A stretch of 40,064 bases of DNA, taken from the IMG/VR virus record IMGVR_UViG_3300012953_000071, positions 1 to 40,064 of that record, one strand, 5' to 3'. This document shows positions 1 through 40,064 of this stretch, in pieces. Made by a program: the position numbers and the translations under genes. This DNA is from a virus. Its lineage: Duplodnaviria; Caudoviricetes. Numbering within the stretch: the stretch's first letter is position 1; each line of letters begins with the position of its first letter. A model generated the notes under the pieces. It was not told where the DNA came from. It saw nothing but the letters and a program-made list of their open reading frames with translations, and searched no databases.

Positions 1-195
1 CCAATTAGCTGGATATCTTTGTATACTAATAGAATTTTCATTAGCATATTTTTCACCAAGTTTATCAGCTCCATTAGCGGTGCCAGATACTATGGTGATT
101 TCATCATTATTCTTCTCACTTAAATAAAAATCTAATTTCTTTTTAAGAAGAGAATAATTAGAAAAGTTTCTAGATCCTGCGACTATAATTCTCAT
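1..195 (-). CDS. SLOG superfamily (YspA/DUF2493-like) protein, 3' end outside window
   Basis: Not in ORF track. AGGAG RBS then ATG at 195; reads MRIIVAGSRNFSNY...ITIVSGTANGADKLGEKYA...YPANW, with the GSR, SGxAxGAD and PAxW motifs typical of this family. Confidence 0.85.
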   Translation of the reverse strand, partial: MRIIVAGSRNFSNYSLLKKKLDFYLSEKNNDEITIVSGTANGADKLGEKYANENSISIQRYPANW

Positions 196-221
196 AGTTT
201 CTCCTAAAGTCACTATGAATA

Positions 222-237
222 ATGGCCGCAAGGCCAT
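222..237. repeat. C-GCAA-G hairpin family, copy 1
   Basis: ATGGCC-GCAA-GGCCAT, identical to 5903..5918; lies just upstream of the minus-strand ATG at 195. Confidence 0.8.
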
Positions 238-329
238 AGATAAATGCCCCACCCAAGTCGTGACACTCAGGTGGGGTCAGGTCTAATCCACGGGGATTAA
301 ATAATCTCAGACTATCCGAGATTAAAATA

Positions 330-467
330 GGTAGGAATGACAGGAATCGAACCTGCATAGTCTAACAACTAAGATCGACTCTATGCTTTTTCAATACCTT
401 AAGTCATTGGTATCGTCGAATGACTAATTCAAAACATAGCTAGGTTGACCAACCCTAGTCCATTCCC
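330..467 (-). ncRNA. tRNA-like RNA with long variable arm and a pseudoknotted insert in the anticodon arm
   Basis: Acceptor GGGAATG/CATTCCT then ACC; D arm CTAG..GGTTGGTCAAC..CTAG; anticodon stem CTATG/CATAG enclosing about 50 nt; variable arm AGTC/GACT; T arm GCAGG-TTCGATT-CCTGT. Confidence 0.75.
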
Positions 468-479
468 ATAGTAAAATAA

Positions 480-636
480 GGAGCGAGTTACGAAGTGCTT
501 CAGAGTCAGGGCATCTTCTCAGTTTAAGCTCGTGGGTATATACGTTCCCGTCAACGCCTGGTGTTCCATTAGGACTTGGCATAGCCACCTGCTCTTCGAG
601 GTGCGTTTCCTATTGGGTTTTTGTTATCTCTGCTCC
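480..636 (-). ncRNA. candidate small structured RNA
   Basis: ORF-free; ends pair (GGAGC-A-GAG ... CTC-GCTCC); internal stems such as CACCT/AGGTG; immediately upstream of the tRNA-like element. Confidence 0.35.
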
Positions 637-805
637 ATGATAAAAGATGATCAGTTCTTTTACCATAACTTGTAAAGTGAAGGGGAAGAGTTCAGGTTTT
701 ACTTAATCCCAGAACCTTTGCCCGTATGCATACAGGCAGCTACAGGAATGTTTGTCGCTATTAACGACACTGGGCTCCCTATAACTTCTCTTATGCCCCC
801 ATAAA

Positions 806-839
806 AGTATAAGAAGGAGGAGGCCCTAACCTCCTCCTT
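806..839 (-). terminator. intrinsic terminator-like hairpin
   Basis: AAGGAGGAGG-6 nt-CCTCCTCCTT followed by CTTATACTTTT on the minus strand. Confidence 0.6.
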
Positions 840-1032
840 GATACTACCCTAAACCTTCAGGGAGGCTGTTGGGTCTGCATCGCCAATCGATAGAGCGTAC
901 TATCACGCATATCCAAAGATATTAGGAGTTGCACCTATTGATCTATTGATTGTCTTAAATTTAAAATAGCGCAGGATTCAAGCCTTACTGTTTGTTCCCC
1001 TTATGGGGACCTGCGATGGCATGGGTGTCTTT

Positions 1033-1401
1033 TTACTCCTCATCTGGGTCAGGTGGAAATTCGGCAGGTGGAATACCTGTTTGGATGAATTCTCTTTTTG
1101 CTGCGGACAGCTCAGGGAATACATCTTGAATCAGTTTTCCATTTGAATATTCCTTATATTTGACACAGAAGTTTTCTAAAGACATGTCTAGTTCCATTTC
1201 ATACAACTTGCCACTTAGGGGTGATACCCTTTTGAAGGACACTCTGTTAGAAGAAACAGAGGTTAGTTCAATTTGTTGTGCCTCAGCATGATTAGGGAAT
1301 AGATTGCTAAAGTGATTATTGATTACATTATCTGCCGGTGTATTCGGCGGTGTAAGCTTCATCGTTTTCACCGTATGAGCTAGAGTTATAGTATTGCTCA
1401 T
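1033..1401 (-). CDS. conserved phage hypothetical protein
   Basis: C-terminal GKLIQDVFPELSAAKREFIQTGI resembles a motif I recall from uncharacterised phage proteins; start uncertain. Confidence 0.7.
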   Translation of the reverse strand: MSNTITLAHTVKTMKLTPPNTPADNVINNHFSNLFPNHAEAQQIELTSVSSNRVSFKRVSPLSGKLYEMELDMSLENFCVKYKEYSNGKLIQDVFPELSAAKREFIQTGIPPAEFPPDPDEE

Positions 1402-1540
1402 CTTGAAGGCCGTCGCCAGGCGGCCTACCTTTTCCTTTATAGCGTAATTTAATATAAAATTCTTTTACTAAAGTTGAAATAGCTCCGACTGATAATCCTA
1501 TCATTATAATAGTTATTGGTATTATATTTGATTTTTTCAT
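1328..1540 (-). CDS. small membrane protein
   Basis: ATG overlaps the upstream stop (ATGA at 1537-1540); MKKSNIIPITIIMIGLSVGAI has a hydrophobic N-terminus. Confidence 0.6.
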   Translation of the reverse strand: MKKSNIIPITIIMIGLSVGAISTLVKEFYIKLRYKGKGRPPGDGLQDEQYYNSSSYGENDEAYTAEYTGR

Positions 1541-1788
1541 TCTTCTGGGGGGAAATAATTTAAATGTAATTCTACACAAGCATACATATCATCTGTAATA
1601 CTATGTATATGTCTATCTTGATGCATGTTAATAGTGCATGCTTCGCCTGCTATATAAACAGCATCTTTTGATACATCATATATTCCATTATTAGAATAAG
1701 GATTGGCAATTAAAATTATTGTTATAAACAATATTGTAAGCGCTAAAAGTGGAAAGAAAAGAATTAAATCTTTTTGTTTAGAAGTCAT
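1537..1788 (-). CDS. small membrane-anchored protein
   Basis: MTSKQKDLILFFPLLALTILFITIILIA transmembrane segment; overlaps neighbours in operon fashion. Confidence 0.65.
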   Translation of the reverse strand: MTSKQKDLILFFPLLALTILFITIILIANPYSNNGIYDVSKDAVYIAGEACTINMHQDRHIHSITDDMYACVELHLNYFPPEE

Positions 1789-1969
1789 TATTTCTATTTC
1801 CCAATTTTTTATCAAAAGATTTGATATCAATTATACTTTGATGATTTAATTTACTTGATTTAGTATTAAGTTTTTCTATTTCTCTTCTTAGAATTATTTC
1901 TTCTAGAAGATTTACTCTTATTTCAAGAGCTTTTGTACGTCTCAATAGAATATCAATGATAAATTTCAT
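1778..1969 (-). CDS. hypothetical protein
   Basis: 63-aa ORF coupled by ATGA overlap to the HTH gene. Confidence 0.55.
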   Translation of the reverse strand: MKFIIDILLRRTKALEIRVNLLEEIILRREIEKLNTKSSKLNHQSIIDIKSFDKKLGNRNNDF

Positions 1970-2169
1970 TTTGTTCTCTTGTTTTCTATTGCTTGTTCCA
2001 GAAAATCTATAATATGTTTTTCTGTAAAGCGAAAAGTTCTTTGACCAACTTTGATATGTTTCAATTTACCGCTTCTACACAAACGGTTTACTTGATGTAT
2101 TGATATTCGAAGATAGTCAGCGACTTCTTCTGGAATAAGTAGTTTTGTTTTTAAAGAAATATCTACCAA
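1966..2169 (-). CDS. excisionase-like helix-turn-helix DNA-binding protein (HTH_17 type)
   Basis: LLIPEEVADYLRISIHQVNRLCRSGKLKHIKVGQRTFRF pattern; GGAG RBS before TTG at 2169. Confidence 0.85.
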   Translation of the reverse strand: MVDISLKTKLLIPEEVADYLRISIHQVNRLCRSGKLKHIKVGQRTFRFTEKHIIDFLEQAIENKRTK

Positions 2170-2202
2170 AATAACTCCGTTATGTTGGGTTGAATCATTT
2201 GA

Positions 2203-2222
2203 AGGGCTCCGCAAGGAGCCCT
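2203..2222. repeat. C-GCAA-G hairpin family, copy 2
   Basis: AGGGCTCC-GCAA-GGAGCCCT, directly after a terminator U-tract on the minus strand. Confidence 0.8.
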
Positions 2223-2272
2223 ATAAAAAGGCGCCCCATAGACTATTGGGTATAGTCATTATAGGGGCGCCT
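2223..2272 (-). terminator. intrinsic terminator
   Basis: AGGCGCCCC...GGGGCGCCT stem followed by TTTTAT. Confidence 0.65.
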
Positions 2273-2326
2273 ACGAACAGACCCAAGGAGGGAGGTGATT
2301 ATCTGTTCTATTTCAAGGTGTGACAG

Positions 2327-3142
2327 CTACCGAGATGTATAATGCTTCCAGTTGGTTTTTGCTGCTACTCCAGGAAGGAGTGGTGCTGCAATACTAGATT
2401 CATTATAATTTAGATAGTAATGGCCTTCGTGAAAGGTGACTGTAAGCCCCTCTACTACTTGTCCATAATCCAAATTATCAAGAAGGTATCCAAGAGTGAT
2501 AGGTCCATTTGATGAATCAAATTTAATATCACGAATATCCCTATATACTGTAGTCAGGGGTCCTGGATACCAAGTATAAAGTACGTCACCATAATTTCCA
2601 TGTGGCCCCACAATGGCCCACATCTCATTAGTGGAGTCGTATTCTTTCTCTGTATATTCAACAGATGCGCCATACAGAAACTCGGGAGCTGCTGCAGTGG
2701 TTTTATCTGCCAGTGTAATGTCATGCTGACTGCGACGAATTTTTACTTCTGTCAGATTTTGCGTGGAGATATCTGCAATACGGGTAATCCCGATATATGC
2801 TTTTACTCCTTCTGGAATGATTGCCTTATAGTAAGTGCATCCATCCATGCCACAACCAGGCCATTGCTCATTAATTTCATTGGCATTGTAAGTGACAGCA
2901 GTTGGAAGAACATCTTTGAGAAAGCCAATAGTCTTTTCGATATTGTCGATCCCTTCAATGAACGAGCCGCGCTCTACACGATTGACCATGCCTTCAAGAT
3001 GTGTCTTCATTTTAGTATCACCACTAAGTGCTTCTTCGTAGACCTTAATGAGTCCAAGAACTGCAGGGTGGTGATTTGAAAAGTTTGATGTATCTGTGGT
3101 CATATTCTGATTACTACTAGTTGGTGTGTTATTACCATACAT
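2327..3142 (-). CDS. hypothetical protein (271 aa)
   Basis: Long ORF on the same strand as its neighbours; no recognised motif. Confidence 0.75.
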   Translation of the reverse strand: MYGNNTPTSSNQNMTTDTSNFSNHHPAVLGLIKVYEEALSGDTKMKTHLEGMVNRVERGSFIEGIDNIEKTIGFLKDVLPTAVTYNANEINEQWPGCGMDGCTYYKAIIPEGVKAYIGITRIADISTQNLTEVKIRRSQHDITLADKTTAAAPEFLYGASVEYTEKEYDSTNEMWAIVGPHGNYGDVLYTWYPGPLTTVYRDIRDIKFDSSNGPITLGYLLDNLDYGQVVEGLTVTFHEGHYYLNYNESSIAAPLLPGVAAKTNWKHYTSR

Positions 3143-3194
3143 AATATATTAATACTCCGAGGAGGGTTTATTTGATAGGTATCTATCGCTTTGC

Positions 3195-3214
3195 AGCGCC
3201 CCGCAAGGGGTGCT
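3195..3214. repeat. C-GCAA-G hairpin family, copy 3
   Basis: AGCGCCCC-GCAA-GGGGTGCT, with a G-T pair on the + strand. Confidence 0.8.
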
Positions 3215-3221
3215 TATTTAC

Positions 3222-3554
3222 TTAACGTAGAGTGCAATCTTCTATCTCAAAGGATAGATTTTTGAAGTCTATGTATATGTAATTCTTGTTTTCATATATA
3301 GTGTATTCATCATCATCTACTATATATGTGAGAGGCTCTTCATAGAGCCATTTACCTTCGTTGTGAACTTGGTTGATATACGTAAGGAGATCTCCTGATT
3401 CGTGTATGTTGAAACACATACCTATATCAGTTAATTGCCACCATATATTTTCTATATCTTCTCTTTCTAGTGAGGACGCCGTATCCATTCCCTCACCACA
3501 TGATATAAGAGTTACCATTAATACAGAGAGTAGTTTCACTTTAATAGTTACCAT
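3222..3554 (-). CDS. putative lipoprotein
   Basis: KLLSVLMVTLISC-GEG resembles a signal peptide with lipobox Cys; acidic mature part. Confidence 0.65.
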   Translation of the reverse strand: MVTIKVKLLSVLMVTLISCGEGMDTASSLEREDIENIWWQLTDIGMCFNIHESGDLLTYINQVHNEGKWLYEEPLTYIVDDDEYTIYENKNYIYIDFKNLSFEIEDCTLR

Positions 3555-3642
3555 AGTAGTACTGACATTAGATCAGTACGGAGTTAATATATATTATATA
3601 TAATACACTATATTTCTCCGCAGTTCAACAACTGTGTGGCTT

Positions 3643-3685
3643 TAAGAAAATTATGGGAGCCACACCAATAATGTGAGGCTCCCAT
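3643..3685 (-). terminator. terminator-like hairpin closing the 3.7-5.0 kb non-coding tract
   Basis: ATGGGAGCC...GGCTCCCAT then AATTTTCTTAA on the minus strand. Confidence 0.5.
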
Positions 3686-4807
3686 GGGGTTGCAATGTGG
3701 GATGTAAGTTTAAAAAACGTTGTCCAGCGCTGCTTTTAAGGCTATATCGTTGCCTATTCCGCTTCAGATTTTTCGCGTTTTTTATTTTTTGTGAGAAAAC
3801 GCATGGATATTGTAGAATCCCTAACTCACGAAGAGGTTTGTTATTGCGTATAACACCATACACCATATACCAAAGCTGTATATATGGGTACTTTAAGCCT
3901 ACTGTATGAGTGGTACAGTATTTTTCCTGGGGTAGCTGTACTCCAGAAGGGGGGATAGTAGTCAGAGTGTGTGCATACTCTACTACCTTTGAATTGTGTT
4001 CTCTTTTTCTTCTTGATTCTTTTAATTTTACTTAATACCTCAGTCGAAGGTATGTGTAAAGGAAGTTTTTGAAAAAGGAAAGGAGGGTGATAGCATGACC
4101 CATTGATATATATTTGGGATTGTCTATCGTTTGACTTCAACACGGATGCCCCTCAGCATCCGTATGTTACTTGGCCAGTTATTGTCCCAGCCTAAGCCTT
4201 GTCACATATACATACTACTATCCTATATCTATATATGACTTATCCTTTGTAGTTAGTATTCTAGACAGACATTACTGTGTCTTTGGTCTTTTGCCTTTAA
4301 GGGTTGGCTTCCCTAAAAGATTACTAAACGATAGTATAGCTTCATGACCTGACTATAAGCGTCACTATTGCATCGGGCATTCTCCGATTACCCTATAGGG
4401 CAGACCTAGCTTTCAGTTCATGAGAGGAGGGTTGCCGGGATTTTAGTGTTACTTTGTTCCCGACTTCAACGTTCCCTGAAAATAGAGATTTTCTTTAACG
4501 TCACAGTTATATAACTTGCCAATGTATCCTCTTTAACTTGTTTTGGCTAACATAGCTTTGATTGTAGAGGCGGGTTACTGCCTCTCTGGTGGGGTGTTAC
4601 CACCATTACGTAGCCTGCCGCCAGGCAGGCGAATCTTTCGAACTCGCCAGTTCTCAGATTCAAGAGTTTGATAGTTTACAAAAAGTTGGTTTTTTTCCAA
4701 CTATTAAATTAAAACTTTGGATTTTTGGCCGAATGCTGCAAGTAATTGTAATTGTTTAATTATTTCAGGAAGTATCTCTTTGTTTCTTCCTTAAAGCTTT
4801 CATTCAG

Positions 4808-4932
4808 CCCCCTGTCGGGGGGTTCTGTATCTTTATTTTTGTTATCTTACTCTTGGTTCCGGCATGCTTATGCCTTCCTCGACCCTCTTCTTATTCTCCC
4901 ACTCCTGGGAGAAAGTCCCCCCTGTCGGGGGG
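4808..4932. repeat. two copies of the hairpin CCCCCTGTCGGGGGG (4808..4822, 4917..4932)
   Basis: Exact 15-nt repeat that is itself an inverted repeat. Confidence 0.85.
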
Positions 4933-4955
4933 AGCCAAGTCTTCATAGACATACC

Positions 4956-4986
4956 GAGGGGAAGTCGGTCGCAAGACCGACCCCTC
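4956..4986. repeat. C-GCAA-G hairpin family, copy 4
   Basis: GTCGGTC-GCAA-GACCGAC, extended by GAGGGG/CCCCTC. Confidence 0.7.
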
Positions 4987-5006
4987 TAGGTCATGTTATT
5001 TTCATA

Positions 5007-5043
5007 TTAAAAAGTAGGGCAGCCCTTTTGGACTGTCCTACTT
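5007..5043 (-). terminator. intrinsic terminator (possibly bidirectional)
   Basis: AAGTAGGGCAGCCC-TTTT-GGACTGTCCTACTT with T tracts on both sides, just after the stop at 5054. Confidence 0.75.
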
Positions 5044-5053
5044 CTTTTAACCC

Positions 5054-5533
5054 TTAGAGTGGGTTTTCACTTTCTACTTCCACTACTTTTCCAGTAGTAG
5101 GAGTTGCACCTGCAGCACCTGCAAGAGCGGCAGCAATAGCTTGCTGAACAACACCAGCCATATTGGCTTCCATGCTACTCAGTTGAGCCTTGACTTGAGC
5201 AAGCTCAGCCTTGGTCTCTGCTACTGCAACGTCTTGAGGTCGTGGATGGTTCACCCAAATCGTAGGATTCGGAGTCCACACGGCTTCTCCAGCAGCTGCG
5301 CTCAACTTCTCATTGCGGAATGAGAGCTGACCACGAATCTGGTCTTCCGTGAATCCGGCTTCAATCAAAGCAGTCTTCTGAGCAAGCATTGCTTCGCAAA
5401 TGTCGAAAGCAGACTTACCTTTTAGAGTACTGAATTTCAGCTGGATATTTCCACCTTGCCTTTCGTCGGCTTGCATGCCTTCGAGTAGCGCTTCAGAAAC
5501 GTTGTCGAGATTAATGTCTCGGGTATCACCCAT
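5054..5533 (-). CDS. hypothetical protein with C-terminal coiled coil
   Basis: GGAGG RBS; heptad-like AETKAELAQVKAQLSSMEAN. Confidence 0.8.
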   Translation of the reverse strand: MGDTRDINLDNVSEALLEGMQADERQGGNIQLKFSTLKGKSAFDICEAMLAQKTALIEAGFTEDQIRGQLSFRNEKLSAAAGEAVWTPNPTIWVNHPRPQDVAVAETKAELAQVKAQLSSMEANMAGVVQQAIAAALAGAAGATPTTGKVVEVESENPL

Positions 5534-5566
5534 GATAAAAGTCCTCCATGGGAATGGGGTTGGTAT

Positions 5567-5869
5567 TTACGCTGCGGAAGCTTTAACCTTTTGGTCAACG
5601 CTTTCTTTGATTGCCTCTTTTGTAGATTTCCATCCACCCAGAATTGCATTCATCGTGCCGTTGGACACAAGTCCAACGCAACAAAACAGCAAGAAAGGAA
5701 TACAGACAATGTAAAAGAACAAAGTCAGAATTTCCAGAATTGGGGTGTACTTGAAGATAAGGATACCTCCGAGCAAACCCACGAGTGCTTGTCCCCACCA
5801 GGGAACAGAATTCACAGCTTCTTTTGCTTTAGTAGCTGCTTCTTTTACGTTCGGAGTTTTTGTAGCCAA
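5567..5869 (-). CDS. membrane protein (two TM segments)
   Basis: AGGAGGTG RBS, TTG start, two long hydrophobic stretches. Confidence 0.8.
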   Translation of the reverse strand: MATKTPNVKEAATKAKEAVNSVPWWGQALVGLLGGILIFKYTPILEILTLFFYIVCIPFLLFCCVGLVSNGTMNAILGGWKSTKEAIKESVDQKVKASAA

Positions 5870-5902
5870 TGCACACCTCCTAGCTATATCTCCATTTTGG
5901 AT

Positions 5903-5951
5903 ATGGCCGCAAGGCCATTACTGTCTTGATAGAATGGGCCGCAAGGACCAT
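5903..5951. repeat. C-GCAA-G hairpin family, copies 5 and 6 in tandem
   Basis: ATGGCC-GCAA-GGCCAT (5903..5918) and ATGGGCC-GCAA-GGACCAT (5934..5951). Confidence 0.8.
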
Positions 5952-6002
5952 CTATTTATTTATTCCATATAGAGAGAACTGCAGAAATACTACAGTCCTC
6001 TC
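5952..6002. repeat. imperfect direct repeat, left copy
   Basis: TATTTATTCCA...AAATACTACAGTCCTCTC matches 6797..6831 TATTTATTCCA...AAATACTATAGTCCTCTC (17 of 18 nt in the core). Confidence 0.7.
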
Positions 6003-6081
6003 AGAAGTACAAATGCATTGCCCAGATGATTTGTAAGATGATGAGCGATCCGAAGAGAGCGATTGTTCCCCAAGGTATCAT
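6001..6081 (-). CDS. 26-aa membrane micropeptide
   Basis: MIPWGTIALFGSLIILQIIWAMHLYF; ATGA overlap with the upstream stop. Confidence 0.55.
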   Translation of the reverse strand: MIPWGTIALFGSLIILQIIWAMHLYF

Positions 6082-6161
6082 TCTGGATTAAAATGTTCTG
6101 TTTCCCACTTAAACCACATTCGTGCCAAGCCGAAACCAACTACGAAGATGAAGACTTCCAT
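6078..6161 (-). CDS. 27-aa membrane micropeptide
   Basis: GGGAGGAG RBS; MEVFIFVVGFGLARMWFKWETEHFNPE. Confidence 0.6.
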   Translation of the reverse strand: MEVFIFVVGFGLARMWFKWETEHFNPE

Positions 6162-6265
6162 CTTTTCTCCTCCCATTCTCCAATTTTTTCGTCTATAGAG
6201 GCCATCCCTATTATAACGAATATTGTTGCGATTGGAGCAAGAAGTCCCAAGAATAGTTCGATCAT
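6140..6265 (-). CDS. 41-aa membrane micropeptide
   Basis: GGGAG RBS and ATGA overlap; MIELFLGLLAPIATIFVIIGMAS... Confidence 0.65.
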   Translation of the reverse strand: MIELFLGLLAPIATIFVIIGMASIDEKIGEWEEKRWKSSSS

Positions 6266-6420
6266 GTGAACACTCCCAAGTAGTAGAACACTCCCTTTAG
6301 CAGGAAGAGTGGTACTTGTACGATGTAGGGTGCGAAAGCAATTATAAGGAATACTCCCCATACTGTAAGGGCGTATATCCCAAGAACTCCTGTGAATTCG
6401 TTGAGGGCTTTCTCAATCAT
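6262..6420 (-). CDS. 52-aa membrane protein
   Basis: MIEKALNEFTGVLGIYALTVWGVFLIIAFAPYIVQVPLFLLKGVFYYLGVFT; ATGA overlaps at both ends. Confidence 0.65.
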   Translation of the reverse strand: MIEKALNEFTGVLGIYALTVWGVFLIIAFAPYIVQVPLFLLKGVFYYLGVFT

Positions 6421-6707
6421 TGCTCACCCCTAGGGGCTTCTTGAAAGTCAATATAATCTTCAAGAGCTTGTTGTTCCCATGCCGGCATAATCACTGCAAA
6501 CCAAGTTACGATGATAATGGCAAGGCCAAAGGGCACCTCCAGTGTGACCGGAAGGCCAACTGGCACGAGTGTGTTGATAATGCAACAAGTGGCCAAAAGG
6601 CAAAATGCATATCTCCACCAATTTTTCAAGAGGTCTTTACCGAATCCAGTGAGGATAGCAGTAATTACTCCAGGTGTTTCTGTAAGCACCATTAGCAGTG
6701 TATTCAT
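6417..6707 (-). CDS. membrane protein (96 aa)
   Basis: GGAGGG RBS before ATG at 6707; two hydrophobic segments. Confidence 0.75.
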   Translation of the reverse strand: MNTLLMVLTETPGVITAILTGFGKDLLKNWWRYAFCLLATCCIINTLVPVGLPVTLEVPFGLAIIIVTWFAVIMPAWEQQALEDYIDFQEAPRGEQ

Positions 6708-6796
6708 AGCTCCCTCCAAGGTTTAAGGAATACTACCATCTTGTAAGGAGTCGCCAGACTCCTTCCCAAATGACTCATTCTCCTATAGGTACAACA

Positions 6797-6831
6797 CTAT
6801 TTATTCCAATAGAAAATACTATAGTCCTCTC
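6797..6831. repeat. imperfect direct repeat, right copy
   Basis: Matches 5952..6002. Confidence 0.7.
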
Positions 6832-6856
6832 GAAAGTTATCGACACGGATTGGTGA

Positions 6857-6885
6857 TAAAGAACCCAACCCCCGAGAGGGTTGGG
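6857..6885 (-). terminator. terminator-like hairpin
   Basis: CCCAACCC...GGGTTGGG then TTCTTTA on the minus strand. Confidence 0.5.
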
Positions 6886-6923
6886 CCTTGGCAGAGTTCC
6901 CCAACTCCTACAACCATTTCCAA

Positions 6924-6941
6924 AGGCTCCGCAAGGAGCCT
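6924..6941. repeat. C-GCAA-G hairpin family, copy 7
   Basis: AGGCTCC-GCAA-GGAGCCT followed on + by TATTTATTTATTT. Confidence 0.8.
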
Positions 6942-7008
6942 CTGTATTTATTTATTTGTTTATTCGGTGCGGAGGTGCGGAGTATTAGCATTTAGTGGTG
7001 AGATAGTA

Positions 7009-7048
7009 CCATTAAAGAAAAGAGGGGAACCCCCGAGAGGGTTCCCCT
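7009..7048 (-). terminator. terminator plus conserved TTTAAYGG junction
   Basis: AGGGGAACCC/GGGTTCCCCT stem then TTTTCTTTAATGG. Confidence 0.8.
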
Positions 7049-7057
7049 TGACATTAA

Positions 7058-7459
7058 CTAAATAGCTATAGTCTTTTTCTTGTATGCTTCAGATCTTAGA
7101 ATCCAATCATAACCTTTGATTGGATATCGTGCACCCATGCGAGTCCACTCTCTAACTTCAAAAACATATCCATTCTTGTTTGCAAATGTACTAGCCCTTT
7201 GCCAGAACAACCTGCACAATTCCGTATTCTCTTTATAATAGATAGAACGAAAACCAAGAACACCATGTGGCATAATATAAATACTACTACACACGGCTTC
7301 AACTGCAGCAAGTCTACGCTGCTTTACCTTTGGACAGTTTGCTGGATTTCTCCAATTGAATAAAGGAGCCCAGAATTCAAAGGCAGCACCGATATGCTCT
7401 TTACTGCCTGGGATCCATACTCCAATACTCTGAAGTCGTCTTACGATTGCTTCTTCCAT
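7058..7459 (-). CDS. hypothetical protein (133 aa), co-transcribed with the RNA polymerase
   Basis: GGGAGGTG RBS; starts just after the polymerase stop and ends before a terminator. Confidence 0.8.
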   Translation of the reverse strand: MEEAIVRRLQSIGVWIPGSKEHIGAAFEFWAPLFNWRNPANCPKVKQRRLAAVEAVCSSIYIMPHGVLGFRSIYYKENTELCRLFWQRASTFANKNGYVFEVREWTRMGARYPIKGYDWILRSEAYKKKTIAI

Positions 7460-7485
7460 GATATCACCTCCCTTAGGGACGCGGG

Positions 7486-10400
7486 CTACTGCCCACGCCC
7501 CTTGTTGATCCAGTCCCGTTTCAGAGCTGAATTGATATGAGTGATTGGAGTAACGATGATCTCGTACTCGTCAGCACCCTTCTTATCTTCACACAGCTCA
7601 TCCCCGACAATGCCATTGATTACAGACATACATGTGATGCATTCAGTAAGCTTTACACCAGTTACCCTTTCGTGTTTCTTGGCTTCATGCATACAGTCGT
7701 ACATCACACCGGCAAAAGTCACAGCCTCACCATTTGCGATTCTGCTATTAAGCTGCTTCTTCACGTATCTGTGAGTAGCTTTAGCTGCATCGTCGCTCAT
7801 GAACTTGCAAGGCTCTGGCACGTCCATACCAAGTGCTTTCAGGATTGGAGATCCAGGCCAACAGATAGCTCGGAAAGCCCTATTGACCCTGGATGTCTGT
7901 TGTTGCTTCTCCTTCTTCTTGAGGTTTGGCTTGTTCGTGAAGCTAAGCTCACTAACCCAAATCATCAGCAATTCGTCGATAGACAATTTGTTGAGTCCTT
8001 GAATCAGCCTACCATAAGCAGCATCAACTCGCTTCCTCTTCTCCTCGCCTTCATATGCACCAGAGATTGTAGTTCTCATAGCACGTCCGAATGAGTTGAA
8101 TCCAGCCCTATCTCTAAGCTTGTAAAGCTCAGTACCGTCCAGAGGCTTAAGGCTGCTTACCCTCTTACCGTTAGATAAGCGAACACCCTCAGTATCTAGA
8201 GCTTTCAGCAAGACTTCACAAGCAGAAGTACTGTCTTCAGGAGCAGATCTCCAACCCAAAGCAGAGAGCTTCGAGTTAGCCATCTCAGCACAATCATTTA
8301 CGAGGTTGCCGCCATACACAGGAGGTGTATAGTTCCAAGCCTTATACATGACGCTCTTGTTTGACATTCTCCAAGGGATGAGATCTTTAAGCTTCTGCTT
8401 TCTTCCGCAATGAGATTCCCACTCCTTGCCAACCCACTCTTGAACAGCTGATGTGTCGATATGGCCAGTTTCCATAAGTCCACCCTTTCCGTCAGGAATG
8501 ACTTCGTACCAACTCTTGTCAGCCTGACACCTTTCGATATCGACTGTCCAAAAGTTAGACCCTGGGACTCTTTCTTCAGTATCTTCAGGGTTGCACTCAT
8601 ACCAGTTCTCTGGACGAATAAGCAGACTAGGATCAAGCTGAACAACAACTCGCTTAGCACTATCAATCGCAAGCTGGATCATAACAGACATGGCTAAAGC
8701 ATGCATACGCATACCCAAGCTCATGAATGCAGCACGATAGACAGTTAGAATCCCAATGGGACCGCGACCATCTATTGCGATAAGATCCAAGGCTTCTTGA
8801 TTTGGCACCTTGCGAGCAGTAATAGCCTTCATGACTGGATGCTTACAGCTCGGGCATTCATCAAGCGGGTAACGAAGCACATTCATGCCTTTGGCCTTGA
8901 TCGTAGCTCCACAGCCATTGCACAACCATGGATATTGATACATCAGGATCTTGCTGCGAACATCGTTGTCTTGAGACTTAGGCTCAATCAAGTAAGTTGC
9001 ATCAGGACCATGAGGTCTAGCTACAGACGCTTTTGCCATAGCAACAATGTCCCACCTGTCATCAACCAGGACCCTATCACCATCGTCATCACCCATAAGC
9101 CAGTGAGTAGCCATTGTGCTGTTCATGAAAACAACACGGTTGGGAGGTGCAGTATTGCCACGACCATTGCTAATAAGCATATGCTCTAATGGCTCTACAA
9201 TCTTCCCAATGACAATCATCTGAGTCTGAATGCACGGGTATCTCGTGATGAATACTTCGCTTCCAATCCTATTGTGGACCTTCCACCTTGTAATCACTAC
9301 TTTCTTCCCATCTGGAGTCAGCTTTGCTTTCGCAGGATAGTCTGGATCGAGAGTGTATCGCTCGATACATTTGCCAAGAAGATCCGCTATGTCGACTTCT
9401 CCTTCTGGAACAGCCTCTTCGAACACCTCCTTGACCTTCTCCTCACGAAGAACAACCTCCTTATCCTTAAGACCGTCATCGATAACGATAGTATAAGTTG
9501 GAGATTTGATTCCCCCACCTTGAACTACCCGATAACAAGCCTTGCCAAGCTCCATCTCGACAGATGCAGCAATAGCTGGAATCGACATTGGATCCAGGTC
9601 AAGCCGCCTGCACAGATCGACGTTGAACTTCGTCAGCATATCAGTGTCGCAGAGACGATTCAGAATTGCTTCTTCAGCACCGTCTTCTTTGAACTTCTTG
9701 ATCCACCGATCTATATGTAGTCCAATCGTTGTCCTGCTCGCAGAAGTAGCAGTCATATTCTCAATGATCTGATAGCCCCAGCTAGTTCGATCATCCTTGA
9801 ATGATTTCTGCCACTTATTGATGACTGTCATTGATCCGCTATAAGACTGGAATTCTCCAATCTTGAGAGACTTAGTCTCCTTGCGATTCTTATACCTGCC
9901 CTTAACCTGCGACTTATCCATCCAGATTGCAGGATTGCCATCGTGATCGAGAGCACGATCATCAGCTACCAGGATACCCTTGCAGAACCTTCCAGTTTCG
10001 ATCTCTATCCATCGAATTTGAATTGAACCACAATCTCCACCACTGATGCCGAGCTTATGCCAGAGCCAGTGCTTGGTATGGATAAGTCCACACCCATCAC
10101 TGCCGCGAGGTATGACTTTTCTTGAGCTTTTCTTCTTGCCCCTCGTGTAGGATGGAATCTGAGTAACCATGATCTCCACAGTTTCACAGAAGCCATTGCC
10201 TACTGCAGGAGCAGCAAGTCCACTGAGATATGCCCTCATATCAATTGCTTTCGGAAAGGCACGATTAAGAATTGGCAGCAAAGCCAAGTCAAAGGCATGC
10301 TTTCCTTTCACAATCGCAAAAGGTCTAGTCCGGGTACCCTTCCTCGGGTGCACAACGCTATTCCTAGCCTCACGCACTAGAGTCATTGGGACTTCCAGCT

Positions 10401-10914
10401 TCCCGTGATCTTCTGCAATCTCCTCATCATCCTCTGTTCGAAGATGAATCAGTGGGACTGCAACAGAAGCGCACAGTCTTTCCCATGGTGTAGGAACTCT
10501 TCCATCAATCTCCTTTCGACGACCAGAAGCAGATGCTTCTTGAATCATCATCTTTAGAAGGCCATGGATTCCAATTCCATTCTTCATTGCAATCCTTGTG
10601 TAAGGATTACTGCTGTCACCAGTCCAATGCAATGTCCACATACCGACATTACCATAGAACTTCCTCGCAGCTTGTCGAGCTTCATACTCTGTTCGCTTTT
10701 TCTGATGCCTTTCATTATCAAGCATGCGGTTTCTCTCCTCTTTGTTGTTGTTGACACTCATGGTGTCCTCCTGGTTGTTGGGGTTGTCTGCCATGCTGTA
10801 AGTCTCGCAATCCAGGCAGAATGTTTTGCAAGAGCCGTCACTCTGAACTTGAATGTCGGCAATGTTGTGACTGCCACAGTTGGGACAGCCAGGGGTTGTT
10901 GTTGGGGAACTCAT
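7486..10914 (-). CDS. single-subunit double-psi beta-barrel RNA polymerase (YonO / QDE-1 cellular RdRP-like)
   Basis: Ordered motifs SDGCGLI, IQIR...KGIL, SQVK, ITRYPC, catalytic GDDDGD, GIL...AIDSAK match the cellular RdRP/YonO signature (DGxGxI, QxR..KG, RxP, GDxDGD, AxDxxK). Confidence 0.85.
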   Translation of the reverse strand: MSSPTTTPGCPNCGSHNIADIQVQSDGSCKTFCLDCETYSMADNPNNQEDTMSVNNNKEERNRMLDNERHQKKRTEYEARQAARKFYGNVGMWTLHWTGDSSNPYTRIAMKNGIGIHGLLKMMIQEASASGRRKEIDGRVPTPWERLCASVAVPLIHLRTEDDEEIAEDHGKLEVPMTLVREARNSVVHPRKGTRTRPFAIVKGKHAFDLALLPILNRAFPKAIDMRAYLSGLAAPAVGNGFCETVEIMVTQIPSYTRGKKKSSRKVIPRGSDGCGLIHTKHWLWHKLGISGGDCGSIQIRWIEIETGRFCKGILVADDRALDHDGNPAIWMDKSQVKGRYKNRKETKSLKIGEFQSYSGSMTVINKWQKSFKDDRTSWGYQIIENMTATSASRTTIGLHIDRWIKKFKEDGAEEAILNRLCDTDMLTKFNVDLCRRLDLDPMSIPAIAASVEMELGKACYRVVQGGGIKSPTYTIVIDDGLKDKEVVLREEKVKEVFEEAVPEGEVDIADLLGKCIERYTLDPDYPAKAKLTPDGKKVVITRWKVHNRIGSEVFITRYPCIQTQMIVIGKIVEPLEHMLISNGRGNTAPPNRVVFMNSTMATHWLMGDDDGDRVLVDDRWDIVAMAKASVARPHGPDATYLIEPKSQDNDVRSKILMYQYPWLCNGCGATIKAKGMNVLRYPLDECPSCKHPVMKAITARKVPNQEALDLIAIDGRGPIGILTVYRAAFMSLGMRMHALAMSVMIQLAIDSAKRVVVQLDPSLLIRPENWYECNPEDTEERVPGSNFWTVDIERCQADKSWYEVIPDGKGGLMETGHIDTSAVQEWVGKEWESHCGRKQKLKDLIPWRMSNKSVMYKAWNYTPPVYGGNLVNDCAEMANSKLSALGWRSAPEDSTSACEVLLKALDTEGVRLSNGKRVSSLKPLDGTELYKLRDRAGFNSFGRAMRTTISGAYEGEEKRKRVDAAYGRLIQGLNKLSIDELLMIWVSELSFTNKPNLKKKEKQQQTSRVNRAFRAICWPGSPILKALGMDVPEPCKFMSDDAAKATHRYVKKQLNSRIANGEAVTFAGVMYDCMHEAKKHERVTGVKLTECITCMSVINGIVGDELCEDKKGADEYEIIVTPITHINSALKRDWINKGRGQ

Positions 10915-10991
10915 GATATTTACTCCTTAATCATGAGGTTGTGTGTAGTTTTGGATAAACGAACAAAATGGACTACACCAAACCATTTCAT

Positions 10992-11032
10992 CCGTTAAAA
11001 AAAAGAGGGAGAGGCCGTTAAGCCTCTCCCTC
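10992..11032 (-). terminator. terminator plus conserved TTTAAYGG junction
   Basis: GAGGGAGAGGC/GCCTCTCCCTC stem then TTTTTTTTAACGG. Confidence 0.85.
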
Positions 11033-11047
11033 AAACCAACAGTTTAT

Positions 11048-11299
11048 TCATCGCTTCCGAGCAAACACAGCATCAATGGCGTCGTCCATCTCCTGGTGGC
11101 ACGCAGCATCGTGGATCGCTTCCAATCCCGCCATCACTACATGTGAGGCAAAGCCGATGTTCTCCTCGTCGTCGATGGTCACATCAAGGATCTCGTCGGT
11201 CACACCTGGCAAACGCTGTGCCTTCGACTCCTTGATTACTTTGGCTTCTTGCTTCTTCTCTGTTACGTCAATAAGACGCATCATCTGGGCTATAGTCAT
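11048..11299 (-). CDS. hypothetical protein (83 aa)
   Basis: GGAGG RBS before ATG at 11299; fills the space between two terminators. Confidence 0.75.
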   Translation of the reverse strand: MTIAQMMRLIDVTEKKQEAKVIKESKAQRLPGVTDEILDVTIDDEENIGFASHVVMAGLEAIHDAACHQEMDDAIDAVFARKR

Positions 11300-11335
11300 G
11301 TTACCTCCATGACTCATGGTTGTATGGCATTAGTG

Positions 11336-11376
11336 CCGTTAAATAAAAAAGAGCCCCACCCTAAGGTGAGGCTCTT
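11336..11376 (-). terminator. terminator plus conserved TTTAAYGG junction
   Basis: Hairpin with a G-U pair on the minus strand then TTTTTTATTTAACGG. Confidence 0.85.
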
Positions 11377-11379
11377 CTT

Positions 11380-11709
11380 TTAGTTTCTGAAGTAGTTCAA
11401 CTGACTGCACTCAAGGCAAGCGACAATGTAGGTATCGCCTACCTTTTCGAAGTCTTTCACGCTGTGGTTGGGGTAATGCTCCCCACAGTGAGCGCATTCA
11501 AAGCTGACTACCTCGCCATCTATGTAAGTCAATGGATCTTCTCTTGGATCCTTTGGTGGAGTCATCGTTTGAATGACTTGGTGCCTTTTTGTCTTCTTAG
11601 CACCAACATACACTCCGCAAATCCCGCTATCATTGCCGGGCTCTCCGCAAAGTATGCTTTTACCTACAAAGTGGAACCTTTTGCTTCCTGGATGTCTATA
11701 GCACCCCAT
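11380..11709 (-). CDS. small zinc-ribbon protein
   Basis: GAGGAGG RBS; CAHC...CLEC pair near the C-terminus. Confidence 0.7.
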   Translation of the reverse strand: MGCYRHPGSKRFHFVGKSILCGEPGNDSGICGVYVGAKKTKRHQVIQTMTPPKDPREDPLTYIDGEVVSFECAHCGEHYPNHSVKDFEKVGDTYIVACLECSQLNYFRN

Positions 11710-11890
11710 CTTCCTCCTCCTCTGGTATTGCGAACCAATATGGTTCAATTCCTCGAATCTTGCAGATAGTCAACTCTACAAGATAGCCAATTTTGAACAG
11801 TAGCAATATGCATAATGCCCACATATAAGCCAAGAGTCCATACAGGGTTATTAAGATAAGCAACCCCAAGACCAAGTATAAATACGCTAT
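11696..11890 (-). CDS. small membrane protein, probable non-canonical ATA start
   Basis: AGGAGGT-GTATC-ATA in frame with a long hydrophobic ORF; the ORF-track start lies across a terminator. Confidence 0.6.
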   Translation of the reverse strand: MAYLYLVLGLLILITLYGLLAYMWALCILLLFKIGYLVELTICKIRGIEPYWFAIPEEEEDGVL

Positions 11891-11910
11891 GATACACCTC
11901 CTAGTTGGTA

Positions 11911-11950
11911 TCGTTAAATAAAAAAGGAGGTCCCCCGAAGGGGACCTCCT
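11911..11950 (-). terminator. terminator plus conserved junction
   Basis: AGGAGGTCCCC-TTCG-GGGGACCTCCT then TTTTTATTTAACGA. Confidence 0.85.
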
Positions 11951-11980
11951 CACTAGCTGTCACACTAGCTCTCTTCTCGA

Positions 11981-13150
11981 CTACGCAGTAGCCTTCTCCA
12001 TGGATGTCTTGACTGCCTTTGCAACCAATCCACGCAGCTTCGACCAATTCTTGATCGATTCCCATTCAGGATTGAGTTCCTGAACGACTGCTGTCAGGTG
12101 AGGATCATTACCGATCATTTCCTTTAGAGTAGCGACTCCATTGGGCAGATTCAGCGCATTGCCTTCTCTCCCGCAATCTGAGTCGACAGACTGCTGCTTC
12201 AGATTGTACTCGTGGTACTTTTCCGCAACTGCCTCGTAGTGAGCATCGATCTGGAGACGAATCTCTTCCTTCTCCTTTTCGATTTCCTCTACCTCTACTA
12301 CTGTAGCTCCAACCTCATCATCGACAGGATCGACAACTTCAGTATCAGCTTCAGTCATCCGAGTCTCTTCCATGACCTTGTTGGCATTCTCCATCATAAT
12401 TGATGGAGGCAACTCAATCACAGGCTCGTTCTCGAAAGGCTCCGTCACCTTGGGATCAGCATCAAGAACATCCTGATGCATCATCTTTGGCTCTGGAACA
12501 AGTGTCGGATCCAAGTCCCGTACCACTTCAGTCAAGGTATCAAGCTTACCATTGGTCTCCTTCAAAAGCTCGATAACAATATCAAGCTTAGAAGGTCCAA
12601 AGATACGGCTTCGAAGACTTTGCTTTGGCTCTGCAAGAACTTCAGCTTTGACTTCTTCCACCTTGACTTGAGCTTTCTCAGCCTTGACCTTGACCTTAGC
12701 TTCAGAGCGCTCCTCCATGTAGCTGTCGAAAGCAATCTTCTTCAGCTCACAGAAAGACTTAAAGCCTTCCCACTTGCTTTGGATTACACTTCCAGCATCT
12801 ACAATCTTGGAGCGAACATAGCTGTAAGCACCCACTACCATGTCAATGACTGTGGTGTAAGCGAATACAATTGCATTCCATCCAATTTCAAGACCATTTA
12901 CAATAATGTCTGTGGTCCGGTAACCGACATTCCGAAGAATATCGAAGTTGTTGTTGTTGTTGCCCATTTTTTCTCCCTCCTCAGGGATTTGGGGGTTGAT
13001 GATAGCGGACCATTGCTTTTGGCGCTGATCCATCTTCCAGTTTGAGATCCAGATCATTCCGAATACGCAAGCTGAAAGGATTGAGTAAGACACAAAGACG
13101 AACCAGAATAGCTCATCTTGTGCCATGACATTAGAGATATATGTAAACAT
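11981..13150 (-). CDS. acidic coiled-coil protein with N-terminal TM segment (second in-frame start at 12967)
   Basis: AAGGAGAGG RBS at the first start; GAGGAGGG RBS at internal MGNNNNN; E/K-rich body. Confidence 0.8.
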   Translation of the reverse strand: MFTYISNVMAQDELFWFVFVSYSILSACVFGMIWISNWKMDQRQKQWSAIINPQIPEEGEKMGNNNNNFDILRNVGYRTTDIIVNGLEIGWNAIVFAYTTVIDMVVGAYSYVRSKIVDAGSVIQSKWEGFKSFCELKKIAFDSYMEERSEAKVKVKAEKAQVKVEEVKAEVLAEPKQSLRSRIFGPSKLDIVIELLKETNGKLDTLTEVVRDLDPTLVPEPKMMHQDVLDADPKVTEPFENEPVIELPPSIMMENANKVMEETRMTEADTEVVDPVDDEVGATVVEVEEIEKEKEEIRLQIDAHYEAVAEKYHEYNLKQQSVDSDCGREGNALNLPNGVATLKEMIGNDPHLTAVVQELNPEWESIKNWSKLRGLVAKAVKTSMEKATA

Positions 13151-13189
13151 ATGCCTCTCCTTCTTGTTGTTGGTTGTAGTTATTGAGGA

Positions 13190-14128
13190 TGATGTTTAAA
13201 CTCATCTCTGAGCGGACTATATTAAGGCAGAGCCAGGATCCTGTACCATCGGACCCTTTAGTTTTGTGCTCCGAAGAGCTAGACCACAGAAATAATGGCC
13301 TAAATTCAGGCTTAGTGGATACTTGTTACCTGCAAGTATCTACCCTCACGCCTGCCGAGGTGTAGTTGAAGCCATTGACCAGACCAGTCTCGTCTGATGT
13401 AGCTCTTCTCCACTACACAAGGCTCACCTAAATCTTTCGCTCATTAGGTGCGTCAGTTATCGTGTGTTGCTTTCAATATGGCAACAAGGGAGAAGATCTC
13501 CCCCTCTACTCTAGCTTTTCATTCCGGGACTGAGGAAGCCCGTGTAACGGCTTACGTTGCGTTACTTCACTTTTGTTAACCTGCTGGCAAGTAAAGCCAA
13601 CACCTTGAATCTCGTCAAGGACCCTATCAATTACAACCTTCAGGTACCGTCAGGTAATAATTGGACTATTGCTCGGATGTTCCCAACTACAACTCTTTCT
13701 CAAGAGTTAAAGCTTCGTTGAATTACACCTCTGCAAATCGTAGCACTCTTTTGGATCCCTACAGGATGGGATGCTAGTTCCCAAACGTAGAGTTCCTACA
13801 AGCAGACCAAGTACATTGCTTTAATGTAGAATCGTACCCTCAGTAGATCTCTCTATAGTAAAGTATTCTTCAATGTTGGCTTGCTTGAGTCAGAAACCAC
13901 TCTGACAAAGCCCCAGTTTTCACCAGGAGCCCATATCGCTATGAGCTGCATATATGCTCCCCCACCACAGGGGAAGCCTAGCTATCTTCCTTTCATGGGA
14001 TGCTACCCCCAATCAAGGCCGTTCACTAAGCCACGATCTTCTACGTTCAACCGTACACAGGTGCTATGCATATCGTCACACTCCGAAGAGCAATGGTAAG
14101 TAAGCACTGACGTACCTACTCTAGCACC
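13190..14128 (-). ncRNA. candidate large structured non-coding RNA (about 0.95 kb)
   Basis: No credible ORF; more than a dozen hairpins; two GCTC-TTCG-GAG tetraloop stems (13268..13279, 14080..14091); first helix GGTGCTA/TAGCACC (14128-14122 with 14066-14060) starts exactly at the junction motif. Confidence 0.6.
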
Positions 14129-14167
14129 GTTAAATAAAAAAGGAGGAGCCCTTACGGACTCCTCCTT
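14127..14167 (-). terminator. terminator plus conserved TTTAAYGG junction
   Basis: AAGGAGGAGTCC-GTAA-GGGCTCCTCCTT then TTTTATTTAACGG. Confidence 0.85.
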
Positions 14168-14189
14168 ATATACACCCATACTACTCACT

Positions 14190-14516
14190 CTACTGCAGCA
14201 ATCCTTGCTCACCATGCAGAATCTGTGTGATTGCATTGCAGTGCTGCTCTGCCTTCTCCTGATGGTTTGCCCTTTGCATGAAGCCAGGAACTGATTTCTC
14301 CTGATCCAGGCACAGGCAATACTCTTCTGCTTCCTCGTACTCTTCAGGAGTATTGTCGTAGCCTATCTCCTTGGTGATGCAGGCAGGCACACCTCCATCG
14401 CTTGGATAGAAGTTCTCATCTCTACTCACCGAGAACAATAGCACAATCAGTGCAAGTGCGAGCAGCAATACTACTCCTGCTTGCTCTGCTATCATCATCA
14501 TACGCTGTCTTTCCAT
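14190..14516 (-). CDS. membrane-anchored/exported Cys-containing protein
   Basis: AGGAGG RBS; N-terminal hydrophobic anchor; four Cys in the soluble part. Confidence 0.75.
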   Translation of the reverse strand: MERQRMMMIAEQAGVVLLLALALIVLLFSVSRDENFYPSDGGVPACITKEIGYDNTPEEYEEAEEYCLCLDQEKSVPGFMQRANHQEKAEQHCNAITQILHGEQGLLQ

Positions 14517-14531
14517 GGTAAACCTCCTATA

Positions 14532-14762
14532 TTAGTTACCATTGTTGATTGATCTATCTAGCTCCCTTAGATACAAGGGTAAGCTTAGTACAAGAACGCT
14601 CAGTGTGAGTATAAAGGGTACGTTGAATACAGAGAATGAGAGCATTACATCTACATCTGGTACTAGCATCAGTATATGCCAGCCTACATACAGACATGCA
14701 ATCTCTATAGCAACGATAGCTATATACACTAAACAGAACTCAAGCTTACTGAAGTTACTCAT
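14532..14762 (-). CDS. small membrane protein (two TM segments)
   Basis: GGAG RBS; two hydrophobic helices. Confidence 0.75.
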   Translation of the reverse strand: MSNFSKLEFCLVYIAIVAIEIACLYVGWHILMLVPDVDVMLSFSVFNVPFILTLSVLVLSLPLYLRELDRSINNGN

Positions 14763-14789
14763 AACAACTCCATAGTTGTGGCCTAATTG

Positions 14790-14835
14790 CCATTAAATAA
14801 AAAGAAAGGAACCCTGTGTTACCAGGGCTCCTCTC
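14790..14835 (-). terminator. terminator plus conserved TTTAAYGG junction
   Basis: GAGAGGAGCCCTG...CAGGGTTCCTTTC then TTTTTATTTAATGG. Confidence 0.8.
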
Positions 14836-14860
14836 TACTGAGCTGCTTCTATCCCTTGCC

Positions 14861-15265
14861 TTATGAGCTAAGCTTTGCTCCATAGTGCAGTACTCCCTTG
14901 TACAGCACGTATGCAACTACGACTACAGGGCCTGTGCACCACAATCTTGTATCACTATAGATGACCATAAGCGGTACTCCAGACAGTACAACTGCGAATA
15001 TCGATACAATCTTCCATACACCTCTAACTCCCTTCCCTCTTCTCCACCGTCTCTCATGTTGGCCACGGATAACCCTTCCATTCCAAGTCTTGTTGCTCTT
15101 CTCCAGGAAGATCCACTTCAGTAGATCAACCAATGCCTCTGCATATATATTGATCATGTTGATTGTTCTTGTCCAGTCGAGCAGCATCCACTTCAGTATT
15201 AGAAGTAGTGACATGATGAAGTTGGGGTTTCCTGCTCTCTTCTCTTTCTTGAGTGATACACTCAT
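14861..15265 (-). CDS. basic membrane protein, first gene of the left arm
   Basis: AAGGAGGT RBS; hydrophobic segments with an Arg/Trp-rich loop. Confidence 0.75.
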   Translation of the reverse strand: MSVSLKKEKRAGNPNFIMSLLLILKWMLLDWTRTINMINIYAEALVDLLKWIFLEKSNKTWNGRVIRGQHERRWRRGKGVRGVWKIVSIFAVVLSGVPLMVIYSDTRLWCTGPVVVVAYVLYKGVLHYGAKLSS

Positions 15266-15704
15266 GATTACCTCCTTAGGTAATTATTGGTTGTAGTAGA
15301 ACTAATGATCACTAGTATCGGACCCAGGTGGGCTCGAAACGGATAATCACTAATTCCACTAAAAAAATAATAGGTGTAACTACAATATATTTTTTATTTC
15401 CCCATAATAGAACTTAGATTTTGGCCTCTTTTCGCATCTTCGCCCCCTATTGTTTTTGAAAAATTTTTATTTTCCAGAAATCCACCCTCAATAAGGCGAC
15501 CCGCCACCCCTTTATTCAAATCTCTATAGAGACAAATACTTTTCTCCCCTTGCTTCTCTCCTTACTAAATGATACTCTTTTCAAAGTATTTTTTTAATTT
15601 TCGCTCTTTATACATGCGATATTTTTAATTTTAAGATATACTCCTCCTATGGGAGTATCTTTTTACCTTGGCTGAGGACGACGCCAACCTCTATTGGAGT
15701 ATGA
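15266..15704. promoter_or_regulatory. divergent intergenic control region
   Basis: Strand switch between the two arms; many T/A tracts; hairpin GATATACTCC..GGGAGTATC near 15636-15660. No promoter could be pinned down. Confidence 0.5.
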
Positions 15705-15995
15705 ATGACAAAAGAAGAGTTATATGAGTTTTCCAAATCTATGACTTCACTTGTAGACCTAACAAAGAGATCTCTTACATTTCATTACGCTAGGTATCAC
15801 AACTTTATTGATAATTCTCCTCAGGGCTGGAACTGTGTGTACGCAAGACATACTAGAGCTTTAGGTCAAGAAGAAGGTGAAGAACTACTTTCCTTCCTAA
15901 AGGATTACAAATCTCGTATTCAATCCCTAGAGGACACCTTAACCAAATTTATGGAGAACCCGGATGATAGATTCGAAAATCAAGATAGTCTCTGA
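15705..15995 (+). CDS. hypothetical protein
   Basis: GGAG RBS; first ORF of the + operon. Confidence 0.7.
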   Translation: MTKEELYEFSKSMTSLVDLTKRSLTFHYARYHNFIDNSPQGWNCVYARHTRALGQEEGEELLSFLKDYKSRIQSLEDTLTKFMENPDDRFENQDSL

Positions 15996-16266
15996 CGGCA
16001 CTTATGAAGGTACTCGCTTAGTCCACCTTGAGACTGGAGAGCATTTAGCTAACTGTGCCGGCTTAGTCTTGAGTTTAGATGGCAGGCAGCGTGTGACTGG
16101 TGCAAAAGTGTACCTAGCTGCCTGCCCAGTCGAACTTGAAGCTACAGTTAGGCATGTAGCCGGGGGAGACATTGGGAGCGATCCTATCCCCGTTGACGAT
16201 CCTTTTAACGTAATATATTTAGACAGGTATTTAAAAGAAGATGAGCACGAAGAAGAAAGACTCTGA
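15964..16266 (+). CDS. hypothetical protein
   Basis: GGAG RBS; overlaps both neighbours. Confidence 0.7.
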   Translation: MIDSKIKIVSDGTYEGTRLVHLETGEHLANCAGLVLSLDGRQRVTGAKVYLAACPVELEATVRHVAGGDIGSDPIPVDDPFNVIYLDRYLKEDEHEEERL

Positions 16267-17041
16267 TATTGAAGCAAAAGTAGGACTTTCGCTTGTTCCC
16301 AGTAAGGAGCAAGCTATTGAAAAACTTACGGAGATAGAGCCCGAGTACGAAAGCTACCTTGAAAAATTACCAGCGAAAAAACGTCAAAGAATAGTTAACT
16401 CGCTGAACAGGATTCGTACCGGGCTCCATTCCATTGCTCCAATGATGTGTCTAGGCCCTTCAAAATGTCCAATAGTAGACAGATGCCCTATCCCTGAAAG
16501 GGACGAAGATGGTAAGGTGGAGTTCGGTCCTGAGAGAAATTACCCGATGGGTAGAGAATGTGTTTTAGAGAAGTTTTATATGCAGCAAAAAATGATCGAA
16601 TATGTAGAACACTTGGGAGTAGACCCCTCTAATCCGGTTGAGATGTCAATAGTCAATGAGCTTTCGCTCATTGATCTTTATAAGAATCGTGCACTAATGA
16701 TTATGGCTGTTGGAGACCAGAGCGGCCAAGGTCGAGATTTCATGAGGGTAGATGTGATAGGCTTTAACGAGAATGGGGAAACAGCTGAAACTGCAAAATT
16801 GCATCCAGCCGTAGACATGATCGATAAATTAGAAAAACGCCGCGAAAAATGGCTCGAAAAACTTATGGAGACAAGAAAATCAAAAGCGGACTGGGCTGCG
16901 AAAATGGGCAACTTTGGGGGAGAAAGTAAGATTTTGGGCGAAATTCAAAAATTACGCGAAGCGATTTCTATCATAGACTCTGGCACGGAACTACAAATAG
17001 AAGAGCTTGAGGAAGAAGAAATACTACTGTCGGATGATTAA
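16241..17041 (+). CDS. putative terminase small subunit
   Basis: Position upstream of TerL; Cys cluster then a helical region with KLHPAV...LMETRKSK, reminiscent of P27-type TerS. Function is inference. Confidence 0.45.
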   Translation: MSTKKKDSDIEAKVGLSLVPSKEQAIEKLTEIEPEYESYLEKLPAKKRQRIVNSLNRIRTGLHSIAPMMCLGPSKCPIVDRCPIPERDEDGKVEFGPERNYPMGRECVLEKFYMQQKMIEYVEHLGVDPSNPVEMSIVNELSLIDLYKNRALMIMAVGDQSGQGRDFMRVDVIGFNENGETAETAKLHPAVDMIDKLEKRREKWLEKLMETRKSKADWAAKMGNFGGESKILGEIQKLREAISIIDSGTELQIEELEEEEILLSDD

Positions 17042-20000
17042 TGAGTGAAATAATCAGAAAAAACCTGGATCGACTTTTTGCCAGCGCGCTTGATCTCGAC
17101 GTAGAGACTTGGGGCCTTGGTCGAGGCTCAGGTATGCATGAAGTTGCTATTTCTGGTAAAGGTGCAGTACTCGGAAAAGAAGGCTATGGTGTAAGACAGT
17201 GGAGACTAGATCCCAACTTAACAACCGTAGAATCGCCCGCAAAACAAAATCTTTACAAATTGGCAAGCTCCGCAAGCGACAAGCATTCCCCAAGTGTAGC
17301 TTTAGAGCAGCTCAAGAGAACGCCAGGTTACACCCCTAAATGGACTGATGTAGACAAAATTCACACAGCGATAATGCGTGATTACGAAAATACTCAGCTA
17401 TTTGATTCTAAAAGCGGTGTTACACCAATTGCTGGAGATGCAAGAAAAGTCTCAGCCCTAACTAATAAAGAGACCTTAGACTTTTTAAGAACTAACAATA
17501 ACTTTCGGTTTACCTCCTATGAGCAACAAAAATACTGGTGGATGACTTATATAGATCCAGTTACCCATGAAGTTACGAACCCCTTCCACAAAGGGCTTGG
17601 AATTCCTGGCGGGCCTAACATGCCGGATGATCAGGCTGCTAGAATAATTAGACACGAGTTAGAAGCTCAAGGTGTGGAAGCACATCGAATGCAGCATATA
17701 CGGTCTACTCGTGGCGCTATCGATTCCCTGGTAGGCAGAGAGTCTGAGTTTGCAAGAACTATAAGAAATAAAACGCTTTGGATTGCAAGCGCTCACTTCG
17801 AAGCAAAACAGTTCGGTGCTGCTATAGCTGTTGAAGAAGAGGCAGTTAAGCAGCGATTGATGCGTCAAGGCCATACCGAAGTTGACGCTATAAAGAAAGC
17901 TAAGCAGAGCACTGTTAGGGCAGGTATGTCTTGGCAGAATCCTGGCAGTCCAGACGTATTCAATGTAAACGATCCAATATATACTAGAACTCGATCAATG
18001 GCCCAAAGAGGCGTTGCAGGTGTTGACTTCACAGACGTTTATAAGACAATGCATCTTGAAACAAGGCTTCCAGGCACTCATGTCAGAGATGTATTCGACC
18101 TTGTTAAAGCTGAACAAGACTTTGCAAGAAAGCTGAATATTATAAATCTGCCCAAAGGTCAGTACATACCAGGTGGTATTGATGTTCTTTCAAGGCTTCA
18201 TAGAGCTGGAGATTATAAAGGTCATCAAGCTGTAAAAGCATTTTCAATCGCAGAAACTCATACAGCTTATTCCGATACAACTTCTTCTCAGCACCTAGTT
18301 AGAACTCGAACAGCTAGAAGCATTGAGGTTATGAAACAAGTTGCTGAGAATACTCACCTTGGAAAAGAATATGTTTTGCAAGCGAAAGCTGGCAAAGGCC
18401 CACTGCTAGATATATATACAAGACTGAATAGACAACAAGCTATTGCTAACTTTAAGAGCCCCGGAAGTGTTGTTAGTCAAATCGATAGAGCTATAAGGGA
18501 TATCTCTTTGCAAGGTTTTAGTAGGCAGTCTGCTGGCAGTAAAGAAATATTTCCTACCCAAGAGTCAATATCTGGAAGGAGAACGAGAGTCAGCACTAGC
18601 GTTCCATCTACTAGAGAAGTTTCAAGTATTGCTGATGCAGTTGAGGCAATTGGAGCAAGACATGGTGATAGGGATCTAGTTACCAGAGAGTGGGATGCTA
18701 TGAGAAGGCATCTTGTAGGTACGGGCTCTTTGGGTCCAGAAGGCATGCCAATAAAGGGTCAAGAAAGAGCTTTAATTGCTCACTCTCAAGCCTATATGAT
18801 GGACTCTGTCTCCAAGCATGATGTTGATGCTTTTGCTAGGAAGATGCAAACTGAAGGTGATCTATCCAAGTGGCTTAGCAGCACAAGAGCTACCAGATCT
18901 TCAGCCTCACAACTTAGAAGTATAAGAGAAGGCGCAGGGAATATATTCAAAGGTAAAGCTGGCAGGGTTGGCGGTGCGGCAGGTGCACTATATATGGGTG
19001 TTGCTGGACTTGGCATGCTTACAGCAGTTATGGAAGGTCCTAAAAGAAATAGAACTCCTGCATCGATTTTAAGTGTAAACTATAAAAACTGGTTAGAGAA
19101 TCAAGAAGATTTCCACGGCATGGAAGCCCCTCCCTCTCAGAATGAGTATGGTTGGCAATCTGGCATGCAGAAGCGAGGCGTTGGTGCAGCAAGTAGAAGG
19201 CTTAATACTGACTTTGGATCCCCTTATCAAGGCCCAATGGCAGCGAATGGAGTTCTTTATGACCAGCAAATCCTTGCAGAAAGAGAAAAGTATTTAAGAG
19301 AAGTTTACCAAAGAATTCACAATGATCCTGCCTCACAGGATATCTTCAATTATTTCAAGATAAGCGCAGCCACAAGCATTGGCCACCACTACGTTAAAGG
19401 TAGCGATGTCGAGCATGCAGATTCACTTATGTATCCCTCATTAAGGGGTGAGAATTTATTAAGAATAAATCTCAGCAAAGGGAACTGGAAGGTAACGGCA
19501 GAAGATGCAGATACTATAACTATTAGACGTGGAGGCTTCAAAGGTAGTGTAAGTGACTTTTTTGGCCAAAATCAAAGCTATAGTTTTCGATTGGCTGGTA
19601 TCGATGCACCGGAAACAATGCATGGCGAGATAGGAATGAGAAGAGCACAGCCTCATGCAGATGATGCTACGAAAGCTCTACAAGCCATGATAGGCAAATC
19701 TGGTAAACTAGATATAGTCTATGACCCATCCAATGTAACCTATGGTCGTATGGTTGGTGCGTTGATGGTTGATGGTAAGAATGCTAACTTCGAATTGCTA
19801 AGACAGGGTCATGCGGCTTTGCTGCCTTTCTATAAAGAAGGTACAAAGCCAATGGTTGACTATGAAGCAATGAGGAAGATTGAATCTAGAGCTAGGAATA
19901 GCGAAAGAGGAATGTGGTCTGAGCCTTTCTTCCAAGCCTATGCAGACATTACTGCAGGTGGCGACAGGATTACATTCAATACATTTTCAAGAGTTAGTGA

Positions 20001-20493
20001 AACTGCAAAGAATGCTACTACTATGAGCGCAAGAGCGCTTATGTGGAATGCCCAAGATATGGGTTTCTACAATACTGCTACGCATGGTGCTCAAGCTCAA
20101 GCGCTGAACACCCTCTTAAAAGAAAGAGGTCGTGAAGACGACTATGGCAGACCCTCTACATTCAATTGGACTGCTACACCTCATAATAGTTATATGGCTG
20201 AAATGATGAGAGATAGTGCAGAATTGATGAAGACTAGAGGTACGGCAAGTTCGTATAGAACTAGTAGACGCTCTGGCTACGGCTCTCTGGATAAAAAATT
20301 AGTTCTAGATTCAATGAGTAGTACGAATATATGGAACAAGAGACGCCACCCAGTATACGATGTATATAATGTGAAGAATGGAAGAAATAGTAGATTTAGA
20401 GATGCTTATAAGCATAAAGTTGCAATGGCTGAAAGCCAACGCTTAGCTATGGCTAGCATGATGATGAGTTCACAGAACCATCACGTAATGTAG
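17041..20493 (+). CDS. large protein with N-terminal DEDDh exonuclease-like region and C-terminal staphylococcal nuclease (SNase) domain
   Basis: SNase: DADTI, RLAGIDAPE, YGRMVG, NFELLRQGHA, ARNSERGMWS. DEDDh-like: LDVETWGL, SAHFE, HTAYSD. Confidence 0.75.
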   Translation: MSEIIRKNLDRLFASALDLDVETWGLGRGSGMHEVAISGKGAVLGKEGYGVRQWRLDPNLTTVESPAKQNLYKLASSASDKHSPSVALEQLKRTPGYTPKWTDVDKIHTAIMRDYENTQLFDSKSGVTPIAGDARKVSALTNKETLDFLRTNNNFRFTSYEQQKYWWMTYIDPVTHEVTNPFHKGLGIPGGPNMPDDQAARIIRHELEAQGVEAHRMQHIRSTRGAIDSLVGRESEFARTIRNKTLWIASAHFEAKQFGAAIAVEEEAVKQRLMRQGHTEVDAIKKAKQSTVRAGMSWQNPGSPDVFNVNDPIYTRTRSMAQRGVAGVDFTDVYKTMHLETRLPGTHVRDVFDLVKAEQDFARKLNIINLPKGQYIPGGIDVLSRLHRAGDYKGHQAVKAFSIAETHTAYSDTTSSQHLVRTRTARSIEVMKQVAENTHLGKEYVLQAKAGKGPLLDIYTRLNRQQAIANFKSPGSVVSQIDRAIRDISLQGFSRQSAGSKEIFPTQESISGRRTRVSTSVPSTREVSSIADAVEAIGARHGDRDLVTREWDAMRRHLVGTGSLGPEGMPIKGQERALIAHSQAYMMDSVSKHDVDAFARKMQTEGDLSKWLSSTRATRSSASQLRSIREGAGNIFKGKAGRVGGAAGALYMGVAGLGMLTAVMEGPKRNRTPASILSVNYKNWLENQEDFHGMEAPPSQNEYGWQSGMQKRGVGAASRRLNTDFGSPYQGPMAANGVLYDQQILAEREKYLREVYQRIHNDPASQDIFNYFKISAATSIGHHYVKGSDVEHADSLMYPSLRGENLLRINLSKGNWKVTAEDADTITIRRGGFKGSVSDFFGQNQSYSFRLAGIDAPETMHGEIGMRRAQPHADDATKALQAMIGKSGKLDIVYDPSNVTYGRMVGALMVDGKNANFELLRQGHAALLPFYKEGTKPMVDYEAMRKIESRARNSERGMWSEPFFQAYADITAGGDRITFNTFSRVSETAKNATTMSARALMWNAQDMGFYNTATHGAQAQALNTLLKERGREDDYGRPSTFNWTATPHNSYMAEMMRDSAELMKTRGTASSYRTSRRSGYGSLDKKLVLDSMSSTNIWNKRRHPVYDVYNVKNGRNSRFRDAYKHKVAMAESQRLAMASMMMSSQNHHVM

Positions 20494-20503
20494 GAGAGTT
20501 GAT

Positions 20504-21538
20504 ATGATTAATATAAATTTAGGCCCACCAACACCAAGCCTTTGGGATAGATTTAATAATTCTAGAGCTGCCCGCATGATCGCAGCCGCCCCGGATGTTG
20601 CAATTGGCTGGCCAGGTCAATGGGCTCAGAGTGGTGGTGGATGGGGTGCTAGATCTAATCAGGCTGGACTTGCGATGGCAGGTGGATGGCATAGCAATAA
20701 TATAATATCTCCAACCAATCACGGTGGATACATGGAATGGGGTAATAAGCTTTTGCAAAGGAAAACCCTTACTGCTCCCTGGCAAGTAGTTGAAGATACC
20801 TCAAGATTGAAAACTTGGAACTCGAGAAAAGGCGTTGCAGAAGCCTACAAAGGTTCCAGCGGTATAGGCGCTATGGGCAAGACTGCAATGAGTGCATTCG
20901 GTGGTGCTTTCAGCGCATATTTTGCTTACAGTGGTTGGCAAGGGGAAGTCTCTGATAGAAGTGGCTTCATGGGGATGATGGATGCTGTATCTATCGATTT
21001 TGGTGCACACCTAGGTATAGCTCATAATACTAGAGGTAAGATGACTTCTCTCGTGAGGTCTTCCGCTGAAGGTGGTTGGGAGAAAGCTAGCGGGAGGGCA
21101 AAAGCTCAAGGCCATGCGTTTGCAGGAGCAGGTCTTGGCGGAATGATGAGGGTTGGTCTCGGAAGTTTTGCGGGTGCTCAGCTTGGCCATTCTGTTTTAG
21201 GTATGCCTGGCGCTGTTGCTGGCGGTATGGCAGGTGGCTTTTTGTTTAAGACGAATATTAGAGCAGCAGCAGCAACTGCAGTAATTGGCGGAGCATATGT
21301 TATTGGCAAAGGTACATACGAGTATGTTAAGGCCGGATATAGAAGGGGAAGGGAAATGCGTTTGAACGGACCAGATACTGCAGGCGATACTGCAGCATTC
21401 TTTACACAGAATGCTTTTACCATGAGGCAGAGATCCGTTCAGGCTATGAGAAGATCTCATCTCAATGCAAGATCTGCTCTTGGTCAGGAAGCTCAATTTA
21501 TGCATATGAATAAATCCTACTTTTCGAACTACAGGTAA
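20504..21538 (+). CDS. Gly/Ala-rich putative virion (ejection/pilot-like) protein
   Basis: Glycine-zipper-like GxxxG runs; inside the packaging operon. Confidence 0.55.
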   Translation: MININLGPPTPSLWDRFNNSRAARMIAAAPDVAIGWPGQWAQSGGGWGARSNQAGLAMAGGWHSNNIISPTNHGGYMEWGNKLLQRKTLTAPWQVVEDTSRLKTWNSRKGVAEAYKGSSGIGAMGKTAMSAFGGAFSAYFAYSGWQGEVSDRSGFMGMMDAVSIDFGAHLGIAHNTRGKMTSLVRSSAEGGWEKASGRAKAQGHAFAGAGLGGMMRVGLGSFAGAQLGHSVLGMPGAVAGGMAGGFLFKTNIRAAAATAVIGGAYVIGKGTYEYVKAGYRRGREMRLNGPDTAGDTAAFFTQNAFTMRQRSVQAMRRSHLNARSALGQEAQFMHMNKSYFSNYR

Positions 21539-21541
21539 AAA

Positions 21542-23788
21542 ATGAAAAAGCTTTATAAAAAGAATTCCTATGGTTACGAACACCAAGACCCAGATGCTCG
21601 CTTAGACAAAAAGACTATAGACAAGTATGAGAAAGAATATGGGATAAATACTAATGTTCATAGGAGTTGTATTAATTGCCAAATAAGGCAAATAGACAAA
21701 TATAAAAACCACCCAGAAGGTGGAGATAAATTTAAAGTTAGATGCAATTTTATCCCTAAAGGACTCCCTCCTGGGACTGGTAAAAGAATAAAAGAAATAG
21801 TTGTATCAAACGACATGGATGAAGAAAGAGCTAAAAAGCTACTTTTATCAACAATAGACCCAGTAGCTTGGGCTGAGATAATGTTTGGCTTTTCGGATAG
21901 CGACCCTAAGTGGAGTTTGAGAAATTATCAAAAAGAGCAGATCAGGTGCTCTGCTCTCAGATTTGCTTGTCGAGAAGGTCGACGTTCGGGTAAGACTTTT
22001 GCAATGGCTTTAAAATTAGCTCATCTTGCGTTCAACAAAACGATAGTGAAAGGTTTGGATTCTCACGGTAAAGAAGTTTCTGGTGGGCCCGACATAATGG
22101 TTGTAACGCCATACCAAGCCCAGCTCACCAACATATTTAATGAAATAGAAAGTTTAATAAAAAGAAATGTAGAGCTTCGTGCAGAAATAACTTCTGGCAC
22201 TGGAGACAGCCTTTATGTAAAAACACCTCTCTTTAAAATGGACTTCAAAAATGGTGCAAGAATAAGGGGCTTTGTATCAGGGCTTGGCATTAAAGAAGAT
22301 GGCTCTGGTGGTGGTACAATTCGTGGTGCATCTGCTGATATCATTTATCTCGACGAGATGGATATGATTCCTGAAGATATCCTAGATAAAGTTATTACTC
22401 CAATTCTTCTTACTCAGCCAGATGTTGTTCTATTGGCTACTTCAACTCCTATCGGTAAACGTGGCAAATTTTACTCTTGGTGTCTAGACAGGCCAGACTT
22501 TAAGGAAGATTATTATCCCTCTACCGTCCTCCCGCATTGGGAAACAATAAGGGGTGAGCTTGAAGCAGAGAGCACTAAAGAAAGTTTTGCAGCAGAGTAT
22601 ATGGCTGAGTTCATTGAGGGTGAGTACGGAGTATTTAAACCCTCTCATATATATGGTGCAAAAAGAGATTACACTTACGAGCAGACTTCAAACAATATGT
22701 TCCTTTATACAAAATTAGGTATTGAGGAGTCAGCCAATATGCTTATATGCATGGGTATCGATTGGAATAAAAATGCTGGTACTGAATTCTATGTATCAGG
22801 CTATTCACCAGCTACTGGGTTGTGGATTGGCCTCGATGCTATCAATATACCGTCTTCGGAATATTCTGGCCAAAGGTGGATGAAGGAAGTAATACGTCTA
22901 AATTACAAGTGGAAGCCAGACTGGATATATGCTGATGAAGGATATGGGCATACTATTATAGAAGATTTGCACCTTCATGCACATAGATTGAAGAGTAGTA
23001 ACAACTTGTCGGCCATAGATAAGCAAACAGTAAAACTTTCTGAAAGGCTAATATCTTTTAACTTTTCTAGGAATATAGAATTGAAAGATCCAGTTGATGG
23101 AACTACTATTAAGAAATCTGGAAAGCACTATATAGTCGAGAATGCAGTCAGGATTCTTGAGGATAGCTTATTTATTTTTCCAGAAAGTGATGATATACTA
23201 ACAAAACAAATGATGAATTATGTTGTAACTAAAGTTTCCAAACTGACCGGCAAGCCAGTCTTTGGAGCGGATAACGATAGGGTGGGCGATCACAGATTAG
23301 ATGCAATGATGCTCTCTCTGGCCGGCCTTGCTTTAGAGGTGTCTGTCTACTCGGGAAGAAACCTGCCTATAACAAGGCCGAGGTTTGTTTCCGGCACTGA
23401 CAATAAGGGTTCATATAACTCCCCCGGAGATGAAGCTGATAGAATACTAAAATCAGTGAAAAAGTCTGGAATTCCTGGGCAGACTAATATATTAAAAATA
23501 ATGAGAGGGGGTTCTGAAGAGGAAGATAAAGCTGTAAAACAAAAATATCGCGCTGCAGAACTATTAAAAAGAGGTGGTTTTGTGAGAAGATCTAGGGGTG
23601 ATATAGGTAAGCATATGAAGAGAGAGTCAGAATCTATCTTCGAAGGGCTTGCTAAAAGATCAAATCACACAAGAGGCCACGAAATGGATTTAGAAGAAAT
23701 AAACACTGTAAAAACCTTACAGAAGCCACACAGAAGTGCTGGAAAGCCTGTGAGGAGATTAAACAAAAAGAAGAGATCTTGGAAATAG
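21542..23788 (+). CDS. terL: terminase large subunit
   Basis: Walker A GRRSGKT, Walker B IIYLDE, coupling motif TSTP, nuclease GIDW...DHRLDA. Confidence 0.93.
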   Translation: MKKLYKKNSYGYEHQDPDARLDKKTIDKYEKEYGINTNVHRSCINCQIRQIDKYKNHPEGGDKFKVRCNFIPKGLPPGTGKRIKEIVVSNDMDEERAKKLLLSTIDPVAWAEIMFGFSDSDPKWSLRNYQKEQIRCSALRFACREGRRSGKTFAMALKLAHLAFNKTIVKGLDSHGKEVSGGPDIMVVTPYQAQLTNIFNEIESLIKRNVELRAEITSGTGDSLYVKTPLFKMDFKNGARIRGFVSGLGIKEDGSGGGTIRGASADIIYLDEMDMIPEDILDKVITPILLTQPDVVLLATSTPIGKRGKFYSWCLDRPDFKEDYYPSTVLPHWETIRGELEAESTKESFAAEYMAEFIEGEYGVFKPSHIYGAKRDYTYEQTSNNMFLYTKLGIEESANMLICMGIDWNKNAGTEFYVSGYSPATGLWIGLDAINIPSSEYSGQRWMKEVIRLNYKWKPDWIYADEGYGHTIIEDLHLHAHRLKSSNNLSAIDKQTVKLSERLISFNFSRNIELKDPVDGTTIKKSGKHYIVENAVRILEDSLFIFPESDDILTKQMMNYVVTKVSKLTGKPVFGADNDRVGDHRLDAMMLSLAGLALEVSVYSGRNLPITRPRFVSGTDNKGSYNSPGDEADRILKSVKKSGIPGQTNILKIMRGGSEEEDKAVKQKYRAAELLKRGGFVRRSRGDIGKHMKRESESIFEGLAKRSNHTRGHEMDLEEINTVKTLQKPHRSAGKPVRRLNKKKRSWK

Positions 23789-23797
23789 GAGTATATT

Positions 23798-24661
23798 ATG
23801 TCTTTATTAGCTAAAGCTACTGGCCTGGGCTTTGCAGGCACTGCAGCTGCTGTTGCTGGCGGAGTTGGTGTTGCTAACAGTATTGGTCAATTTGGTGGTA
23901 TTGGAGCGGGTGGGGAAGATCCAGGCTATCAACTTATGTCTGGACAAGTTGACGCACCCATAGGAAGTGCGGCCTTAGGTGCTGCTGGAGTAGGGGCTAT
24001 GGGTGTTGCCCTAGCGACAGGTCTTATAGGAGGCGGAGCAGCAGGAATCAGCAGGATGATGGGTAGAGGTGCATCAAAAACTGCATCAAAAGCTGCATCG
24101 AGTTCAGGAGCTAAACCTCAAGGTTTTATGAGTAGAGCCTGGGGTGATGCTGCTCATTCTGCCGCTAGTGGCAGTGTCGGTGGCTATGCGATGATGGCTG
24201 GATTGGGTGGAGCTGCTAACTATGCTACTGGAGGAAACTTCTGGGAAGGTGCAGCAGCAGGAGCTGTAGTTGGTGGCGGCATTAGAATGGCTGGCAGATC
24301 TATAGCTGGTGGCGGTGTAGGTAAGCGAGGCTTTCTTGGCAATATGATAAATAAGACTGGCTATGAAGGCAGCGCAATGAACAAAGCAATTGGTGGAGAT
24401 TCCGTTTCTGGCATGTTCGGGAGGCGTATGTCAAGACCACCAATGATGGGACCCGAAGGGCCAAATTCGTTTCATATGGCTGGAAAAGCTGCGGGAGCAA
24501 CTGGCGGTACAAGAATGGGTGGTATGGCTGTATTTTCCGGTCTTGCAAATAATAGAAAACATGCTACATTGGCAGGGGCAGGTTTAGCTGGAATGACTTT
24601 TGGCGGTGATCGAAGAAGCCACAGCAGAGGCTTCAATGGCCACAGAGGAGCAAGAATATAA
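23798..24661 (+). CDS. Gly/Ala-rich putative virion membrane-interacting protein
   Basis: Very Gly/Ala/Met-rich with several GxxxG segments; AGGAG RBS. Confidence 0.6.
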   Translation: MSLLAKATGLGFAGTAAAVAGGVGVANSIGQFGGIGAGGEDPGYQLMSGQVDAPIGSAALGAAGVGAMGVALATGLIGGGAAGISRMMGRGASKTASKAASSSGAKPQGFMSRAWGDAAHSAASGSVGGYAMMAGLGGAANYATGGNFWEGAAAGAVVGGGIRMAGRSIAGGGVGKRGFLGNMINKTGYEGSAMNKAIGGDSVSGMFGRRMSRPPMMGPEGPNSFHMAGKAAGATGGTRMGGMAVFSGLANNRKHATLAGAGLAGMTFGGDRRSHSRGFNGHRGARI

Positions 24662-25095
24662 TGTCACTAAGTCTTTTTGATAAAGATTTTAAACTCTTTA
24701 CAGATGACCCTATGAGAAGCTTTCATAATGGCTACCTTGGTGGGGCTCATGAACAAGTTTTCTACCTGAGAAACGAGGACGCATCCCTTTACTACCAGGA
24801 GATAACAATAACTCCTGAAATTATAGGTGCTTATGGCGACTATGGCGAGTTCGGAACAACTGGTTGGGGAGTCAAGCTTATGTATGGTCAAAGGCGACCC
24901 ACAGAAGCGGAATGGGATTTAGTAAGATCGGGAGACGGTATAGAAATACCAGATATTGGAACAACAGAAGCTGCAGACACTTATACCAATCATCCGATAT
25001 GGATTAGGATTTTCTGTCCAGGTAATGCTAGTGCTCAAATAAGGGAAAATATGCAATTGAAGATTACTTATTTTGCAAGAAAGGTTGGTGCTTAG
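24661..25095 (+). CDS. hypothetical virion protein
   Basis: Coupled ORF within the structural operon. Confidence 0.7.
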   Translation: MSLSLFDKDFKLFTDDPMRSFHNGYLGGAHEQVFYLRNEDASLYYQEITITPEIIGAYGDYGEFGTTGWGVKLMYGQRRPTEAEWDLVRSGDGIEIPDIGTTEAADTYTNHPIWIRIFCPGNASAQIRENMQLKITYFARKVGA

Positions 25096-25700
25096 TGGAT
25101 CAAAATTCTCCAGATATAGAAGGAATCATGAAGCAGCTTGGATCGATGTTGGAGTCTGTATACAATCCAGAATTCGATCAGAAAGTTGTGAACTTGCAAA
25201 CCTTGCATAATGAAGCTCAGAAGCAAGCGGAACAAGATATAGACAGTATGTTCGGCGTTAGAGTGATCGATGAGCTTACTGGTGAAAGTATTATAAATCA
25301 GCCCTTATCAAATGAAGAGGTAATTGCTACACAACTTAAAAAAGAAGAAGTGTTAGCAAAGCTTGATAAAGCTGAAAAAATGATACAAGAAGTAGAAGAA
25401 AGAATTGACGAGAATATAGGCGCAGACAAAGGATTTGATTTTAATTTTGACCCTAAATGCAGGCCTGTTTTATTTAAATCAGTTTTAAGAACTTTTGGTA
25501 TATCGAAGACTACAATAACTTATGAAGATTATAAAAAACTTCTATCTATGAAAAAGGCTATGGAAAAACAAGAAGTCGCTGAAGTATTCGCAGACAATCC
25601 TGATAATGTTTCTAAAGCTGAGAACACCGTTGGAGGAGCGAATAGCAGTGGCTCGTCGTCTTCAGGCTCCAAGAGTGGTGACAGCAAGAAGGGTTGTTGA
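25095..25700 (+). CDS. hypothetical coiled-coil protein
   Basis: GTG start overlapping the previous stop. Confidence 0.7.
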   Translation: MDQNSPDIEGIMKQLGSMLESVYNPEFDQKVVNLQTLHNEAQKQAEQDIDSMFGVRVIDELTGESIINQPLSNEEVIATQLKKEEVLAKLDKAEKMIQEVEERIDENIGADKGFDFNFDPKCRPVLFKSVLRTFGISKTTITYEDYKKLLSMKKAMEKQEVAEVFADNPDNVSKAENTVGGANSSGSSSSGSKSGDSKKGC

Positions 25701-25707
25701 GGTAGCT

Positions 25708-26013
25708 ATGGGATTCTTTAGAAAATCTATGGATGGTGAAGAAGATTCACTAGAAGAAGGGCCTCAGCAAGTAGAGGAAAAATATGAAAAAATGTTTGCT
25801 AAAATTGGCAGAGATTTTATCTATAAGGAAGACTTCATATCGATAATGGAGTCTTTGTTTGATCACCTCCAAGAACACGGGATAGACAGGCCAGAGCTAG
25901 CTCTTGAATCAGATATACTTGCAAGAACTAAAGCAGTAGAATATAAGGATGTTGTACAATCTGGAGATGATGGAACCAGAATATACGAAGACTTAATAGA
26001 TATGGATAGCTAA
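25708..26013 (+). CDS. hypothetical acidic protein
   Basis: GAGG RBS before ATG at 25708 (MGFFRK...). Confidence 0.7.
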   Translation: MGFFRKSMDGEEDSLEEGPQQVEEKYEKMFAKIGRDFIYKEDFISIMESLFDHLQEHGIDRPELALESDILARTKAVEYKDVVQSGDDGTRIYEDLIDMDS

Positions 26014-27773
26014 TGGGAAGACCAGCCGCAGAACCTTATGCAGATGTATGCAGGATCACGCAAGCTTATGAAAAAGCTGCGCTGAATAGCTGTGCAGAAA
26101 CGATGTCTGATCGTGGTGCACAGATTTTTGTTTTAGGTTCTCTTGCGACTATGAAAGAAATGATAGACTTTCATAGGAAGTCTATTGAGAGATTTGGTAA
26201 CCATTTCAAAAAAGAAATACAAGCAGCCTCTAAGCAAAATACTAAAACCTCCCTGGACTCGACCGAAGACGACTGTGCAATTGATCCAGAATTAGCACGA
26301 AGCGCAGCAGGTCAGCCTGAAGAGCAGATAAGAGCGACGGACCCTCCAATTATTATTGATCCAGTCGATGCTGTTGTCAGAGACAATAGAGATGTCCAGG
26401 AGTGGCTTGGTCTTACAGATCAAGAGATGAAAGAAGAAGTTGAAAAATGCATTAAGTGTGATTTAAAAGCTAAGATTAAACTTCAAATTCAAATGCCTAA
26501 CTTGCTTTTAGAGATTGATGGATTCATAGATGATATAATGGATATAGTTGCTATGTTTAAAGAGCGACTTGATCCAAAGAATATGCACGCTAGATGGTGT
26601 GAATTTTTAGATCTTTTTGCAGATATAGGTTGGTGCCTGACTGATTGGATAACTCTCTTGATCGCTTTAAAGCTAGCATTAAGAAAATGGATCATGCAAG
26701 GCTTGTCAATAACTTTAGACTGGACATTAATTATTGGACCTTTGCTAAAGTTTATATTGGACTTGCTCGAACAGTTAATACAGCAACTTATGATGATAAT
26801 TGCAGCTCCTTTTGATTGCGTTCTAAATCTTCTGGAAACTATAAACGAGCTTTATAAAGCAACAGTTGATCTAGTTAACAATACTGCAGCAGCTGCACAA
26901 TCGTTAACAGACTTTAGTAAAGACGATGATGGAACTCAAAATTTTGGACCATTCGGTGGGTGGAAGACTGCCCCCGGAGGTGCTGTTGGTTGGAATGGGG
27001 GTAAGCTTCAAGCGCTAAACCCATTTGGCCCTGGAAACTCAAGCGGTGGAAACTCAAGCGGTCAAGGGCTTGATATTAGTATTGGTAAAGGAGGAATCAC
27101 TGCAGAAGGGAGTGGCGGAGGTGGCGGACCGAAAGGCTTTGGAGACTTAAAGATCCCAGGTTTTACATCAACTGATTCTTCTTCTGGAGGCAGTGGAGGC
27201 GGAGGTACAGCTGGCGGTGGAAAGACGCTGGGGCTTGGTGGCGCTGGATTGATACCAAAGGGATTCAAGTTGAAAGCTCAAGACAACTTGGAGGAGAAGC
27301 TAAAAGATCCTCTTATCAAATGGGCTAACCCTGTAGAGATGTTGATACTTGTCGTAAGAGACGCTAAACAGTGGGTACTTTCTATTTTTTCCAACTTATT
27401 GTATGCTATTAAAAGTTTGAACGCTTTTCTAAGTATGGGCTTCGGCATTAATCTTAATGCAAGTGGCGCAATAATGATGATACTTGATATTATAGCTTTT
27501 GTAATAATGTTAATTAAACTCAAAAATATTGGCTGTGACACATCAAAGATGGGTGAAGATCCACAATCAGTTGCCGGTGCTTTAAGGGAAGTTTACCCAG
27601 ATTATCAAGTCGATTTAGACGAAGGAAATCCAGAATATATTAAAATGACTAGAGGCTCCTACGAAGTTGAAATGCCGCTAACCGGAACGGACTGCGCAAC
27701 ATTCATACCATCACAAGATATGGCACAACTAAAAGGCTGGCTCAAAAGCATTAGCAACAAAGGTGTAAAATGA
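26013..27773 (+). CDS. helical hydrophobic protein with central Gly/Ser-rich insert
   Basis: Long amphipathic/hydrophobic helices flanking a G/S-rich stretch; directly upstream of the portal. Confidence 0.65.
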   Translation: MGRPAAEPYADVCRITQAYEKAALNSCAETMSDRGAQIFVLGSLATMKEMIDFHRKSIERFGNHFKKEIQAASKQNTKTSLDSTEDDCAIDPELARSAAGQPEEQIRATDPPIIIDPVDAVVRDNRDVQEWLGLTDQEMKEEVEKCIKCDLKAKIKLQIQMPNLLLEIDGFIDDIMDIVAMFKERLDPKNMHARWCEFLDLFADIGWCLTDWITLLIALKLALRKWIMQGLSITLDWTLIIGPLLKFILDLLEQLIQQLMMIIAAPFDCVLNLLETINELYKATVDLVNNTAAAAQSLTDFSKDDDGTQNFGPFGGWKTAPGGAVGWNGGKLQALNPFGPGNSSGGNSSGQGLDISIGKGGITAEGSGGGGGPKGFGDLKIPGFTSTDSSSGGSGGGGTAGGGKTLGLGGAGLIPKGFKLKAQDNLEEKLKDPLIKWANPVEMLILVVRDAKQWVLSIFSNLLYAIKSLNAFLSMGFGINLNASGAIMMILDIIAFVIMLIKLKNIGCDTSKMGEDPQSVAGALREVYPDYQVDLDEGNPEYIKMTRGSYEVEMPLTGTDCATFIPSQDMAQLKGWLKSISNKGVK

Positions 27774-29659
27774 AGTCTAATTTATTTTCATTAGCATTAG
27801 ATGCTGTTGGTACTCGCTCATTTAGAGATCAGAAGAAAAGAAATCCTTCTTCTTTTAGGGGCGTTAAAAAGATTAACAACAGAGCTATCTCGTATACAGA
27901 AAGGCATAGGGGACAATGGTTTATACCAGAATATGATCTGGAAGAAATACAAATTGCCCAGGATACAGATTCTTATCTGTTTAGAGCCCTACAGAAGAAG
28001 ACAAATAAATTCCTTGTTGCAGGCTGGGAAATCGTAGGCAAGAATGAAGAGACTGTAAAATACCTAAAGAATAGATTGGCAGAAATAGAATTATCTTCCA
28101 ATCAGCCTTTTGCGACCCTCCTCGTTCAAACAGTACACGATTTATTCAGATATTCAAATTGCATGTGGGTAAAAGTTAGAAGCGATAGCGCTTCTTCCGG
28201 TGTTATTAGAACTAATATAAACGGGAAGCAGCTCGAACCTGTTGCAGGCTATTTCATCCTCCCTTTCGAAACCTTATCTTTTAAGACGAAAGCAAATGGA
28301 GAGATAAAGAAAGTTCTTCAAAAAACCCCTACCGGAGCAACAAAAGAATTCTCACCAGACGATGTTATACATTTTTATACTAATAGAAAGCCTGGCTTCG
28401 CTATGGGGACTCCAGAGATGGCCCCAGTATTAGATGATATCGCACTTCTGAGAAGGCTTGAAGAGAATATAGAAGAATTGATTGAATCAAATCTATATCC
28501 CTTATTCCATTATCAGGTTGGTTCTGACAATATGCCAGAGCGCTATGGCCCTGACGGTGAAAAAGAAACTGATATCGTAAGATCTACTATAGAGTACATG
28601 CCAGCTGGAGGTATTTATATCTCTGACCACAGACATAAAATACAAGCAATTGGATCTGAAGGTCGTGCCCTTAGAGTCGAAGGCTACTTGGATTACTTTA
28701 AGAAGCGTGTATTTGCCGGTCTCGGAATGTCAGGAGTTGACATGGGTGAAGGGGATACAGCAAATAGGGCAACAGCACAGACTCTATCCAAAGGTGCTAT
28801 ACAAGATATAGAAGCTATGCAGCTTATTATGAAGAAGTTCATTGAATTTTATATGTTCAATGAGCTTATACTAGAAAGTGGCATGAATGTAGACCTGATG
28901 GATATAGAAGATAAAGTCGAAATTAGATTTGGAACAGTTGATAAAGAGCAAAGAACTAAGCTGGAGAATCAAGCAATTCAGCTTTTTGCAAATAAACTAT
29001 TAACACAAACTGAAGCTAGAAAGTCCTTAGGGCTAAAGCCACTCGAAGATAATGAAAAAGAAGATACTTATTTTGAGCTTTATGAAAAGCCTCTGGCAGA
29101 AAGCAAAGCCAATGCACTTGGCAATGGTCAAAAGGAGCAATCTGAATCTCAATCAACTCCATCAAACCAGCATGGAACCAGAGCCGCCCCGAAATTTGAC
29201 TTCAAAGAATTCGCCAAATCCAATGAAAATGAAGTAAGCCGCCTGCTTAAAGACAAACTGTTAGAAGGCCTTAGAGAATATAATATTTTTCAGAAACTTG
29301 ATTTAGAAGATAAGAAAGTATTATTTTTAATGAATGAATACAAAGGGGAGTTTGAAGAGCTTGCATCTTCATTTAGAAATAGATTAAACTTCCTTGAAAG
29401 TCATTCTATTTCTGAAAAGACTATATTTAATAATTTTTATTGGAGATTTGAGGAGCTTAGTAATAAATACTGCGATATAGCATATAATTGTGGCGCTTAT
29501 ATAGGGTCCTATGTTATAAGCGAAGACGATTGGGTTTCCAAGAAAAGAGGCAGCGACATTAGAAGTACAATGATAGAAGATATATCAAAAAATATTAAAG
29601 AAGATTTTAAAGAAGCATTTAGTACTTCTGGCCTCAAGGAGGTCGAATACAATGAGTAA
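27770..29659 (+). CDS. portal protein
   Basis: Size and position between TerL and protease; DVIHF...FAMGTP, VFAGLGMS...G.G.TANRATA and LLTQTEARKSLGLKP are portal-like motifs. Confidence 0.88.
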   Translation: MKSNLFSLALDAVGTRSFRDQKKRNPSSFRGVKKINNRAISYTERHRGQWFIPEYDLEEIQIAQDTDSYLFRALQKKTNKFLVAGWEIVGKNEETVKYLKNRLAEIELSSNQPFATLLVQTVHDLFRYSNCMWVKVRSDSASSGVIRTNINGKQLEPVAGYFILPFETLSFKTKANGEIKKVLQKTPTGATKEFSPDDVIHFYTNRKPGFAMGTPEMAPVLDDIALLRRLEENIEELIESNLYPLFHYQVGSDNMPERYGPDGEKETDIVRSTIEYMPAGGIYISDHRHKIQAIGSEGRALRVEGYLDYFKKRVFAGLGMSGVDMGEGDTANRATAQTLSKGAIQDIEAMQLIMKKFIEFYMFNELILESGMNVDLMDIEDKVEIRFGTVDKEQRTKLENQAIQLFANKLLTQTEARKSLGLKPLEDNEKEDTYFELYEKPLAESKANALGNGQKEQSESQSTPSNQHGTRAAPKFDFKEFAKSNENEVSRLLKDKLLEGLREYNIFQKLDLEDKKVLFLMNEYKGEFEELASSFRNRLNFLESHSISEKTIFNNFYWRFEELSNKYCDIAYNCGAYIGSYVISEDDWVSKKRGSDIRSTMIEDISKNIKEDFKEAFSTSGLKEVEYNE

Positions 29660-31478
29660 ATTAAAGCTGGTTGATTATGTAAGGATAAACCCAGACCCTT
29701 CTCTCTCAACGCTATCTAAGCGTGAGAAGATTAATCTTATAGATTTCCACATGGGCTCAAGTTCACCTAGCAAGGGATTGCTAGTAAGCTGGGACTTAAG
29801 TCATTCTGGAAGAAGAATAAATAATAGAATATATTCTGTGAAAGGCCAGCAAGCAGGAGTTGATTCAATTTTGAATCCATATCCGAAGCCAATATTAAGG
29901 CATCACGATCAAGAGACCGATCCAATTGGCAGGTTTGTTGCTGCAGAATGGCAAGATTTAAATCAAGAAGCAATGAGCTTCTTTGTTGATGTGAATGCAT
30001 ATTCAGATGTATTGGATGCATTTGATGAAGATAACCCTGAAAAAATATATAAGTCTTTAAAAAGTTCTGGCCTGCTTACTAATAAGAATTGGCCTGGACT
30101 AGGAAGGATGAGAGTATCTGCTCGCATAACAGACAAAGATGCAATCGAGAAGTTTCTTGATGGCAGATATATTACTTTCTCTGCTGGCTCAACTACAGAT
30201 AGGCATACTTGCAGCATCTGTATGGAAGATTGGGCTAAGGGAGATTTTTGCGAACATAGACATGGTAAAATATACGACGGTGAAGTTTGTGTATTTATAA
30301 CCGGCAATTTTGATGTGTTAGAAGGTTCTGTTGTCAATTCGCCAGCAGACGACCTATCACAAGTTTTATCAATGGAAGTTTCTGATGATATGCCACAAGA
30401 CTTAAAAAGAGATAAGTCCTGTACACTTGATTCGAGAAGTCTTTATATAACTGATTCAATATATAAAATGGAGAATACAATGCCTGAAGTAACAGTAGAT
30501 GCAACTAAAGTAGTTGCAGTTAATACAGAAGGCTCTACCGAAGAAACAGTAGAAGGCGTAAAAGAGCAGGACACTGCCACCGCTGAAGACGCTGCGGTAG
30601 TAGCCGATAGTAATGAAGAAATTGGCTTAGAAGAAGCCACTGAAGTAGGAGTTGAAAATGAAAATACTGTCAGCTTGGAAAACGAAGACGGTGTCACTGT
30701 CCAAGAAGAAACCCAAGAAAAAGCAGAAGAAGAAAATATCAACACCAACGAAGACGGTAAAGAAGAGGAAGTCCAAAAAAGCGAAGACGGGACCGGCGAA
30801 CTCGGGGTACACGAAAGCGTGGTAGAAGAAGTTCAAGCTGATAACGATGATGCTGATGTTGACTGGTACCTTCTAGATGCTGCACTTCAGATAGAAGTTG
30901 GGGCAGACAGCCTGACTGCAGAGCAGAGGGAAAACCTTTTAGATGAGGTCTTTTGTGGCCCGCAAAGAAGCTTCCCTATTGCTGATGCAGCACATGTTGC
31001 TGCCGCTCGCAGACTGATTGAACGCGCTAAGCTTTCAGAAAGTCAGAAAGAAAAAGTAAAAAATTGTGTTGATAAAAGAGCAGCCTCATTAGGATGCGAT
31101 AAAGATTTGTCTGTAGAAGATCATATGAAGAAAGATTTTGTTCAAGCTCTACACAGAATAGAAGAACTCGAAAGCAATCTTACTGATTTGCTTAAATTGA
31201 TTAATACTGCGCAAGAAGAAGTTAAAGATACAGAGAGTGTTGACAGTGTAACAGAAGATTCTAATCCTTCTGTTAGTGAGAGGGTTGAAAGCCCATCGGT
31301 AAATTCATCGGATAACTTAGTGAATCCAAAGAACTCTTTAGGAGAATTTGAAAGTAAAGTCTTAGACAATTACAATCTAATTCTTCAAAAAGATGGGCAA
31401 GTAGTTGCAGAACAGTACCTAGCTAGCAAGCAACGCTATCTTCCCCGCGGATTTCATCCAAATAAATATAATAACTAA
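29652..31478 (+). CDS. prohead protease with acidic scaffold-like C-terminal region
   Basis: PILRHHD...PIGR, FLDGRYITFSAGS, CSIC..C.H..GKIYDGE.C insert, then a long E/D-rich tail. Confidence 0.82.
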   Translation: MSKLKLVDYVRINPDPSLSTLSKREKINLIDFHMGSSSPSKGLLVSWDLSHSGRRINNRIYSVKGQQAGVDSILNPYPKPILRHHDQETDPIGRFVAAEWQDLNQEAMSFFVDVNAYSDVLDAFDEDNPEKIYKSLKSSGLLTNKNWPGLGRMRVSARITDKDAIEKFLDGRYITFSAGSTTDRHTCSICMEDWAKGDFCEHRHGKIYDGEVCVFITGNFDVLEGSVVNSPADDLSQVLSMEVSDDMPQDLKRDKSCTLDSRSLYITDSIYKMENTMPEVTVDATKVVAVNTEGSTEETVEGVKEQDTATAEDAAVVADSNEEIGLEEATEVGVENENTVSLENEDGVTVQEETQEKAEEENINTNEDGKEEEVQKSEDGTGELGVHESVVEEVQADNDDADVDWYLLDAALQIEVGADSLTAEQRENLLDEVFCGPQRSFPIADAAHVAAARRLIERAKLSESQKEKVKNCVDKRAASLGCDKDLSVEDHMKKDFVQALHRIEELESNLTDLLKLINTAQEEVKDTESVDSVTEDSNPSVSERVESPSVNSSDNLVNPKNSLGEFESKVLDNYNLILQKDGQVVAEQYLASKQRYLPRGFHPNKYNN

Positions 31479-31502
31479 TATTAATAATTAGGAGACAATA
31501 AA

Positions 31503-32891
31503 ATGACTATTAAAAGATTTTCAGGTTCTTTCAGAACCAGGGATGATGTCTTTGATAACATCACTCCCAATAATGTAGTCCAGTTCCCTAGCGGTGGAGT
31601 CTCAGTACCAGCCGGCGAGTGGAAGCCCGCGGACTACTTGCCAGTAGTATGGCAGGGGAGTGCAAGCAAGGACTATTTTACAATATCAAGCGGCAAGGTC
31701 GTTTCTATGGACGTTACGGGGCGTATAGTTCCTGCAGGACTTCGTAGAGCTATTCTTGACGCTGCTGCAACAACAACTGAGATCATATCTTACGATGCTA
31801 CAGATGTGGAAGCTGGTGTAAAAAACATGGCTACAGGAGATGCTGCAGCAAGCGGTGACTCTGTTACCATTGAAGACCTCGTTGACAACTGGGTAGCAAG
31901 AGGTCTTTTAAGACCTAATACTGTTACTTTTACGAGTGGGGCCGCTTACGATGCAAGCGAGTCTGCTGATGTTTTAGAATTAGCTAGAGAAGCTATTTCA
32001 GTTCCCGTTGGAGTTTGCGCTTATGACGTTTACTCTTGGGCTGGAGATGCACCTGCTGAACTTATTCATGTGAATTACCAGAAGCAGCATCTCGTTCAGT
32101 TCTTTACTGACGTTCAGATGCAGGTTCCTCGCATGGCTTCAGCTGACCAGCTTACAAGTGATGCACTTAACGGTGTTAGTGCTTGGTCTGAAACTGATGG
32201 TACTGATGGCTCAGATTTCCCATCTGCAGTAGAAGCGGGTGCTGAACTCTTTCTAAACTCGGCACAGCTTAACGGCTTGGCTAGATACGAAGACAGCGTT
32301 GGCGCTACAAGTGATATCGTTGGCTTTGCTGTCGAAAGTGTTAGACCTGCTGCCTCTACTGATAGAACACCTGTAGAAAATGGTACTGGCGACTTACTCG
32401 TTGCAGAAAAGTCTTCAATTGCTAACCTCAAGTCAGAGGGTGACTGGTTCTTTGATGCCAGCGTAGGCGTTCTACTCATCATGGGAGCTGATAGTACCAC
32501 AAACCCTGCTGGTGCAGGCGATACTATTACTTTCTACGAGTATGGAACAGAAGGTGCAGATGCTGACAAGCATGTTCACTGCGATGGAACTAACGTTCTT
32601 CCAGGTGACTTCGTTACTTACGATGCCAACAGCAACTTTGTCATAAGTCTTGATAGCGACGGTAACCGCTCAACCGATTCCACAGACGAGGAATGCGTTG
32701 GTCGAGTACTTCAAATTATTCAGCAGCCAAAGGGACTATTAGAGAGAGCTACAACTGCTTTTAGCGGTTCTAGTTTTGATTCAACTATGCAGATGCCAGG
32801 TACCGCAACCAAGGGCTTTACTGATCTTATTACGTTAAGTGACGAGCAGGTGGCTGATTCTGTTGTAATTATAAACGTAAAGGTACAATAA
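31503..32891 (+). CDS. capsid-associated structural (decoration-like) protein
   Basis: AGGAG RBS; lies between protease and MCP; acidic Ala/Thr/Ser-rich, beta-like composition. Confidence 0.6.
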   Translation: MTIKRFSGSFRTRDDVFDNITPNNVVQFPSGGVSVPAGEWKPADYLPVVWQGSASKDYFTISSGKVVSMDVTGRIVPAGLRRAILDAAATTTEIISYDATDVEAGVKNMATGDAAASGDSVTIEDLVDNWVARGLLRPNTVTFTSGAAYDASESADVLELAREAISVPVGVCAYDVYSWAGDAPAELIHVNYQKQHLVQFFTDVQMQVPRMASADQLTSDALNGVSAWSETDGTDGSDFPSAVEAGAELFLNSAQLNGLARYEDSVGATSDIVGFAVESVRPAASTDRTPVENGTGDLLVAEKSSIANLKSEGDWFFDASVGVLLIMGADSTTNPAGAGDTITFYEYGTEGADADKHVHCDGTNVLPGDFVTYDANSNFVISLDSDGNRSTDSTDEECVGRVLQIIQQPKGLLERATTAFSGSSFDSTMQMPGTATKGFTDLITLSDEQVADSVVIINVKVQ

Positions 32892-32901
32892 GGAGATTAT
32901 C

Positions 32902-34206
32902 ATGAGTATAAAATTATCTGATGGTCAAGAACTGGCATTACCTTCAAATGAGGATTCAGCTGCTCGCTATGTAGCAGACATGTTCCTCAATAGAGGTCAC
33001 CTGCCAGATAGCGACCAAAGAGTCTCTTGGAAGAGTTTTGCAGAAACAATCTCTCCCAAGAATACAGACTTAGTCCGTTCATCCGAAATCACTCCATTGC
33101 TTGCAAAAGCAACTGAGATTCTGATTCGCGAACCTGTAGAGGCTGAAGCAGTCGTTACAGGTCTCTATAACAGAGTTCAGTCACAGGGGTTAAACACACA
33201 AATTCTTGCCGGTGCTATGGGTGCCGTCTATGCTCAAGATATTCAAGAGCATGGTACATATCCTGAAGTTAACTTCCAGATCGGTGGTGCAGTCAGCACT
33301 GCTTGGATCGGGAAGTGTGGTATTGCAGCTGCATTTACCGACGAAGCACTTCGTTATTCCACATGGGATATCATGGCTATGAACCTTAAGCTTATGGGAC
33401 AAGCTCTTGTTCGTCATAAGGAGCAAAAGGCTGTCGCTTTCTTGAAAGCACTAGGCACAACTCTTTTCGACAATGTGACTCCTAGCGATTCTCTTTACGG
33501 CTCAATGAGCGGTAGAGATCTTGAGATGACCCCCAATGGTTCCCTTGCTATGGAAGATCTTATGAGGGGTATGGCACATATGTCAGAGGAAGGCTTCTCT
33601 CCAGACGTCCTCCTTATGCATCCTCTTTTCTATTATTCTTTCCTTCAGGACCCAGTGCTAAGAGCAATGATGCTCGCTCACGGCGGTGGTTCTTACTTCA
33701 ATCCATATACCGGAAACCCAGGACCTCAAAATCCTTGGGCTAATGGAGCTATGGGTGGAATGGGTCCGTCTGCTGGCCATGCTATCACTCCTGGTGGTGC
33801 TCCTTCTGGAGAATCCGCAACAGGACTTGCTGGTCGCAGTGTAAGAGCAAGCTCTGCTCCACAAGTACCATCATACTTCCCATTCAACTTAAGGGTAGTC
33901 GTATCACCTCTTCTCCCATATGATGTTGAGACTAATACTGGTGATGTATTCCTGCTTTCAAGCGGAAACGTCGGCTACTACCTTGTGGATGAAGAGCCCA
34001 ACACTGTCGAGTGGCGTGATGAAAGCGTCGAAGTTGTTAAGGTTAAGATTCGTGAACGTTACGGCTTTGCTGTTGCTCACGAAGGTCAGGGCGTTGGCGT
34101 CTTTAAGAACGTCAAGGTTGCTGCTAACCGTTGGGACGGTACAGTTACTGCTGCACCTGCTACCATTACGGAGCATACAGCAAGCGATGCCATTGCCGAT
34201 CTATAA
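32902..34206 (+). CDS. major capsid protein (HK97 fold)
   Basis: EHGTYPE, K.GIAAAFTDEALRYS.WD, ALVRHKEQK, PDVLLMHP and KIRERYG motifs; followed by a strong terminator. Confidence 0.88.
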   Translation: MSIKLSDGQELALPSNEDSAARYVADMFLNRGHLPDSDQRVSWKSFAETISPKNTDLVRSSEITPLLAKATEILIREPVEAEAVVTGLYNRVQSQGLNTQILAGAMGAVYAQDIQEHGTYPEVNFQIGGAVSTAWIGKCGIAAAFTDEALRYSTWDIMAMNLKLMGQALVRHKEQKAVAFLKALGTTLFDNVTPSDSLYGSMSGRDLEMTPNGSLAMEDLMRGMAHMSEEGFSPDVLLMHPLFYYSFLQDPVLRAMMLAHGGGSYFNPYTGNPGPQNPWANGAMGGMGPSAGHAITPGGAPSGESATGLAGRSVRASSAPQVPSYFPFNLRVVVSPLLPYDVETNTGDVFLLSSGNVGYYLVDEEPNTVEWRDESVEVVKVKIRERYGFAVAHEGQGVGVFKNVKVAANRWDGTVTAAPATITEHTASDAIADL

Positions 34207-34239
34207 TAGCTTCAGCTTAAGTTGAAAGATATAGTTTTT

Positions 34240-34272
34240 GGGGGCGAGGCCCAGCGCCTCGCCCCCTTTTTT
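34240..34272 (+). terminator. intrinsic terminator after MCP
   Basis: GGGGGCGAGGC-CCAGC-GCCTCGCCCCC-TTTTTT. Confidence 0.9.
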
Positions 34273-34284
34273 CCAGGAGAGCAA

Positions 34285-34503
34285 ATGGGCTGGTTTAGAG
34301 AAAGAATACAAACCGAAAATGAAAAAACTTCAACTTTCAGCAAGAAGAATCCATTTCAGGATTTTGTAATGGGTGAAGGCGAGTTTGTATCAATACAGAA
34401 CGGAGTCAACTTAGTACCCGTAGATCCCTTCGAGGACGACAAAGGCACAATAGAAGGAGAGGAAAATGGCAGCGCCAGAAATAGAAGCGATATATCCGAA
34501 TGA
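34285..34503 (+). CDS. hypothetical protein (72 aa)
   Basis: AGGAG RBS before ATG at 34285. Confidence 0.55.
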   Translation: MGWFRERIQTENEKTSTFSKKNPFQDFVMGEGEFVSIQNGVNLVPVDPFEDDKGTIEGEENGSARNRSDISE

Positions 34504-35581
34504 TGAAGCTACTGGAGTGCCGATTGCGGCAGATATAGCCATTACTTTTAGTAATGGTATTGATTTATCTACAGCAAAAAACAATATTATAGTCTGGGGT
34601 CCAGACTTTGATGTGACATCAGGACCTGAAAGCGCAAGCTGGATAAAAGATAAAAATGGTAACAATCCGCACTTTTTAAAATCACCAGGATTTAAAGGTA
34701 TCGTAGATTGTGATTACGAATTAGTTTATGTTGATGGAGATGGAGAAGAGATAGATCCAACAGTTACTACTGTCGACGAAGAAGAGACAGGTGATGGAAC
34801 TGATGCCTACAGGCATAAAATAAAAATATCCCCCAAGCAAGGCTTTGCGCCTGATGCAGAATATAAAGTATATGTAATTGGGGATGCCGAAGATGGTACA
34901 AGCAGGGGTGTCTCTTGCAGAACTGTTTTCGATGTAGACAGCTCCTCTGCAACAACTACAGACGGTGTTGTCTATGCGTACGGTGGCTACACCGGTACGA
35001 TAGAAACTACAATTAATATAAAAGTAACTACAGCTGGTGATATAGGTACCGCTAAGTATAAATGGTGGTACAGTGGCGATGGTGAAGCATCTGCAACCAC
35101 TGGCAAGGTTACAAGCAGAAGATACAGAAAGCTTGGAGATGGGGTACAAATCCGTTTCAGCGGCTCTGACTTCATAGCAGATGACGAATATACAATAGCT
35201 GTTCAACCTACCGAACTATTAGCAGAAAGTTATACTTTCAGTTTCAGTGCAGGTGATGGGTCGATTTCAGAAATACCCTCAACTGCCAGCACATCCGTAA
35301 TAGGTACCGAAACCTCTTTGACGAGCGACAGCTCTTATCTTGAGATAGAGTCTATGGATCCTGAAGATGGTGCAACTCATCAAAACAATAGTACAAAAAA
35401 GATAACTATTACTTTTTCAGCAGACATAGATGAAGAAACTGTAGACGATGATAGCGTGACTATATACAAGTGGCCTGTTTCAGGTATTTTCGATGGGCCG
35501 AGTGGCACCAATTCGGATAACCCTGAAGAGCTTCTTAAAAAGCTAACAGTAGATGGTGACAAGCTTATTATAGAAATATAG
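34466..35581 (+). CDS. Ig-like (Big_5 type) domain virion protein
   Basis: YPNDEATGVPIAADIAITFS and DPEDGAT...ITITFSADIDE are Big_5-like repeats. Confidence 0.75.
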   Translation: MAAPEIEAIYPNDEATGVPIAADIAITFSNGIDLSTAKNNIIVWGPDFDVTSGPESASWIKDKNGNNPHFLKSPGFKGIVDCDYELVYVDGDGEEIDPTVTTVDEEETGDGTDAYRHKIKISPKQGFAPDAEYKVYVIGDAEDGTSRGVSCRTVFDVDSSSATTTDGVVYAYGGYTGTIETTINIKVTTAGDIGTAKYKWWYSGDGEASATTGKVTSRRYRKLGDGVQIRFSGSDFIADDEYTIAVQPTELLAESYTFSFSAGDGSISEIPSTASTSVIGTETSLTSDSSYLEIESMDPEDGATHQNNSTKKITITFSADIDEETVDDDSVTIYKWPVSGIFDGPSGTNSDNPEELLKKLTVDGDKLIIEI

Positions 35582-35590
35582 GGGATTGCC

Positions 35591-36640
35591 ATGGCTGATT
35601 ATGATAGAAGTTGCGTACCTACCGGTAAGAGCATTACTGTTAGAGTTGTATTTACAGATTCTTGCGGTGAACCCGTTGCAGTAGATGACGGCAGTCTTGC
35701 CGTATATGTTTACGATCCAGATGCTACTTCGTCTGATATAGATGACGCTGTAGACGCTTCAGATTTTAGTGGTGCTTTTGCTGGCGATCTCTCAGGCGAT
35801 GTAACGGCAGTTGCTACTGGATTCTATGAACTGGAATGGGAAGTCCCGTCTGGTTCTGACAGTGGAACTTATACAGATGTTTGGGTTGCTGAAATTGATG
35901 GAGCACAAGTATACCAAGTATTTAGTATCGTGGTTGTTGATGAAGGAATTATTAGACTTCAGTCTATAGGTGATAACATCTTAATCGCAATCGTTCTTTC
36001 GGATACGATTGCTGATACTGATGGCAACACTCTTGAAGAGGAAACTTCATTAAGCTTCTCGACAACCTACAACCCGTATTACGCTTCACCAGAATTAATA
36101 AGATTGGAATGTGGAGGCTGGGTGGATCAAATCCCAGACGACACAATAAGCCTTATGATACACTGGTCCTCAATTGAAGCTAATGCAATCTCTCCAAGTA
36201 GCCTCTCTAAGGGAGCGCTAGCTGACGTAGCTTTGACTAAATTTGTAATATACGATGCAGCTTTAAGGTTGCTATTGTTACCAGCTGATACTGGCGGCAA
36301 GAGCAAATCTCTTGGAGATTTGATGATCAAGTATGATAGTGACTTTTCAAAGACTATAGTTGAACTACAGAATAAAAGGGAAGAGTGGTTTAGAGTCGTT
36401 AATGCTCGCGGCAATATTGTTCCAGGACAGGGACTTGATCCGACCTTTGCAGTTAAAGGTCTCAATGATCCTGATCGTAGAAGAATGGGTAGAGGTTGGT
36501 GGAGTCCAAAAGATTACCCATATAGGCAACCAGCTGCAAACACTAAGCTTATAAAGCTAGATGGCAAGTCCAGAAAATATAAAAAAGGATTTGCATCTAG
36601 AAGTAGGAGTACCATATCTCCAGATGGAGATGGCGAATAA
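35591..36640 (+). CDS. putative head-tail adaptor with N-terminal Ig-like region
   Basis: Position; KSKSLGDLMIKY resembles adaptor beta-hairpins; the N-terminal part carries Ig-like strands (IADTDGNTL...FST). Confidence 0.55.
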   Translation: MADYDRSCVPTGKSITVRVVFTDSCGEPVAVDDGSLAVYVYDPDATSSDIDDAVDASDFSGAFAGDLSGDVTAVATGFYELEWEVPSGSDSGTYTDVWVAEIDGAQVYQVFSIVVVDEGIIRLQSIGDNILIAIVLSDTIADTDGNTLEEETSLSFSTTYNPYYASPELIRLECGGWVDQIPDDTISLMIHWSSIEANAISPSSLSKGALADVALTKFVIYDAALRLLLLPADTGGKSKSLGDLMIKYDSDFSKTIVELQNKREEWFRVVNARGNIVPGQGLDPTFAVKGLNDPDRRRMGRGWWSPKDYPYRQPAANTKLIKLDGKSRKYKKGFASRSRSTISPDGDGE

Positions 36641-37221
36641 TGGGATTCAAAAGAAAACTCTATGGCAAGAAAGGTAAGAAAAATTCAATAACCACTTCTT
36701 CTCTATCAAATGAGATAGATTTGAGATCTGAATTTGATGAAATCATATATGGTACGGGCGGTGGGATACCCCATGGTAAAAAAGTAATAATAAGAAAATT
36801 TAGAGTTGATGATGATAACAATTTATCTGCATGCAGCTGTAGGGATGAAATGACAAATGAAGGTGATCCAGATTGCCCTTACTGTCTCGGTGAAGCTTAT
36901 TTTTGGGACGAAGACTGGGCAGTGACGTATTCTATGTTTGTTGGATCTGATGGAGGTCTGACTAGAAGGAACATTCCGTTTCAACCAGGTACCGTTAGGG
37001 TTGATTCAAAAGTATTTTATTTTCGATATGACACTGATTTCGCATACACTGATAAGATAGTTGAAATCAAACTTGATACCGAAGGGGATCCAGTAGTACC
37101 ATATATACGACAAGCGATATACAAGCCTGAATCTATAGTAGAGTATAGGTCAGATTATGGAAGATTAGAATATCTTGCAGTTTACTGCAGGGAAAATGAC
37201 GCAATTAGGTTGGATTTATAA
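36640..37221 (+). CDS. putative head closure protein with Cys cluster
   Basis: Position; CSC...CPYCLG motif. Confidence 0.5.
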   Translation: MGFKRKLYGKKGKKNSITTSSLSNEIDLRSEFDEIIYGTGGGIPHGKKVIIRKFRVDDDNNLSACSCRDEMTNEGDPDCPYCLGEAYFWDEDWAVTYSMFVGSDGGLTRRNIPFQPGTVRVDSKVFYFRYDTDFAYTDKIVEIKLDTEGDPVVPYIRQAIYKPESIVEYRSDYGRLEYLAVYCRENDAIRLDL

Positions 37222-38006
37222 TGTCATCAAGTGATTCAATAATAACGGAAGAAATCAAGGGGGATCTCCTTGACGACAACGTTATGACTCTCATCATAAC
37301 TGATGGTGGTCAAATAAAGTATAAAGAAGAATTAAGGATAGAATTGGATAATCCATATATATTCGATCCTTCACATTTTCTTCCAAATACAACCCCGATG
37401 AATTTACCAAGATTTTTTAAAATCGCAAGTCAGCTTATATCTGATGCTCAATCGAGAGCAGGTATAGTTGACGACGAGATTGTAGAACTTGTTGAAGAAT
37501 ATCCACCTGATAACTTTGCTAGACTCGGTGACGAGGCTATTGCATTCAGGGTTCTCAAAAGAGAACCCGCTAGGATGAATGCAAAAGGTACAGCCAGACC
37601 TCACCGAAAAAGCACTTACTACTATGAAACTATGTCACCGGAATATCCGAATAAAACTATTGTTGTTGAATCTCGTCCAGTAGATCATATAATTGAATTT
37701 ACTTGTTGGGCTAAAACTAACAAACTTGCAAATAATAGAGCACTTTGGTTAGAGAAATTATTCGTTAATCATGCTTGGGCTTTTGAAACGCAAGGTGTAG
37801 AAAGATTTTTTTGGAGAGACCGTGGACCCGATACGTTCACCACAACTGGTGGGCAACGGTTGTTTTATAGACCGATAAACTTTTTTGTTCGCTTTAGAGA
37901 ATTTGAAATTAAAAGCAATCCACTTGTTAAGCAAATTATCGTTAGCTTTTCTGCAAGTGAAAGCCCAATTTCATCTGAAATAAGTGAAACAAGTAATTAT
38001 GAATAA
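37221..38006 (+). CDS. putative tail completion/terminator protein
   Basis: Immediately upstream of the sheath; IEFTCWAKTN..AN..A.WLE pattern. Confidence 0.5.
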   Translation: MSSSDSIITEEIKGDLLDDNVMTLIITDGGQIKYKEELRIELDNPYIFDPSHFLPNTTPMNLPRFFKIASQLISDAQSRAGIVDDEIVELVEEYPPDNFARLGDEAIAFRVLKREPARMNAKGTARPHRKSTYYYETMSPEYPNKTIVVESRPVDHIIEFTCWAKTNKLANNRALWLEKLFVNHAWAFETQGVERFFWRDRGPDTFTTTGGQRLFYRPINFFVRFREFEIKSNPLVKQIIVSFSASESPISSEISETSNYE

Positions 38007-38021
38007 CTTTAGGAGGTTAAT

Positions 38022-40064
38022 ATGCCTTATGATAGCATACCTGGAGTAGGAGCGACTTATCTTGATGGAGCCTTTCGCACATCAAACTCTTCTGCCCAGC
38101 CAAAAATTTTAATTCTTGGTACTGCATCCAAAGGTCTCACTAACGAGCTTTATTCCGTAACTTCAGTTGCTGCAGCAGAAAATGAATTTGGATCTACATC
38201 AGAAATGATGAAGCCACTTCACGAAGCAATAACTCAAGGTTCAGACAATATCTCAGTAATGAGAATTGGTGGCCAGCAAGGCCACATAAAAATTGTAGAC
38301 AGTGAGGGCGGATCACTCAAGATCACACCAGAACACAGAGATGATGAGATTCTGGATAAATATAAACTAGTACTCCTCAACAATGGAGACGGAGATCTTA
38401 GAATCCTTGTATACGATGCTGATAAGCAGAACTATGTATATGATTCAGAAGAAATTGAAGTACTTGATACAGGTATTGTAGCTGTAGAAAACAATGACTT
38501 CGGAGCGTTGTCAATAGGGGACGTAGACACGATAGATGATACATTCGATTCTACCGCACCTGAGGGTGCTCCAACGTTTACAGAAATATCTGACGGCACA
38601 GTTGTTGTTGGAGATTTTACTGCATTTGGTGCTTTTAGTGGTACCTGCTCAGCTATGAGTGGTGAAGCTGGAGATGATGGAACATCAATGTCTCTTGCAG
38701 AAAGATATGCAGCTTTAAATTCAGCATATCAAATTCTAGATTATAGAGATGGAGATTACATTCTTCCCGTTGGAGTACATTTCGACGCAGCAAACGTATC
38801 TGACGGATCGACACCTGATTATGGCTCTGGAACACCAGCGGCTGGATCAAGCGGCGATGTCTTGGGATATGTCTGGGAATATATCTACCGTGGAAAGAAG
38901 TACACCTACATGTCAGAGGTATCTGACTTGTTTAGCGGCTCCTATACTGCTAAATGTACTCTTGGGGGTAGCCTGTCGCTTGAAGGTAATGGTGCTGATA
39001 TATCACCTGGAACAGAAGGCGAAATGCTTGAAATATTCTTCTGGGACGATGGGACCGCAGTAGGTGCTTCGCCAGTACTAAGCACTGTTGACTACCTGGG
39101 CGTAGGCTACGATTATCGCCTTGCAGTTCAGGTAGAAACCGGAACCACAACTTGGGAGAACATTGAAACTGTGCTTACTGGTGTATCCTTCACTAATCGT
39201 GCAAGTGTTTTGGCAAGTGCTACAGGTACTATAGCGATAACTGCTGACTGGGTGCATGGCACTGCTGAAGATGGTGATGAACTTGGAGAGCCTTTCAGCC
39301 TTGAAGAAGTATTGTCTCATGAAGAGCTTACTGGTGAGAAAGCTCCAGCTGGTGTTAGAGTCAAATTTGGTGCCGGTGAAGATGCTGAACTTCGTGAAGT
39401 AAACTTTGGTCACCAACTAGCTTCTTTCTGCCATCATGCTTCAACAACTTGGAGAACAATGATTGGTTGCATTAGCTTTATCGGGCCAAAAGCTTACGAT
39501 AGAACTACTGTTTCAGCTTGGGCTGGAGAGCTTCCTTCGTATGAGTACATAAATGGTACTCTCGGTATTGATGGCTCAGCTAATGATGGTGTCGGAATTG
39601 CTGGAAGTAAATTCCTTGCAGGCGAAAATGGCTATCGAACAGCAATGATCGATGATGCTACTACAGAAGGTCTCGGCTACGGTGGACTTATCCTTACTAA
39701 AGGTGGCAGTCTTCCGAATGGGCTACCTTACGGTATCAATGATGATGACGAGGCTGAAGATGCGAATGGCAGGCCAGTTGATATTGGAAGACACCTTTTG
39801 GTGACTTACGACCACCCGATAGTTAGCAATAGCTATGATGGTGGTTCAGCTTATCGCAGTTCACTTTGTGGAACGCTAGCTGGAAAGCTAGCAGTGACGC
39901 CAGTGAATGAAGAGCCTATTGGAGTTAACGGTTACGTTCGCAAAGTAGCTAGACCTCCAAGAATGCTTGCTCCTCAGCAAAATGATCTTGCATCAATTCG
40001 TGCTATCGGTCTCAGAAGAGAAGAGGGTCTAGGTTACATACTAGTTTCTTGCCGAACTGCAGCA
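38022..40064 (+). CDS. contractile tail sheath protein, 3' end outside window
   Basis: Not in ORF track. AGGAGG RBS; MPYDSIPGV...ILILGTASKGLTNELYSVTSVAAAENEFG...VMRIGG is a typical sheath N-terminus. Confidence 0.82.
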   Translation, partial: MPYDSIPGVGATYLDGAFRTSNSSAQPKILILGTASKGLTNELYSVTSVAAAENEFGSTSEMMKPLHEAITQGSDNISVMRIGGQQGHIKIVDSEGGSLKITPEHRDDEILDKYKLVLLNNGDGDLRILVYDADKQNYVYDSEEIEVLDTGIVAVENNDFGALSIGDVDTIDDTFDSTAPEGAPTFTEISDGTVVVGDFTAFGAFSGTCSAMSGEAGDDGTSMSLAERYAALNSAYQILDYRDGDYILPVGVHFDAANVSDGSTPDYGSGTPAAGSSGDVLGYVWEYIYRGKKYTYMSEVSDLFSGSYTAKCTLGGSLSLEGNGADISPGTEGEMLEIFFWDDGTAVGASPVLSTVDYLGVGYDYRLAVQVETGTTTWENIETVLTGVSFTNRASVLASATGTIAITADWVHGTAEDGDELGEPFSLEEVLSHEELTGEKAPAGVRVKFGAGEDAELREVNFGHQLASFCHHASTTWRTMIGCISFIGPKAYDRTTVSAWAGELPSYEYINGTLGIDGSANDGVGIAGSKFLAGENGYRTAMIDDATTEGLGYGGLILTKGGSLPNGLPYGINDDDEAEDANGRPVDIGRHLLVTYDHPIVSNSYDGGSAYRSSLCGTLAGKLAVTPVNEEPIGVNGYVRKVARPPRMLAPQQNDLASIRAIGLRREEGLGYILVSCRTAA

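Follow-up and report, generated by a model that had tools for sequence, protein, structure and literature searches.

A predicted QDE-1-type RNA polymerase and two classes of candidate promoter element in a phage genome fragment

Introduction

A described precedent for the arrangement proposed here is the relay of phage P23-45, in which the nvRNAP gene is part of a pre-early block and each of two enzymes has a promoter motif, assigned by co-location (PMC10770324). Phage enzymes of the two-barrel fold with known biochemistry use DNA, namely YonO of Bacillus phage SPbeta (PMC5467207) and gp64 and gp96 (PMC10770324). YonO transcribes late genes and its promoter was left undetermined (PMC5467207). 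Both cases bear on the way in which single-chain two-barrel polymerases find promoters in a sigma-free manner.

Phage N4 has a T7-like, virion-packed polymerase (vRNAP) and promoter hairpins whose loop of 3 nt has its centre at -11; extrusion of these hairpins requires supercoiling and SSB (PMC4496689). Bacillus phage 0305phi8-36 resembles the present phage in possessing an RdRP-like polymerase, gp99, together with monocistronic leading genes and a proposed polymerase switch; the accessible portion of its description gives 21-bp promoter candidates and describes no hairpin geometry (PMC2147016). The 0305phi8-36 capsid protein is 27% identical to the phage capsid here. Against this likeness, tblastn of our polymerase (P0001) and of P0008 against 50,697 phage records gave no match.

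Here, we describe a polymerase gene and its surroundings in a phage DNA stretch of 40,064 nucleotides (IMG/VR record IMGVR_UViG_3300012953_000071; the window) and in related loci. Searches of open-access text listed no paper that deals with this polymerase family or that links an enzyme of its kind to hairpin promoters.

Methods

Polymerase motifs were counted over 100 proteins, and the fold prediction drew on 67 of 149 proteins. Four near-duplicates among 14 loci (L002, L004, L008 and L014) were excluded from counts; since the loci are related, the locus counts are not independent. The two-barrel call was made from structural alignments rather than by viewing coordinates. For the transcription model, the fold, motif conservation, element classes, strand, zone and spacing were computed, and from these we infer activity, a DNA template, start positions and the pairing of enzymes with element classes.

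Results and discussion

The polymerase and its family

The ORF at 7486-10914 (minus strand) encodes a predicted single-chain two-barrel RNA polymerase of 1142 amino acids; a possible alternative start, M52 at 10761, has its own AGGAGG. The structure model (pLDDT 86.6, pTM 0.86) finds QDE-1 (E 2.6e-10), RDR2, gp62/gp64 and phi14:2 gp66 as its best Foldseek matches. Structural alignment (VIA) gave Z 20.1 with RDR2 (604 aligned, r.m.s.d. 7.9), Z 18.9 with QDE-1 (542 aligned, r.m.s.d. 4.8, over residues 83-891) and Z 15.6 with gp64 (443 aligned, r.m.s.d. 4.2). On the strength of these alignments of the predicted model, the assignment as a QDE-1-type single-chain two-barrel polymerase made in a preliminary description holds. 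QDE-1 and RDR2 (Pfam PF05183), although the best fold matches, are only 12-14% identical to it. We predict that the enzyme is DNA-dependent, with both template and activity deduced from its relatives in fold.

All of the motifs listed in that description are present in the order given: SDGCG (272-276), IQIR (298-301), KGIL (312-315), RYPC (558-561), GDDDGD (608-613) and AIDSAK (749-754), except that KGIL follows IQIR by ten residues and not by two. The three aspartates of the catalytic loop D609-D-D611-G-D613 (9076-9090, minus strand) are invariant in 100/100 aligned members. In the catalytic barrel R558-x-P560 (9235-9243, minus strand) is conserved almost completely (Arg in 99/100, Pro in 100/100), and Lys312 and Lys338 of the second barrel are invariant in all 100; a catalytic role for these lysines is suggested by PMC7824862. 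The DDDGD loop had been called unusual, which is not the situation in this family, where 90/100 members carry it; YonO has DNDGD.

A CxxC..CxxC insert had also been pointed out. It exists (C665-C690; 8845-8922, minus strand) but is private, occurring in 1/100 members and modelled with pLDDT <50 across most of 665-686; a role for it as a feature of the system is not supported. Residues 1-47 hold a further private CxxC..CxxC, again with pLDDT <50. Family-wide, by comparison, are the C-terminal residues Cys1036, His1081, Cys1092 and Cys1095 (7630-7809, minus strand; 100, 96, 99 and 99 of 100 members), which likely form a zinc site, metal binding being judged from the residues.

The family comprises about 100 full-length clusters in phages and has no significant match to YonO. 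The two share a DxDGD loop, a DGxG motif, a single chain and a phage-encoded origin, but the kinship with YonO that had been suggested is not supported beyond the fold (hhalign probability 1.8%, E 0.027; BLASTP E 0.17, with YonO compared as a single sequence, so that a deep profile might find more). The nvRNAPs of P23-45 and P74-26 (gp64 and gp62; PDB entries 8F72 and 8F5M; PMC10770324) are alike in being single-chain two-barrel enzymes, and the family profile reaches them at E 0.021. In contrast to gp64 (617 residues), the family members are about 1000-1140 residues long, are structurally nearer to QDE-1 and carry the C-terminal C/H/C/C site.

Sequence searches with P0001 returned little. No meaningful match was obtained in Pfam, PHROGs, NCBIfam or PDB sequences and none in the 50,697 phage records; a word-indexed search found only the protein itself, or three proteins when a profile was used, and the sole contig recovered in a metagenome scan was that of the window itself. 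In the ESM Atlas, the enzyme lies next to PF05183 clusters of phages (score 0.93). The PF05183 profile matched three of 38 family members, one of them above the gathering cut-off, and did not match P0001. Four MAG contigs carry the family, from four different phyla; they are probably mis-binned phage, and for this reason no host is inferred.

Junction elements ahead of the polymerase gene

As in a P23-45-type relay, we observe two motif classes and a single zone that holds the polymerase gene. We lean, by a small measure, towards the idea that the phage runs a transcription relay in two steps, in which this polymerase comes second and is not packed in the virion: a virion enzyme would use class I elements and the present enzyme class II.

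Class I elements combine an RNA terminator hairpin, a T-tract and RYGG. The repeated junction motifs of the preliminary description are borne out: TTTTWTTTAAYGG has six matches in the window at no more than one mismatch, compared with 0.38 expected, all on the minus strand. The arm's first copy (15356-15369) is a core of T-tract and GTGG with the hairpin absent, as is also found for the first copies in G001 and G005. Further along the minus strand lie 14790-14836 (hairpin, T-tract and ATGG), 14127-14167 (ACGG), immediately before the long ORF-free stretch, the variant 11911-11951 (ACGA), 11336-11380 (ACGG), 10992-11032 (ACGG), placed 82 nt 5' of the polymerase start codon, and 7009-7048 (ATGG), one gene beyond the polymerase. 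The arm also has a single-copy arm-start motif (15323-15338, minus strand). A similar motif stands at the start of the arm in 9/12 loci scanned, chosen by eye among matches with up to four mismatches; a stricter pattern did not find it in L081-L083.

Upstream of the polymerase on the coding strand, class I is present in 11/11 loci in 2-12 copies, where 0.1-0.4 would be expected, and three loci fetched later have eight, eight and two. Mismatches in the stems, read on the coding strand, are 35 G-T against three A-C. The excess of G-T fits RNA terminators, and N4-type template hairpins are thereby ruled out for class I. A 5' hairpin following the class I GG is seen in 65/85 cases compared with 61% in shuffles, a weak signal.

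In the relay, the virion polymerase candidate, likely packed in the particle, would start at the T-tract-RYGG signals and transcribe the short pre-early arm in a series of small units, with every class I element linking the terminator of one gene to the start of the gene that follows. The element directly before the polymerase gene would allow the virion enzyme to switch the polymerase on.

The gene for this candidate would lie beyond the 40-kb fragment and is therefore seen in relatives only. A virion-module protein of about 1700 residues is encoded in 5/5 complete relatives, within a giant-gene cluster that sets it apart from the P23-45 virion RNAP gp96. We regard it, from its invariant RxP and DxDxD, as a candidate second RNA polymerase, and its occurrence argues against the suggestion that the system is self-contained. 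The model has a pTM of 0.34 with weak matches to polymerase clamps (Z 5.0-6.2). Foldseek at E 0.001 gave no match, nor did the polymerase family profile; PDB sequences and phage records yielded nothing, and the Atlas neighbours score below 0.9.

A different assignment would have the polymerase read both classes, or class I only, with the host polymerase making the first transcripts and the virion protein being no polymerase. Both classes end in a similar YGG, five class I-like sites lie downstream of the gene in the window (0-1 copies in ten relatives) and the fold of the virion protein is unproven. We nevertheless consider this assignment unlikely. In 8/11 loci a class I site is found no more than 160 nt ahead of the polymerase ORF, and in two more it falls just within an ORF that is over-long, so that a polymerase reading class I would have to be present before its own gene could be expressed. 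All 12 virion-module proteins compared, about 21-59% identical to the first one, keep RxP and DxDxD unchanged. Sigma-70-like sites are at chance level (33 versus 33.3 expected). PeSLs are read by the host polymerase. These promoter-terminator cassettes of T4-like phages are similar to class I as terminator/promoter composites between variable small genes (PMC4122927), and differ in that no sigma-70 consensus is found here.

Hairpins downstream of the polymerase gene

Class II elements are short C-TNNC-G hairpins with a GG about 15 nt further on, a hairpin-promoter geometry. Repeated hairpins had likewise been noted and are confirmed by six copies of the core CCTTGCGG (0.64 expected), every one of which is on the minus strand and lies downstream of the polymerase gene. 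The copy at 6914-6941 has a C-TTGC-G loop, an ATGG that occupies offsets 13-16 counted from the closing G, and an AT-rich box upstream. It is followed on the same strand by 6736-6764 (C-TGGC-G, ATGG), by 5892-5950, where one C-TTGC-G hairpin closes at 5913 with ATGG at the fixed offset and another closes at 5945 without it, by 4954-4981 (C-TTGC-G, TCGG) and by 4603-4630 (C-TGGC-G, ATGG), ahead of a second ORF-free stretch. Three further C-TTGC-G hairpins either have no GG at the fixed offset (3186-3214 and 211-237) or have TGA replacing it (2194-2222). In the window, five of seven perfect stems follow the GG rule. AATAAAT occurs ahead of the class II hairpins of the window, of G001 and of L082; as a second promoter by itself it was ruled out, not being specific genome-wide.

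Among early-strand C-TNNC-G hairpins 28/75 have GG exactly 15 nt past the closing G, compared with 4/60 on the opposite strand and 33/565 for other loops; 12 of the 28 come from one locus and G002, G004, L010, L011 and L013 have none. Class II was counted at 57/169 downstream of the polymerase gene and 10/103 upstream. The preset rule failed on three new loci (2/36); with the offset widened afterwards to 13-15, 17/22 fit, compared with a background of 15%.

The relay would continue with the polymerase recognizing short inverted repeats whose loop differs between lineages (C-TTGC-G or C-TGGC-G in the window). It would start at a GG about 15 nt from the loop, a distance that stays fixed as the stem length varies, and would drive the early and replication arm from class II. 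The position of class II on the early strand points away from a late-gene role. The recurrence of both motif classes alongside the enzyme in relatives supports the idea that enzyme and cis-elements form one system. The yonO-yonK interval contains no C-TN(N)C-G hairpin of at least 4 bp.

The established N4 promoters have a short inverted repeat, a C-G-closed G..A loop on the template strand and a fixed distance to the start (PMC4496689). With the GG taken as the putative start, this geometry is present in the window and some relatives and absent in G002, G004, L010 and L011. The present case differs from N4 in its two-barrel enzyme, its loop of 4 nt (3 in some relatives) and a GG 13-15 nt past the closing G.

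Alternatively, class II hairpins may be RNA-level signals (processing sites, 5' stabilizers or weak terminators) on long transcripts, with the polymerase promoter elsewhere. They are located at gene junctions, 11/28 of the exact GGs begin GGAG (17/28 are not Shine-Dalgarno-like) and mismatches in the downstream stems are unbiased (five G-T, four A-C). G002 and G004 have other loops, in some cases of the stable GNA type placed on the coding strand and with TGA after it, so a template-strand hairpin is not universal. Against these points, the stems vary from 5 to 11 bp while the spacing is set by the loop and not the stem end, and most of the hairpins lack a U-tract. On the template strand the window loops become C-GCAA-G or C-GCCA-G, and GNNA, the template side of coding-strand TNNC, is a stable DNA mini-hairpin type (PMC13037366). 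We judge this explanation improbable, slightly more so than the previous one.

An N4-like exchange, with the virion enzyme reading class II hairpins and the polymerase class I, is more doubtful again. Its appeal is that N4 vRNAP, a virion enzyme, reads the only established hairpin promoters (PMC4496689). With class I ahead of the polymerase gene and class II behind it, the polymerase could not be expressed first under such an arrangement.

ORF-free stretches

The candidate large noncoding RNAs proposed earlier correspond to real ORF-free stretches on the coding strand of 852 and 910 nt. The region 13160-14128 (minus strand) starts at a class I GG and is a candidate structured RNA, with a folding z of -8.0; values for coding controls reach -7.2. 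The ORF-poor region 3600-4606 (minus strand) starts at a class II GG and is a candidate RNA or origin region (z -4.9 for 3900-4610). With blastn or nhmmer, the loci and phages searched hold no homologue of the former and no convincing one of the latter. Rfam 15 gave nothing at gathering score and E-value matches at chance level only. Co-occurrence in the relatives searched holds for the motifs and not for the RNAs, and neither RNA copying nor a place for the RNAs in the system is supported. Short contigs of low depth from two oligo-dT RNA runs of one study cover parts of the arm, the polymerase gene among them, and leave 13129-14222 uncovered; such contigs cannot show transcription or its absence.

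That the enzyme is an RNA-dependent polymerase copying these RNAs is very improbable. In its favour, QDE-1 and RDR2, the polymerases that match best in structure, belong to RNAi, and both stretches begin at candidate start signals. Against it, YonO strongly prefers DNA templates (PMC5467207), 7/12 relatives have no ORF-free gap of at least 450 nt in the pre-polymerase arm and none has one resembling that of the window, and the folding scores exceed those of coding controls by little.

Implications

The family of about 100 clusters comes with promoter candidates that differ between lineages and are testable with short oligonucleotides. If the relay is correct, a QDE-1-like two-barrel polymerase would use a hairpin-promoter mechanism so far established for a single, unrelated enzyme, that of N4, and would be convergent with it; this would bear on the origin of RNAi polymerases from DNA-dependent phage enzymes.

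More tentatively, and with the balance somewhat against it, we envisage a marine clade of myovirus size (132-192 kb) with two undescribed two-barrel polymerases. The QDE-1-like one would read extruded DNA mini-hairpins, and the virion enzyme would read terminator-fused T-tract promoters that double as gene swap points, one unit giving a structured RNA of about 1 kb. Of 11 joints between strains, six have their end at an element of class I or one resembling it.

The polymerase and its family

The minus-strand ORF at 7486–10914 encodes a 1142-residue protein that, from its predicted structure, is almost certainly a polymerase of the QDE-1-type fold. The protein is missed by curated libraries, adjoins phage PF05183 clusters in the ESM Atlas (score 0.93) and gives 148 phmmer hits in 1.84 billion representatives, 113 of them at E 1e-10 or better. 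An AlphaFold2 model computed from 67 of these family sequences (pLDDT 86.6, pTM 0.86) matches QDE-1, RDR2, gp62/gp64 and phi14:2 gp66, then cellular polymerases; the QDE-1 relation had been proposed in the preliminary description. The motifs named there are all found in the ORF in the order given. The three loop aspartates, P560, K312, K338, Q747, D751 and K754 are invariant across 100 aligned members.

Other features fared less well. The DDDGD loop, regarded as unusual, has Asp as its middle residue in 90 of the 100 members, and YonO, taken from the SPbeta record, carries DNDGD. The CxxC insert occurs in a single aligned member; a C-terminal C/H/C/C set is present in 96–100 of 100. The proposed kinship to YonO is not reflected in any significant similarity to the protein of the SPbeta record. 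Taken together, these results place the protein in a family of its own within a known kind of polymerase. By analogy with YonO (PMC5467207, in part) and gp64/gp96 (PMC10770324, in part) the enzyme is very probably DNA-dependent; RNA copying, which had been offered as an option, is most improbable.

An internal start, M52 with AGGAGG, lies at 10761 (minus strand), and the gene at 15265 has a similar context (repeat D2); the polymerase gene may yield two forms, with or without the N-terminal CxxC pair. Three family members (P0080, P0094 and P0026) of 1470–2566 residues are possible fusions; in P0080 the polymerase match begins past residue 1600.

Genome setting and a candidate virion polymerase

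The phage fragment of 40,064 bases carries the ORF within a minus-strand arm of small genes in its leftward part, with genes for a nuclease-domain protein, terminase, portal and capsid running rightward from 15.7 kb. The best-conserved neighbour (45–70% identity) is a plus-strand 266-residue gene with a Cys cluster at 16241–17041, which has no family match. Throughout the clade the terminase is preceded by a conserved protein with a staphylococcal-nuclease domain, of 1150 residues in the window (17041–20493, plus). Among annotated phages the capsid protein (32902–34206, plus) is closest to those of Acinetobacter phage ME3 (31%) and Bacillus phage 0305phi8-36 (27%). Strains about 92–98% identical over long pieces are present in marine metagenomes of other studies. 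A single-copy motif at the arm start (15323–15338, minus), between the divergent modules, recurs in 9 of 12 loci and may mark a genome end or serve for packaging or for loading of the polymerase.

Family members are encoded in 14 viral loci, 12 of which also match the 16241–17041 gene, on the opposite strand as in the window. Five records are 99–100% complete (132–192 kb), and all five encode a protein of about 1700 residues, whose gene in two of them (G001 and G002) is one of a trio of giant late-module genes. All 12 of its homologues keep RxP and DxDxD unchanged. Its model is poor (pTM 0.34); the segment ahead of RxP gives weak matches to polymerase clamps (four entries, Z 5.0–6.2, below the tool's trust level). 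We consider this protein a likely but unproven virion polymerase; the candidate is seen in relatives, and the window ends short of the expected place of its gene. Homologues in L068 (2935 residues), L069 (2494 residues) and L067 have long insertions between RxP and DxDxD. Elsewhere in G001, the piece 41437–59329 (L017) has genes for a Lon-like protease and for a class II ribonucleotide reductase that bears an intein, and the following piece (L018) encodes part of a DNA polymerase III alpha with an intein match.

The junction motif

In the class I motif a GC-rich hairpin is followed by a T-tract and then by RYGG. Within 6.5 kb or less upstream of the polymerase gene, on the coding strand, all 11 loci from which the pattern was derived hold 2–12 copies, against 0.1–0.4 in shuffles, and three loci fetched later hold 8, 8 and 2. 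The association between motif and enzyme extends to relatives. Downstream there are 0–1 copies in ten relatives and five in the window. A strand-neutral search (47 stems from 85 sites) found 35 G-T versus 3 A-C mismatches, with UUCG the commonest loop, which marks the hairpins as RNA terminators. The T-tract–RYGG part is separable and fits a start signal, since in the window as well as in G001 and G005 the first copy of the arm lacks a hairpin (it is present in G002 and G003). Among the 11 joints listed in a strain comparison, six end at a class I-type element, with the adjoining gene replaced or diverged; two of the six recur in a second comparison. The same pattern is described for PeSLs (PMC4122927, in part).

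Candidate RNAs

The stretch 13170–14128, which begins at a class I GG, is free of long ORFs and gives a folding z of −8.0; that of 3900–4610 is −4.9. Of 10 coding control windows, four reach −4.8 to −7.2. In one strain contig we count 39 differences in 1718 nt over 12453–14170 and 263 in 4436 nt over 6940–11375. The low divergence of the former may reflect mosaicism, as 14491–15540 differs still less (5 in 1050 nt). An ORF-free gap ahead of the polymerase gene is present in 5 of 12 relatives and absent from 7, and none of their gaps is similar to the window's. The RNAs, which had been proposed as parts of the system, may be real; they are not conserved parts of it.

Class II hairpins

The hairpin CCTTGCGG occurs six times, always on the coding strand and behind the polymerase gene. 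Relatives carry fixed loops of their own (TTAC, TGAC, TCAC or the triloop TTC); repeated hairpins do accompany the enzyme. Of 75 early-strand C-TNNC-G hairpins with stems of at least 5 bp, 28 have a GG that starts exactly 15 nt past the closing G. The opposite strand gives 4 of 60, and hairpins with other loops give 33 of 565; 12 of the 28 come from one locus and five sets give none. The ruler for this spacing is the loop, because stems vary from 5 to 11 bp. On the template strand the loops read C-GNNA-G, a stable DNA mini-hairpin (PMC13037366, in part), and the arrangement is close to the N4 promoter design (PMC4496689, in part). The uneven spread over loci and sets speaks against this, as do G002 and G004, where by eye different loops are followed by TGA at a similar spacing. 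So does the preset rule in newly fetched loci, where it fits 2 of 36 hairpins; 17 of 22 fit only when offsets are widened to 13–15. We lean slightly towards a model in which class II is the promoter of the 1142-residue polymerase and class I is read by the virion enzyme.

Hairpins of another kind, a C-run, GA(C/T)A and a G-run, often paired, lie downstream of the polymerase gene at a distance of 2–5 kb; several loci have them close to an ORF-free gap. By eye, neither strand shows a GG at the distance expected of a promoter. They are found in the window at 4813–4825 and 4919–4932 (minus strand), in L001 at 12703, 12750 and 17168, and in L006, L007, L010, L012, L081 and L082, and are possibly an origin or an RNA element.
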